A stretch of DNA of 64,000 bases. Source: an uncultured Methanosarcinaceae archaeon (GTDB lineage: Archaea; Halobacteriota; Methanosarcinia; Methanosarcinales; Methanosarcinaceae). The notes beneath the pieces are model-generated. The model did not search any database and was not told the origin of the DNA. It saw only the letters and a program-made list of their open reading frames with translations. The translations under genes were made by a program, and so were the position numbers. Shown here piece by piece: positions 1 through 64,000 of the stretch. The DNA lies in assembly GCA_963847185.1 (NCBI GenBank), contig CAWJYV010000004.1, forward strand, positions 96,001 through 160,000. The letters run 5' to 3'. Position 1 is the stretch's first letter. Every line of letters starts with the position of its first letter.

Positions 1-542
1 TTCTTTTTTAAGAATTAGCTGGGATTATTTTTTGGGCAAATCACTATACACAATCATAAGTGTGATATTTAAGTTCATCATCTCACAAAAATAACTGTCT
101 AAAGCTTACTTGAATTTATATTTCATTATAAATTCGATAAATTGATTATAAAATAACAAACTTAAATATATATTTTCCTATTTGCTTCGACTTCTCTGCT
201 GCAATCATTCTGTATTTAATTCAACAGTTTCTGGGGGATCAGCCAATTCTTTCGAATTCGAATTATTTGGTGGAATATTTCATTTTTTCTCGTAAATTTG
301 AGTTCCGTTTTGTGGAAGCGCACAAATATCACAACATTCTCAAGTAAAAGGAGTCTGAAAGACTCATTTTATCTTTATTGAAAGTATGGGAAAAATAGAC
401 AAAAATTATACACCTATATAGTCCTTCGTTTTTCGGAAATCTATATATGAAATATGCTTTATAACACGCATTTAAAATCAGTGTCATATATTAAAAACAT
501 TATATATTAGTGAAATATTAAGTGAAATGAGGAAACGGAAAT

Positions 543-848
543 ATGCTATTATTAGGTATAACGACTTTTGAACCCGAAAATAGTGCGGAGTTGCTTAAAC
601 GATGGAAACATGTGAAAAGTACGGCTTCTCGAGAAGGGTTTAAAATCATTAACCAGTGGTTTGATGCGGGAGGAGGCCGTGTAATTACTTTATTTGATGT
701 AGAGACTGTAAAAGATTATATTGCTTACAACCTCCCATTTATCGACTTGTGCCAAGTTGATGTTTTTCCAGTTATGGAAGCAAGTGAATTTAAACAGTTC
801 GTTTCAAAATATATGGAAAAACTAAGTAATGTAAAGGACTCTCCATAG
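543..848 (+). CDS. DUF3303-like small protein
   Basis: 101-aa ORF with W-x-D-x-x-GGR-x-I and VDVFPV pattern typical of this small ferredoxin-like family; AT-rich TATA region upstream. Confidence 0.6.
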   Translation: MLLLGITTFEPENSAELLKRWKHVKSTASREGFKIINQWFDAGGGRVITLFDVETVKDYIAYNLPFIDLCQVDVFPVMEASEFKQFVSKYMEKLSNVKDSP

Positions 849-1081
849 AGTACAGAACCTGTAAGTTTGCGACATTTTGGTACATTCAAATACTTCGAGG
901 CTCGCTAGAGGATGAAAACTGCTTCAGAACAGTATGGGAGTCATTTACTCGAACAAAAACCAAAGTAAAATGAAACACAAGAAAAAACAAAAAGCATCGT
1001 AATTTTGAGCTCTAGATATTGAAAAAGTATTAATTATAATCGTCTAGTTCCATTAACAATAAAATTCTATTGTCATAAATT

Positions 1082-1786
1082 TCAGCAAACTTTTAGCATT
1101 TTATTTCCACCCTTTTGAAACTCGTATGCTACCTTTACTTCCGTCACATTTAGGTTTTCCGCTCTTAAGAACTCAATTACTGTATCAAGATATAGCGATA
1201 TTTTGGAATTTACATCCACCAGCGGAAATACTCTGACCTCATTTGAAACCCTGCATAACTCTTCCAGCGATTTTAAATGAAATTCCAGCGATAGGTTATC
1301 CGTATAGAGGAATAGCAAATGTGAGCAAAGGGCCAGATCAAATTCCTTGTCACCAAAAGGCAGTAAAGGTAATTCACCTGGCACATATCTCTTCTGCAGT
1401 ATGCCTTCCGGGAAATCGTCCAGAAATTTCGTCATTGCTAACATCCTGACTCTTTCAAGTTCCTCAACTGAGCTGATTTCTTGCCAGATGAATTTATCCT
1501 TATTTTTCCGGGTCTGGCCAATTATGTTATCGGAAGTTTCATCGATCCTATCTCTAATCTGCTCAGCACTGAAATTGTAAATAGGATCAACAGATATGAT
1601 ATTCCCACCTCGCTCCGTAAGCTCTGCATTAAAACTTGCCGGACCGTCCCCACAACCCATAATCTTTCGTTTGAGATCAGCAGGTGTCAGGCTAAACATT
1701 CTGACGTACTCGTCGAAAGATCTTCCCCAGGGTTTGACATTATCATACGCAATTGCCATAATTTGTACACTAAAGTATGGAATCAT
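1082..1786 (-). CDS. SAM-dependent methyltransferase
   Basis: Motif I-like GCGDGPASF, FDLALCSHLLF, EVRVFPL; the true start may be the second Met (MAIAY). Confidence 0.75.
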   Translation of the reverse strand: MIPYFSVQIMAIAYDNVKPWGRSFDEYVRMFSLTPADLKRKIMGCGDGPASFNAELTERGGNIISVDPIYNFSAEQIRDRIDETSDNIIGQTRKNKDKFIWQEISSVEELERVRMLAMTKFLDDFPEGILQKRYVPGELPLLPFGDKEFDLALCSHLLFLYTDNLSLEFHLKSLEELCRVSNEVRVFPLVDVNSKISLYLDTVIEFLRAENLNVTEVKVAYEFQKGGNKMLKVC

Positions 1787-1818
1787 ACAGCTTATATATA
1801 AATTATTCTTGCAATTTT

Positions 1819-4800
1819 TTATTTTTCATGTCTACTGGCTTCGGACTTTCCATAACCTCCACCTCCAGGGGTTTCTATCATAAATACATCTCCGCTTTTC
1901 AGCTTTAATTCAGCCTGTCCTCCAACCTCGATAATGCTACCATCCCTGCGGATAAGCGTGTTCTTTCCACATCTTCCGGACATACCGCCGTTTAGCCCGA
2001 AAGGTGGGAATTTTCTGTGGCTTGAGAGAATTGCAGCGTCCATCTCTTTCAGAAACCTGAGTTTTCGGACAACCCCGTTTCCGCCTCTGAATTTGCCTTC
2101 TCCCCCGCTTCCCCGCCGGATGGAGAATTCCTCAAGCAAAACAGGAAACCTTGTTTCAAGGATTTCAGGATCGGTAATTCTGGAGTTGGTCATGTGCGTA
2201 TGAACAGCGTCCGTTCCTGAAAAATAAGGGCCTGCCCCTGTGCCACCGCAGATGGTTTCATAATACTGAAATTCGGAGTTCCCGAAAGTGAAGTTATTCA
2301 TTGTACCCTGAGAGGCTGCCAGGGTCCCCAGGGCTCCGAAAAGGGCGTCAACAATGTACTGCGAAGTTTCGACATTGCCTGCAACAACCGCAGCAGGAGA
2401 TTTCGGCCTGAGCATTGACCCGTCAGGGATGATTATTTCAAGCGGCCTTAAACAGCCCGCGTTCAAGGGAATTTCACTTTTTACAAGCGTCCTAAAAGCA
2501 TAGAGGACAGCAGCCAGACAAACAGAAGCAGGAGCATTGAAATTATTTTGAAGCTGGGAAGAAGTACCTGTAAAATCTATTTTGGCACTTCGGTTCTTGC
2601 GGTCAATTATAACTTTTATTTTTATTGAGTTTCCGTCATCAAGCATGTAGGTGAATTCTCCGTCTGAAAGCCTGTCAATAACTCTTCTGACGGCTTCTTC
2701 AGCATTATCCTGCACATGGCCCATATAAGCTTCAACGGTTTCGAGGGAAAACTCTTCGACCATCCTGAATAGCTCCTGAAGCCCTTTTTCATTTGCAGCT
2801 ATCTGTGCCCTAATGTCAGCCATGTTCTGTTCCGGATTTCTTGCAGGGTATTTTCCTGAGTTCAACCATGACTTTAGTTTCTCTTCACAGAAACGGCCTT
2901 CTTGAACTATTTTCATTCCTTCACTTAACACTCCTTCTTCTTCAATATTCCTGCTTCCTGGAGGCACAGACCCCGGGCTGATTCCTCCTACATCGGCATG
3001 GTGACCCCTGGAAGCCAGATAGAACAGAACTTCTTCTGAAAGAGCTTCTTCAGACCTGTTGCCAAACATAGGAGTTACAACCGTGATATCAGGCAGATGA
3101 GTGCCTCCATGATAGGGAGAATTTATCAGAAAAACATCTCCTGCATACATTTCCTTAAACTGAGTTCGAATAATAGATTTCACGCATTCCCCCATGGAAC
3201 CAAGGTGCACAGGGATGTGAGGGGCGTTTGCTATCAGGTTTCCATCTCTATCAAAAACAGCACAGGAGAAATCCAGCCGTTCCTTAATATTCACGGAGTA
3301 AGCTGTGTTCTGTAGAGTATATCCCATCTGTTCGGCAACTGACATGAATCTGTTATTGAAGATCTCGAGCATCACAGGGTCAGTTTCTGTCCCTATGGCT
3401 GTACGGGTAAGAAGGGGAACTTTACGGGTCAGGAATAGATGATTACACTCGGTAATCTCTCCTTCCCACCCTGGCTCAAGAATAATAGTAGTATTTTTCT
3501 CAATAAGGATTGCAGGCCCGTTTATACAGGCTCCGGGTTTGAGTTCGTCCCTCCGGAAAACAGGTGTCTCATGAAACTCTCCATAGCTGAACATCTGAAC
3601 CGTAGATATGGGAGAAAAAATAGCATTTGATTCGTTTTCCAGAATAGGATCAGAAACTCTTTCATTAATTCCGATGATCTCCACAGAAACGGCTTCAACA
3701 ACCATGGATTTACCTTCCATAACGAATCCAAAGCGTTTTCTGTGCGCTTCCTCAAAAGCAGTTCTAAGAGTATCTTTATCCGCAAAATTCACATCTAACT
3801 GCGTATCCGAGCCTGCATAACGAGTGTGAATCCTAAAAAGTGCAGCAATGAAATCCTCCTGCACTCCCTGTTCCAGCATCAGTAAGCGTCCTTCATTCTC
3901 AAGCTCGGAAAATACTGTTTTTAATCTCTCCACGAGATTTTCTGAAAGTTCAGCTCCTATATAACGCTCTTTTATCAGTCTCTGGTCTGCAATTCCCATT
4001 CCATATGCTGAAAGGACGCCTGCATAAGGGTGAATGAAAATACTCTTAATTCCAAGGTTGTCTGCAACCCTGCAGGCGTGCTGAGCTCCGGCTCCTCCAA
4101 AACAACAGAGAGTATATTCTTTTATATTGTATCCTCTCTGGACGGAAATTTTCTTTATGGCGTTTGCCATATTCTCAACTGCGACCGAAAGGAAACCTTC
4201 TGCTACCTGTTCAGGAGTTTTGAGGCTATTTTCACCGGAAGGATTTTTTTCAGAGGGTTCATTTCCAGGAGATTCGTTTCCAGAAGATTCATTTTCAGAA
4301 GATTCGTTTTCAGAGAACTCATTTTCGGAAATTTCTTTTGCAAGCTCTGTGAATTTCCTGCGCACCAGTTCGGAATCAAGATCCTGGTCTGCACTGGGTC
4401 CAAAAAGGTTCGGGAAAAACTCGGGTCGCAATTTCCCAAGCATGACATTGGAGTCGGTAACAGTCAATGGCCCTCCTTTTCGATAAGATGCAGGTCCAGG
4501 GTCAGAACCTGCAGAATCCGGCCCTACTCTGAACCGGCCCCCTTCGTAATGTAATATGGAACCTCCTCCAGCTGCAACCGTATGGATGCGCATCATAGGA
4601 GAGCGCAAATGTACACCTGCAATTTCGGTTTCAAGACTGCGCTCGTATTCCCCACTATACTGGGCTACGTCTGTGGATGTTCCCCCCATATCGAAAGTGA
4701 TAACCTTTTTTGCTCCTGCCATGACAGATGTTGCAACTGCCCCCACGATTCCGCCTGCAGGCCCGGACAGAATGCAGTCCTTGCCCTGAAAAGCTTCAGC

Positions 4801-5688
4801 ATCTATAAGCCCTCCGCTAGACTGCATGAACATTAGTCTGGGACTTTTATTTGTTTCTCGTTTTTCTCCCCTTACCTTTTTCTCGCCTTTATTTCCTTTT
4901 ACTTCTTCTCCAACCTCTAGTTTCCCAGACCCATTTTCTTCTTTTTCTTCTCTTTCCCCTCTTTCTTCCAGAGTTTCCTGAACCATGTCAACATACCTGC
5001 GGAGCACAGGAGAAAGATACGCATCCACAACAGTTGTTTCTCCCCTGCTCACGAGTTTTATCAGCGGGCTTGTCTGATGAGATAAGGATACCTGTGTAAA
5101 ACCTATTTCTCTAGCTAGCCTTTCAAGCTTAAGTTCATGCTCAGGATATCTGTATGCATGCATAAGAACAACGGCAGTTGACCGAATCCCTTCTTTGAAA
5201 GCTATTTCAAGCTCTTTTTTTGCGTTTTCAAGATCCAGATGCACAAGCTCTTTCCCGTCTGCTGAAAGTCTTCCGGAGACCTCAATAACCCTTTCGTAAA
5301 GCTGCTCCGGAAGTTCGATCTTTTGAGCGAAAATATCCGGGCGGTTCTGATACCCGATCCTTAAAGCATCCCCAAAACCCTTATTTATAACAAGAACAGT
5401 ACGCTCCCCTTTTCTCTCAAGAAGCGCGTTTGTGCCAACTGTTGTCCCCATCTTTACGGACTCTATCAGTTCTGCAGGCAAGGATGCATCTGCAGGCAGC
5501 CCCAGAATCTGACAAATTCCATTAATAGCCGCATCTTTATAATGAGAAGGGTCTTCGGAAAGTAGTTTGTGTGTGATCAGTTTTCCATCAGGGCTGCGGG
5601 CAACGATATCAGTAAATGTGCCTCCACGGTCTATCCAGAATTGCCATTGGGCTTTGGGGGACATGAAAGGAATAATTGCACAGGTCAT
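1819..5688 (-). CDS. oplA: 5-oxoprolinase (ATP-hydrolysing), fused hydantoinase A/B
   Basis: IDRGGTFTD, DMGGTSTD, TVAAGGGS, SVNIKERLDFSCA, HIPVHLGSM and ETPGGGGYG motifs; 1289 aa. Confidence 0.93.
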   Translation of the reverse strand: MTCAIIPFMSPKAQWQFWIDRGGTFTDIVARSPDGKLITHKLLSEDPSHYKDAAINGICQILGLPADASLPAELIESVKMGTTVGTNALLERKGERTVLVINKGFGDALRIGYQNRPDIFAQKIELPEQLYERVIEVSGRLSADGKELVHLDLENAKKELEIAFKEGIRSTAVVLMHAYRYPEHELKLERLAREIGFTQVSLSHQTSPLIKLVSRGETTVVDAYLSPVLRRYVDMVQETLEERGEREEKEENGSGKLEVGEEVKGNKGEKKVRGEKRETNKSPRLMFMQSSGGLIDAEAFQGKDCILSGPAGGIVGAVATSVMAGAKKVITFDMGGTSTDVAQYSGEYERSLETEIAGVHLRSPMMRIHTVAAGGGSILHYEGGRFRVGPDSAGSDPGPASYRKGGPLTVTDSNVMLGKLRPEFFPNLFGPSADQDLDSELVRRKFTELAKEISENEFSENESSENESSGNESPGNEPSEKNPSGENSLKTPEQVAEGFLSVAVENMANAIKKISVQRGYNIKEYTLCCFGGAGAQHACRVADNLGIKSIFIHPYAGVLSAYGMGIADQRLIKERYIGAELSENLVERLKTVFSELENEGRLLMLEQGVQEDFIAALFRIHTRYAGSDTQLDVNFADKDTLRTAFEEAHRKRFGFVMEGKSMVVEAVSVEIIGINERVSDPILENESNAIFSPISTVQMFSYGEFHETPVFRRDELKPGACINGPAILIEKNTTIILEPGWEGEITECNHLFLTRKVPLLTRTAIGTETDPVMLEIFNNRFMSVAEQMGYTLQNTAYSVNIKERLDFSCAVFDRDGNLIANAPHIPVHLGSMGECVKSIIRTQFKEMYAGDVFLINSPYHGGTHLPDITVVTPMFGNRSEEALSEEVLFYLASRGHHADVGGISPGSVPPGSRNIEEEGVLSEGMKIVQEGRFCEEKLKSWLNSGKYPARNPEQNMADIRAQIAANEKGLQELFRMVEEFSLETVEAYMGHVQDNAEEAVRRVIDRLSDGEFTYMLDDGNSIKIKVIIDRKNRSAKIDFTGTSSQLQNNFNAPASVCLAAVLYAFRTLVKSEIPLNAGCLRPLEIIIPDGSMLRPKSPAAVVAGNVETSQYIVDALFGALGTLAASQGTMNNFTFGNSEFQYYETICGGTGAGPYFSGTDAVHTHMTNSRITDPEILETRFPVLLEEFSIRRGSGGEGKFRGGNGVVRKLRFLKEMDAAILSSHRKFPPFGLNGGMSGRCGKNTLIRRDGSIIEVGGQAELKLKSGDVFMIETPGGGGYGKSEASRHEK
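4250..4335 (-). repeat. Intragenic 15-bp tandem repeats encoding SENE(F/S)/(S/P)GNE(S/P) insertion
   Basis: Protein reads SENEFSENESSENESSGNESPGNEPSEKN. Confidence 0.7.
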
Positions 5689-5754
5689 ATTAATTATTAA
5701 TCAGAGCTTTTAGCTTGCATAAGCGTAAAGTTATTTTTAATATATTGTTCCTTC

Positions 5755-6680
5755 TAGTGCATCGATTCCTAATTAATTCCTCTTTTTATACTATAATTTT
5801 TCCAGGCATTTCACCTCTTTCTTCCATTTTATATTTCCATGTAAAAATGACTGGCTTTTCGTTAATCTGATCTATATATTGACTAATTCTTTCCCTTGAT
5901 TCCTTTATCGATTCTACTCTTATTCCTCTCAGCAAGCTTCTTACCATTTTACTGAAAAAACTTTCAATAATGTTTAACCACGAAGCATGTTTGGGTGTGA
6001 ATATAAATTCAAATTTATCAGGAACAGTTTTCAGGTATTCTCGAGTTTCTATTGATGTATGTACTTTGTAATTATCCATCAGAATTTTGATTTTTTCTTT
6101 TGGGTAAATTAACTCCAGTTCTTTAAGGAATTGTATGAATTCCCAGCTTTTATGTTTCTCAAATACTTTATAATGAATTTTTCCTGATATCAAATCAATT
6201 CCAGCTAATAGTGAAATAGTTCCATGTCTTTTGTATTCATAATCTCTTGCTATTGTGGAATAACGCCCTTCTACTGGCATAAGATCTGGATAAACATTGC
6301 CAATTGCTTGAATACCTGGTCTTTCATCGTAGGAAATAATCACTGTATTAATTTCTTCTTTTTTTCATTTTTCCACTTAATTTTTTAGCCTCTCTATATG
6401 TGGCTAAGACATTGGCTGCTTTTTGATCAAACTCTGGATCAACTTTAGCAATATAAGAGCCAATTTTATGCGGTTTTATATTACTTGCATTGAGAATCTT
6501 TGAAACTGTTCCTTGATTTATCTTCGATAAATCAGGATGCCCCTCTTTAATACAATTTTCCCGGATATGTTTTACAAGAAGTCGCTGCGTCCATATTTCA
6601 TGAGGATAACCAAAATCCTTTGGTTTCATACATGCAAGTGAGACTAACCAAGCTCGTGATTCAGCGAGAATACCTTGGTG
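5755..6680 (-). mobile_element. IS630-family transposase remnant (frameshifted, 5'-truncated)
   Basis: ORFs 6348-6629 (HTH, WTQRLL) and 5786-6343 (SYDE, YKRHGT, MDNYKVH, PKHASWLNIIE DDE motifs) lie in different frames. Confidence 0.85.
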
Positions 6681-6699
6681 TCTTCATTTCTGAATTTAT

Positions 6700-7676
6700 C
6701 TGCTAAGCCTTCTGTCAAAGGGGTCACAGATTCCGTTGAAATTCTCAGATCCTGAAGTTGAAAAGAGGTCTTTTGATATCTATGAAACATTCAGTGAAGG
6801 TGATTTTAAATGAACAACTTCAACGATGAGATACTTCACACTAACCTGCAGTACCTGGAACTGATACTATTGAAGAGCTTCTGGACAACTGCCTTGAAAT
6901 TGCTGCAAGGGACAGCAAAACAACAATGGAAGTCCTTGATTATCTGTTTGAACAGGAAAAGAAACACAGGGAATCTACTGCAATTGAAAGGAGAATGAAA
7001 AGTGCAGTTTTCCCTGTGAAAAAGACTTTTGAGGAATTAGATTTTAAGTTTCAGTCCTCTATTTATAAAAAGTCACAGAAGACCTTGCAACCTTGAGATT
7101 TGTTCATAATTCAGAGGATGTTGTTTTGCTCGGTCCTCCTGGAATTGGAAAGTCTCACCTCACAATTTCTCTTGGAATTAAGGGTGCAGAAGCAGGAATT
7201 TCGGTTTACTTTACCAATGCAGGAAACCTTATTGAAAGGTTGAGACTCGCAAATAGAGAAGGAATGCTTGAAAAGAAACACAGGGACTTGATGAAGTATA
7301 AAGTGCTGATAATTGATGAAATGGGCTATCTTCCATTTGATGAAGAAGGAGCCCACTGTTTATTTCAGCTGATTTCCAGACGTTGGGAAAAGAGTTCAAC
7401 TATCTTGACGTCGAATAAGTCATGTGGAGGGTGGGGAGAGATATTCAAGGACCATGTAATAGCGGCTGCTGTACTTGATAGAATACTCCATCATTGTACG
7501 ATAATTAACATCAAAGGGGAAAGTTACAGGCTGAAAGAAAGTAAGAAGCAAGGAATAAAAACAGGAAATATGTGCCAGTAATTTCTAAAAAGTTTATGAA
7601 AAATTGAGTAAACTCTATATCAAAAGGTGAGGAAAATAATCCGGCCAAAGTGGGGAAAAGCAAACCGGCCTTGACA
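6700..7676 (+). mobile_element. istB: IS21-family remnant: istA C-terminus, frameshifted istB, right end
   Basis: GPPGIGKS, LIIDEMGY, TSNK, LDRILHH, GESYR in 7093-7581; istA tail SDPEVEKRSFDIYE; repeated terminal boxes ending TTGACA at 7676. Confidence 0.85.
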
Positions 7677-7860
7677 AGCCTGAAAGCCGGATTTGATAAG
7701 AATGGTTCTACATTACTATATTTTATACGGGGATTGTAATAATCATTGGAGTTGTCCAGACAGACAACCTCTTCACCATGCTTTAATAATGCGTCGCATA
7801 GATGGGATCCTATAAAACCTGCACCACCAGTAACTAAGCACAATATAATAAAAAAATGTG
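7677..7860 (-). pseudogene. NAD-dependent epimerase/dehydratase N-terminal fragment, cut at the IS21 end
   Basis: [13 protein letters not shown]...VCLDN Rossmann motif; homology stops at the IS21 terminus. Confidence 0.8.
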
Positions 7861-8206
7861 CAAATTTTTATTTATACCTATCGAACAACCTATCAGGCTT
7901 TCTGTAGCGATGGAAATTTCTTTGAAAACAGTTTTTACTATCTCTGCACATTTTTAATTACATTTGTACTTTAAGAAAGTCTTACTCAGTACACAGTGGA
8001 TTTATTGCTCACACTTTTCTCCCCAACATCAGTTGGAAGAAAGAGAGTGAATGATAATCAATCTGATAATCAATCCATCAACGATGATGTTTATTCTCTT
8101 GTTACAGATTGTCAATGAAGCGACATGTCTAAATAACATTAATGTTACGTAATTGCTTTGGGATTATTTTATAAGAGTTCAGGGATTAGCGTTTCAAAAC
8201 CAGGCT

Positions 8207-8701
8207 TCAAAGCTTCACTCCATCATCGGTTATCGTAATGTTACAAGTCCCAACAAAGAAAGCATCGTGAATGGCTACACCGTTTACGGTTTGCCGGGGG
8301 GTATCGTCTATTTCCACTGTACGATCGGTTATATGAATTTTCCTGTCCCCTGCATAAAAAGTTCCGGTCACTGCAAGGTATCCATCTTCTGTAATTCTGG
8401 CATTGAAAATAACATTACCACCCTCTTTCCTTGCCAGCGTAAGACCATTTCCTTTCTCGATTTCTCCTTGCACATCGAATTTTTCGTCAATTTGAATAAA
8501 CTCGTTTTTGTCAATTTTTGCTACAAGTTCGGAATTCTTGTCTCGGATTTCCGTTGTCAAAACCAAAACGCCATCGCAGTTTTCTAGAGTAAACAAATGT
8601 GTTTTGTCTCCGGTGCTTTTATCTGCCTGATACGACACTGTATACAGTGGATCTGCGTACATATTTGATCCGAGAATTAACATATAATCATCTTGAGCCA
8701 T
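8207..8701 (-). CDS. hypothetical protein (beta-rich)
   Basis: 164-aa ORF with GGGTGAG RBS; no recognisable family. Confidence 0.65.
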   Translation of the reverse strand: MAQDDYMLILGSNMYADPLYTVSYQADKSTGDKTHLFTLENCDGVLVLTTEIRDKNSELVAKIDKNEFIQIDEKFDVQGEIEKGNGLTLARKEGGNVIFNARITEDGYLAVTGTFYAGDRKIHITDRTVEIDDTPRQTVNGVAIHDAFFVGTCNITITDDGVKL

Positions 8702-9264
8702 GTCATACTCACCCGTAAGTTTTTACCACATAATGATAGATGGAATTGTATAAAATGATTCTTAACTGATATTTAAGCGGAAAGTTAAAGAGGCTGATTA
8801 TAAAATTATACTCTTTTTTCTTGACACTTCTTTGATGGCTTTTGAATGTATTTCATTTAACCTGTTATTTCATTTAACCTATTTATCCTGCTTGATAAAG
8901 TCTACTATAAGTGTTTTGAATGAAAAGAAGAACTAGAGATCCTGTAGCAATATTAGGTTTAAGCCTAATGCTATCATTTCTTGCTGATCTAAAGAGCAGT
9001 TTTCTCTGCAGGTGACTTTTACATCTAAGTTCCAGATATTTATTCGTTAACTTATTGAGCTATTTCCCAGAAAAGATATTAATCATAATTATTAATTATA
9101 GATACTGCAAAAGTAAAATAATATAAAGTAATATATTAAAAATTGAAACCAAATATAAAGTGAGAAAATGAAGGAAGACAATCTGAAGCTAAGGTAACCT
9201 GCTATAAAAATGTATAGAAGCCAGCCAAGGCAAACAGAACCGAAATTAAACTGTCTAAAGAGGG

Positions 9265-9612
9265 ATTTCAATTCGTGAAGTAAGAGATTATATCCAGGAT
9301 ATCTATAATGCAATGGAAGCGGCAGAAGAATTTGTCAGCAACTGGACATTTGAGAAGTTTGCTGCAGATCGCAAGACACAGTTTGCAGTAATTCGGGCTC
9401 TGGAGCTTATTGGCGAAGCAGCAGAAAATATCTCCTGCGAAGTGCGTGAAAAGTATCCATCTGTCCCATGGAAAAACCTGGAAAGAATGAAGGATGAGTT
9501 AATCCACACTCACTTCGGCATCAACCTGAAAGTTGCCTGGATGTCCGTAAAAGAAGGCATATTCGAAGCGAAACCGGATATAAGATATATTCTGAATGAG
9601 ATGAGAAATTAG
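9265..9612 (+). CDS. DUF86/HepT-like ribonuclease, orphan and probably degenerate
   Basis: AVIRALELIGEAA...PW...KDELIH; the frame extends upstream of ATG 9313 (ISIREVRDYIQDIYNAM) to ATT at 9265. Confidence 0.7.
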   Translation: MSIREVRDYIQDIYNAMEAAEEFVSNWTFEKFAADRKTQFAVIRALELIGEAAENISCEVREKYPSVPWKNLERMKDELIHTHFGINLKVAWMSVKEGIFEAKPDIRYILNEMRN

Positions 9613-10716
9613 AGCTATTCTGTTTATTGAAACCAAGAATAAATTCCACTCTATTTTCTCATTTAGGTTCTATTCTCCCATTTAGGCTCTATTTTCTATA
9701 AGTGTGATTTGTTAGCATAAATTTCTCAGCCAGACTAGATTTCCTAAAAACTAACAGCTGCTTACTCAAGTTACAGGCAGAAATTCAAATAAATGATTTA
9801 ATTGGTATAAAAAATATCAGATAGTGTTCCCAATTTATTGATTAGGAATTTTAAACATTATGATTCCGGCTCTTCGCTGTCTTGTATGGATTTAAAATAA
9901 TTGCCTGGTTGAAAAATGACTGTTTCGGATAGAGAAACCTCGATCTTGAATATGTTTTTTCCAGATAAATTGTGTTCAAACATTACCCATATTTAGAAAG
10001 CAATTATAAATTATCCACTCGAAATAGCGAAAAGCCTTAAATATTTGTGTTAGGAGATCAAAAAAGCAGATTATTAACTAATTCACAGAATAAAGTATAA
10101 CAGAAGGCTCTTTAGCTAAAAAAAGTATGTAGGGGAGCCGCAGTGATAATTCAAGAAAATATCACGCTTTAGAATTGTAATGTGTACAATAGCAGTTTTA
10201 GGTCCTGATACAGACGCTTGAAGCATTTTTCTTCAAATAGGATAAAATACTAGCTTTAATATGGTAGGACTTAAACAGTGGAACTGAAAACAACAGAATC
10301 TACAGGATTCTTTCTTATCGGCTACAGGGTAGCAAAGTCTGTTGGATCGTTTCCTTTAATTGATCAAATCTGAAAAAAGCTCTTAATGCTATTGTTTTTC
10401 AGTTAAATGAATTATTTTTATGAATAAAATTAGGTGAGACTCATTCGCCAGCCTTTTTTGGCGAATTCCTGTCAATTTCAGGAAAGGATCTACAAAACAG
10501 ATCAGACTTTAATATGATTAAGTTCTCCTGTTTCTGTAGTCCGCCGAAAGGCTGTACGAATGTGTCTTCATGGATTTTACGTTTTATGGAGTGTCTAAGA
10601 CAGATTATATTCTATTCTTTCACTGTTTAGATAGCTAATAATTTATCTAAACAGCTTTTAATCCATGATGCGATTATTCAGCGGTCGGCGATTAGGATCA
10701 CTGCCGAAGCAATCGA

Positions 10717-10954
10717 TTAATCCCACCAGCCGCCGCGGCCTCTGCGACCTATGGCGCAGGCTCTACGAATTACGGTTGTTGCGCAAAGCCCTCGGTCCAC
10801 AGCCTCCGCCACAGCCACCGTCAAAGCCTCCCCAGCCTCCGCCGCAGCCTCCACCGCAGCCTCCAAAGCCACCGCAGCCTCCGCCACCAAAGCCAAATCC
10901 ACGATCAAACCCACGTCCTCTACCAAATCCACCAAATCCACCAAATCCGAACAT
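10717..10954 (-). CDS. Gly/Cys-rich peptide C (63 aa as written; probable 1-nt frameshift to a ...GGWWD end)
   Basis: GGGGGT RBS then MFGFGGFGG...GGCGGGCG; the +1 frame continues RGLCATTVIRRACAIGRRGRGGWWD* to 10717. Confidence 0.7.
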
Positions 10955-11803
10955 TTATTTTACCCCCATGTTGGTATATTATTTTAGATTTTTTTGTGTT
11001 TTTTTTCATTCTCGTATTTTCTACTTTTTGCATACAGGAGAAGACAAAACTTTTAAGATTAGAGTATGAAGTGGGTAAGAGTATACAATTACTCCAGGGT
11101 ATGCACTGAGCATACGATCCTCTAATCAAATTTTTTATCCACCCCTCAAATTGATAGTTACTTCTGGCAATTGTATTTGGAAACTATTCTAATCACTTCC
11201 TTCCGTCTGGAGAGAACAGATTCAAGTTTAACTGCCAGAAGTATAAACTAATATATAATTCTTGGATATATAAAATTAATAGAATATCTTTTACTTAATA
11301 CAAATAGGCTTTGAAAAACTGGGCACACATAACGTTAAAAAAGCGAAGTTACTTTTATATTTATTAGTAGATTTAAATCCTTTAAGTTATCCGCTAAAAT
11401 GAGGAGTTTTAGTCCATAATTCACGTTTTTACGCAAAAAAAGACCTCAATAATATAAATAAGACTTTTATGAGATGAATAAACCCCTTTTTCCAATTAAA
11501 GCCAATTAAAGGGTTCAAAATATACACATTTAGTTAAAAAAAGTTGTATTACTCTTTGATCACTCTTTCGAGATCTAAACTTCATGACTTTAGTATTTTT
11601 TTTAAAATTAAATTATTCGTATAAAAAGTAAAGTAACATAAAAGAGAACACATAGCCGTCAATCAAATGAGGTAATTCACCATATATTATCTCCCTTGCC
11701 TTGAAAAGACAGCTATGGTGTACTTCTTTATTTCAATACGTGGTGATCCTTTCATAATAGCTGTTAAAAGCCATTGAAATCCATTAACAGCTATTAGCTA
11801 TAA

Positions 11804-11899
11804 TTACCACCAGTTGTTCCAGCCGCCACAGCCGCAGCGGTTCCAGCCGCAGCCGCCACCGCAGCCGCCCCAGCGTCGGAATCCAAAACCCCAAAACAT
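11804..11899 (-). CDS. Gly/Cys/Trp-rich peptide B, 31 aa (MFWGFGFRRWGGCGGGCGWNRCGCGGWNNWW)
   Basis: Translated by hand; GGAGGT RBS 7 nt upstream of ATG; GC-rich island in AT-rich DNA; paralogous to 12136-12222. Confidence 0.85.
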   Translation of the reverse strand: MFWGFGFRRWGGCGGGCGWNRCGCGGWNNWW

Positions 11900-12135
11900 T
11901 GTGTTTACCTCCATAGATTACTAAATGGTTTTATTTACCTGTATTATTGGTTTATGTTACTTAAACCAATATAAAAGAAAACACCTAGCCATCAATTCAA
12001 ATGAGATAGTTCACCATAAATTATCTCCCTCGCCTTGAAAAGACGGCTACGATGATATTTCTTGTTCCAATACTGGTGGTTCTTTGAAGATAGCTGTTAA
12101 AAGCCATTGAAAGCCATTAACAGCTATTAGATGAA

Positions 12136-12222
12136 TTACCACCAGTCGCAGCCGCCACAGCCGCCCCAGCGGCCACAGCCGCCACAGCCGCCCCAGCGTC
12201 GGAATCTCCAACCCCAAAACAT
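12136..12222 (-). CDS. Gly/Cys/Trp-rich peptide A, 28 aa (MFWGWRFRRWGGCGGCGRWGGCGGCDWW)
   Basis: Translated by hand; same GGAGGTAAACACA-ATG context as peptide B; differences between the paralogs preserve frame. Confidence 0.85.
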   Translation of the reverse strand: MFWGWRFRRWGGCGGCGRWGGCGGCDWW

Positions 12223-12956
12223 TGTGTTTACCTCCAGTGATTAATGTGTAGTTTATTTACTCTGTATTATTGGTTTTATCCGTTTACTCCCTTTACAGAA
12301 CAGGGAAGATGAACTTTCCGAGTTTAGATTGCTTAATTTTTGAATCAAACTCTTCTCAACCTCCCTTATCTGTTTTATGCTCATGGCAACTTATTTGTAA
12401 AAGCTACTTTGTTTATCAATTCTCATTTAGAGTGGAACAAACTTGTTTTTAATGAAACAAACTTGTTTTTAGCTGCACCGAGCATAATTAAAAATTATAC
12501 AAATTATTATATATAAATGCTAGAATAATTCATTCTTATCATTGATAGGCTTGGAAAAATTAGGTAAACCGCCTCGCCAGAGAGCGAATTTACTTTTAAA
12601 CTTAAGTTATAATTTCTAATTTTTTAATGCTCCAACAAGATCAGGATTTTTTTGTCTATAATCCCATGTTAGCCAAAAAATAAAGCTCCTTTAGTAAAAA
12701 TAAAGTACATTTCCCTGATCAAATTCCATTGAAAGTTTTAAAAACTGCTAATTTTGTCGAAAAAATAAAATAACTCTTTTGGTAAAAATATTAAGTAACT
12801 TCACTCTTTTTTTGCGAACAAAAGTTCCTTGCCAAGTATGATATTACGACAATAGATTTTTTTCGACAATAGATTTTTCATTCATACATTGGATAAGAAA
12901 TTCGAAAATTCTTCAAATAATTATGTCCAGATTAATCTGAATGAGAGTTTTTGTTT

Positions 12957-13598
12957 TCAAATCTTCAATATTTTTATTAATTCCTTTGCCCATTTCAGCT
13001 TTTTTTTCTTAATCTGACTAACATCCGGATCTTCAAAATCAAATCCTGCCAGCCTTACGCTTTTACCTCCAAACTCCATTGCCACAAAAGCACACCTGTC
13101 TCCATCACTGAATCCACCGAAATTGTACACTTTATCAAAAGGCTGAGCCTGGGTAGTTGCAATAAAGCGCTTGAAAAGAGGTACATATTTTTCAAGCTTA
13201 TCGATATTATCTCCATGTGCGTGGATCAGGACTAATGAGCCCTTCTCACAGGCATGGATTTCTTTTTCAATATCGGCCTCGGAATTACCGTCAAGGTCGG
13301 TACAGATAACCTCAGGTACACGACCGATATCCATCAGAACGGCAGCTGCTCCATCGGCTGCAATTACCACAAAAGCAGAAAGCTCGATTCCCGAAAGCTC
13401 TTCCCTGAGTTTTGGGGCATTTCCGCATACCAGGACAGGCTTTCCGAAAATTGCGACTTTAAGTTCAGAGAGATTGACAGTATTATCCTCTGTCAGCAGG
13501 CTGGAGAGGAAGCGAGCTGCCTCTTCATCACCTGCACGGTCGAACCCGAAATCCTCAAGGATTCTTTCGTAAATCGGCTCCCAGGCAGCAAAGTCCGT
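12957..13598 (-). CDS. mptE: 6-hydroxymethyl-7,8-dihydropterin pyrophosphokinase (MptE/DUF115)
   Basis: VIAADGA, TDLDG, HAHGDN, NFGGFSDGDR, GFDF, KKKKLKWA; the frame is open upstream of 13370 to ACG-DFAAWEPIYERILEDFGF at 13598. Confidence 0.8.
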   Translation of the reverse strand, partial: TDFAAWEPIYERILEDFGFDRAGDEEAARFLSSLLTEDNTVNLSELKVAIFGKPVLVCGNAPKLREELSGIELSAFVVIAADGAAAVLMDIGRVPEVICTDLDGNSEADIEKEIHACEKGSLVLIHAHGDNIDKLEKYVPLFKRFIATTQAQPFDKVYNFGGFSDGDRCAFVAMEFGGKSVRLAGFDFEDPDVSQIKKKKLKWAKELIKILKI

Positions 13599-13662
13599 AT
13601 AATCACACCTTTTTCGTTTTTAATTTAAACGCCTATTTCTTATCGCATTTGCTTCTCAGTGC

Positions 13663-16600
13663 TTATTTCTTTGCAATTCCCATCTTCATGGCAATGCCTT
13701 CAACATCCCAGTCCTTTACAAGAGCTCCGGAAATCTCAATGTCGCTGCCAAGTTCAAAGGCATCAGCTCTTACCTCTTCTGCAATCAAGATTTTTAAGGT
13801 CTCGACGAGCTTCAGTACTTTTTCGTCTTCGATCCTGACAGACACACGGATATTTTCATCCACCACAAGGTCAAGTTCCTTCCTCATATCCTGGAGCCTG
13901 CGGATGACTTCTCTTGTATACCCTTCAGCTTCGAGTTCAGGGGTTAAGTTTGCATCCACATAGACAAGGCCTGCATCTGATTCGGCACTGGCTGCGCCTG
14001 CAGGCAGGGTTTCTTTGAAGTTTGCCATTCCTGGAGTAGCTATGGCAGTTGTTCCATCTGCAAGGATTAGTTCGAATTCTCCGGCCTCTTCAAAGGCTCT
14101 CTTTAAAGCAAAGCCGTCGAGCTTCTGCATGGCAGGTATGACTTTTCCTGCATCTTTCTTAAAGACAGGCCCGATCTTACCCGGATCTGGAATAACCTCA
14201 AGCCCAAGTTCTTCCCAGCTCCTACCTACATCTGTCAGGACAATTGCCTTGGAGTTGGTCTGGTCCATAAGAACCGAGCGCAGCTTCTCGACAGCCTTTG
14301 CTGCATCTTCACTAGTTGGAGATATAACTATTCTCGATATAGGCCACCTGAGTTTTCTTCCTGCCTTCTGGCGGGCATTTGAAGCAGCCTCAACAATGGA
14401 ACGGGCAGTGTCCATAGCTGCTTCAAGCTCAGGGTCAAGATAGTTTTCATTGACTTTCGGCCAGTCGCACATGTGGACAGATTCAGGAGCATTCGGGTCT
14501 ACATTCCTGATAAGGTTCTGGTACATCTCTTCAGCTAGGTAGGGCATGAAAGGAGAGATCAGCTTTGTAAGGATCACATAAACCTCGTAAAGTACACAGT
14601 AAGCTGCAAGCTTGTCAGGATCATCTGCTTCTGTCCAGGTCCTTGGGCGGATTAGCTGGATATACCAGCGGGAGAGGTCTTCCAGAGTAAACTCCAGGAC
14701 CTCACGGACCGCTTTGTGCAGCAGGTAACCGTTCATAGCCTCATCTACTGCTTTAACAACGGACTGGGCTCTTGAAAGGATCCACCTGTCTTCCTCACGG
14801 AGGGCATCTTTTACGGAATCAAGATTGACCTTCATGGGGTCGAAATTATCAAGAGCCATATAGGGCAGCGGGAACCTGAAGACGTTCCAGAGGATATTGA
14901 TTGAACGGTGGACGGTTTCCACTTCTTCAAGGTTGAACTTCAGATCTTCCCATGGTGCACTTGAGGAAAGCACATAGGCACGCAGGGTATCTGCCCCGAA
15001 CCTGTCGATAATGTCCAGAGGAGAAATAACATTCCCAAGGCTCTTGGACATTTTCTTTCCGCCTGCATCCAGAGTGAAGCCGTGCATGAGTACACTCTTA
15101 TATGGAGCCCTGCCAAAGCCAACCATGCTTGCTCCTAGCTGGGAATAGAACCATCCGCGAGTCTGGTCATGTCCTTCAGTTATGAAGTCAGCTGGCCACC
15201 ACTCATCAAACTGCTCCCTTGTCTGCGGGAACTTAAGGGTTGCCCAGGAAGCAACTGCCGAGTCAAACCAGACATCAAAGACGTCTTCAACACGCTTTTT
15301 CTCTCCCCCGCACTCACATGGGATAGTAACTTTGTCCACATAAGGACGGTGAAGCTCAATATCGCCGAAAGCCCCTGATTTTTCCAGCAGCTCGGCTTTT
15401 GTCCCTATTACCTCAAGCTTTCCGCATTTATGGCATTTCCACACAGGGATAGGAATTCCCCAGTAGCGTTGCCTGGAAATACACCAGTCCCGAGCGCCTT
15501 CAACCCAGGTTCTGAACCTTGCCGAGCCTGCCCAGTCAGGGTACCAGTCAACAGCATCGATTTCCTCAAGCATCTTGTCCTTGATCTCGGTAACTTTGAG
15601 GAACCACTGTTCGGTTGCAAGATAAATGATTGGAGTCTTGCAGCGCCAGCAGTGCCCGTATCTGTGGGTTACTGTCCCTTCAGCAAGGAGTCTGTTTCTC
15701 TCCTTCAGGTCTTCAATGACAATTGGATTTGCTTCCCTGACATTCTTTCCCGCGTATTCTCCGGCTTCTTCGGTATACGCCCCATTTGAGCCAACAGGGC
15801 AGAGAATAGGAAGCTTGTGCTTTACACCAAGATTAAAGTCGTCCATACCGTGCCCTGGTGCAATATGTACACAGCCTGTGTTTTCTACGGTTACGAAATC
15901 TGCAAGATAAACTCCGTGCTTTATATTTTTCTGGACGGGTACCAGATCTCCAACAGGACTTTCGTACTCGAGTTTTGTGAGCTCTTCCCCGAGCATAGTC
16001 TCAAGGACTTCATAGTCAACATACCTGCCCTGTTTAAGGACATTTTTGATCAGGTCTGTGGCAGCAATGAGAATTTCTTCCGAGCCGTCCTGCCTGACTG
16101 CCCTGAATTTTGAGTATTCGAAACCAGGGTGTACAGCTACAGCCACGTTTGCGGGAATTGTCCAGGGAGTTGTTGTCCAGATGACAATGAAGGTATTTTC
16201 TTCCCCTTTTATCTTGAATTTCACATAGATCGAAGGGTCGGTTCTCTCGGCATATTCAACTTCTGAGTCTGCAATTGCAGTTTCACAGCGCGGGCACCAG
16301 TTGACCGAACGTTTGCCCACATCCAGAAGATCTTTCTCATTTGCCTGTTTAAGGGTCCACCAGGCAGCTTCGATGTAATCATCCTTTAAAGTCATATAGG
16401 GTTCTGACCATCTCATCCAGACACCAAGCCTCTGGAACTGTTCGGTCATTGCCTGTTTCTGGGTAATAGCAAATTCTTTACATTTCTCTATGAAATTCTC
16501 TACCCCAAAGCTCTCGATATCCTTTTTGGATTTGAAACCGAGCAAACCTTCAACTTTGACCTCTATTGGCAGGCCGTGCATATCCCAGCCAGGGCGTTCA

Positions 16601-16839
16601 AGGATGTAGCGGTTATTCATTGAATAATAGCGAAGAATGGAATCTTTAATGATTTTGTTCCAGGCAGTCCCCAGATGAATATGCCCTGTAGTATATGGGG
16701 GACCATCAACAAAAAAAAGCCTTTTTCCGGTTTTGCGGCGTTCCCGAGTCTTCTCGTACGCATCGCTGTCTTCCCAGAATTGCGTTACTTTTTTTTCAAT
16801 TTTTTCTGCATCGTATTTGGCAGTGATTTCTTTTATCAT
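13663..16839 (-). CDS. ileS: isoleucyl-tRNA synthetase
   Basis: DGPPY...HLGT (HIGH-like), [33 protein letters not shown]. Confidence 0.98.
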
Positions 16840-17476
16840 ATGGGAGTCTCCCTGATGAAGGATTAGCTATAACGGAACTATAATAATATGGTGAAAACAC
16901 GGCCAGTGAAAGCCCTATCTTGCAACTGCCCGGAAATAACTGATAATAAACCGTTTTCCGGTTTACAGACAGGCTCCACCACCGGCCGCTTATATATACG
17001 AAACCTTAACAAATATCTGACGGACACAATATCCATATCAGGAAAGCAAGCTTCATCAATCCCGAAAGAGAAAGGATCTTTTGTACGTCAATCAATTTAT
17101 TCAGTAATTACTGTACTTGATTTAAGCTTTGTTGTAACAAAACAGAAAAAACATTCCTTTGTCTCGTCAGATCCGTTTTCAAGGTAATTTACGGGCTAAT
17201 TCTTATCTAAGGATCAGGACTCAGGATAGAAAAGCTGCGAAAAATGAAGAATTGAAAACCGATCATGTAGACGAGTAAAAAAGTAAGTAAAAATATCAAT
17301 GACCTGGAAAATTTTGTTTAAGATTTCCTAATCATTGAAAGCACAAAGGTTATAGAGAAGCTCTGTAACTTAGAAAATCTGCTTGAGCAAGCAAAAAGAG
17401 CTTTTGTGCAAACATCTCTTGACTGGATGATGTTTTTATCTTAGGATAGTATTTTTAATCTTTTGAATGATACTTT

Positions 17477-17680
17477 TTAGCTCTTACCTTTAAGAGTCTT
17501 CCATATTACAGCAATTTTCTCGATCTCGATATGGGTATAACCCTCTTCTTTTATAGTCCATTTGAGACTAAGGATCCCATCTTTGCATTCTGCAGCAATT
17601 CCTCTGTACATAGTGTTTCCCCCAATGTCAATTTCGACTTCTTTACCCATATAATACTTCTCAATAAATTCCTGTTTCAT
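17477..17680 (-). CDS. small hypothetical protein (Sm-like fold, MM0924-like)
   Basis: MKQEFIEKYYMGKEVEI...HIEIEKIAVIW; GAGGT-like RBS upstream. Confidence 0.6.
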   Translation of the reverse strand: MKQEFIEKYYMGKEVEIDIGGNTMYRGIAAECKDGILSLKWTIKEEGYTHIEIEKIAVIWKTLKGKS

Positions 17681-17911
17681 TATTTTCAACTCCAACCTTT
17701 GGTTTCCGATCGTGTACGGAAAAACAATTATCAGAACATAGTTAGTTTCAGGCAGTATATTATATTTAAAAAAACACAATTTCTGAATATAGTTTCCTTT
17801 ATTTCTACAAAAAAGATATCAGCTGATGAAACTTATCTCAAAGCTGACCCAATTATCCGGAAAACTCAGAGAAACCGACTTAAAAGCCGGTTTAACACCC
17901 TGAGTACCCAT

Positions 17912-17995
17912 ATTTAACTCAAAGATTACAATTTAACTCAAAGATTACAATTTAACTTAAAGATTACAATTTAACCCAAAGATACAATTTAACTC
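17912..17995. repeat. 19-bp tandem repeat x4 (TTTAACTCAAAGATTACAA)
   Basis: Directly visible, intergenic. Confidence 0.85.
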
Positions 17996-19223
17996 AAAAA
18001 TTAACCTCATTTTCACTAAATCCTGATTCACTCAATCCCATTTCGTTCAACTCCATTTCACGTCCTCTGGAAAAGGTATCAAAGAAAGGAATATCTGCCC
18101 CAACAAACCAGGTTTCAAGGAAACTTAAGAGATGATATTTCAGGAAAACGGAAAGAGGCACATTAATGAAGAGCAGAGTTCCAAAGAAAATCAGCAGTTC
18201 CATAAGGACAAAAGGAGTCAGGAGTATCCAGCTCCAGGGGTCAGATACCAGGGAAGAGAAGATGAAGTATAGAATTATATCTGCAATAAGGTAAATCAGC
18301 CCCAAAACCAGCAAGACCACCAGGAAAAGCACAATTGCGATAATTGCTGTTGCTATTCCGAGTACAATTCTGGTTAACCAATAGAGAAACACTTCCTTCC
18401 AGCTTTTTTTGAAATTTGAAAATACAAGTCCGAAAGATGAAAGAATTCCTGTGTTCCGATAAATGGAAATAGGAATTGCAAGGTTTAAAAATGAAGTTGT
18501 CCCAAGTACAAGCAGGATCAGCACAATAATCGCACCAATAAACCAGAGAATCCCGCCTACAGAAGGATCAGATTCCTCAAGTACCGAGGGAAGAAGAGGC
18601 AGAAAAGCTATTACAGTAAGAATAATAAAACCCAGAGCAAGAGCAAAATACACCATTAGAAGGTTGAAACCTTTTGCCACAAACTCCCTTGAATAAGCCC
18701 AGAATTTTACCTCGTTTCTTACCAGAGATTCCACAAAAACAAACTGCATAAGACTGGAAACATACATAAAAAACAGGATTATAAGAATTAACAATGAGAT
18801 TGCAGCAATCGTAAGCCCATACTGACCAAGAAAACTATCCGAAAAGTAAAGTTTCTCAACGGAAGTAGATATACCATTGGAAAAATAATCCGGAAAAAAA
18901 CCGGAACCTGATCGTATCAAGTTATGAATAAATCCAGAATTACCCTGTATCCCGGAATTTAAGTGAATTTCCTTAAACTGCAACGGGTTAAGGTTAAAAG
19001 GAAGTCCTGGTATTTTGGCAGGATCAATACTGGGAAGATTACCTAAATCCTCAGGATTCGTCTGATAGTTACCACCTGATCCTCCGTAATTGGAACCAAA
19101 GCCGCCCATGAGTAAAATAATAATTGCGAGTTTAACCCATTTCCAGAAATCAAAAGGTTCAAAAAGAGCTTTTCTTGTCCTTGAAAGAGCTCTATCCACT
19201 GCATCTATTGCATACCAGCTCAT
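17994..19223 (-). CDS. conserved archaeal multi-pass membrane protein
   Basis: MSWYAIDAVDRA...LFEPFDFWKWVKLAII; several hydrophobic helices. Confidence 0.8.
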   Translation of the reverse strand: MSWYAIDAVDRALSRTRKALFEPFDFWKWVKLAIIILLMGGFGSNYGGSGGNYQTNPEDLGNLPSIDPAKIPGLPFNLNPLQFKEIHLNSGIQGNSGFIHNLIRSGSGFFPDYFSNGISTSVEKLYFSDSFLGQYGLTIAAISLLILIILFFMYVSSLMQFVFVESLVRNEVKFWAYSREFVAKGFNLLMVYFALALGFIILTVIAFLPLLPSVLEESDPSVGGILWFIGAIIVLILLVLGTTSFLNLAIPISIYRNTGILSSFGLVFSNFKKSWKEVFLYWLTRIVLGIATAIIAIVLFLVVLLVLGLIYLIADIILYFIFSSLVSDPWSWILLTPFVLMELLIFFGTLLFINVPLSVFLKYHLLSFLETWFVGADIPFFDTFSRGREMELNEMGLSESGFSENEVNF

Positions 19224-19581
19224 AATGGAGAAATTTACTCAGATAACAAATAAATAATTATCCTGAGAATTTAAGCTGAAACGTTAAAGACAAATTTAAA
19301 ACACCTGAAAATTGAAGTTCAGGCTTAAGATGTTGTAATATTACTTTTCTGTTCTTTTTCTGTTCTTTTTCTGTTCTTTTTCTGTTCCTTTTACGTTCCT
19401 TTCTTGCTCCTTTACACATGCGAAAGAGCCACAACACTTTTTAAATGGTGGACAGTCATATGTATACTTAATTACTCCTTCTGCTCTACCTGAGGTCAAA
19501 TCCGAGCTTTTCAATTCAATTTTGGAAATCCTATATCGATTTTGAGCCGCTCAGATCAATTATGAGGCATCCAAGTCAACT

Positions 19582-20502
19582 TTAAACCTCTTTATCTTCC
19601 CTCTGGCGAGAATTGCGAGCTTGGGACAATGCTTCAAAGCCGGAAATGACTTCAAACAGTTCTTCATCGATCCCACTCTGACGCAAACGATAATATGTTC
19701 CATTAAGCTCCTCCAGCAGTTCATCTATATTTTTATCTGCACGCTGCATTGCCGCCAGGCGGCTTGCGTTTTCGCTGGCAAGGGAATCGGCACAGGCCCG
19801 GAAAATTGAAACAAAAAGATATTCGCGAATGAGTGCCCGTAAAGTCACTGTACTGTCGCCCATTATGTCTGGCAGGAGATTCCTGGTAGGCCAGGGAAGT
19901 CTTGCCAGTTCACTTATCCAGACTTCATCAAGGGGAAGCAATCTCTGACTTACGGGTTCGTACATAGTCTTCGATTTGGGCTGGTTGTAAAAGAGATAAA
20001 GTTCAGCGGATTCGTCCTGGCTTTGAAGTTTTTCACTCTCTACCAGAATCTGCCCTACAAGCGGGGTAATGGCCTTGACGGAATTGGGTACCGTGAAAAG
20101 TCTATTCAGTGACAGATCAGTATCTTCCAGGCGAACATGAACGCGCTCACCAACAGCCCAGACCTGAGCTTTGCCAGGGAGAGTTGCAAGTTTCCTGGCC
20201 GCATAATCAGCAATGATGTCATTAAACTGTCCCACAAGTCCCTGATCAGAGCCAAATATAACCGCACCAATCACACCAGCTCCCTTCTTTCCTTTTTGCT
20301 TTCCCACAGTTATTTTCGCTTCTTCACGAAAACAGACCCCTAATCCCAGCTCCACGGTGCGATAATAATCAGCTAACGCACTAACCGCCTTCTCATACTG
20401 TCCGATACTTGAGGCTGCCAGAGCTTTCATAGTACGAACTACGGACTGAAGATCTTCCGCACTGCCGATCTTCTGGCGCAGACTCACAATATTATCGGCC
20501 AT
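19582..20502 (-). CDS. atpG: N-ATPase/F1 gamma subunit
   Basis: SVVRTMKALAA, SDQGLVGQFN, SENASRLAAMQRA, RQSGIDEELFE. Confidence 0.95.
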   Translation of the reverse strand: MADNIVSLRQKIGSAEDLQSVVRTMKALAASSIGQYEKAVSALADYYRTVELGLGVCFREEAKITVGKQKGKKGAGVIGAVIFGSDQGLVGQFNDIIADYAARKLATLPGKAQVWAVGERVHVRLEDTDLSLNRLFTVPNSVKAITPLVGQILVESEKLQSQDESAELYLFYNQPKSKTMYEPVSQRLLPLDEVWISELARLPWPTRNLLPDIMGDSTVTLRALIREYLFVSIFRACADSLASENASRLAAMQRADKNIDELLEELNGTYYRLRQSGIDEELFEVISGFEALSQARNSRQREDKEV

Positions 20503-20624
20503 TAATCCTCCTGATTTCCAGACCTGGATTTGATTTCAGCATTAGTTTCTTGCTGGGACTCCGATTGGATTTCAGTTTTAGCTTCTTGCTGAGATTCGGA
20601 TTTGGTTTTAATTTTAGTTTTAGT

Positions 20625-22226
20625 TTATTTCTGAGCTTCGAGTTTGAATTTAGCATTAGTTTCTTGTTTAGACTCTTGTTCAGACCCGGATTCGGACGTT
20701 TGCTGGAAAGGTTTGAGAGCTTTGAAAGCTATCTGAAGAATTTTTTTACGATCTTCGTTGCTTAACTTTTCGTCTTCATAAATTCTATCACGTATCTCTT
20801 CAGGAATTTCTTCTGCCGCTTTGCGCAGAGTTTGCTCAGCATCCTTCATCCGGTCAAGGGGTACGCTGTCAAAGAGTCGCTCAGTCAACGCAAGCAGTAC
20901 GATGATTTGTTCAGGTACTGAAACAGGGTCGAACTCTGATTGCTTGAGAAAGGCACGGATCCTTCTCCCATGCTCTATAGTCTTACGGGTGCTCTCGTCC
21001 AGCCTGGCACCGAATCTGGAAAAAGTTTCGAGTTCTTCGAACTGCGAGTAAGCAAGCTTTATATCTCCTGCAACTGCTCGATAAGCTGCCAGTTGAGCTT
21101 TGCCGCCTACTCGTGAAACGGACTTACCGACGTCGACTGCAGGCAGTATGCCAAGTTCGAAAAGTGACGGTGAGAGATAGATCTGCCCGTCTGTAATAGA
21201 AATTAAATTGGTTGGAATATAAGCAGAAATATTCTGTGCTTCTGTTTCGATGATAGGAAGAGCAGTAAGTGAGCCGCCCCCAAGTTCCTTACGCAGATGC
21301 GTGGCACGTTCCAGTAGCCTTGAGTGAATATAGAAAATGTCACCAGGATACGCTTCACGGCCCGGAGGTCGGCGCAGCAGCAGGGAAAGTTCGCGATAAG
21401 CACGGGCATGATTTGTAAGGTCATCGTAAACTATCAGTACATCCCGACCCCCCTCCATAAAATACTCTGCAATACTGGTTGCTGCGTAAGGAGCTATATA
21501 AGCGAGACCTGAGGGATCACTGCCCTCGGTCACAACGACAACAGTATAATCCATAGCTCCTTTTTCACGCAAAGTTGCCACTGCTCTGGCAACAGCGGAT
21601 GTACGCTGACCTATGGCACAATAAACGCACAGCACATTGTAATTACGCTGGTTGATGATGGTACTGATTGCAATTGCAGTCTTTCCGGTCTGTCTGTCCC
21701 CCAGAATCAATTCACGCTGGCCTCGCCCTATAGGGATTAAGGCGTCAATAACTTTTATGCCGGTCTGGAGAGGGACCGTAACAGGAAATCGGTCCATTAT
21801 AGGTGCACTGGGCCGCTCAATAGGCAGCCGATTGCTTGAAATTACAGGTCCCTTTCCATCAAGAGGCCGGCCAAGAGGATCAATAACGCGCCCTATCAAT
21901 CCTTCACCTACAGCCACATCCATAACCCTGCCAGTTCGCTCAACTTCATCACCTGCATGCAGGTGCCAGTGTTCACCGAGCAGAACGACACCCACTTCAT
22001 CCTCGTCAACGTTAAATGCAATTCCAAATAATTCCCCGGGAAACTTAACGAGTTCGTCGAATTCCACCCCAGGAAGGCCGGAGATATTCGCAATGTCGGT
22101 AGATACGGTTTTAATCGTACCTATCTCACGTGGGGTTAGCTGAGGAGTGAATGCCTCTCTGACCTGGTTCATTATGGAGAATGTGCTGTCAAAAACACTC
22201 TGCAGATCTTCAGGCTCCATGTTCAT
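20625..22226 (-). CDS. atpA: N-ATPase/F1 alpha subunit
   Basis: [39 protein letters not shown]. Confidence 0.97.
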
Positions 22227-23205
22227 CGGCTCTTTGTCTGGAATTTGGATTGGGCTTAATCTCCTGTTCAGGTCCGGGTTTAGGCTTAGAATCTTCAGGT
22301 TCAGGCTGATCAGGTTTTAGTTTAGATTCCTTAAGTTTAGATTGATCAGGCTTAGGCTTAGAATCTTCAGATTCAGGTTGATCAGGTTTTGATTTGGACT
22401 TTTCAGGCTCAGGTTCAGACTCAGACCTGGTTTTGATTTCGGATTTGGACTTCTCTTTTAGAAGTTCGTCAATGCTTCTTTCAAGCGAAGATAGATAGTC
22501 TGCAATACTCCATGCTATCTTTTGTCCATCTGCGGTCAACTCAATGCCACTGACCAGTTCCGGATCTGTCTTGAAATCGGCTTGAGTTTCCATACCAAGA
22601 GTTTCCTTAATTGTCTCTTTAATCAGGTCACGCTGTTTCTGGGAAAGGGCAAATGCGGTGCGGATTAATACATGCCTGGGTGATATCTTAAATGCTGAGA
22701 CCAGTTGCTCCTTTTCCTCACCTTTTAGTTCATGCAACCTTTGAACAAACACATCAACCATGCGATCTTCCAAATTTGTTCCAGCCAGATCTTTCAGTAC
22801 TTTTCGCGTTATAGCTAAGACTTCCTGCTCAGTCCGACGGCTAATTTCCCGATTTAAGTTCTGGATTTCATTTCTCAATGCCTCTTGATGTTTTGAACTC
22901 AAATCTGAGGCCTCTTTCCGCACTTCTTCAAGAAGCCTATGGCGTTCGGCTTTCACCTCATCCTTTGCCTTGCTCAGGAGCGCAGCACGCTGCTGGTCAA
23001 ACTCTTCGTTCTTATGCTTGAATTCTTCTTTCTCTTTTTTCGCTTCTGCCTCTTTCGAAGCGGCATTTGCAAGCTCAGCTACGACCTTATTTTCACGGGC
23101 GTCGATGGCATTGAGAATGGGTTTGTAAAGGAAGCGCTTTAACAGCCATACCAGAATGAGGAAGTTAAGCACCTGCGCAATAACAGTGAACCAATCGATC
23201 AGCAT
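22210..23205 (-). CDS. atpF: N-ATPase b subunit fused to a delta-like domain, with P/K/E/S-rich repeat tail
   Basis: [29 protein letters not shown]; ELVSGIEL...[10 protein letters not shown]. Confidence 0.92.
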
Positions 23206-23222
23206 AGGTTTCGTCCCTTGGT

Positions 23223-23492
23223 TTAGGAAATTGCCTGGTTCCAGAACGGATTGGCGAATATCAGGATCATAGAAACCACAAAACAATAGATGGCCAGAGA
23301 CTCAATCATAGCCAGTCCCACGAATAAAGTTCTGGTAATAGTTGCGGAAGCGTCGGGTTGCTGTGCCAGTGAACTCAATGCCGTTGCTACCGAACGCCCT
23401 TCACCAATTGCGGGTGCGATAACTCCAATGGCGATCGTAATTCCTGAGGTGGCGATTGATGCCACCGCAATTGTAGTCGAAAAAGTATCCAT
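23223..23492 (-). CDS. atpE: N-ATPase c subunit
   Basis: PAIGEG...AQQPD...GLAMIESLAIY; two TM helices, ending NPFW. Confidence 0.95.
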   Translation of the reverse strand: MDTFSTTIAVASIATSGITIAIGVIAPAIGEGRSVATALSSLAQQPDASATITRTLFVGLAMIESLAIYCFVVSMILIFANPFWNQAIS

Positions 23493-23521
23493 AGTTCCCC
23501 CTTCAGTTATCTATTCAATTC

Positions 23522-24211
23522 TTATTCTCCGGTTTCAGGCTTTGGTTTGTGGGTGCGCGTAGCAGCAGCAATGTAAACCGTAGCCAGGATGCTGAAGATG
23601 TAGGCCTGTACCATGCCGGTAAGCAGACCAAGAGCAGTCATAATTACTGGAAAGATAAAGGGCATTACTGTCAGTAGAATGGCAACTATCATGGACCCGC
23701 TCATAATATTGCCAAAAAGACGGATTGCCAGAGCTAGCGTGCGGGAAATTTCGCTGATTATATTAAACGGCAGCATGATGATGGTTGGCTCTGTGTATGA
23801 CTTGAGGTAACTGCCAATCCCTTGCTTTTCTGTACCGAAAATAGGTACAGCTGCAAAAACACATAGCGCGAGAGCAGCCGTGGTTGAGAGAGAACCTGTT
23901 GGAGGTTCATAGCCCGGAATGATAATGCAGAGATTGGCTATGGCAATAAACAGAAAGAGTGTACCCAGGAATCCCAGGTACTTTTTTGGTTGATCCAGGC
24001 CAACATCTTCAATTTGTTTCAAGATAGTTGTAACAACAATTTCCAGAATATTCTGCCAGCGAGAACGACTCAAACCTGTGGAAAGTTTACCTGTGATAAC
24101 CTTTGAGCCGACTACCATTACCAGCATTAATCCCCAGGTATACACAATCGTGGCATTAAGTTTGATAAAACCGTACTGCCAGAAAATCAGCTCATCAGGA
24201 CTAAGATGCAT
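23522..24211 (-). CDS. atpB: N-ATPase a subunit
   Basis: PPTGSLSTT, SRTLALAIRLFGN, QAYIF. Confidence 0.95.
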   Translation of the reverse strand: MHLSPDELIFWQYGFIKLNATIVYTWGLMLVMVVGSKVITGKLSTGLSRSRWQNILEIVVTTILKQIEDVGLDQPKKYLGFLGTLFLFIAIANLCIIIPGYEPPTGSLSTTAALALCVFAAVPIFGTEKQGIGSYLKSYTEPTIIMLPFNIISEISRTLALAIRLFGNIMSGSMIVAILLTVMPFIFPVIMTALGLLTGMVQAYIFSILATVYIAAATRTHKPKPETGE

Positions 24212-24515
24212 TACTTGCCTCCTTTGTCAACTGGTTTGATTCTTCCTCCGGTAATCTGGTAAGTCTAATCACTACCTGGCGCATAATAAAAAAACCAAAA
24301 ATGCATATAAGAAGCCTCTCCAAATGCCCTCCCGAGACAAAGTAAAATCCAGCTACAGCAGTACTGGTCCGCAGCAGCAGACTGCCAAGGAACCAGAGTG
24401 CAGGTCTTCTGGATGAAAGTCCCCTCTGAACCGTCCACCAGAGGCCGCCAAAAAAAACAGCTCCAAGCAAAAAGCCCACTAACAGGGCAGAAATAAGACT
24501 TAAAGCTTCATTCAT
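24201..24515 (-). CDS. atpR: N-ATPase AtpR subunit
   Basis: FFGGLWWTV...SLLLR; lies between atpQ and atpB. Confidence 0.85.
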   Translation of the reverse strand: MNEALSLISALLVGFLLGAVFFGGLWWTVQRGLSSRRPALWFLGSLLLRTSTAVAGFYFVSGGHLERLLICIFGFFIMRQVVIRLTRLPEEESNQLTKEASNAS

Positions 24516-24838
24516 TGCTATCCTCCTGGTTCTTTTGAATTTCCTTATGCTCCTTATTCACCCAGTGCCATGCATTCAAGCAGCCGATAAACAGACCAAT
24601 TATCAGCATAGTGAGCGTCCATGAATAGCTTACTGGATAATGCTCGTCTAGCCAGAGACCAAGGGCTGCACCAAGTAGAGTTGGAACTGCTACCGACCAG
24701 CCAATAAGCCCCATCATACCCAGGCCAAGCCAGACTGTCCGATTAACATTGCGTTGAGCTCTGAGTTTACGTTCAGCCTTAGTCCCAACCTGACGGGCTA
24801 AGGTCGGTTCGTCCTCTGATTTTGTATATGTCTGTCTA

Positions 24839-24846
<8 letters not shown>
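24508..24846 (-). CDS. atpQ: N-ATPase AtpQ (AtpZ/AtpI-like)
   Basis: GMMGLIGWSVAVPTLLG...GCLNAWHW. Confidence 0.85.
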
Positions 24847-26760
<1,914 letters not shown>

Positions 26761-27273
26761 TCATGTGTTCAGTCCGGTACCTGGAAAAAACACTGATCTG
26801 CAACGTAAAAGAGAAAACAGGTAGTTTGACTTTCGAATAATACTGGGATTCCTGAAATTATCGATTTCAAGAGATATCATTGGCAAATAAATTTTTCAAT
26901 ATAGTAAAAACCGTTTTTAGTAAAAGCCACCCATTAATTTCCACCCATTAATTTGCTTTCTCTTTCCCCGTGAAGAAATGTATCATTAAAGTATATTAAT
27001 CTGATTTTATAATTATTTTTTCTCAATAAGGCAAAGAACAGAAATCTTGAACAGAGGACAGAAAGCAAAGATTTTATGCCAGCAATTGTGTAGAAGGTTT
27101 CTTCAAATAGACAAATAAACCTCAAAATAAACGATATCTGAAAAAAAAGGCTAGAAATCCTGCAAGTGTCTTTTATCTACCCTGGAATCAAAACTTTTTC
27201 ATCATGGAGATATGCTCTATACCAGCTTCAAAGAAAAATTCGCCGAAGGATATCCTGAATTTGGTTACCGAGA

Positions 27274-27310
27274 GTTTCAATCCTTGTTTTAGTGGATCAT
27301 GCTCGCGAAT
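27274..27310 (-). CRISPR. solitary 37-bp CRISPR repeat
   Basis: + strand GTTTCAATCCTTGTTTTAGTGGATCATGCTCGCGAAT; the reverse complement ends in the ATTGAAAC handle; 35/37 identical to 31876-31912. Confidence 0.8.
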
Positions 27311-27686
27311 ATCCAGGATAGAGATGGAGTCAAACTTGTTATGGAACATGTTAAAAAGACATTTTCTCGATTACAGCTTATATGGGCTGATGCAGGTTTT
27401 TCTGGTCAACTGATTGATTGGGCAAGTTCAGTTTGTGGTTGGGTACTCGAAATAGTTAAGCGCAGAGAAGTTTCAAAGATTTTCAAGTACTTCCTCACCG
27501 ATGGATAGTAGGGCGTACATTTTGATGGTTGGGTTAGATATCGACGTTTAAGTAAAGATTACGGGGGATTGACAGAATCAAGTCAACCATTAATATACGC
27601 TGCGATGATGCATTTAATGGTTAAAAGACCAGGTCAAATAAAAAAATTAAGACAATGGTAACAGAATATTAAGACACGCTCTTAGA
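27305..27686 (+). mobile_element. IS5-family (IS1031-like) transposase 3' remnant
   Basis: ANIQDRDG, IWADAGF, EIVKR, then a frameshifted RW/RTF...YRRLSKDY region. Confidence 0.75.
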
Positions 27687-28182
27687 AATAGATAATAAGA
27701 AAGATTGGGCGGATTAATCATCATGTTTAAAACAACAAACATATCCTCAATTGTTAAAAGTGTAGAGATTTTATGCTTGCGGGTTGCAATAATTGACTTT
27801 CCAAAAAACTACAGATCTTTAGTTATTCTCCGGCGCCAAAAGATGTTCCTAATAAATATAAAAAAGGTATAGGACTCACGCAGTTGAACTGAATAACCAA
27901 CAACTTATCGTTTTCTTGACTTCGATATACTCGACTGCGTGCTGGCTGCACTATCCAAGTCAGGAAAAATAGTTGTCTCAAGTCAATCAAGTTATTCCGA
28001 TTATTTATATCCATATAAATATTTAAATAAAAGATATACTAATGGTCTATTATCAATTCTGGGTACTCTGTAAGGGATGTACATTTATCTAGATTCAACA
28101 GCTAAACGGAAAAAGTACTAATCCCCCTGCAGAGTACACAGAACCCTGTACGTCACTCAGATAAAGATTACATACCAGAGGA

Positions 28183-28659
28183 ATGTTTTTGGCATTGGCA
28201 AAGTCCCCATGGATTATACATGTGAATTGCAACAGTTGTAATGGCTGTGATATTGAAGTAATAGCTTGTCTTACTCCTTTATATGATGCAGAAAGATTTG
28301 GTGTTTTAAACGTCGGTACTCCCAAGCAAGCCGATATAATGGTGGTTACAGGCGCGGTAAATTACAAAAATGTGAATGTACTTAAGAACATCTATAACCA
28401 GATTCCAGATCCTAAAGTTGTGTTAGCAGTAGGGGCCTGCGCATCAACCGGTGGGATTTTCCACGGTTGTTATAATGTAATTGGTGGAGTGGATCAGGTC
28501 ATACCCGTGGACGTATGTGTTCCAGGATGCTGTCCGAGGCCTGAAGCTATAATTGATGGCATAGTAGAAGCAGCCTCGGTACTTGAAAATAAGAAGAAAG
28601 AGAATATAAAAGGGAAAGAAATACCATTTAAAGGAAAGGAGGTGCCATCCAATATTTGA
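28183..28659 (+). CDS. echC: Ech-type [NiFe]-hydrogenase small subunit (orphan)
   Basis: KSPW..CNSCNGCDIE, DAERFG, VGACASTGG, VPGCCPRPEA. Confidence 0.85.
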   Translation: MFLALAKSPWIIHVNCNSCNGCDIEVIACLTPLYDAERFGVLNVGTPKQADIMVVTGAVNYKNVNVLKNIYNQIPDPKVVLAVGACASTGGIFHGCYNVIGGVDQVIPVDVCVPGCCPRPEAIIDGIVEAASVLENKKKENIKGKEIPFKGKEVPSNI

Positions 28660-28730
28660 GTAAACAGGAAAAAATAGATGTAGACATTATTGCGGCGCCA
28701 TTCTAGGTATCACAATCATCTTATTGCCAA

Positions 28731-29300
28731 CTAAAATATAACGTCTTTTGGGTCAAAATGTTCTGGGTCAAAATCTTCCCCTAGCCATTCTACGGTATCT
28801 TCATACTCCTCATGTTCAGGATCTTTCAGGATTTCCAAGAGATCCCCATAGCCTCCAACTCCTCCACTGTCCTCAGGAACAGATGCTCGTTTTCCAGCAA
28901 TACAGACTGGATATTCCAATCCAGCTTGTTTTGGAAGGATCTTTTCAAACTGAATTTTTACTTGCCAGTTATCCCCAAAATCATATGTGTATAGAGCAAC
29001 CTTATTTTCCAGGGTAAAATAATCAGAGATTTTAGCTTTCTTCTCTGGTACAAGCGCTCCTTCACCAAAATCTTCGTAATCGTCACTTTCCGTCCCTATT
29101 CTTTCAAAATTCTCAGTCTTTGGGTTTAGCATTTCAAACTCATGCAGATGATAATCTTCCCAATTCATTGCAGCCTGAATAGCATGATTAAGGTCTAGGA
29201 AGGTATAATTTTCTGGTACTTGGATTCTCCTCCATATTTGAGGGGTAATGTCCTTCATGGCAAGCTTGAACTGATAAACGTTCTCGAAATTTATTTTCAT
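28731..29300 (-). CDS. plasmid pRiA4b ORF-3 family protein
   Basis: IWRRIQVP, WEDYHLHEF, YDFGDNW, PEDSGGVGGY. Confidence 0.9.
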   Translation of the reverse strand: MKINFENVYQFKLAMKDITPQIWRRIQVPENYTFLDLNHAIQAAMNWEDYHLHEFEMLNPKTENFERIGTESDDYEDFGEGALVPEKKAKISDYFTLENKVALYTYDFGDNWQVKIQFEKILPKQAGLEYPVCIAGKRASVPEDSGGVGGYGDLLEILKDPEHEEYEDTVEWLGEDFDPEHFDPKDVIF

Positions 29301-29384
29301 CAATACTTCACCTAAGCACATATATTTTGATACCTTATTTTAGATTTTGGAGTATTTTATGTAAGAATTGTCAACGCCGATTTA

Positions 29385-29515
29385 GAGCCTATCCGAAAAG
29401 TCAGTAATGCATGTTGAAAAGTTACAATAAGTCTATAATTTCAGAGTCTCCGTTCCGGTTTTGCATATTTCAGACTGTAAAAGTTATAGCAAGTAACCAC
29501 TCTTCGGATAGGCTC
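29385..29515. mobile_element. 131-bp MITE
   Basis: TIR GAGCCTATCCGAA...TTCGGATAGGCTC with TTA on both sides (TSD). Confidence 0.85.
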
Positions 29516-30049
29516 TTAATTACGTTGTGCAGGAAAATCCAGATATTGAATATGATAAGGAAGATAAGCCAGCTGCCAGGAATGAAGAGCAAGGCCAATA
29601 AATAGAGAAGATATGTAAATACTGTAATCAGCCTTTCTTAACTGACAGTCCTAAGAGAGAATACTGTTCTAGGAAATGCAATGATGTTCTTTTCAGGAGA
29701 AACAAGAAAGAAAGAGAATCCATTTTTGAGAAAATATTTAAAATGAAGAGATTTTGCAGGAAGCCACTCTCAAAGCTCCCTGCGAATCTGGGAATCAAGG
29801 TTTATCTTGCAATCTAACTACATCCTTCTTTTCTATAAAACTTAAAGAACAAATCCTCCTGATGAATATTTCAGAGTGAATAATTTAACAAACTCATTGA
29901 GTCAGAAGGCGATTAGGGCACCTGGAGAAAAAAAGCCGCAGTATCAATTTTTGTGATCATTCGCAGAAAAAAGAGAATTAGTAAATGTTATCGTGATGGT
30001 CGTAATCCTCGAGGGTTACAGTCTTTTCTTCCTTATCAATAGGAAAAAC

Positions 30050-30993
30050 TAAAAAAAATCCTTATTTGTTTTATTTTAGCAATTTTACTAATAGCAGTTT
30101 GTCATATTTGTTATGAAACCTATTATTTCCCAAAACCATCTCAAGATAAATTTACTGTTTTGATTTCTCCATTTAAGTTAGATAACTCCGACGTAGATTC
30201 TGACACTGCCAATGAAATAAAGAAAAAAATTGAAAACACCACAAATGGCAGTTACAAGCTAAAGTTTTAGATTCGTCTCCGACAACTAATGAGGACGAGG
30301 CTATTAGTAAGGGAAAAAAGATGATGCGCATATCGTTATATTCGGCGAACAGAGACGAAAAATGGATGTTGTTGATGAAACTGAGTTTCATGTAATTCCA
30401 GTTCAAACAAATCTTGACTCGCTGCCACCACAATCGATGATTTCAGATGTAACTGATAACTCAACGTTTAAAGCAAAATTTTGTCCTTACAGTGAGAAGA
30501 ATCCTATCTCAATCGTCGAATCTTTAACCGAAAACGTGTCTTCAACTTTATTTGCAGTTTATGCACTTGAAAACTATGAAAAATCTAATTTTGATTCTGC
30601 AATTGGCCTGTTTGAATCCATTGAAGATTTTGAAAGTAAAGACTCGGATTGTTCTATATAGGAAACTGTTATTATTCTAAGGGGGAGTTTAACAAGAGCT
30701 TGCAGTATTACAATAAATCAATTGAACTTGACTCTAACAGTTCAGATGCTTGGAATAACAAAGGAGAAGCTTTTGAGAATTTGGAGAATCACAAGGAAGC
30801 AATAAAGGCATATGATAAAGCGCTAGATATTGACCCTAACTATTCTGATGCTTGGTATAACAAAGGACTTACTCTTTATATTATGGGGAAGTACGAGGGA
30901 GCAATAAAGGCCTATGATAAAGTGCTTGAACTTAACCCTAAAGACTCAAAAGCATTGAGTTCCAAACAATTAGCTCTCAGTCAGTTGGATTGA
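30050..30993 (+). pseudogene. TPR-repeat membrane protein, frameshifted
   Basis: 30649-30993 has clear TPRs (AWNNKG...AYDKAL); upstream fragments are in other frames. Confidence 0.7.
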
Positions 30994-31092
30994 TGAATAG
31001 GATTCGAACCTTAATTGAAGAAAAAAATGCTTTTATGACTGCGATCGACAGGTTTAGCCTACTAGTGTGTAAGTCCCATATAGTATAATCAT

Positions 31093-31725
31093 TTGGAAAC
31101 ATCAGTATATGGAGATGGAAGCATGTTGGAAAGCAGAATTATAGCCGCACGGTCTGATGACAATTCTATAGAAAAGATTTGCTTTGAAGGCGATATGCTT
31201 TCGGACGTCGAGATCTCAAAGATAGAATTTGAATCGGTACAGTTTATAGAATGCCAGTTTAGCAAATGTAAATTTTCAAAAATCAGCTTTTACAATTCGG
31301 TGTTTGATAACTGTAATTTTGCGAATTGCAGTTTTATGGAAAGCTACTGGAAAGGCTCCAAACTGTTACAGTGCAAGGGTGATGGCAGCAACTTCAGCCA
31401 GAGCCACATGAAAGAAACATCTTTAGCAGGTAATTCCTTTCGATATGCAGATTTTTCAAGTTCTGTATTGGAGAACTGCACCATTTGTGACTGCAATTTC
31501 GCAGAAGCCTTATTATCCGAGATTCAGTTAAAGAAACCCATGCTGAAAGCGGTTAATTTCACAGGAGCGGATTTCTTTAAAGCCTTACTCAAAGACATTA
31601 ATTTATCGGATTGTATCATTGATGGGATCACAGTATCCGATACATGTAAAGAACTTAGAGGGGCTATAATCAATGCCGATCAAGCAGTAGAACTTGCGCG
31701 GATTCTGGGAATCAAAATTGTATGA
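31093..31725 (+). CDS. pentapeptide repeat protein
   Basis: Repeating xxxFx/AxFxx pentads; C-terminal LRGAII...LARILG. Confidence 0.85.
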   Translation: METSVYGDGSMLESRIIAARSDDNSIEKICFEGDMLSDVEISKIEFESVQFIECQFSKCKFSKISFYNSVFDNCNFANCSFMESYWKGSKLLQCKGDGSNFSQSHMKETSLAGNSFRYADFSSSVLENCTICDCNFAEALLSEIQLKKPMLKAVNFTGADFFKALLKDINLSDCIIDGITVSDTCKELRGAIINADQAVELARILGIKIV

Positions 31726-31875
31726 GGCATTGATAATCTCTTTCAACAATTGCTATTTCAAAACTCTCCAGTGCTGCCCCATATTATGCTGGTTTTGATT
31801 TCCTGCTTAAATGCTTGGCAAGCATATTGTTCTGGGTATTCTCGTAATATCCTTCGTCACAACACTGCTCAGCTT

Positions 31876-31955
31876 GTTTCAATCCTTGTTTTAGTGGATC
31901 GTGCTCGTGAATTAATGCAAGAAATGAAAATATAAACTGTTTAGTCGGTTTCAAT
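31876..31955 (-). CRISPR. mini CRISPR unit: 8-nt handle, 35-nt spacer, full 37-bp repeat
   Basis: Full repeat 31876-31912; GTTTCAAT recurs at 31948 after a 35-nt gap. Confidence 0.7.
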
Positions 31956-32071
31956 TCTGCTGCTTTTTCCCCTGCAAGAAGAAATTAAGAGAAAAAAATC
32001 TCAATGAAAGGAAGGGATCTAAAGGAACCTTCTTGAAGAAAGTTCAGAACATCAGGTAAAAGAACAATTAA

Positions 32072-32165
32072 CGGGCCCGCCGCGATTCGAACACGAGTCA
32101 ATGGGTCTCTTCGTAATAGAATTACTTCGAAGCCCATTAGGATATCCTGGCTACCCTACGAGCCC
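32072..32165 (-). tRNA. tRNA-Arg(TCG) with 20-nt intron at 37/38 (32107-32126)
   Basis: GGGCTCG...CGGGCCCG acceptor stem, TTCGAAT T-loop, canonical bulge-helix-bulge (CTTC/GAAG helix). Confidence 0.93.
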
Positions 32166-32647
32166 GCAGTGCAGCATAGTGATAGAAGCAATCCATATTA
32201 AAGGTTTCTCTCAAAATAAAGAGAAAGGAAAGGACAGAACCTGGAAAACTTCAGTACAAGGAATTTTGATAAACTGAATATACAGTCAGGTGAAATTTAA
32301 TTAACTGAAAATACAGCCAAATAAAGTTTAATTATTTGAGAATACAGGACAAATGATTAAAAAAATATATTAAGTTGAACAATATAGTAAATAATATAAA
32401 AAGTAAAAAATGTCGCGCCTGATTGTCTAATCAGGACCAGTGTTAAATTATAATATTAAACTATCAAGATTAAACAGCCTATATAAATCTACCAATAAAT
32501 ATCACGTTTATTTTAGGCCTGGACAGTTGCCGGCACTCGTGGAAATTTAGAAGTCGTTCTAACTATTTCAGACCTGGATTCTACTGAATCTTATACTTCA
32601 AAAATACAGATAAAAAACAAAAAGATATAAAAACGAAGGTATAATAA

Positions 32648-33370
32648 ATGAAGAGAGTTTCGACAGGCATAGAAGAGCTGGACAAAAAGTTGATTGGGGG
32701 TTACCCTGCAAATAAAGTGACCCTTATTACGGGTGTAGCAGGAAGTGGAAAAACAATCTTCGGACTCCATTTCATTTACAAAAACTGTCTTGAAGGCAGG
32801 AAATGTCTGATTATTGCAACTGAAGAAACTCCTGAAGATATCCTATATCAGGCAAAAATATTAGGGAAAGACCTCACTCCTTATTATGAGAGCAAAAGGC
32901 TAATCATAGAAAACATGTTTGAGCACCGCTCCGAACTAATGGAGCAGACAAGATACGGCTTTAAGCCCGAAAGTCCGGATATTGAAATCCCCAACCTTGT
33001 TAAATTAATAAATGAAGGAACTGAATGCCTTGTCATAGACAATATAGGAACTTTTGCTCTCAGAGTATCTACAAAAAAACTCAGAGACCAGTTTGACGGG
33101 TTAAATTACCTGGTAAGAAAAAAAGGCTGTACTGCTCTTTTGATCATGGACGAATCCGCACATGATATGACCCATCAACTTGCCGAATACTCGGTATACG
33201 GGTCTATCCGCCTGCTGGTAAAAGAAAACTCTTACCTTGGAAAAATGGAACGTTACCTGAGTATACCCAAGATGCGTAGCACGCCTATTTCTCCCGAAAT
33301 GTCTGTTTTTGAGATAACTTCCGAAGGAGTTAAGATTCATGAGTCAAGGGGCGAAAATATTGCTGAATAA
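32648..33370 (+). CDS. KaiC/RAD55-family single-domain ATPase
   Basis: RVSTGIEELD, GVAGSGKT, TEE, VIDN, KMRS. Confidence 0.88.
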   Translation: MKRVSTGIEELDKKLIGGYPANKVTLITGVAGSGKTIFGLHFIYKNCLEGRKCLIIATEETPEDILYQAKILGKDLTPYYESKRLIIENMFEHRSELMEQTRYGFKPESPDIEIPNLVKLINEGTECLVIDNIGTFALRVSTKKLRDQFDGLNYLVRKKGCTALLIMDESAHDMTHQLAEYSVYGSIRLLVKENSYLGKMERYLSIPKMRSTPISPEMSVFEITSEGVKIHESRGENIAE

Positions 33371-34217
33371 AAAAAATAAACTGAAAATCCTCATTGTAGA
33401 TGACATGCAGGAAAATATAGAACTTTTGAAAGAATACCTTTCAGCAGAGCCCTATTCTCTAATCACTGCCTGCAGCGGGGAAGAAGCTCTCCAGAAAACA
33501 AAAGAAGAAAAACCCGATCTTGTTCTTCTGGATATTCTTATACCTGACATGAGTGGCTATGATGTTTGCAAAAGTATCAAAAACGATCCTGAAACCCAGT
33601 TTATTCAGGTGCTGATGCTTACTGCTCTTACGGAACTTGAAGACAGGATCAGAGGGATCGAAGCCGGAGCTGATGATTTTCTAATAAAACCGATTAGAAA
33701 GCTGGAACTCAGCACCAGAGTAAAATCCCTGCTTCGGGTAAAATCCATGCATGACAGACTGGTAACTGACCGTAACAATCTTGAGATTAAAAACAGGATA
33801 CAGAGTATCCTTACGGCAATAATTCCCACTTTGCTCCAGTCTATTTCAAATGAAGAGAAGAAGATTGTCATTAACCAGATGACAGGTATGGTCGAAAAAA
33901 TGCTTCTTGACATGTACCATTTTGAGAATAGGAAAATGGACTTCGCTTACGCCGGGGAGGTTTGTGCCGAAATCATGAATCAGTTAGGTGGAAACTTTTC
34001 CTTTATGATAGGTGAAAATGAAAAATTCTGGATAATAAAAGGAGCAAAGTGCCCCTGGGGGGGAGAAGAAGCCCGCAAAAACCCGATTTTATGCACTCTG
34101 ACCCGAAAAATCTTTTCAAGTGTAACTCTCAAAGTGGACTCCGACTTCATTCTTGAGGCGCGCAAAACGATAGGTAATAAAAACGACTGCTGTGAGTTCC
34201 TTATTAAAATAGAATGA
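33339..34217 (+). CDS. response regulator (REC + methanogen output domain/V4R-like)
   Basis: ILIVDD, LLD, LTA, GADDFLIKP; C-terminal CPWG...LC...CCEF. Confidence 0.85.
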   Translation: MSQGAKILLNKKNKLKILIVDDMQENIELLKEYLSAEPYSLITACSGEEALQKTKEEKPDLVLLDILIPDMSGYDVCKSIKNDPETQFIQVLMLTALTELEDRIRGIEAGADDFLIKPIRKLELSTRVKSLLRVKSMHDRLVTDRNNLEIKNRIQSILTAIIPTLLQSISNEEKKIVINQMTGMVEKMLLDMYHFENRKMDFAYAGEVCAEIMNQLGGNFSFMIGENEKFWIIKGAKCPWGGEEARKNPILCTLTRKIFSSVTLKVDSDFILEARKTIGNKNDCCEFLIKIE

Positions 34218-34423
34218 TATTATTGGCCAGAAAAATGAAAGAGCGAAGAATAAGAAATTGAATTTATTCCCAGAGCCATCAAATAAATATACAGGTAAGG
34301 AGCTGGAGCAAAATTATACAGGTAAGGAAGCTGGAAAGGGTGTTTTTTCAGCTAATAAACTTTAAAGAATATATATTTAAAATAAGTAATTCACCAGCAG
34401 TCTATTTCATACCTATAATAAGT

Positions 34424-35134
34424 TTACTTCATAGCGCTAAGAATTCTCATCCCTTCTGATGTGATATCAAATAAAGAATATTTTACAGGGACAGCTTTGT
34501 TTCGCATTTTTTCGATATAGAGATACTGTTTAGTCTTCCCTGCGCTGAGATTCTCCTGCGACATGAGCCGGATCAACCCAAAAGCCATATAACCTGCAAG
34601 CCTGTGGGTCATTTCGTAAGAATCCTCATCCATAATAAAGAGGCTTGTACATCCATTTTTTTGAAGAATTATACTTATCGAGCTAAATTCATCCGCAAAT
34701 TCCCTTATATCGTAATTTATAGCCATTACACCAATATTATCAATGACTACAACATCAACTTCAGAAGATATTATGCTAAGATATTCTATTATATCCGCGT
34801 CCACGGAGCAGAGTCCTTTCCCAAATTTGGAAACGAATTTTATTTTATTCATTTTGTCTTCAAAAATATTTCTGATACTAAGCTGCCCACTCTCCAGAAA
34901 AGGTCTCAGGTCAAGGTTTAGACTTCCTGACTGGCTGAGGATATCCTCCGTAAGTTCCCTTGTAAGAATAAGTATGCATTTCTTGCCTTCCTGGCAGCTC
35001 CTGTGCAGGAAATGCAGCCCCATAATGGTTTTTCCGGAGCCAGTAGGACCTGTGACCAGAATACCTTTTCCTTTAGGATATCCCCCATCCATAAGTGAGT
35101 CAAGCCCTTCGATTCCCGTAGATAAACTCTCCAT
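34424..35134 (-). CDS. KaiC/RAD55-family single-domain ATPase
   Basis: LSTGIEGLD, GPTGSGKT, VIDN, KMRN. Confidence 0.88.
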   Translation of the reverse strand: MESLSTGIEGLDSLMDGGYPKGKGILVTGPTGSGKTIMGLHFLHRSCQEGKKCILILTRELTEDILSQSGSLNLDLRPFLESGQLSIRNIFEDKMNKIKFVSKFGKGLCSVDADIIEYLSIISSEVDVVVIDNIGVMAINYDIREFADEFSSISIILQKNGCTSLFIMDEDSYEMTHRLAGYMAFGLIRLMSQENLSAGKTKQYLYIEKMRNKAVPVKYSLFDITSEGMRILSAMK

Positions 35135-35254
35135 TTTATCACATCTTAAATGTTCTTAATATTATAATCTGTTTTAAGTAATATGTTCTTCCATCAAAGA
35201 CAAATCAGTATATAACAAGCTAACAAGCAAACCCTTAGGAAATAAACTCCTGAA

Positions 35255-35306
35255 ATGCAAATTATGAATGCAAATTATGAATGCAAATTATGAACGCAAA
35301 TTATGA
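35255..35306. repeat. 13-bp tandem repeat x4 (ATGCAAATTATGA)
   Basis: Directly visible. Confidence 0.85.
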
Positions 35307-35316
35307 AAGCAGGTTA

Positions 35317-35994
35317 TCAATCAAGGTATCTTTCTTTAAATTCCGAAATCTGCTTATTGCTTCCTATAACAGCAACCATATCTCCTTCCTTTATTGCAGT
35401 CTTTCTGGAAATATCAGTTATAACAACTCTTCCCCTTTCAATGCCTATAATAGTGCATCCGATTTTTCTTTCCAGGTCCAGGTCTTCTATTGACTTATTC
35501 TCAAGAAGGGAGCCCTTTTCAATACGGTGCTTTTCAATCTCTATACCCTCATAAAGCATTATGTCTTCATCTATCCTGCAGATTTTTCCCACACAATTCG
35601 CAGTCATTTTGGCAAGCATCTGGCCAGCTACTATGGAAAGAGAACTGACATAGTCCGCACCTGCCTTGTAAATCTTATCTATAGATTTTACCGAGTTTGC
35701 CCTTGCCACAATGGTATTTTCAGGACTCAAACTTCTGCAGATGAGGGTTGCAAAAATAATATTTGTATCGTCATTAAGGGCTACAAACACAAAAGAAGCG
35801 GTTTTTACTCCAGCCGCGATCAGGACCTCTTCATCCGCTCCGTTGCCAACTAAATATTCAAAGTCAACGTTCTCAAAGACGTTTTCGTTAGAGTCCACAA
35901 CTACAAAACGAAATGGTCCTCCGGCGAGAGTGCTGACGATACTTTTTCCAACATCTCCGTATCCAAGTACGACCAGATGCCCCTTTGACTCCAT
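35317..35994 (-). CDS. TrkA-family RCK-N/RCK-C protein
   Basis: GYGDVG, AGADYV, C-terminal TrkA-C domain. Confidence 0.88.
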   Translation of the reverse strand: MESKGHLVVLGYGDVGKSIVSTLAGGPFRFVVVDSNENVFENVDFEYLVGNGADEEVLIAAGVKTASFVFVALNDDTNIIFATLICRSLSPENTIVARANSVKSIDKIYKAGADYVSSLSIVAGQMLAKMTANCVGKICRIDEDIMLYEGIEIEKHRIEKGSLLENKSIEDLDLERKIGCTIIGIERGRVVITDISRKTAIKEGDMVAVIGSNKQISEFKERYLD

Positions 35995-36113
35995 TTTTAA
36001 CTCCAGAATTTTCAGAATTACTAATTTGAAGTTTAACTAAAGATTTATTGCGCAATACTCAGAAATTTTTTATTTATACAGATAAAATTTATAATGTATA
36101 TCAAACTATCGGC

Positions 36114-37160
36114 TTAGTGCGTCAATTTTTTCAGATTTGAAAGTCCTTCACGAGTTCCAACAGCCAGTAGAACTGAATTTTCCCGGACTACATCTTCTTC
36201 CTTAGGATCAAAGGAAAGAGTCCCACTTTTCCAGATTCCAACAACTTTAGCACCTGTCAATTTCTGCTGATTGGAAATCTCCTTAATCGTTTTTCCTATA
36301 AGGGGGCTTTTCAGGTAAATAGGAAATTCAACTACATGAACGCCCGCGAAAATCTCCGTTGATCCGGTTACCCTGCTCACAAGCCTATCCATGGCTTTTT
36401 TTCCTATAAATTGCCCGAGCATTGATTTGGGAGAGACAACTGTATCGGCTCCTGCGTATTTAAGGTATTTTGAGTTGGATCTATCCTCGACAATGGCAAT
36501 TATATTGAGATGCTGATACTCTCTGGCTGTGAGTACGATATTCGCATTTCTTTCATCGGACTTGTTGGCAATAAGGAGTCTGGCTCTCTCAATACCGGCG
36601 TTAATAAGAGTCTGTTTATCACTTGAGGACCCAAAAATGCAGGAAATACCCTTATAAGAAAGTTCCCTGACCAAATCTTCTTCATCTTCTATTATAACAA
36701 AAAACAGTTCTTCCTCTGTGAGTTCATCTATTAGAGTCTCGACAAGCTGATTATACCCGCAGATAATAATATGATCTTTCACGCCAGAAGAGACTTTTCT
36801 TGGCAACCTGAACTTGATAACTTTGTCCATCCAGGGAGTGACAACGTAAGTTACAAGAAAATCAGAAATCAGGATGAGACCTAAAATCTGTACAATTATG
36901 GAAAAAATCCTGCCTGCCAGAGAAGTAAAGACTATATCACCGTATCCAACCGTTGCAATGGTAGTGGTGGCCCAGTAGATAGCAGTGATAAAATTTGCGT
37001 TTTCAGGCTTATTCTCAAGAATCATGAGATATTCGAAAAGCAGGACATATGTAATGAGCAGGAACACAGCTGCAATCTTGTATGCCAGGTGGGCTTTTTT
37101 ACGGATAATCTTTCGAAATTGGACCCCATTATTAGTTTTTTTTCTACCTGAAATAGACAT
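36114..37160 (-). CDS. potassium channel with RCK domains
   Basis: TTIATVGYGD selectivity filter; HIIICGY RCK domain. Confidence 0.92.
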   Translation of the reverse strand: MSISGRKKTNNGVQFRKIIRKKAHLAYKIAAVFLLITYVLLFEYLMILENKPENANFITAIYWATTTIATVGYGDIVFTSLAGRIFSIIVQILGLILISDFLVTYVVTPWMDKVIKFRLPRKVSSGVKDHIIICGYNQLVETLIDELTEEELFFVIIEDEEDLVRELSYKGISCIFGSSSDKQTLINAGIERARLLIANKSDERNANIVLTAREYQHLNIIAIVEDRSNSKYLKYAGADTVVSPKSMLGQFIGKKAMDRLVSRVTGSTEIFAGVHVVEFPIYLKSPLIGKTIKEISNQQKLTGAKVVGIWKSGTLSFDPKEEDVVRENSVLLAVGTREGLSNLKKLTH

Positions 37161-37284
37161 ACTTGGTTCCTGCCTGATTTCTTCTAATATAATTAGCTAA
37201 AATATCTTATAGTTGTTACTGAAGATCTAATGATAAATCTGCGACATCTTTAGTCATTACGAGCAAAAAACCTTATAGATGATG

Positions 37285-37334
37285 AAAAAAGAAAAAGGTG
37301 CTAACTCAGGCCTTCGAGTTTATTGAAGGCCTGA
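37285..37334 (-). terminator. hairpin plus T-tract downstream of the site-2 protease gene
   Basis: TCAGGCCTTC/GAAGGCCTGA stem followed by oligo-T on the minus strand. Confidence 0.6.
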
Positions 37335-37357
37335 AGTAATGAAGCATTTGATACCGA

Positions 37358-39154
37358 TTAGATCCACTGTCCTATGAAGGGCCCGAATATCATAAACATA
37401 AACGAAAACAATATCAGCATCGAGAAGCTCGCTGTGATAGAGTTTGAAACCTTTTCTGACGTCTTTTCACTTCTGGTAAGCCTGTACACAAAGGAATAGG
37501 TGTAGTCCTTAAATACGTGGCCTCCGTCCAGAGGTACTGCAGGCAGGCAGTTGAACAGGCCCACATAGAAATTCAGCCAGCCGACCCAGAGCAGGGTATT
37601 TGCAATCCAGAAAATTCCGATTCCCAGAGGTTCTGCCCAGCCCACCGGATGATAAAACTGCATTATCGTGCCTGAAAAGCCGCGGAACCCTTCGCCGGCA
37701 AATCCGTAGATAGGAAGCCCGAAAAGGACAATCCATCCTGCAGGCATTGTAAGCCAGGACGGGATTTGCTTGAGAGCTTCAAGATATAATTTTGCCTGTG
37801 GCATCCAGATAGAGATTCCGAGTATAGGGCTTTCTGCAACCTGGTTATTCCCGTAGATAACTCCAAGGAAGCCGTGCTCGCTTTCGGTGGGATTGGAAGC
37901 CAATTTCACATTATAGATAAGAGTGCCGTTTTCGGTGAGATTGCCAGTATAATTTGCAGGAGGCTGCAGTTCAATCTCTATGATCTGGTTTGCCTTAGTT
38001 GTCTCCATGAAGTTTACGAAGTTTGCAACATTTTGCATTTTTGTATCATTGATCCGGATCATAGTCATTCCGGTTTCAATCCCTGCAACTTCTGCCGGAC
38101 TTTCTTTAACAACTCCTCCTACGGTCACTCCAGGGACATAATTATTTTGAGCTGAAGCGGTTTTTACATCATGTACGGAAGCAACTCCGTCTTTAGTAGT
38201 ATAAATGCGCACGAAGTCCCCAGGTTTGACGGTTTCAAGATAGGTCAGGAGATCTATGGCTGTGCTGACATTCTTATTATCAACCTGTGTTATTACCATA
38301 TCTTTCTGGAGCCCTGCAATATCGGCAGGCGAGCTTTCGTTTACACTCAGGATCATGGCATCACTCAGAGGAGCAATTGCCCCTAACACGGGTCCGAAAA
38401 AGAGCAGGAAAGCGATAAAAGCAACTGTGAAATTGGCCATAACACCTGCGGCAAGAATTCTGGCTCTTTGAGTCCTTGTGGCAGCTATTATAGGCTCGGA
38501 TTTTGTCTCCATGGGTTGAAGAGTCTCAGTTTTCTGCCTTTTTTTCTCTTCTTCCTCCCACGTTTTGATTTCCTCGATAGAGGCTGTGAGAGGTAGTTCC
38601 TTTTTTGCTTCTTCCTTCTTTCCGAAAAGCTGCTCATCATCAGGCTCTGCAAAACCTCCAACAGGAACCAGGGCAAGCAGAATTCCCATAGACTTGACCC
38701 TGATATTTTCAACCCTGCAAAGAATAGCATGGGAGAACTCATGCACGACAAGGGTGACTATGAGCGCAATTACTCCCCAGGTAAAGGGAATAAATTCGTT
38801 TATCCCGGGTATTAAAAAGATATTTCTTGGAGCATTATATTTTCCAGGCTCCGGCATATTCCCATTCAGGAAAGAAGTATAAAGCGCAATGTCCGAAAGG
38901 GCGATAACCAGAAACATGGCTATCATGCCTGCAAACATCATGAGGATTCCAAGGTTTGCAAAGTTTCTCCAGTAAGATTTCGGACGGGCCAGTACATCCA
39001 GCAGTTTCAGGCCCTTTGTCGTCCTGATCATAAGAATAGGAAGCGGCCCGAAGGTACTTATGTTATATTTCTTCAGAATACCTTTCCTGTCAAGAACGGA
39101 GATAACGAACCAGTACAGTAAAAAAATACCCAGTGCAATGCTTGTGCTATTCAA
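37358..39154 (-). CDS. site-2 (M50) membrane metalloprotease with two PDZ domains
   Basis: HEFSH, AAGVMAN, NCLPAVPLDGG; SPA..AG PDZ motifs; TTG start. Confidence 0.92.
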   Translation of the reverse strand: MNSTSIALGIFLLYWFVISVLDRKGILKKYNISTFGPLPILMIRTTKGLKLLDVLARPKSYWRNFANLGILMMFAGMIAMFLVIALSDIALYTSFLNGNMPEPGKYNAPRNIFLIPGINEFIPFTWGVIALIVTLVVHEFSHAILCRVENIRVKSMGILLALVPVGGFAEPDDEQLFGKKEEAKKELPLTASIEEIKTWEEEEKKRQKTETLQPMETKSEPIIAATRTQRARILAAGVMANFTVAFIAFLLFFGPVLGAIAPLSDAMILSVNESSPADIAGLQKDMVITQVDNKNVSTAIDLLTYLETVKPGDFVRIYTTKDGVASVHDVKTASAQNNYVPGVTVGGVVKESPAEVAGIETGMTMIRINDTKMQNVANFVNFMETTKANQIIEIELQPPANYTGNLTENGTLIYNVKLASNPTESEHGFLGVIYGNNQVAESPILGISIWMPQAKLYLEALKQIPSWLTMPAGWIVLFGLPIYGFAGEGFRGFSGTIMQFYHPVGWAEPLGIGIFWIANTLLWVGWLNFYVGLFNCLPAVPLDGGHVFKDYTYSFVYRLTRSEKTSEKVSNSITASFSMLILFSFMFMIFGPFIGQWI

Positions 39155-39427
39155 GGAAATTCTCCGAATATTAAGCTGAACAAATTATAGCTTTAAAATA
39201 AATTATAACTTTATAAGCTAATGTATTAATTGTGGTTTAACTATCCATTTTTATGTCTGTTGATTTATGTTACTATTTAATAAAATTTCGCTTCAATAAA
39301 GAAGCCAATGATGTACGCTTTTCAACAGGAATCTTGGTCCAGAACTAAAAGCCATAGGACTCAAAGCCGTTATTCGTGCCTTTAAATGAGTTGCTGAGTT
39401 GTAAGTTACAATCTGGTCAACAAGAAT

Positions 39428-39490
39428 CAGCCTGAGTTATGGGGTATCAGCCTAGGTTATGAGGCTTTAGCCTGAGTTATGGGGTTTCAG
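39428..39490. repeat. 20-bp tandem repeat x3 (CAGCCTGAGTTATGGGGTAT-like)
   Basis: Visible in the S2P/cutA divergent intergenic region. Confidence 0.7.
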
Positions 39491-39943
39491 TTTGAGTACA
39501 AAGTATCAGTTATTCAATATGAAACTATGTAGTAATACGGTTTTCAATTTAAGATTACGAGACAATTAATTCATAATATTAGTCCGTGTCCTTAATGCTA
39601 TTCCGTACTCTACAATACACGGAAGCATCATAGTGCTTTTTGTTATTTTAAATTCGCTATATTTTGAGGGCTCCTTTTGCCATTGGCTCTTTTTTGAGAA
39701 TGGTATATAATAAATACATGATAATTATATAAAAAGATATATGGAAATTGGGGATTCAGTGATACTCAGGAAAAGTGACTAGGTCAGTTATGGAAATTAA
39801 TTTTGCAACTAAAGATCAATCTTATATCGAAAACAAAAAAAATTCACTTGGTTAAGATATTTCACTTTATTAAGTTATAGAGAAAAAAATAATTACATCA
39901 AATATTGTTTGATGTTCTGAATTTTCCCGAGGTGTTTACTTAT

Positions 39944-40261
39944 ATGCTTGGAATTATATACATAACTGCAGGAAGCATGGAGAATGCATCAGGAATCGCA
40001 AAAGAACTGGTTTCAAAGAGGCTTGCAGCCTGCGTGAACATGTTCCCGGTGTCTTCAATCTACAGGTGGAACGAAAAGATAGTGGAAGATAACGAGATCG
40101 CCATGTTCGCAAAAACGGATTCATCCCATCTTGAGGAAATAACGAGAGTAGTAAAATCATTGCATACATACGAGCTGCCTGCAATTGAATTTTGGGGAAT
40201 CGAAGGAGAAGAAGATTACCTTGACTGGATTCGCGTAAATGTCTCAGAAGAAGGTGCATGA
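39944..40261 (+). CDS. cutA: divalent-cation tolerance protein CutA
   Basis: LAACVN, SIYRW, HTYELP, YLDW. Confidence 0.92.
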   Translation: MLGIIYITAGSMENASGIAKELVSKRLAACVNMFPVSSIYRWNEKIVEDNEIAMFAKTDSSHLEEITRVVKSLHTYELPAIEFWGIEGEEDYLDWIRVNVSEEGA

Positions 40262-40389
40262 AAACTTCATAAACCATGTTAATCACCTTCAGCTTCAAAA
40301 AAGAGGAGAATTAACTCATTTACAGGATTAGCTTTATATGCTAGTTGTCTATTTAGCATATTGGCTTCCATAAATTAGCTTCCATAAAT

Positions 40390-40472
40390 GCGGGAGTAAC
40401 CAAGCGGTCAACGGTGGCAGACTCAAGATCTGTTCGTGCAGACGTTCAGGGGTTCGAATCCCTTCTCCCGCA
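40390..40472 (+). tRNA. tRNA-Leu(CAA)
   Basis: GCGGGAG...CTCCCGCA acceptor stem, GCAGA-CTCAAGA-TCTGT anticodon arm, long variable arm, GGTTCGAATCC. Confidence 0.95.
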
Positions 40473-40613
40473 CTAAACTCATTATAATTTCTTTTTTCAC
40501 TTAAGCTCTCATTTTCATTTATTTTTTCTAACATATCTATATGTCTTTTGAGTTGCGGCAAGGAACTGAATTACAGGCGCCAGATACATGGAAGACAGAG
40601 AACAATATATTCT

Positions 40614-40746
40614 GAGCTCATCCTAAAACTAATTAGGTCCTCAAAAATTAGTAAAGTTTCAGAACTATTTTTCCATGATCAGAAACTGGATTGATTATTC
40701 GGAATATGGGATTCAGAGAAGCAATTTTGAGTTTTGGGATGAACTC
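40614..40746. mobile_element. 133-bp MITE, copy 1
   Basis: TIR GAGCTCATCCTAAAACT...AGTTTTGGGATGAACTC; 1 mismatch to 46887-47019. Confidence 0.85.
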
Positions 40747-41139
40747 TAAGAAATAATACCTTAAAACCTGAAGAAACTTGAAGAAATTGGAAGAAATTGG
40801 AAGAATTGAAGGTTAACTTCTTTTTTTAATACGTTCTATTGATAGTGTTTTTGTGCAGTAAATATGGCTGAATTTTTAACTTTTTTTAACCTTTTGTCTG
40901 ATGGCATTTTTAACCATGTAAAGTCAACTTTCTTTTTTCATTCATGCTTATTGATATTGCTTTTTGAATAAAAACCGGGTTGAAAAATTGATGTTTCTTG
41001 ACTTTCTTTTGTTGCTGTTTATATGTGCCAAAAGTGACAAAATACAACTGTCTTGGATATGCTGAATTAACACAAAAAGGGCAATTCCCTTTTAATATAC
41101 TCTCATGACTCTCGGTTGTTGGTCAAACAACGCAGAGCG

Positions 41140-42620
41140 ACCACAGAGAGATAATTAAGTAAAAAAGTATCAGAAACATGTATTACATGTTTCTGAAAAC
41201 GTTCTTGAAATTATAGGAGATATGTGAAATCAAAATGAAAGCCGTTAATAATAGCAAAAAACTGACTAAAATTAAATGCAAACATCATGTCCTTTTCACC
41301 CCTTCTTAATTGCTCTTTTTCTATGAAGTGTTTTCAGAGCATAGGGTATTTAATTCTTTTTACATGTTTAACAGTCAGAATGTTAACTATTACTTTCACC
41401 AATAAGCTTGTTAAATTTTTTACTCTGAAATATTCATCAGAAGTATGTGTTCTTTAAATTTTATAGAACAGAACGACATAGTTAGATTGTAAGATAAACC
41501 TAGATTCGTAGATGCGCAGGGAGCTTTGAGGGGGGCTTCCTGCACAATCTCTTCCTTCTAAATGCTTTCTCAAAAAATGGATTCTCTTTCTTTCTTGTTT
41601 CTCCTGAAAAAGGTATCCTTACATTTTGTGAACAGTATACCCTTTTCGGGTTATCTGTGGTAAAAGGGGTATTACATTCAATGCAGTTCTTTTGAATTTG
41701 GCCTTGCTCTTCTTTCCTGGCAGCTGGCTTATCTTCCTTATCATATTCAATATCTGGATTTTCCTGAACCACGTAACTATAAGCGCTTGATTCCTTTTCG
41801 ATGGGGGCTCCTAAGACTCTCTGGTTAATGAGAGTTTGAATCTGCAGGAAATAATTATTATACGTTGTTTTGAGGTCCTCTTCTCTTTGAGTCTTGGAGA
41901 ATTAAGTAAAAATAGGTATCAGGAAATATGAAATTCACGTTCCTGATAGTGTTCTTGATATCATTTATTATCTAAAGAATTCTAATAAAAATACATAAAA
42001 TTCCCAAGGGTATGGTAACATGTTAATTTTCACCTCTTCTTAACAGATTCTTTTTCTTATAATATTAAAGACTGTCATGTATTTAATTATTTCTTCATGT
42101 TTTAATATATTTATTGAAAATTGAATATTTGTAAAAAAATATACCAAGGCCTCTTATTACCAGGTGCCTCTATAGCCTTCTAATTCTATAAGTTTGTTCA
42201 ATTTTTTGCCCTGAAAGATTATTCAGATGGATTTCTTCTTTAAATTTTATGAAAAAAGGATATAGTTAAATTGTAAGATAAACGCTGCCCCGTAGATATG
42301 CAGGGAGCTTTTGGGGGTCAACTCCCTGCAATTTAAAATCTATCTTTTCTCATTTTCTCCTATTAAACGCACTCCTGCATTTCTGACTACATGCTTCTTT
42401 TTTCGGATTTGTTGTAAAAAAAGGGCTCCTTACAATTTTTACATATTTTTCCATCAAGGGCTTTCCTGCCTTCTGTGGAGACACTCTTTTCCTGCAGCTG
42501 GCTTTTATCTTCCTGATTGCTTCCTGTTGCTTCTCGTGAGCTTCCTATGGACTTCTGGTTAATCAATGTTTGAACCTGCAGGAAATAATTATTATGCATT
42601 TGCTTAAGGTCCTCTTTTCG
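41140..42620. repeat. diverged ~750-bp tandem duplication with decayed coiled-coil/Zn-finger gene ends
   Basis: 41150-41870 parallels 41898-42620 (NNYFLQ(I/V)QTLINQ, CxxC motif, shared intergenic DNA). Confidence 0.7.
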
Positions 42621-43022
42621 CTGGCCTGCTTTCTTAAGGTCGTTCTCCAGGCGCTCTATGCTCTTATCCTTCTCTTCAAGTACCATTTTAATAGCTTCAT
42701 ACCTGGCCTGCTGCTGGACGAACTCCACAAGATCCGGAGCTTTTGCGAGATCATCTTTCAATTTTACACTTTCAGATTGAAGAGCCTTGATATCCTGTCT
42801 GTATCCTAAATATCCTGAAGATATCCTTCTATATCCTTTCTGTATCCTTCTTGGATCCTTTCCATATCCTGCTTGTATCCTGTTATATCCTCTTGTGGAT
42901 CCTCAAAGAACTTTTCTAGGGCTTTTGTTAAGGCCTGGGTAATATTCATACCCTGCAGTTTCTAACTTATTATAGAGGCTTACAGGTATCCAGGTGTTTA
43001 TTTTGCGTTTCTCTTCGGGCAT
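42387..43022 (-). pseudogene. RHH-like + coiled-coil (DUF536-like) protein, frameshifted
   Basis: ATG at 43022 gives MPEEKRKINTWIPVSLYNKLE; frameshift/stops follow; C-terminal KDKSIERLENDL...NNYFLQVQTLINQK. Confidence 0.6.
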
Positions 43023-43845
43023 AAACTTGTATTAAATTTTTTAGGGTATTAGTATATCCCTTTGTATCCTGGTTATATCCTATTGATATCCTGGATGTAT
43101 CCTTTGTGTATCCATGGGAGTGAGTTAGATCAATTTTATAATTCACTCTTTTATATTGCCTATGTGTTTCTTGCCTTATTTTTCTCTTGAAGTATGGGGT
43201 TAATCGATAGGAAAAAAGTTCTACCCAAAAATGGAATAAGCCCCCTGATGTTTAATTTTCACATATGTATTGGGTTTTGTATTCCATAGTACTATGGAAT
43301 GAATCTGAGCCCAAACACATAGGCACATTTTACCGATAACGATTAAAAAAACGAGTAAACAAAAGATTGCCTGATATTAAGCAACATGTCTGATTTCAAA
43401 GATGATTTTATTGAGTAAATTATTGAGAGTAATAAACTCAAAAAGATTTTTGCAAATAAGGCGAAATCGTGTTATGATATATTATGCTTTTATCGTTATT
43501 TGTAAGATTTTTCAGCGAGGTAATATTAAGCCTATTTTTCAATAAGAATATCATACCATAGCTAGAAATTTTAACCTATATATTTATTACACAATTTCAA
43601 AATCCATATATGTCATAACCATAGAATCTACGTAGAAAGAAATAGAGAGTTAAGATGGTGAATAAAGTAAACTGTATTTTTCATAATGCTAACTATTTTT
43701 CTTTTTAATATTCTCGTGTGTACAAAGTCAGGAATTTCTGATAATAATGTGCTTCATATTCCCCCGAAAACAACAGTATCTACTTAATAGATAAACACGC
43801 AACAAAGACAACTGTATGTAATATAACTAAATCAAGGAGAAAACA

Positions 43846-44381
43846 ATGAGTCATACGGCTGAGACTAAACAGGAGCCTGAGACTAAACAGGAGCCTGAGA
43901 CTAAACAGGAGCCTAGACTAAACAGGAGCCTGATTATAAGAAGAACAAAAAGATTTCGGAAATCATCTTAGATTATGTAAATCATATAGCTTCAGGCTTA
44001 TCTATATACTCATTTATAAAGGATTCTACTACAAAGGATTGTAATGAGGCGGTTACAGATTATTACCAGCATAATACAATGGCCACCGATATACCGTTTA
44101 AAATTATTGAACCAAAAGACGGTAGTTATGTACACAGAGTATTCACAGTTTATGGTATATGTGCAATACCTAGCTCATCAATAAACGTATGTGTTATCGA
44201 TAAGTATGGCCAAATATGGCGCGTAGGAACTGCTAACCCAACCACTGATGGACTATGGAAGTGTAGTGTAAGGATTGGGCAGTATGGTAACCAATATGCA
44301 GGAATTTTCACTCTATTTGCGAATTTAACAAAAGATAATAAATCCTATGAAACACCACACATTGATGTAATAAGGTCTTAA
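43846..44381 (+). pseudogene. hypothetical protein with ETKQEP repeats and Ig-like C-terminus, broken by a 1-nt deletion
   Basis: AGGAG RBS and ATG 43846; 18-bp repeat x4 (43861-43931) whose last copy lacks a G; restoring it joins the frame to ORF 44079-44381. Confidence 0.7.
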
Positions 44382-45026
44382 TTTTTGAATTTCATCTTTT
44401 TATTTGCATTCAATGTCTTACACTTGGTGGGGTTATCGATAGTAAAATATAGCTACTCAAAATATTAAGCCTATTGATAGTGTTTTTGAGAATCCTGTCT
44501 ATAGTATATGGAATAGCTATTAACAAAAACACATAGGCACGTTTAACCGAAGCTGTTTTATTTTGTTGAGTAAACAAATTCACTAAAAAACCTTAATTTT
44601 AGTTCATAATTGATTAAATATATCTGCGTAAAAAAGAAATTCTGTTTTAGTTATTAGTGTTACTTTCATTAATATATTTACATAACTAGTATGTTTTGCA
44701 TATATACTGAGAAACTGGGAAAAATAATCTAAAAATTGCAGTATCCTTTTAATACTATCAATATTTCTTGATCGGAATATCTGTCTAGTAGTTTTGTGCT
44801 TTTAGAGTTGCTAATCCTTTACAATAAAACATAGGCTTACTGTCTGCCTCTATGTGAGGCTTTCAGGGAATGGATGGGACGATTTACCCGTTTTAAAAAG
44901 CTTCTTAGAATGGCTTAGAATTAGAAAGTTAAAAGATCGGCATTTAAAAAAGATTGAGCTCTGATAAAAAGTACGTGTTTATTTCAGGCTCGTTTAATTT
45001 TTAATGCTTTTTTGACCAGCAGATTA

Positions 45027-45569
45027 TTATGGTGTTTCTTCCACTTCCATGCCATCTACTTCGTACAATCCTGCAAGTGTGAGTGTCACGTATTCTGGGG
45101 AATAGATTGGATGGCAGGCAGTTATTACTCCTATGTCATTTTCGAATATGACTTCTTCTACAGTCGGGATGTATGTACCGTGAATTGATTCGTCGAGTAT
45201 TCCTGTTCCTGTAAATATGAAAGAATTATCATCGGTATTGAATGTAAGATAGCCTAATGTGGTGTCCATGCCTGTGAATTCATTATGGATTACGATATCA
45301 CATGAAGTAAATGTTTTTTCGTTGCCTGTGTTCGGGTCTATTAAAGAGTAATTCATGACGTTTACGGCTTTCGTGCTGTTGTTTATTAGGATTGGTCCAG
45401 CGTCTAGCATATTGTTTATGTATGCTCTTACTTCTGGGCTCATGTTAATCGATACGTATTCTGGTTTTGGTACTTCTAGACCATCATCTGCTCCTGCTAT
45501 TCCTAAAAACAGAACAAATACTGCTAAAAAAAGGCACAGCGTGATTGATGCTTTGTAAAATGCTTTCGT
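45027..45569 (-). CDS. secreted hypothetical protein
   Basis: Frame extends 42 codons upstream of 45443 through a signal peptide (KAFYKASITLCLFLAVFVLFLGIAGA) to ACG after AGGAGG. Confidence 0.6.
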   Translation of the reverse strand, partial: TKAFYKASITLCLFLAVFVLFLGIAGADDGLEVPKPEYVSINMSPEVRAYINNMLDAGPILINNSTKAVNVMNYSLIDPNTGNEKTFTSCDIVIHNEFTGMDTTLGYLTFNTDDNSFIFTGTGILDESIHGTYIPTVEEVIFENDIGVITACHPIYSPEYVTLTLAGLYEVDGMEVEETP

Positions 45570-46215
45570 TTCTTATTCCTCCTAATATTTTTTCATTGCA
45601 TTTTACAGAATTTTAAAGATTTTAAATGTTATTATGTTAAATTGTGTATTTCCTCTTCAAAACTTAACAAATGCACAGAAGACTATAAAGGCTTATTATC
45701 TCCTTCTCTATGCGTTTTTCTCCTTCTAAGAGCTACATTCCACTTTTCCGGCACTCTAAAAACTTCTCTAAAGGGCTTATAATCGCTCAGTTCTACTGAT
45801 GCTTATTTTATTTTGCTAAGTAATGTTTATATACTTTACTTGCGTATATAGTAAATAGTCAAAGAATAAGGAGCGCAACAAATGACCTACACCAGAGAAT
45901 TAGCAAGAATTAAAGCAGTCCAGAACCATGGAATAAAAACCACTATGGAAGACAAGCATTAAGAAACCCTGAACCTGTTTCTTTTGAAAGATGGTTCTTG
46001 ATAGGAATAAGAAGACAGGAGAAAAAGGGCGCTGAATTTGATTTTCTTTCTTCTGGATTGATCCGGATAAAATGGCCGGAAAAGGTCCCAATGCTCCGAA
46101 CAATGGCAGACTTTGAGAGGGAATTTCAAAATTACCTCTCAAAATTTTAATTCTTTTTCTTCCCGAAAGTGGTATAATGTTGCGCTCCGCTTTAGAAGAG
46201 AAACGAGGCTAATAT

Positions 46216-46593
46216 ATGACTGAAAGACCATCAAACAGGCCTAGTAAATCTGAACCATGGCCGAAGCAATACAGAAAATTAACAATGCAGCTGGAACCCT
46301 CAGATAGGATTTTCTTTAGGTCTGTAAATGCTCGGGGTATTCCTGCAGGTGTAGGGGCTGGAAACGCTGGGAAGGCTTGCACAGTGATAATAAGACAAAA
46401 AGAAATAGAAGGGCTGGAGAAGGTCCGGAGCTTTAGGGATCTTGAAGAATTCGCGGGCTCTTCTGTGGATATCTTCCCGGAGGACATGGTATTTTCTTGC
46501 CTGGTTGATTCTGTGGGGGCTCCTTATTCTGTGGGGCTTCCAAACAAGGGAAAGGATGTTACTATTATTGTTTTTGGAGAAGAAGAGGCTTAA
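46216..46593 (+). CDS. DUF2080/AbrB-like small protein (duplicated motif)
   Basis: Two copies of a VG...GK..T(V/I)I motif. Confidence 0.5.
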   Translation: MTERPSNRPSKSEPWPKQYRKLTMQLEPSDRIFFRSVNARGIPAGVGAGNAGKACTVIIRQKEIEGLEKVRSFRDLEEFAGSSVDIFPEDMVFSCLVDSVGAPYSVGLPNKGKDVTIIVFGEEEA

Positions 46594-46616
46594 ATTCTGG
46601 AAGGAGGAATAAACGC

Positions 46617-46859
46617 ATGAAAATGTCAATAATTGAAGCACTTGAAAAGCTGGCAGAGCTCAACAACTACGAAGAAATTTTAGTAAAAATCAAAGATGAT
46701 GAACCTACTTTAATTGATTTAGAAATTGATGATATCCGAAAGTTCGCGGATGATCCGGACCAAACTTTTGATTTGATAGTCACAGAGTACACGATACGAG
46801 AGCTAGATGAAAACGGAAATGAAAAATTAGGAGAACCTCTTTATAAAGTTGTAAGATAA
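46617..46859 (+). CDS. acidic hypothetical protein
   Basis: AGGAGG RBS; 80 aa. Confidence 0.7.
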   Translation: MKMSIIEALEKLAELNNYEEILVKIKDDEPTLIDLEIDDIRKFADDPDQTFDLIVTEYTIRELDENGNEKLGEPLYKVVR

Positions 46860-46886
46860 TTAATTCCTTTTCTTTCCTTTTTATGT

Positions 46887-47019
46887 GAGCTCATCCTAAA
46901 ACTAATTAGATCCTCAAAAATTAGTAAAGTTTCAGAACTATTTTTCCATGATCAGAAACTGGATTGATTATTCGGAATATGGGATTCAGAGAAGCAATTT
47001 TGAGTTTTGGGATGAACTC
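46887..47019. mobile_element. 133-bp MITE, copy 2
   Basis: Direct repeat of 40614-40746. Confidence 0.85.
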
Positions 47020-47263
47020 AGGATATAATACATCCAGTCATCGTTATCAGAAAATATATAATGAAGTAATATTAAGAAGAACATATTCTATTTAGATTAT
47101 AAGTCTTGAGCTAATATATGCATATGTACTCATCAATAGAAAGGATTGAATATTTCTGTCCTTTTACTATGGTGAATATACTTTGAAGAAAATATCATTA
47201 TAATAAATTCTAAAAAATAAATATGCTTAATAGACAGACAAAATAAAGATCGGAGGGACCAAA

Positions 47264-47341
47264 ATGAAATTTGTATTTAACCTTAATTTTTTATTTCAAG
47301 CTATTGCAGGCATTAACCCACAGTTCTGTTTTGAATTTTAA
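47264..47341 (+). CDS. putative 25-aa peptide MKFVFNLNFLFQAIAGINPQFCFEF
   Basis: GGAGGG RBS upstream of ATG; translated by hand. Confidence 0.4.
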   Translation: MKFVFNLNFLFQAIAGINPQFCFEF

Positions 47342-47427
47342 TCAAAATAGCTGCAGGTTAAAATTTAACTTAAATTTAACGCGTAAAAATAATCAATATA
47401 CAATACAAAATAATGGAGGGAGTTTTA

Positions 47428-47505
47428 ATGTCTATACTGTTTGAATACCTTACTATCTGCAAGACTTTTCAGCTGGAAAAATTCAGATTCATCCAGATTT
47501 GTTAA
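47428..47505 (+). CDS. putative 25-aa peptide MSILFEYLTICKTFQLEKFRFIQIC
   Basis: GGAGGGAG RBS; the duplicated unit ends exactly at TAA. Confidence 0.45.
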   Translation: MSILFEYLTICKTFQLEKFRFIQIC

Positions 47506-47565
47506 GACGCATAAAAACTGGATTAACCGAATGAACAGACAAACTAAAGAGTGGAGGGAGTTTTA

Positions 47566-47643
47566 ATGTCTATACTGTTTGAATACCTTGCTATCTGCAA
47601 GACTTTTCAGCTGGAAAAATTCAGATTCATCCAGATTTGTTAA
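47566..47643 (+). CDS. putative 25-aa peptide MSILFEYLAICKTFQLEKFRFIQIC
   Basis: Copy of 47428-47505 with one substitution. Confidence 0.45.
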   Translation: MSILFEYLAICKTFQLEKFRFIQIC

Positions 47644-47936
47644 AGCCAAGAAATCATTATGAGGAAAGTCTATAGGAGGATTTACCAGGAACATAATGTT
47701 CGTGGATTAAGCCTTGACATAGACAAGAATACAGAAAATAGAACTTACATAGTTGCCCAGAGAGCAGGCAACTTTATTTATCATCTTTTTTCACTTTTTT
47801 GTCATACGGATAACTTCATTTATCCTAGATTAGAGCTTGAATATGACCGCTCTCCATAAGTTCCCTGAAATTTCTAGGAACTCATAACCTTACTGTAACT
47901 TACTCTTAATTAAGAACATTAGAACACTTAGAACAG

Positions 47937-48066
47937 GAACCTATCCCAAAACCCATTTCTGTTTCCATATCCATAGGAATTTCATACTATTTTCCTGATC
48001 TGTAGCTCAATTGATTATTTAAAAATCGAAATTGAAAGAGCAGTTTTTAAGTTTTGGGATCAGCTC
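47937..48066. mobile_element. 130-bp MITE (diverged, same TIR family)
   Basis: GAACCTATCCCAAAAC...GTTTTGGGATCAGCTC. Confidence 0.75.
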
Positions 48067-48219
48067 ATACATTATTTTTTCAGTCATCCATATGTAAAGC
48101 TGGGGATTTCTCCAGCTGCAAAAACGTATTATCTCTTTTTATCTTTTAACAAATTGTACAAGCTCGATGTACATCATCAGACACACTGCGAAAAACAAAA
48201 CCCCTACTGTAAAAATCAA

Positions 48220-48480
48220 ATGCGTGCGGCCATCCCACCCTAAAGAATGGGTACGCTTCGGGCCTCCCGCCGGGTTACTTGGAAAAGAAGTCACAGTGTC
48301 CTTTAACAAGGTTTCATTGATCTAAGTGATTGAAACTCTGCCACCGATATCTGTCGGATTTCCGATAACTTTCCAAAGAAGAGACGATTAAGATATGTAA
48401 GGGGAAAAACGAAGAGGCGAGGGTTCACATCATCCCCAATCTAAAGAATGGGGTATTCGTGACCCTCTGCGCTCCCCATG
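48220..48480. repeat. two related GC-rich hairpin elements, possibly IS200/IS605-type ends
   Basis: CATCCCACCCTAAAGAATGGGT and CATCCCCAATCTAAAGAATGGGGT. Confidence 0.4.
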
Positions 48481-49092
48481 TAATAAACACAATCGGTTAA
48501 ACTTACCTATGTGTTTTGTTTAATGTATTCTAAAGGCTATATGCATGGATTTACAGTTTTTTGAGTTTTCCAGAGAAAATGGATAAAATAGCTATCAGTA
48601 GAAATCTTCATCCTATCAGAATTGTGAAAATCGTATTTAGTGATAGGTATTCCCTTCGATAACGCGTATTCTAGCGTAACATGGAAAGATTTCCGAAAAT
48701 CTTTCATGATTCCCCAGGACAGCAGCTACAAAAACTCCGATAAATCAGTTAATTCTCTCGTAAGAAGGAAACAAGAGAATTCAAAAAATCAATAATCTGG
48801 AAACATCAGCCTGTTTGTAAGGCTTTCATTCTTTGAGCAGAAAACAGTCTTACCGAAGTCGAGATTGTAGCTTACTGGATAGATTGTTCTCAAAACTAGT
48901 AATCGTGTTTACTCGGAAAGATTGTAGTTCTGGTAGTTTTTATTAAGGTTCTTTTTGGCAAATGCGAACAGGATTCTTAAAACATAGATTTAAATCTTTA
49001 GGTGTTCTAACTGTCTTAGTATATTTTCAATGTGTATCTGATTTTGCTTTTTTTTTAGTTTGTTAGTTTATAAAAATAAGGAGGAGATATTA

Positions 49093-51969
49093 ATGAAAAT
49101 TAAGACAAGGTCACGTTCAATATTTCTAGTATCAGCATTTCTGATTTTATTTTTAATTTGTATTTCTTCTACTGCTTTAGCATCTACCACACAGCTAAGT
49201 AATTCCGATGGTAGTGATACAGCTGAACCATACGCATTTGTTACAAAATGGGGTTCTTATGGCAATGAAGATGGACAATTTAATTATCCAGCTGGTGTTG
49301 CAGTCGATTTATCAGACAATGTTTATGTTGCTGATTGCGAAAATAATCGCATTCAGAAGTTTGACAGCAACGGAGAATTTATAACCAAATGGGGTTCTTC
49401 TGGAAGTGAAGATGGACAATTTGGTTATCCAACTGATGTTGCTATAGACTCGTCAGATAATGTTTATGTTACAGATTTCGAGAATCATTGTATTCAGAAG
49501 TTTGACAGCAATGGCATGTTCATAACCAAATGGGGTTCTTCTGGAAATGAAGATGGACAATTTATTAATCCACTAGGCGTTACTATAGATTCGTCAGGCA
49601 ATGTTTATGTTGCAGATTTCGAGAATCATTGTATTCAGAAATTTGACAGCAATGGCATATTCATAACCAAATGGGGTTCTCCTGGAAGTGAAGATGGACA
49701 ATTTGTTTATCCAACTGATGTTGCTATAGACTCGTCAGATAATGTTTATGTTGCCGATTCGAGAAATGACCGTATTCAGAAGTTTGACAGCAATGGCATG
49801 TTCATAACCAAATGGGGTTCTCCTGGAAGTGGAGATGGACAATTTGGTTATCCAACTGATGTTGCTATAGACTCGTTAGATAATGTTTATGTTGCCGATT
49901 CGAGCAATGACCGTATTCAGAAGTTTGACAGTAACGGCGAGTTCATAACCAAATGGGGTTCTTCTGGAAGTGAAGATGGACAATTTGGTTATCCATGTAA
50001 TGTTGCTATAGATTCGTCAGACAATGTTTACGTTGCTGATTTTGAGAGCCATCGAATTCAGAAATTCGCTCCAATAGAAACACATAATCCCGCTCCAATT
50101 TACAATCCTGAAAATGGCCATTACTATGAAGTGAAAAATGTGCCAGGAAGCATTACCTGGGAAGATGCGAATAATGCAGCTCAATCTTCATCTTATTCAG
50201 GTATGAAGGGGTATCTGGCTACAATAACCTCTCAGAATGAAAATGAATTTATTGTTAACAACTTCGACATGCATCCAAATTACAATTGGTTAGGTGGCTT
50301 CCAGCCAGATAGCAGTGCAGAGCCAGCCGGTGGTTGGCAGTGGGTAACGGGGGAACCGTGGGATTATACCAATTGGAACTCAGGAGAACCTAGTAACGGT
50401 GGTAATAATGGAGAAGATAGGCTTCACATTTATGCCAATGGATTCTGGAATGATGATTCTGATGATTCTACAATACAAAATGGGTACATTGTAGAGTACG
50501 AAGGAATAACACCTAAACCTCCTGCACCAGCAAGGGAAATTACAGTAGGTAATAATTCTGAAGCTGATTTCATATCAATTCAGGAAGCGGTAAATAATTC
50601 CATGCCGGGAGACACCATAATCGTGATGTCTGGAATTTATACTGAAAATGTTCTTGTTAATTTGCCAGGGTTAACTATAAGATCAGAATTAAATTATGGA
50701 AGTGTGCAGGTAAAACCTTTGGACGAAAGTAAAAGTACCTTTATGATAACAGCTGATAATATAACGATCAGTGGTTTAAATATAGTAGGACCCGGTCAGG
50801 ATTATGAGAAAAGTGCAATCTTCATTTATGGCGATATGAACAATCTGACAGGCAATACCATTGAAAATGGTTGTATTCTTCTGGGACCCGAGAGAAGAGG
50901 CAATTTAATAGCCGAAAATAAGATATCAAACGGTGAAGGTAAAGGCATACATATTTCCTGTTGTGGATTTGATACAAATATAGTATCAAATAATACGATT
51001 TCAAATTGTTCCACTGGCATATACGAATATGATCAGGCAGCAGATATTCGTAATAACAGGATTACTGACTGTAGTTATGGGATTGAGCTTGCCCAAGCAA
51101 GTTCAGTAATTGACAATAATACAATATTAAACTGTGACGTAGGGATTCTTTTAGGAGAAAGTTGTTATGTTGACATAGTCAACAATAAAATAATGTTCTG
51201 TAAAGAATGCGGAATTTTTGATCAGGAAAACTTTGGCGGCCAACAAATTTATAATAATTATTTTAACAATATTCTAAATGTAAAGCTTGGACCTGGCGAA
51301 GGCGGGAATACCTGGAATACTTCACTTACTCAAGGTACTAACATTGCCGGAGGCCCTTATATTGGAGGAAACTTCTGGGCAAAGCCAGATGGAACTGGGT
51401 TCTCCCAGACCAGTGTAGATATGGATGAGAACGGGATTGGAGACCTGCCTTATAATATTTATGAGGATGAATTTGATTATTTGCCTCTTGTATCTCTATC
51501 CAATCTAGTTATTCCAACTGCGAACTTTACAGCTAGTGCCACTAGTGGTACTGCACCTCTCTTAGTTCAGTTTATAGATCTCTCTGAAAATGCAATAGAA
51601 TGGAACTGGAACTTTGGAGACGGAACTAACTCAACAGAGCAAAATCCGGTACACGCATACTCAGCAGCAGGAAACTATACTGCTACCTTGACGGTAAGTA
51701 ATATGGACGGTATAGATTCGAAACTTTCTACAATTACTGTTTTTGGACCTGTGCCTCCTGTTGAAAATGCAACAAATGTTTATGCTCCGGTTAATGTTCA
51801 AATTGGAAATCTTTCACAGAATGCAAACGAAATAAACTGGAACATTGGATCTCAGCAATTGGGTAAAATTTTCGGTTGTAACGGGCAAAACGTTTTTGCT
51901 CCAGTTATTGTGCAAATTGGAAATCTTTCACAAAATGCAACCACAATAAACTGGAATATCTCAGCTTAA
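49093..51969 (+). CDS. cell-surface protein: signal peptide, NHL beta-propeller, C-type lectin, NosD/parallel beta-helix, PKD
   Basis: Six KWGS.G..DGQF.YP..VAID repeats; NGHYY...GYLATI...WNSGEP...WND; GGNFWAKPDG; WNFGDG. Confidence 0.92.
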   Translation: MKIKTRSRSIFLVSAFLILFLICISSTALASTTQLSNSDGSDTAEPYAFVTKWGSYGNEDGQFNYPAGVAVDLSDNVYVADCENNRIQKFDSNGEFITKWGSSGSEDGQFGYPTDVAIDSSDNVYVTDFENHCIQKFDSNGMFITKWGSSGNEDGQFINPLGVTIDSSGNVYVADFENHCIQKFDSNGIFITKWGSPGSEDGQFVYPTDVAIDSSDNVYVADSRNDRIQKFDSNGMFITKWGSPGSGDGQFGYPTDVAIDSLDNVYVADSSNDRIQKFDSNGEFITKWGSSGSEDGQFGYPCNVAIDSSDNVYVADFESHRIQKFAPIETHNPAPIYNPENGHYYEVKNVPGSITWEDANNAAQSSSYSGMKGYLATITSQNENEFIVNNFDMHPNYNWLGGFQPDSSAEPAGGWQWVTGEPWDYTNWNSGEPSNGGNNGEDRLHIYANGFWNDDSDDSTIQNGYIVEYEGITPKPPAPAREITVGNNSEADFISIQEAVNNSMPGDTIIVMSGIYTENVLVNLPGLTIRSELNYGSVQVKPLDESKSTFMITADNITISGLNIVGPGQDYEKSAIFIYGDMNNLTGNTIENGCILLGPERRGNLIAENKISNGEGKGIHISCCGFDTNIVSNNTISNCSTGIYEYDQAADIRNNRITDCSYGIELAQASSVIDNNTILNCDVGILLGESCYVDIVNNKIMFCKECGIFDQENFGGQQIYNNYFNNILNVKLGPGEGGNTWNTSLTQGTNIAGGPYIGGNFWAKPDGTGFSQTSVDMDENGIGDLPYNIYEDEFDYLPLVSLSNLVIPTANFTASATSGTAPLLVQFIDLSENAIEWNWNFGDGTNSTEQNPVHAYSAAGNYTATLTVSNMDGIDSKLSTITVFGPVPPVENATNVYAPVNVQIGNLSQNANEINWNIGSQQLGKIFGCNGQNVFAPVIVQIGNLSQNATTINWNISA

Positions 51970-52050
51970 GATTGCTTTAAGCTGAGATCTAATAAGAAGA
52001 GAAAAAGTTAGGAATATCTACATGGGACAAAATCCCATGTTTAAATTTTT

Positions 52051-52140
52051 GATGGCCACTATTATGAAGTGAAAAACATGCGTGACGGCGTTACTTGGGA
52101 AGATGCGAATAATTCAATTCAATCTTTATCATATTAAGGC
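52051..52140 (+). pseudogene. C-type lectin domain fragment
   Basis: DGHYYEVKN...VTWEDANN, homologous to 50113-50210, with an in-frame stop. Confidence 0.7.
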
Positions 52141-52298
52141 ATAATTGATTTTTTGCTCCGTAAAGTCTCACAAAAATAGCTCCGTTTTGACCTGAAAGGT
52201 AGTTATTTCTTTAAATTTTAGCTAAACTTTGAGGCAAATTATTAACATATTCTTCAAAAATAGCTACGTTTTAATATTTTGTAGCTCTCATCTTTTCC

Positions 52299-52869
52299 AT
52301 GGAAAGTGGGTTAGTTACTGCAGATGGAACCAAAGTCCTAACTGTAGAAATATAATAGTTTTATAAACGCTATTCCTGAATCAATGAAAGCGATTTCTGA
52401 GATTAACACAATTACAGGTCTTCGATACATCGAGCTTCAAAGGCCCTATGAAAATCCTCAATGGTACTACAAAGAAAGAAATCATTATACTACCTAGAGA
52501 AGCACAGAAAAAGGAAAAGCAAAAGTTTCCTAAAAGGACTATTGATAAATTGCCTACTACTTTTTCCTATGTGTTTTCTCATTTCCTAAATGCAAAAAAC
52601 CGCCTTATGGGTCTTCATGGAACAAAGATTTAGCTAGGTGGTCAGAGAAAGCAGGTATAAACCCAAAAGTAGGACCAAAAACTCCAAGAAAGACCATGGA
52701 GAGCTGGATGCTAAAAACCGGAATCACTGAGATTGAAATATATTCTCGTGCTGGACATGACCCAATAACATCTCTAAAGCATTACCAGAGCCTATTTTTC
52801 ACAGATTATGAAATAAGGGACATCGAAAAGAGGCTCATGGAATGGGGAATTCTTAGAAGGGGAATTTGA
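52299..52869 (+). pseudogene. tyrosine recombinase/integrase, frameshifted
   Basis: TGLRYIEL, KTPRKT.ESW, AGHD...SLKHY catalytic motifs spread over different frames. Confidence 0.75.
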
Positions 52870-53004
52870 GCAAATGTTGCCCCTTGATACTAAATATTGG
52901 ATGATACGCCAGAATATTACAATAGAAACATACTTTTTTGAGAGGTTTCTCAGGTAATGACACTCTCACCGGCTGCGAAGCAGACGGCCTTTCAACAAAT
53001 ATGT

Positions 53005-53298
53005 TTATATATTGTCAGAACTAGCTTCCAAAGTAAGAAGATACTGTATTGAAGCTTCTTCTTTGCGTCCTAATTCTTCGAGGAGAACTCCATAATTCCA
53101 ATGTACATCTATATCATTTGGGTCGGCTTCTAGAGCAAGTTTATACTGTTCTTCAGCTTCCTCCATGCGACCTACTTTGCTCAGAAAAACTCCATAATCT
53201 GTATGTGTAGCTACATTATTTGGGTCGATTTTAAGAGCCAGCTTATACTGTTTTTCTGCCTCTTCTTTTCGATCTCTTTCTTTCATAAGCAGAGTCAA
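53005..53298 (-). pseudogene. TPR protein fragment
   Basis: EEAEEQYKLAL..DP repeats; appears 5'-truncated. Confidence 0.65.
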
Positions 53299-53898
53299 TC
53301 CATTAAAACGTAATTAATATACTCCCCTTGATGAGTATTTTATTGTTTTAATGATTAAAATTATTGGTCATCTCCTAATTTTTGGCAGTGTCTCAAATTT
53401 GCTGTAAATTCTAAGTCAATTTTTTGTATACTGTATATAAAACTAATCTAATGATCTCAAATTTTTAACTTAAAAACCTCTTAAAATTTGTAATTTTACA
53501 GAAAAATTGGCACATTGCCAAAATCAGGGTTTTTCCTCTAAAATTTAAGCCGCTTGCTTTGTAATTTAACTTCATTAACCCTAAATTCAATCTTGAATTA
53601 TAGCTCAGGTCTTTTCTTTTATAATTTCATTTCAGCCAGAAATTGACAACATTATATCGCAGGGTGCTTAAAAAGTAATAATATTTGACAACATTCCCGA
53701 AATCTTCGAATTATTAACTAATGAAAAAAGGAATATATGATTAATGGTCGTAATTAAAGAAAATCAATCCGCGGAGATTTTCCTATTAAACCTTAATAAA
53801 GACAACAAGAGTTAAATTTTCCTAATTTATGTATTTAAATAAAAAATGCGAAAATACCTGAATTTTAGTACAATACGATATATACATGTTTAGGAGAA

Positions 53899-54921
53899 GT
53901 GTCGATGGGATTCTTATCTAATTTATTTGGTAAAGATAAAACCACTGAATTTTTAGATGCTTGCAGATTAGGGCAGACCGAAATAGTAGAGAAACTTCTA
54001 AAAAGCGGCAAAATTGAGGTCAATTCTCAAGATGCAAGTGGTAAGACTGGTTTGATTTATGCGGCAGATATGGGACATAAGGATATTGTTAAGTTGCTCA
54101 TTGAAAATGGTGCCAATCTGAATCTTCAAGAAGAAAATGGTAATACAGCTTTGATATCTGCAACAAAGATCGGACGTGATGATATAGTCTATTTGTTGAT
54201 TGATAGCGGTGCGGATCTTAACATACAGGACAAAAATGGCGAGACTGCTTTGAAGTTTGCGGTAAAAGTAGGGTACAGGAATATTGTAGATTTGCTTCTT
54301 GATAATGCTACTAATCTCAATATCCAGGACAAAAATGGAGAAACTGCATTAATTTGTGCAGCAGACAGGGGACAAAAATCCATTGTTGAGGTGTTAATCA
54401 ATAGTGGTGCAGATCTTAGTATTCAGGACAAAAATGGTGAGACTGCTTTGAATGCCGCAGCAAAAAAGGGACATAAAGATATTGTCGAGTTGCTTATTAA
54501 AGGTGGTGCTGACCCTAATATTCAAAATAAAAATAATAACATCTCTTTGACGTATGCGGCAGATAGAGGATTTAAGGATATTGTCGAGTTGCTTATTGAA
54601 GGTGCTGTCAATCTTAATATTCAAGAAGAAAATGGCCTTACGGCTTTGATGCTTGCGGCACAAACAGGACACGGGGACATTGTTGAATTGCTCATTAAAA
54701 GTGGCGCTGACCTTAATATTCAAGAAGAAAATGGCCTTACGGCTTTGATGCTTGCGGCACAAACAGGGCATAGGGACATTGTTGAATTGCTCATTAAAAG
54801 TGGTGCCGACCTTAATATTCAAGAAGAAAATGGTAACACTGCTTTAGAGCTTGCGGCAAATATGAGATTTAAAAATATTGTTGAGTTACTTGTTAAAAAT
54901 GAAGCCAATCCCGGATCATAA
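53899..54921 (+). CDS. ankyrin repeat protein
   Basis: About nine G.TAL..AA..GH.DIVELLI..GADLN repeats. Confidence 0.95.
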
Positions 54922-55526
54922 TTTTTCAGATAAAATTTTAAATTTAAGGGTTTTTATCTAAAGTAATTACCTCAGAAAAATTTAATTTTTCCCAATCAAA
55001 GTAGAAAAATACTCAGGATAATTGGCTGCAATTAACTTCCAAATGGAGCTTTAAAAGGATAAAACTTGCAAATATTGCCAGATAAATGAAAAAAGAAAAC
55101 AAACTCAAATATATTTGAGAGAAAAGTTTTTATGAAAGAACTGCACTATTTTTATATAATATAATTTTATAACTTTTTCATAGAGATATAGGGGGAACTT
55201 CTCTGTGTTTAAGGGTAAAGTATCTCGCTCTGAACCTTCAATTTGACATTTAAGGTTACTTGCTGTGATATTTACCGGATGAGAACACATAGATCAACTT
55301 CCATCTTTTGAAGAAGAAAAGTAAACGAAATCGCAGTACAGACTATTTAAGTTTGGACTGTTTCAGAAGAAACTCGTAGAACTCACTCAATAAATGAGAA
55401 CATAACGTCTGTTAAATCGGGGGGTTTAACTTGGAAGGGTATATTCTCATTAGCAGTGGGAATTGGACTTAAAAGCAACGATTTTGAAAATCTATGTATA
55501 GTGGATACTATGGAGGATGTATAATA

Positions 55527-56315
55527 ATGCAAAACGCTATGTTTAAGGCACTAGGTATTTTTATAATAATTTTTTTTGTTATGTCAGTGACAGGAGCTGC
55601 AGCTACAAGCAGTGTCAGTAAACCAGTTGCAAAAGCAGATACTTTCTCTTTAAGCCCGAGTAAGAAATGTAGCGGTAATGTCCTGTCCAATGACAAAGGA
55701 AGTGGCCTGAAAATTGCTTCTACGGGGTACATCAAAACCGCAAAAGGTGTAAAAGTGTACCTCAAAAGCAACGGTTACCTCTGCTACTATCCGTCTTCCT
55801 CTTTTAAAACAGGTACTATAACTGACAGTTTTACATATAAAATAGTAGACAAATATAAAAGGTACAGCACTGCAAAGGTAACAATCTACTACAAATGCTC
55901 CTCAAGCAGCTCCACAAACTCTGGAACCCAGACAAAAAGCGTTGTAGAAGTAACCAAGCTTTCGCAGATAGACTCAGCCCTGAAGAATGGCCCGGTTCTT
56001 TTAAAACTTGGAGCTGAATGGTGCGGTCCATGCAAGGAAATGAAACCTGTTCTTGCTAGCCTGGCAACGGAATATGCAGGAAAAGCAACAATCATGTCCA
56101 TAGATATAGATGACAGTCCTGACCTTGCCACCTACTTCGGAGTAAATTCTATTCCCGACATGGCTGTGATCGTGGGTACTCAAAACGGAAAATACGTTTA
56201 CATGAAACAGGATGGAAAAGTCACTACGAGCAGATCCCAGGCCAGATTTACCGGAGTTACGAGTAAAAGTGCACTAAAAAAAGTTCTGGACCTTGGCGTT
56301 AAATACACAAAATAA
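55527..56315 (+). CDS. exported Ig-like + thioredoxin domain protein
   Basis: Signal peptide, PVAKAD...GNVLSND...DSFTY cadherin-like domain, WCGPC. Confidence 0.85.
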   Translation: MQNAMFKALGIFIIIFFVMSVTGAAATSSVSKPVAKADTFSLSPSKKCSGNVLSNDKGSGLKIASTGYIKTAKGVKVYLKSNGYLCYYPSSSFKTGTITDSFTYKIVDKYKRYSTAKVTIYYKCSSSSSTNSGTQTKSVVEVTKLSQIDSALKNGPVLLKLGAEWCGPCKEMKPVLASLATEYAGKATIMSIDIDDSPDLATYFGVNSIPDMAVIVGTQNGKYVYMKQDGKVTTSRSQARFTGVTSKSALKKVLDLGVKYTK

Positions 56316-56688
56316 TAAATGTAAATCAGGGAAGCAATTGATATTTCTAGGAATATAGGGTATATCATATCAGGGCAATATCTTTAACGATGTATTCGAA
56401 TGATATTGCCTGATTTCCCTCTGAGCAGAATCTTATAGGAACATTCATAGTTATTGATTAAAAAGCAATAATAGTCATTATAAATAATCTTTTAGATTAG
56501 TTTCAGTCTAATTGCAATTAATTGACATCGTCATCCATTAAAGCAAAACTTTTCGAAATATTATTCTTTGTATCTTTTTTAGCCCAATAAACGAAAGCAA
56601 TTTAACAGCGATCTAAAAAAATTCTGAAATCAGACTAAATTATGTAATTGTGTCTTCGTTTAACATTTTTAATTTTAATTGAAATAAT

Positions 56689-56818
56689 GAGCTCATCCCT
56701 AAACTAACTTTATTCCTACATCAATAAGGATTTTCAACTTGTTTTCATAATCAGAAGCACTATTAATTATTCCAAATTTGAGAGTTTTAAATAAATGTTC
56801 GAGTTTTAAGATCAGCTC
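56689..56818. mobile_element. 130-bp MITE
   Basis: GAGCTCATCCCTAAACT...AGTTTTAAGATCAGCTC, AAT on both sides. Confidence 0.75.
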
Positions 56819-56845
56819 AATCAATACACAATAATTACCTCAAAT

Positions 56846-57367
56846 TTAGATTCTTTTTAGGCATTCTGCTAGCTTGTCGAAAGATTCGTTCCATCCCTGA
56901 TGCATATTATTACGATCCTCAGCACTTATGCTCTTACTACCGGAATGTTTCAAGGTGAGCTTTGTCTTACCTTCACATTCTTCAAACATTACCGTCACAA
57001 GCATTTCAAGAGGCCAGTTTTCACTCATTCCATAGTACGAAGCAGGAACTGTATTGCCTTCCTTATCTGCAAAAGAGTCAGTCATAACGAGTCGCTCAGG
57101 CTCAATTATTTCACGGAAAACACCTTTACTCCAGAAATCCTGACCTCCTGGCGAGCGCATGGAGCCAAGGTATTCCCCTCCGACATGGAAATCGGTTTTG
57201 TAGACAGGTGATGTGAAGTCTTTTGGTCCCCACCAGCATTTTATGCTCTCAGGTTTAGTCCACACTTTCCATACGAGTTCACGTGGTGCATTGAAGATGC
57301 GTGTAATGATAAGATCCCAATTCTCAATATAAGCTGCATTGTTGCTTTCTGCTTTGCTTTCGACCAT
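56846..57367 (-). CDS. SRPBCC/AHSA1 domain protein
   Basis: RIFNAPRELVWKVWT.P...WWGP...GWNESFDKL. Confidence 0.9.
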   Translation of the reverse strand: MVESKAESNNAAYIENWDLIITRIFNAPRELVWKVWTKPESIKCWWGPKDFTSPVYKTDFHVGGEYLGSMRSPGGQDFWSKGVFREIIEPERLVMTDSFADKEGNTVPASYYGMSENWPLEMLVTVMFEECEGKTKLTLKHSGSKSISAEDRNNMHQGWNESFDKLAECLKRI

Positions 57368-57551
57368 ACATGTTCCCCTTTTGATGATTTCTGTTTCAAG
57401 ATTGTTCTTGAATCTGATCTCAGTTTCGGATCAATTCTATTTTCATTAGATTATAAGTAGTTAGATAATAAATAAGCACGCTAATTCAAAAGATAAACGC
57501 AAAAACTTCATTTTTGGACTGAAATACGATGTCAGGATGGAATGATTCAGG

Positions 57552-58217
57552 ATGGAAACTATGAAGTACAGTACCATTATTTTTGATTTTGACTACACAC
57601 TGGCAGATGCAACGAATGGTATTGTAACAAGTTTTAACCACGCTTTTAGCAAGCTGGAGATTGCTGAATGTGACATTGAAAGCATTAAAAAAACCATAGG
57701 GTTATCTCTGGATGAAGCGTTCGTGGAACTGGCAAAAAATGAAAATAAAATATTAATAGATCGCTTTAGGAGTTTGTTCAGAGAGAAGGCTGATGAGATT
57801 ATGTCAAAAAATACAGTGCTTTACGACGACACTATAAGTACATTAAAAAGATTAAAACTAAAAGGCTTCAATACGGGAATCGTAACTACAAAATATCATT
57901 ATAGGATTGTTGAGACATTAAGCACACATGGTGTTTTGGACTTAATAGATATTATTGTTGGGGGAGAAGATGTTAAAGTTCCAAAACCGTCCCCTGAAGG
58001 CTTGTTGCTCGCAATTGACAGTCTTAACTCACGACGAAATAATGTGCTATATATAGGAGATAGTCTGGTAGATGCTAAAACGGCTTTAGCAGCAAACGTT
58101 GATTTTGCAGCAGTAACTACGGGTGTAACAAAAGAAAGCGAGTTTTTACAGTATCCATATATAAAGATATTAAAGAATTTGTCAGAACTTTTTAACGACA
58201 AAAATATTTTTATTTAA
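57552..58217 (+). CDS. HAD-superfamily hydrolase (phosphoglycolate phosphatase-like)
   Basis: FDFDYTL, VTTK, KPSP, IGDS..D. Confidence 0.9.
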   Translation: METMKYSTIIFDFDYTLADATNGIVTSFNHAFSKLEIAECDIESIKKTIGLSLDEAFVELAKNENKILIDRFRSLFREKADEIMSKNTVLYDDTISTLKRLKLKGFNTGIVTTKYHYRIVETLSTHGVLDLIDIIVGGEDVKVPKPSPEGLLLAIDSLNSRRNNVLYIGDSLVDAKTALAANVDFAAVTTGVTKESEFLQYPYIKILKNLSELFNDKNIFI

Positions 58218-58386
58218 CTGCCTCTAAATTTTTGGTTACTTAGTTTTTATCTTAATCTTCGATTTCTAAGCAGTTTAGAAATTTCGGACTTCTGTTTTAC
58301 ATGATGTTTTACAGAGAAGACAGAAAATTTAGTTATATACTCAAGAAACTAAATATATTAGTAAAGTCATAACTTATTGGTTAATT

Positions 58387-58809
58387 ATGCCAGCTAGTGA
58401 CCCAGATATAGTTGTGTGTCCAAACCCAAATTGTGAATACTATCTTAAAATTGAAGGGAAATCTATCATAAAACGTGGGAAATACAGGACAGGACATCAG
58501 AGATACTGGTGCAAGAACTGTGGAAAGTTTTTTATGGAAACAATAGGCACCTCAATTTATCGTAAGCATCTGTCAAAGGATGAAATAAAGTTAATATGCA
58601 GGTTATTTCTTGAAAAAAACGGTATTCGCAGCATTGAAAGAATTACGGGACACCATAGGGATACAGTAAGCCGTTTATTAAATGATACTGTAAAAAATGA
58701 AAAGACAGAAGAATATCTGGAAAAACAAATCGGACTGACGGCTAATGAGTGTCAGAAATTATGGATAGTCCTGGAAAAAAAGAGAAGTACTAAACGAAAG
58801 TCATCTTAA
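58387..58809 (+). CDS. IS1 InsA-like Zn-ribbon/HTH protein without a DDE domain
   Basis: CPNPNC...QRYWCKNC...GIRSIERITGHHRDTV. Confidence 0.75.
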   Translation: MPASDPDIVVCPNPNCEYYLKIEGKSIIKRGKYRTGHQRYWCKNCGKFFMETIGTSIYRKHLSKDEIKLICRLFLEKNGIRSIERITGHHRDTVSRLLNDTVKNEKTEEYLEKQIGLTANECQKLWIVLEKKRSTKRKSS

Positions 58810-59714
58810 AAAAGGATACAATATTTTCTCCCAATATTAGTTTTTTGAATACCGGCACACGAGCATATATTATATGACACGCTTTACAATTATTCCTCAC
58901 AAATGTCTAAATATGTGCACATTATTATAAAAATGTCCTAATTTTTAAAGAGATGAATACTGAATCTATATTTGCAAAATATTTTTCTTTTCTCCCTTTA
59001 TGGGATAAATAATCAGCCTATAAGTTGAAACACATTAAGAACTTATTTCCCAGTTTAATTTTGGCCCTCAAGGGTGCTGAGCTTTATATTAAAGTTTTAA
59101 TATATTTATATATATATTAAATACGTGTTTAAATATGTAGTTTAATGTGTGAATTGTTAGAGACTTTGGACACAAAAATTATATTCACTTCTACTAGTAG
59201 TAACTTCTGGAGTTAAAAACGATATTAAAAAAGTAATTGAACTCTAACCTTAAATGGCTCAGACCCTGAAAGAGATAAATCTGCACAGTTTATGGATTGA
59301 TCATATGTGCAGATTTTATTCCTAAAAACAGTCAATTAGTCCTTCATAATTTGATATTCGTTACAGGATCCCAAAGTTTCCAAACTTCCTTTCTATCCAG
59401 TATTACAGATTTGGCTAGAATAAATTTTAGTCAGATAAAGTGCAAGCATTCGTTACTTTGGAAACTTTAACCATAAAAACTTCAATCAAATATTGGGGTA
59501 CTATAAGAATTTATCAAACCCACAAGTATCATATATAAGGACGAGACATAGACTTATTACATTTTGAAAAAATGAGACGCTTGTGAGCTTCTTACAAAAT
59601 TCTCAATTTGAGCAATCAATAGTTTCATACTTTCATACCTGACGGGCGCCTCGAAATCTTTAGTAAGCCGATTACAAAGTTTTGAATCTTGACTAAAAGA
59701 AAGGAGATAGAAGT

Positions 59715-60977
59715 ATGAGTAGAAATAATGGAGTGAAGGCAATATCCCTTCTATTGGGAATACTTCTTTGCCTTGCATTAATGCAGGGTGCATTCGCCAA
59801 ACAGGAAAAGTCTGACAAAGACGAAATAGAAAATGTCACAAACTCCGAACCGGAAAATTGCACTTACACGAAACATACTATAGATCCAAGTTACTATTCT
59901 GTGTACTTGATGGCCGGAAATAGCAAAACTTTTACTGTTAGTTTTACAAACGAAGGTAATAAAGCGCTTAATATCACACCGAAACTTGTAGATATCCCTT
60001 ACAGCAATGTCGGCTTGAATGAGAATTGGATTACTATCACTCCGGCATGCGTAAAGGTAAATCCGGGCACAGGGCAGGCTTTTGAAGTTAAAGTAAATAT
60101 CCCGGAAGACGAAAAAGCAGGGTACTATCAAACCTCCATAGTCTTTACCGATGATATTGCCCCATCAGTTGAAGGCTCCTTTGATCAATATATTAATGCA
60201 ATGAATCTTGATGTAAATGTCAGGGCTCATCCAAAGCTCGAGCTTCAGTCAAACTCAATCTCTGACACTCTGGAAGCCGGAAAAAAATATGAATATATAA
60301 TAAAAATGAAGAATGTGGCAGATGAAGATATTACCATTGATCCAGAACTAACTGAAAATGACTATTATGATTTGTATCGTGACTCTGAAAATTCTGATCT
60401 CAGTAGCGACATTATAGAGATCTCTGCACCTTCAACTATAAAAGCAGGTGAAGTAGCAAATATGACCATCCGAGTACCTGTCCCGGAAAGTACAACAGGA
60501 ACTTATGATGGATACGTTGAAATGAACGTTAATGGGGAAATAAATGACGGATCTGTTCCGCAAGTCAATTTATATTTCACAGTTGCTAAAAACCCTGCAG
60601 TTCCTTATGTTAAAACCTTTAGCACCACAACTACTGAGCCGATAACGATTGAAGTTTCAACTGACACTTACAACTCGGATATGGGGCTCCGCATCTCTCC
60701 TATAAGGGAAAAGCCATCCTTTGAACTGAGCCTGAAATGCAATTCCAGCCCTGTTAACCTTACACTTGAAAAGATACTGAACAGTGGTACTGTCTATACA
60801 GGAGGGTACTCGTATCCCGAATGGGCAATGGATGAAAGTACAACCTATCAGAATAGTGGCAACCACTATGTGGAAACTTATACTATCCCAGGAACAGTAG
60901 GTGATTGGGAACTTACAATTCTCCCGAAGAATACGGAATATTTTGGATATTCGATAACTTTTGGAGATTCACAATAA
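59715..60977 (+). CDS. secreted Ig-like (COG1470/NEW3-like) protein
   Basis: Signal peptide; acidic beta-rich repeated domains. Confidence 0.75.
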   Translation: MSRNNGVKAISLLLGILLCLALMQGAFAKQEKSDKDEIENVTNSEPENCTYTKHTIDPSYYSVYLMAGNSKTFTVSFTNEGNKALNITPKLVDIPYSNVGLNENWITITPACVKVNPGTGQAFEVKVNIPEDEKAGYYQTSIVFTDDIAPSVEGSFDQYINAMNLDVNVRAHPKLELQSNSISDTLEAGKKYEYIIKMKNVADEDITIDPELTENDYYDLYRDSENSDLSSDIIEISAPSTIKAGEVANMTIRVPVPESTTGTYDGYVEMNVNGEINDGSVPQVNLYFTVAKNPAVPYVKTFSTTTTEPITIEVSTDTYNSDMGLRISPIREKPSFELSLKCNSSPVNLTLEKILNSGTVYTGGYSYPEWAMDESTTYQNSGNHYVETYTIPGTVGDWELTILPKNTEYFGYSITFGDSQ

Positions 60978-61385
60978 AGGGCAGAGTCCGGAGTTAACGT
61001 AAAAAGTTAAATTGAGAATCTGGTAATGATTTAATGTCATTAAATGATTTAATGAATTGATAAGTGAAGAATTAAAGTGAAGAGCTAAAGTGAAAATGAT
61101 TTAAAGCTACGGATTCAGCATAATTATTTCTGATTTTAGCTCTTCTCATTTTTAATGATTTTTTAGTTCTCCACTTTCTTGTTTTTATTTTGTTTCTGTT
61201 TTTTCCTGTTATTCAGCTTTAAGAGCTAATCCTCCCGCATCCCCCTTTAGTTTCATCGGAATTTTTCAGATTATTCTCTTAACAGTGTATTTATTCGATC
61301 AGCAAGAAATATGTTTAACAGAATGCCTGGTTTATTTGACCAGGATAAATAATTTTGATGTTTCTTAGTAACAAGAGGTAATTGT

Positions 61386-62453
61386 ATGGATAGAAAACTG
61401 GTGTCAGGTATTATTTTATTTGTAATATTACTTGCAGCACTGCCTTTTTCAGCAGGAGCAACAGATAACGAAACTTACATTAAATATACGAGCTCTGGAA
61501 ACGCTTTTGGTGCGGGAGACAACCTTCAGATTGACCAGGATATTCAGGGAGATCTGGTGCTTGCAGGCTCTTTACTTGAGATAAATGGAAAGACTGGTGA
61601 CGATTTTATTGGTGCCGGCGGGGAGATAATTGTCAATGGTAACGTTTCAGGAAATGTTATTGTAGCTGGGGGTTCAGTAAAGATAAATGGCAATGTAGGC
61701 GGAGATGTAGCAACATTCGGAGGACAGATCTTCCTCTCCAGGGACAGCGTGGTTGAAGGGGACATCCTGCTGGGTGGAGGAGAAGTGACTCTTAACGGTA
61801 TCGTTAATGGAAACGGCTCAGTGTCAACAAGTACTCTTCGGACAGGAAATGATTTTAAACTTAAAGGAAACCTTGAACTCGAAGCAGAAAACTACCCTGC
61901 CAATCTGAAAGATAATGTAGGTGGGGATCTGAATATCACAAAAACAAACGTCAATGAAGACCAGTATGAAGGCGTTTCTAAAGGATTCGGTGTTTTCTCG
62001 TTTATAATTGGATTACTTGCAGCTCTTGTTCTTGGTTTTCTCCTGATCTATCTTTTCCCGGATTTTGTAAATGAAGTTGCAAAAATTGTAAAAGGTTCAG
62101 CATTTAAGGCAGTACTAGTTGGTTTTTTGATACTTGTTTTCCTCCCAATAATCTCAATAATCCTGCTTATTACCCTCTTCGGCTGGAGCCTTTCGGTTTT
62201 ACTCATCCTTTTCCTGGCAATTACCATTCTTATTGCTACAGTACCGGTAAAATTGCTTGCAGGAGAGGTTATTTATTACAAAATATTCAAAAAAGAAGCC
62301 GGAAAAATGGCTTATTATGCTCTTGGAACCCTTATGTTTGCACTTGCCTACGAAATACCTCTAATCGGAGGGTTTATACGCTTCATTGCATTACTTATTG
62401 GGTTAGGTGGAATAGTTGTCTGGATTGGAGAACACGCAAACCCAACAAGTTAA
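61386..62453 (+). CDS. bactofilin-like beta-helix membrane protein
   Basis: Signal peptide, repeated I.G.V.GD...GG units, C-terminal TM bundle. Confidence 0.8.
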   Translation: MDRKLVSGIILFVILLAALPFSAGATDNETYIKYTSSGNAFGAGDNLQIDQDIQGDLVLAGSLLEINGKTGDDFIGAGGEIIVNGNVSGNVIVAGGSVKINGNVGGDVATFGGQIFLSRDSVVEGDILLGGGEVTLNGIVNGNGSVSTSTLRTGNDFKLKGNLELEAENYPANLKDNVGGDLNITKTNVNEDQYEGVSKGFGVFSFIIGLLAALVLGFLLIYLFPDFVNEVAKIVKGSAFKAVLVGFLILVFLPIISIILLITLFGWSLSVLLILFLAITILIATVPVKLLAGEVIYYKIFKKEAGKMAYYALGTLMFALAYEIPLIGGFIRFIALLIGLGGIVVWIGEHANPTS

Positions 62454-62548
62454 CCGGGCTGATTTACAATATTTCTTTTTTAAGTTCTCTTTTTTAGCAA
62501 AAAGATATTTTGAAACTGAAGAAGACTTAAAAGAATTTAACGAAAATT

Positions 62549-63406
62549 TTAGGGAAGAACCTCTCCTCTATATTTTTCGATTCCCAATCTTTTAAGTAGA
62601 TCTCCAAATCTTTCTCCATCAAGGCCTTCTCTTCTGTAATAGTTCAGGCTTTTTTCCAGAATCGAAAATAGCTGCTCCCCGTTTGCAAGTTCAAGAAGTT
62701 TTATCCCGTGCTCTGGCTGGCGTCCTCCCCTGCCTCCGACAAAGATAGTACATCCGGTCTTTTCTGCTCTTAAAGCATCTTTTCTGCAGGCTGAAATACA
62801 GACTCCGCAAAGGATGCATTTTTCACTGTCTATTCTCACTCTATCGTCCTGGATTTTTATAGCTTCCATTTTACAGGCTTTTTCACAACGTCCGCAGCTA
62901 ACACAGTTTTCTTCAATAATTTCTGGTTTTGTTGTCCCCATGATTCCAAAATCATTGTCCTGAGGTCTTACACAAGCAGACGGACATCCACTTATTGCAA
63001 TTTTTAATTTTTTAGGGACTGCCTCTCCGAAATATTTCTCATCAATTCTACGTGCCAGTTTCTGGCAGTCAATTAACCCATATCTGCAAACAGTATCCCC
63101 CTGACAGGCAACTACGGCCCTTACCCGCTTTCCTGAAGAACCCTCGAAAATTCCCTGCTTTTCAAGCTCTGAACTTGCTTCTGCAGTCTTTTTAAGTTTA
63201 ACAAAAGGAATCTCAATCTGCTGCCTTGAGGTTATATGGATATATCCATAACCATATTTTTCGGCAGCATCCGCAATTTTTCGCAGTTCTTCTGAGCTCA
63301 CCCTGCCGCCTACGACTTTAAGGCGCATTGAAAACATGTCTTCCTGCTTTTGGGGCAGAAAGCCTCTGCTTTTGAGTGAAGACTGGTCAATTTTTTTCTC
63401 AGTCAT
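62549..63406 (-). CDS. siroheme nitrite/sulfite reductase-like protein with ferredoxin domain
   Basis: TSRQ, ACQG...C, KIAISGCPSAC, two CxxCxxCxxxC motifs. Confidence 0.88.
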   Translation of the reverse strand: MTEKKIDQSSLKSRGFLPQKQEDMFSMRLKVVGGRVSSEELRKIADAAEKYGYGYIHITSRQQIEIPFVKLKKTAEASSELEKQGIFEGSSGKRVRAVVACQGDTVCRYGLIDCQKLARRIDEKYFGEAVPKKLKIAISGCPSACVRPQDNDFGIMGTTKPEIIEENCVSCGRCEKACKMEAIKIQDDRVRIDSEKCILCGVCISACRKDALRAEKTGCTIFVGGRGGRQPEHGIKLLELANGEQLFSILEKSLNYYRREGLDGERFGDLLKRLGIEKYRGEVLP

Positions 63407-63577
63407 AGAAAGTCACTTCACTTCAAAGGCATAATTATTGATGTATATATAAATTATGACTGACTCTTACTTTCCGACTGAATCCGGTCTTCTGGCATTG
63501 TAACAAAATCAAGAAATGAATGAAGGAAATAGTTCGGGAAATAAAAAGATCTGAAGGGTTAGAAGAAAACAGAAAAA

Positions 63578-63916
63578 TCAGAGAAAAGAAAAAACATTCA
63601 ACTGAACAAGTACCATATAAAGCACCGTTCCACTAAAGATGCTAATCATAGCATTTCGCTTCCAGAAGTGCAGCCCTGCAACAACACCTATAGTAAACAG
63701 CTCCGGAATCCCGTATGGGGCTGAAAACCACCGTACGTCCTTTAAGCAATAAATTACAAGCAGCAGGAGAATCATCGGAGGCAGATTTTTTTCAATTGTA
63801 GAGAGCATTTCCGGAGGCTCTCTCGAGCCAAAACACATAAACGGAAGAGCTCTTGTTGCAAAGGTTGCAAGAGCTATAACTACTATTGTTACCAGCATAT
63901 GAAGAGTACCAAGCAT
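63578..63916 (-). CDS. azlD: branched-chain amino acid exporter small subunit AzlD
   Basis: TRALPF, LPP, PYGIPE, WKRN..SI..GT. Confidence 0.85.
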   Translation of the reverse strand: MLGTLHMLVTIVVIALATFATRALPFMCFGSREPPEMLSTIEKNLPPMILLLLVIYCLKDVRWFSAPYGIPELFTIGVVAGLHFWKRNAMISIFSGTVLYMVLVQLNVFSFL

Positions 63917-64000
63917 TATCTTTCCTCCCTTTCCTCAAAAGATTGTACAGCAGGCCGTAATGACGAAGTATTGGTTTTCCTGACTCCTTGCCTCAAACTC
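63916..64000 (-). CDS. 3' end of upstream gene (probably AzlC), partial
   Basis: Stop overlaps the azlD start (TAATG); identity inferred from position only. Confidence 0.4.
   Translation of the reverse strand, partial: SLRQGVRKTNTSSLRPAVQSFEEREER

What the first reader, a model, noticed from the sequence alone, without database searches (positions are those of the whole stretch)
10717..12222. Hidden cluster of three Gly/Cys/Trp micro-peptide genes: candidate archaeal RiPP precursors or structural peptides
Seen: a ~3.3-kb apparently noncoding stretch (9.6-12.95 kb) holds three GC-rich minus-strand ORFs with strong RBSs. They are A (12222-12136) MFWGWRFRRWGGCGGCGRWGGCGGCDWW, B (11899-11804) MFWGFGFRRWGGCGGGCGWNRCGCGGWNNWW and C (from 10954) MFGFGGFGG...GGCGGFGGCGGGCGGGWGG. 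All start MF(W)G and carry repeated GGC units. A and B end in WW, and C does too after a 1-nt shift. A and B are below the ORF-track cutoff, and their differences preserve frame, as expected under coding selection. Known: repeated Cys-Gly-Gly units after RR with a terminal WW is the core pattern of Bacillus heterocycloanthracin/sonorensin precursors, which are YcaO-heterocyclised and often encoded away from their enzymes. Methanogens carry YcaO/TfuA chemistry. Inference: this may be an undescribed archaeal peptide family, either nearly leaderless azole/thioamide/radical-SAM-modified antimicrobials, metal-binding peptides or cross-linked envelope peptides. No modifying enzyme or exporter is in this window.
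Basis: partly seen in the sequence, partly recalled or inferred. Interest (0 to 1): 0.88.

Follow-up and report, generated by a model that had tools for sequence, protein, structure and literature searches.

The report
Methanosarcina micro-protein gene cassettes
The three tiny glycine/cysteine/tryptophan-rich genes appear to be real members of an unannotated micro-protein family limited to Methanosarcina, each behind a conserved RNA leader, but nothing ties them to peptide-modifying enzymes and their job is unknown.

Summary
A (12222-12136), B (11899-11804) and C (from 10954) exist as written, each 7-8 nt behind a strong Shine-Dalgarno and followed by a stable hairpin. They are not isolated. 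The genome holds at least five more copies. Related ORFs sit in the same ileS-mptE-flanked island in many Methanosarcina species.

There are two sub-families:
- Type 1: 28-39 aa, WRRW core, ends WW.
- Type 2: 60-86 aa, conserved CC(I/V)TAVRAC motif, ends WW.

C is a type 2 gene broken by a 2-nt deletion.

Coding is supported by third-codon-position variation, in-frame indels and a conserved start context. Metatranscriptome contigs of relatives cover the units.

Every unit starts with a conserved ~138-nt leader with covarying helices. It was found in 26 of 34 other Methanosarcina genomes and 0 of 116 genomes of 15 sister genera.

The RiPP/heterocycloanthracin reading is not supported:
- no family-model hit;
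- no leader peptide;
- a single YcaO, paired with TfuA;
- no maturase or exporter in about 20 loci read.

The same Gly/Cys/Trp module recurs in signal-peptide proteins.

My best guess, at low confidence, is directly acting, disordered, surface-active or self-associating peptides. The family and its leader are undescribed as far as my six literature searches show.

The parts
12510..12517 (-). TATA-like box (TTTATATA) of transcription unit 1 (A+B)
   Evidence: Read. It has the same 32-nt spacing to the 5' arm of the leader helix as in unit 2. This is an inference; no TSS data.
12334..12490 (-). Conserved 5' leader element of unit 1
   Evidence: Covariance-model hit at 12466-12334, E 4.6e-5. The MFE fold of 12490-12350 forms the long-range helix, z -2.0. 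RNA contigs of a relative cover 12252-12400.
12230..12235 (-). Shine-Dalgarno GGAGGT of A
   Evidence: The same context is conserved in relatives.
12136..12222 (-). A: type 1 micro-protein gene, 28 aa (10 Gly, 6 Trp, 4 Cys, 4 Arg; net +3), ends WW
   Evidence: The G009 orthologue is 83% identical, with +6 and -3 nt indels, while the flanks are 92-95% identical.
12090..12127 (-). 3' hairpin after A
   Evidence: -19.1 kcal/mol, z -4.8.
11995..12050 (-). Conserved 3' block of the A unit, repeated after B and at G000:C4:44556-44668
11907..11912 (-). Shine-Dalgarno GGAGGT of B
11804..11899 (-). B: type 1 micro-protein gene, 31 aa (11 Gly, 6 Trp, 4 Cys; net +3), ends WW
   Evidence: The G009 orthologue is 98% identical with one amino-acid change. 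An RNA contig of a relative covers 11700-11913.
11755..11796 (-). 3' hairpin after B
   Evidence: -15.2 kcal/mol, z -3.5.
11251..11274 (-). Two TATA-like boxes of transcription unit 2 (C)
   Evidence: Read. They are conserved in the leader alignment. This is an inference.
11115..11250 (-). Conserved 5' leader element of unit 2: a long-range helix plus a small hairpin
   Evidence: CM hit at 120 bits. MFE -33.8 kcal/mol, z -2.6. Covariation. RNA contigs from 4 runs cover 10931-11209.
10962..10967 (-). Shine-Dalgarno GGGGGT of C
   Evidence: Identical in the four paralogues of this genome.
10763..10954 (-). C, first part: type 2 micro-protein gene, open for 63 codons to a premature stop
10717..10790 (-). 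C, second part in the next frame: the conserved C-terminal motif and the ...WWD stop. The frame is broken by a 2-nt deletion near 10789-10788.
   Evidence: Alignment to paralogue G000:C1:35405 and to G024. A relative's RNA contig that skips 10785-10824 (40 nt) joins the two frames; the contig is, table 5, and the arithmetic is mine.
10622..10655 (-). 3' hairpin after C
   Evidence: -15.8 kcal/mol, z -4.3. RNA contigs cover 10600-10784.

Best explanation
SHOWN.
A, B and C are members of a Methanosarcina-restricted family of micro-protein gene cassettes. Each cassette has:
- a TATA-type promoter region;
- a conserved ~138-nt structured 5' leader;
- about 100 nt of A-rich spacer;
- a near-perfect Shine-Dalgarno;
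- one to three tandem copies of a 23-86-codon ORF;
- a 3' hairpin.

Two to four cassettes form an island downstream of ileS-mptE. The ORFs diversify by in-frame repeat changes and duplication.

INFERRED, low confidence.
- The peptides have no signal peptide, no leader and no predicted fold. I infer that they are made in quantity and act as they are, at most oxidised or metal-bound.
- I read them as disordered, aromatic- and thiol-rich peptides that stick to surfaces or to each other. Trp/Phe/Arg would give interfacial or self-association. Cys would give cross-links or metal contacts.
- The nearest working analogy is to signal-less effector peptides such as phenol-soluble modulins, leaderless bacteriocins or Trp/Arg-rich antimicrobial peptides. 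The target would be the cell envelope or matrix, or competitors. These comparators are recalled from memory, not tested.

I put about 0.9 on 'real, translated gene family with its own leader' and about 0.3 on the mechanism. The single figure given is a blend of the two.
For: Family and coding
- Paralogues lie at G000:C1:35405, C1:38037, C1:180296, C4:45340 and C10:710266.
- The C unit matched 15 of 24 same-genus genomes in the sample, and the A+B unit matched 14 of 24.
- A 2.6-kb M. barkeri cluster matched 52 of 59 genus genomes, own included. Some of these matches are leader-only.
- SD+ATG ORFs of the two types were read in 16 of 22 Methanosarcina genomes whose loci I fetched. That choice was driven by hits, so it is biased.
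- Codon-position entropy is 0.31/0.22/0.61 for type 1 and 0.54/0.53/0.94 for type 2.
- Indels are in frame.
- The codon before the SD varies (ATG/CTG/GTG/TTG), so the downstream ATG is the start.

Transcription
- Contigs from four metatranscriptome runs, each from a different study, cover the C leader and ORF start, the C 3' end, B with its 3' region, and the A leader.

Leader
- 57 CM hits in 26 sources.
- 88.9% of cells are paired against 84.1% in shuffles. 14 of 18 pairs show double changes against 6.8 expected. 0 of 500 shuffles reach the observed values. Slid controls give 29-48%.
- 6 of 6 copies in this genome precede Gly/Cys/Trp ORFs.
- 26 of 34 other Methanosarcina genomes have it, against 0 of 116 genomes in 15 other genera.

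Direct action
- The SD is not sequestered: less paired than in shuffles in 16 of 22 genes.
- There is no maturase nearby.
- The A ORF diverges faster than its flanks, 83% against 92-95%.
- The same Trp-Gly-Gly-Cys module is repeated in proteins with an N-terminal signal-like segment (G000:C8 77229-76864; L039; L031). The signal is judged by eye.
- AlphaFold2 gives pLDDT 51 for B and 41 for type 2, that is, no fold.
Against: - There is no direct evidence of translation. No Ribo-seq or MS exists for these species, and the supplements of the M. mazei Ribo-seq paper were closed.
- The RNA evidence is unstranded contigs of 90-99%-identical relatives from RNA libraries that can contain DNA.
- No exporter or immunity gene lies in any locus, and the peptides have no signal peptide. 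An extracellular role therefore needs an unknown export route.
- AlphaFold2 shows no amphipathic helix for type 1, unlike the modulins and leaderless bacteriocins that I compare them with.
- Sister classes in the same island (the MGFF-type 26-27-aa ORFs) have no Cys and little net charge. The common denominator is aromatic richness, not cationic or thiol chemistry.
- The covariation count was made on a model-fitted alignment, which leans towards the structure.
- The entropy test used a protein-guided alignment.
- The strong GGC bias is unexplained and could reflect an RNA-level constraint. GGC is 80% (type 1) and 57% (type 2) of Gly codons, against 20% genome-wide and 21% in the mcr operon.
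Confidence: 0.4

Rival explanations
1. Cytoplasmic thiolate metal or Fe-S binding peptides, like a metallothionein or metallochaperone. The usual four Cys of type 1 would wrap one metal ion or cluster, with flexible Gly loops allowing variable spacing.
For: - A has two CxxC pairs, and 10 of 17 aligned type 1 peptides have exactly four Cys (my count).
- Cys columns are among the few invariant ones.
- There is no signal peptide.
- Methanogens have a high Fe/Ni/Co demand. This is background from the abstracts of PMC8516115 and PMC8351635, seen in the listing.
Against: - Cys spacing is not conserved: CxxC, CxC, Cx3C, Cx4C and Cx5C all occur.
- Cys is only about 13-16% of residues, and Trp is 20%. 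This is unlike classical metallothioneins (recalled).
- Sister classes under the same leader have no Cys.
- The same module occurs in secreted proteins.
- AlphaFold2 gives no knuckle-like fold.
Confidence: 0.18
2. RiPP precursors. The peptides would be modified by enzymes encoded elsewhere: the YcaO-TfuA pair, a SagB-like protein or one of the SPASM radical-SAM enzymes. The conserved C-terminal motif of type 2 could serve as a follower-type recognition sequence.
For: - The Gly/Cys-rich composition resembles azole-peptide cores (recalled).
- Precursor-like features are present: tandem copies, diversification and a strong RBS.
- The genome encodes YcaO+TfuA, a SagB-type domain protein and 8 SPASM-domain proteins.
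- A radical-SAM enzyme that cross-links a Cys-rich protein is known in Methanococcus (PMC13692751, abstract and section 8 read).
Against: - No family model matches.
- There is no leader peptide.
- There is only one YcaO, next to TfuA.
- No maturase, protease or exporter is linked in the loci of about 20 genomes, where synteny is with housekeeping genes.
- The module also occurs in signal-peptide proteins.
- Cys-free sister classes share the leader.
Confidence: 0.12
3. Self-toxic small peptides of type I toxin-antitoxin-like modules, kept silent by the long leader or by an antisense RNA.
For: - The ORFs are tiny and sit in tandem, multi-copy intergenic loci with long conserved 5' leaders.
- Copies lie next to transposase genes.
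Against: - The SD is not occluded beyond shuffled controls.
- The peptides have no hydrophobic membrane-spanning stretch.
- RNA contigs reach high word depth, up to 223-243, though depth in contigs is a poor measure.
- No antisense transcript could be tested because the contigs are unstranded.
Confidence: 0.07
4. Not translated. The G+C-rich islands would be functional RNA segments, for example G-rich structures, within non-coding RNAs that begin with the conserved leader.
For: - GGC/TGC/TGG codons give G-rich RNA, and the GGC bias is not explained by the codon usage of a highly expressed operon.
- All three forward frames are open in such sequence.
- The leader itself looks like a structured RNA.
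Against: - Third-position variation is 2-3 times that of positions 1 and 2.
- Indels are in frame.
- The SD-ATG spacing is conserved, and the stop comes directly after the aromatic C-terminus in every copy.
- Sister classes are not G-rich but keep the same SD-ATG layout.
- Gene callers already predict some type 2 ORFs: 3 of 5 intact type 2 sequences looked up are in protein databases as hypothetical proteins.
Confidence: 0.06

Closest known systems
Heterocycloanthracin/sonorensin and other Gly/Cys-rich azole-peptide (TOMM) precursors
   Same: Runs of Cys separated by Gly, small size and multiple copies.
   Different: - No hit to any NCBIfam or Pfam model at E<=10.
- No N-terminal leader.
- No cyclodehydratase/dehydrogenase cluster. 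The only YcaO is paired with TfuA.
- Very Trp-rich.
- Archaeal.
Signal-less effector peptides: phenol-soluble modulins, leaderless bacteriocins, Trp/Arg-rich antimicrobial peptides (all recalled, not tested)
   Same: - Translated without a signal or leader.
- 20-50 aa.
- Tandem copies.
- Genus-restricted and fast-diverging.
- Aromatic and, in type 1, cationic, with a WRRW core.
   Different: - No predicted amphipathic helix.
- Gly/Cys low-complexity sequence.
- No linked ABC exporter or immunity gene.
- No activity data.
Small-protein-encoding RNAs (spRNAs) and Ribo-seq sORFs of Methanosarcina mazei. Passages of PMC11456600 and the abstract and section 3.1 of bioRxiv 10.1101/2025.10.28.685009 were read.
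   Same: Independently transcribed intergenic small ORFs that are conserved within Methanosarcina.
   Different: - None of the described loci (near MM0940/41, MM1838/39, MM1870/71, MM2375/76) is the ileS-mptE island.
- The passages I read mention neither a Gly/Cys/Trp composition nor a shared leader.
- The supplements that list all sORFs were closed, so overlap with the MGFF-type ORFs of the M. mazei-like genome G012 cannot be excluded.
CrpA-type Cys-rich proteins of Methanococcus, modified by a SPASM radical-SAM enzyme (PMC13692751)
   Same: Cys-rich repeat proteins of methanogens.
   Different: - CrpA is larger than 100 aa, has a 47-residue leader-like N-terminus and sits beside its enzyme.
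- That survey excluded proteins under 100 aa (section 8).
- Here no enzyme is adjacent.
High-glycine/aromatic, Cys-containing matrix proteins such as keratin-associated proteins and plant glycine-rich proteins (recalled). The Pfam GRP family gives a sub-threshold match, only to a secreted paralogue.
   Same: Gly-aromatic-Cys low-complexity sequence in small proteins that cross-link or self-associate.
   Different: - The likeness is in composition only.
- Pfam GRP scores 20.4 bits against a cut-off of 30, and only for G000:C8 75861-75496.
- Those proteins are eukaryotic and secreted.

Membership tests
Heterocycloanthracin/sonorensin bacteriocin precursors (TOMM) | Match to the curated family model | tested here: not met
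   hmmscan of A, B and C against NCBIfam gave 0 families at E<=10. Pfam likewise gave none.
Heterocycloanthracin/sonorensin bacteriocin precursors (TOMM) | N-terminal leader peptide ahead of the Cys-rich core | tested here: not met
   Gly/Trp/Cys sequence starts at residue 2-4. A and C have no in-frame upstream start. B's 5-codon extension is not conserved.
Heterocycloanthracin/sonorensin bacteriocin precursors (TOMM) | Cyclodehydratase (YcaO with E1-like partner) plus SagB dehydrogenase, in the genome and usually clustered | tested here: not met
   - One YcaO (G000:C7:192273-193235), adjacent to TfuA (191674-192027).
- A SagB-type domain gene alone on contig C3.
- None in the fetched loci.
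Heterocycloanthracin/sonorensin bacteriocin precursors (TOMM) | Azole heterocycles in the mature product | not testable with these tools
   Needs mass spectrometry.
RiPP precursors in general | Genetic linkage or co-occurrence with a maturase, protease or exporter | tested here: not met
   The neighbours are ileS, mptE, an AAA_14/DUF4143 ATPase, surface proteins and transposases. Unlinked enzymes cannot be excluded.
Metallothionein-like metal-binding peptides | High Cys content in conserved CxC/CxxC arrays with few aromatic residues (definition recalled) | tested here: not met
   A has 4 Cys in 28 residues and 6 Trp. Cys spacing varies between orthologues.
Metallothionein-like metal-binding peptides | Metal binding | not testable with these tools
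   Needs biochemistry.
Leaderless bacteriocins / phenol-soluble modulins | Made without a signal or leader peptide | tested here: met
   The ORF structure shows this. It establishes a resemblance, not homology.
Leaderless bacteriocins / phenol-soluble modulins | Amphipathic helical fold | tested here: not met
   AlphaFold2 gives pLDDT 51.4 and no secondary structure for B. For type 2 it gives pLDDT 40.6 with one weak helix at residues 43-58.
Leaderless bacteriocins / phenol-soluble modulins | Dedicated exporter or immunity genes nearby | tested here: not met
   None in the loci read.
Type I toxin-antitoxin | Hydrophobic membrane peptide, with a sequestered SD or an antisense RNA | tested here: not met
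   There is no hydrophobic stretch. The SD is less paired than in shuffles in 16 of 22 genes. Antisense RNA could not be tested.
Any Rfam family (for the leader) | Match to a curated covariance model | tested here: not met
   cmscan of 9000-14000 at E<=1 gave only a chance microRNA match of 27.6 bits against a cut-off of 94.

The most novel reading that the evidence does not exclude
The ileS-mptE island may be a Methanosarcina-specific diversification locus. In it, a new cis-acting structured RNA leader, possibly a ligand- or protein-sensing switch, drives interchangeable cassettes of signal-less aromatic/Cys/Gly micro-proteins.

These micro-proteins would be the first peptide weapons or matrix and mineral-binding effectors described for a methanogen. 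They could work either as made or after new chemistry by unlinked enzymes.

The genus restriction matches Methanosarcina-only traits such as the methanochondroitin envelope and aggregate growth (recalled). These peptides could bind or cross-link that envelope.
Probability: 0.2. Interest if true: 0.85.

Novelty: new variant of a known kind. Interest (0 to 1): 0.62.

Why it matters
Methanosarcina is the main genetic model for methanogens, yet this island of two to four highly conserved cassettes is essentially unannotated.
- None of the 4 type 1 sequences, and none of 10 further micro-ORFs and paralogues that I looked up, is in a collection of 15 billion proteins.
- The few type 2 entries are named 'hypothetical protein'.

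If the peptides are made, they add a new, compositionally extreme class to the archaeal small proteome. They also add a new genus-specific leader RNA to the very short list of archaeal cis-regulatory RNAs.

M. acetivorans-size and M. barkeri genomes carry the island, so the questions are directly testable by deletion, Ribo-seq and top-down MS:
- Are the peptides modified?
- Are they exported?
- Do they bind metal?
- Are they antimicrobial?

The result also corrects the attractive RiPP reading, which current evidence does not support.

Tried and rejected
Searches that gave nothing useful
- Protein family searches gave nothing above cut-off: NCBIfam and Pfam on A, B and C, and Pfam on paralogues, sister classes and a surface protein.
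- Rfam gave only a chance hit.
- The PDB sequence search gave no meaningful hit. One 30-residue peptide scored E 0.36 for type 2, and type 1 had none.
- The ESM Atlas gave no usable hit.
- A profile search of 1.84 billion representatives with the type 2 alignment gave 6 hits, one of them a 1159-aa low-complexity protein.
- A word-seeded search for the secreted paralogue gave 2 unnamed hits.
- An HMM of type 1 found only 6 of 59 genus genomes and missed this genome's own A and B. I rejected it as insensitive to this composition and used DNA, pattern and covariance-model searches instead.
- Phage and plasmid collections: no phage match, and one chance G+C-rich match in a Halobaculum plasmid.

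Ideas tested and dropped
- AlphaFold2 gave no confident fold for either type. This says nothing on function.
- SD sequestration by the leader is not supported.
- Codon optimisation as the cause of the GGC bias is not supported, because the mcr operon uses 21% GGC.
- The exact WGGCGG word gave 23 hits in 10 of 35 Methanosarcina genomes (own included) and 2 hits in 2 of 116 other genomes. The two outside hits are not such peptides. The reversed control gave 4 hits in 151 genomes.
- RNA contig ends at 11187-11209 in four runs first looked like a TSS. I rejected this. The contigs are unitig-like, and the point lies where paralogous leaders become identical, so a graph branch explains it. It would also put the covarying 5' arm outside the RNA.
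- No RNA contig covered 11210-11700 or 12064-12185. This is no finding.

Literature
- Six searches and passages of six papers found no description of these peptides or of the leader.
- Supplements were closed. The sORF tables of PMC11456600 may list the MGFF-type ORFs.
Full report
1. THE OBSERVATION

Each ATG lies 7-8 nt behind GGAGGT (A, B) or GGGGGT (C). Each ORF is followed by a strong hairpin, z -3.5 to -4.8 against shuffles. The ORFs are 61-68% G+C in a 31% G+C spacer.

The stretch lies between a HepT-like ORF (+) and an MptE-like ORF followed by isoleucyl-tRNA synthetase (both -). The next genes are housekeeping genes or transposase remnants.

A and B are two copies of a ~330-nt unit that are 83% identical. 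The ORFs differ by 6-nt and 3-nt gaps.

2. A FAMILY, NOT THREE ORPHANS

Copies in this genome. The laid genome is 4.04 Mb in 10 contigs, and the window is C4:96001-160000. The C unit, including about 340 nt upstream of the ATG, recurs at 72-78% identity at C4:45007, C1:38370, C1:34998 and, in part, C1:180183. A Trp/Arg/Asp-rich 48-codon ORF with the same upstream region sits at C10:710266.

Relatives.
- The C unit matched 18 of 41 sampled genomes, own included. That is 15 of 24 in the genus; outside it there were only two marginal hits.
- The A+B unit matched 15 of 41: 14 of 24 in the genus and 0 of 16 outside.
- A 2.6-kb cluster from a complete genome matched 52 of 59 genus genomes, own included. 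Some of these matches are leader-only.
- The genus is Methanosarcina. That complete genome's type 2 proteins are database entries of M. barkeri, and all named hits of a profile search are Methanosarcina 'hypothetical proteins' (28 hits).

Two sub-families emerge from reading the loci (alignments).
- Type 1, which includes A and B: 28-39 aa of Gly/Cys/Trp, with a central WRRW-like motif, usually four Cys, and an ending of WW or WC.
- Type 2, which includes C: 60-86 aa, with a conserved Gly/Phe/Arg N-terminus, a variable Gly/Cys/aromatic middle, a conserved non-repetitive motif of the form CC(I/V)TAVRAC preceded by charged residues, and an ending of WW(D/N).

I found such ORFs in 16 of the 22 Methanosarcina genomes whose loci I read. 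That set was chosen from search hits, so it is biased.

C is broken. Against the paralogue at C1:35405 and a G024 orthologue it lacks 2 nt near 10789-10788. The conserved motif and the WWD stop remain open in the next frame. A relative's RNA contig that is 40 nt shorter between 10784 and 10825 joins the two frames exactly (table 5; the codon arithmetic is mine). This is either a very recent lesion or an assembly error.

3. CODING AND EXPRESSION

Coding.
- On the protein-guided alignments, nucleotide entropy at codon position 3 is two to three times that at positions 1 and 2: 0.31/0.22/0.61 for type 1 and 0.54/0.53/0.94 for type 2.
- Against the closest relative (G009), the A ORF is 83% identical with +6 and -3 nt indels, while its leader, spacer and 3' region are 92-95% identical. 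B is 98% identical with one amino-acid change.
- The triplet preceding the SD is ATG, CTG, GTG, TTG or other in different copies. The conserved GGAGGT is therefore a ribosome-binding site for the downstream ATG, not a codon pair.
- The SD region is not more paired than in shuffled controls. It is less paired in 16 of 22 genes.

Expression. No run held the whole stretch, but six RNA runs held about 8-12% of its words. Laying four metatranscriptome runs from four studies showed contigs of 90-99%-identical relatives over:
- 10600-10784 (C 3' end);
- 10931-11209 (C ORF start and leader);
- 11700-11913 (B and its 3' region);
- 11963-12054;
- 12208-12400 (A start and leader).

These contigs are unstranded, and DNA carry-over cannot be excluded. 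They show presence in RNA libraries, not level.

Annotation. Type 1 ORFs are unannotated: 0 of 4 are in the 15-billion-protein collection. Of the intact type 2 sequences, 3 of 5 are present. The truncated C is not.

4. A SHARED LEADER

The upstream regions align across paralogues and species. They contain an inverted repeat about 65 nt apart, with compensating changes.

A covariance model built from 12 sequences found 57 copies in 26 sources. In the window these are 11250-11115 (120 bits) and 12466-12334 (38 bits).

On the model-made alignment:
- 88.9% of cells pair, against 84.1% in shuffles;
- 14 of 18 pairs show changes on both sides, against 6.8 expected;
- 0 of 500 shuffles reach the observed values;
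- slid controls pair 29-48%.

The alignment is fitted to the model, so I treat this as good but not final support. Single-sequence folds give the same long helix for both window leaders, z -2.6 and -2.0.

In this genome all six model hits lie about 100-130 nt upstream of a Gly/Cys/Trp ORF. Across the family Methanosarcinaceae the model hit 26 of 34 other Methanosarcina genomes and 0 of 116 genomes from 15 other genera. No Rfam family matches.

5. THE ISLAND

In 10 of the 15 loci fetched, and in the window, the cassettes lie directly downstream of ileS and mptE on the same strand. Further downstream there is commonly a ~430-aa protein. In the three cases I tested it is an AAA_14 + DUF4143 ATPase.

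In an M. mazei-like complete genome (G012) the same gap has no G+C-rich ORF. It has two leader copies, each followed by an SD-ATG ORF of another kind: a 27-aa aromatic ORF starting MGFF, and a 30-aa Cys/Phe-rich ORF.

G007, G013, G014, G041, G047 and G060 carry such classes, often as two or three tandem copies, beside or instead of type 1. None of the 10 sequences I looked up is in the protein collection. These were 7 micro-ORFs from G041, G013 and G060, plus this genome's C10 ORF, another G060 ORF and the secreted paralogue.

The island is thus an array of interchangeable micro-ORF cassettes under one kind of leader. The Gly/Cys/Trp peptides are its commonest cargo.

6. WHAT THEY ARE NOT

Family models, structure libraries and the Atlas give nothing.

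The RiPP reading fails each testable membership feature:
- no model hit;
- no leader peptide;
- one YcaO, adjacent to TfuA;
- a lone SagB-type domain gene on another contig;
- 8 SPASM-domain genes, none nearby;
- no maturase, protease or exporter in any locus.

Unlinked enzymes cannot be excluded, so I keep this rival at 0.12.

7. WHAT THEY MIGHT DO

Three observations guide the guess.
- The cassettes look built for expression: double TATA-like boxes, an open SD and stabilising 3' hairpins.
- The peptides have no predicted fold: pLDDT 51 for B with no secondary structure, and pLDDT 41 for type 2 with one weak helix over the conserved motif.
- The same Trp-Gly-Gly-Cys...Asp-Trp module is repeated two to three times in a 116-aa protein of this genome. 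That protein begins with a basic-hydrophobic-Ala-Ser-Ala segment, which looks like a signal peptide by eye (G000:C8 77229-76864). Similar signal-bearing Trp/Gly/Cys or Trp/Asp/Asn-rich proteins occur in other species, in one case inside the island.

The module therefore probably works outside the cytoplasm in at least some contexts.

Add to this the aromatic richness shared by all classes, the cationic WRRW core of type 1, and the faster divergence of A than its flanks. I then favour directly acting, surface-active or self-associating peptides, directed at the envelope or matrix or at competitors.

Against this:
- no export route is visible;
- the Cys-free sister classes weaken any thiol-centred mechanism;
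- nothing here measures activity.

Metal binding (0.18), RiPP (0.12), self-toxin (0.07) and non-coding RNA (0.06) remain as rivals.

8. NOVELTY AND VERDICT

Six literature searches and the passages I read describe neither the peptides nor the leader. The papers read were:
- the M. mazei Ribo-seq paper;
- the spRNA preprint;
- the Methanococcus Crp paper;
- the M. barkeri proteome paper;
- the archaeal bacteriocin preprint;
- the sonorensin paper.

Supplements were closed and may list related sORFs of M. mazei.

I rate this a new variant of a known kind: intergenic small-protein genes of Methanosarcina, with a new composition, a new leader and an island organisation. Interest is 0.62. The family and leader are solid and testable in genetic model strains. 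The function is open, and the exciting RiPP claim is not supported.

Noticed in passing
L033 (G014) 10000-14700; L034 (G012) 9200-10700; L057-L061: Other micro-ORF classes sit under the same leader in the same island: 26-27-aa aromatic ORFs starting MGFF/MGYF in 2-3 tandem copies, 23-37-aa Cys/Phe/Trp-rich ORFs, and 51-54-aa Gly/Tyr/Cys ORFs. The 7 of them that I looked up, from G041, G013 and G060, are not in protein databases.
   Followed up: partly
G000:C8:75496-75861 and 76864-77229 (locus L052 5496-5861, 6864-7229), minus strand: Two tandem 121-codon ORFs share a signal-peptide-like N-terminus and a conserved C-terminal ~30 aa. Their repeat middles differ: one is acidic Asp-Leu-Gly-Ile-Gly repeats, and the other repeats the type 1 Trp-Gly-Gly-Cys module. 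No Pfam family is above cut-off.
   Followed up: partly
window 10717-12222 and relatives: GGC makes up 80% (type 1) and 57% (type 2) of Gly codons. This compares with 20% in long ORFs of the genome and 21% in the mcr operon. It is unexplained.
   Followed up: partly
window 12957-13628 (-): The MptE-like ORF is only 137 codons here and in the close relative G009, against 213-229 in other species. The upstream extension contains a stop. It may be a split gene or may use a later start.
   Followed up: no
window 9313-9612 (+): A HepT-like ribonuclease ORF of 99 aa borders the island. I looked for no partner nucleotidyltransferase gene.
   Followed up: no
G000:C4:44333-45555 (60 kb upstream of the window on the same contig): This is a partial duplicate of the window's cluster. 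It holds the 3' block of the A/B unit (44556-44668), a leader (45056-45190) and an intact 71-codon type 2 ORF (45340-45555).
   Followed up: partly
G000:C1:36360-36620 and 181582-181842: An identical 86-codon ORF with a hydrophobic middle lies beside two of the type 2 paralogues, together with transposase ORFs. It may be part of a duplicated segment.
   Followed up: no
L033 8823-9422, L057 7752-8435, L058 53-655, L059 9707-10306, L060 4519-5118: A conserved ~199-aa protein recurs inside or beside the island in several species. It has a signal-like N-terminus and a C-terminal hydrophobic segment followed by Lys residues. No Pfam match is above cut-off for the one I tested.
   Followed up: partly
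window 5786-6343 (-) and 1819-5688 (-): A DDE_3 transposase fragment lies next to a 1289-aa hydantoinase/oxoprolinase fusion gene. The AAA_14/DUF4143 ATPase that follows the island in other species was not seen among the window ORFs I tested.
   Followed up: no
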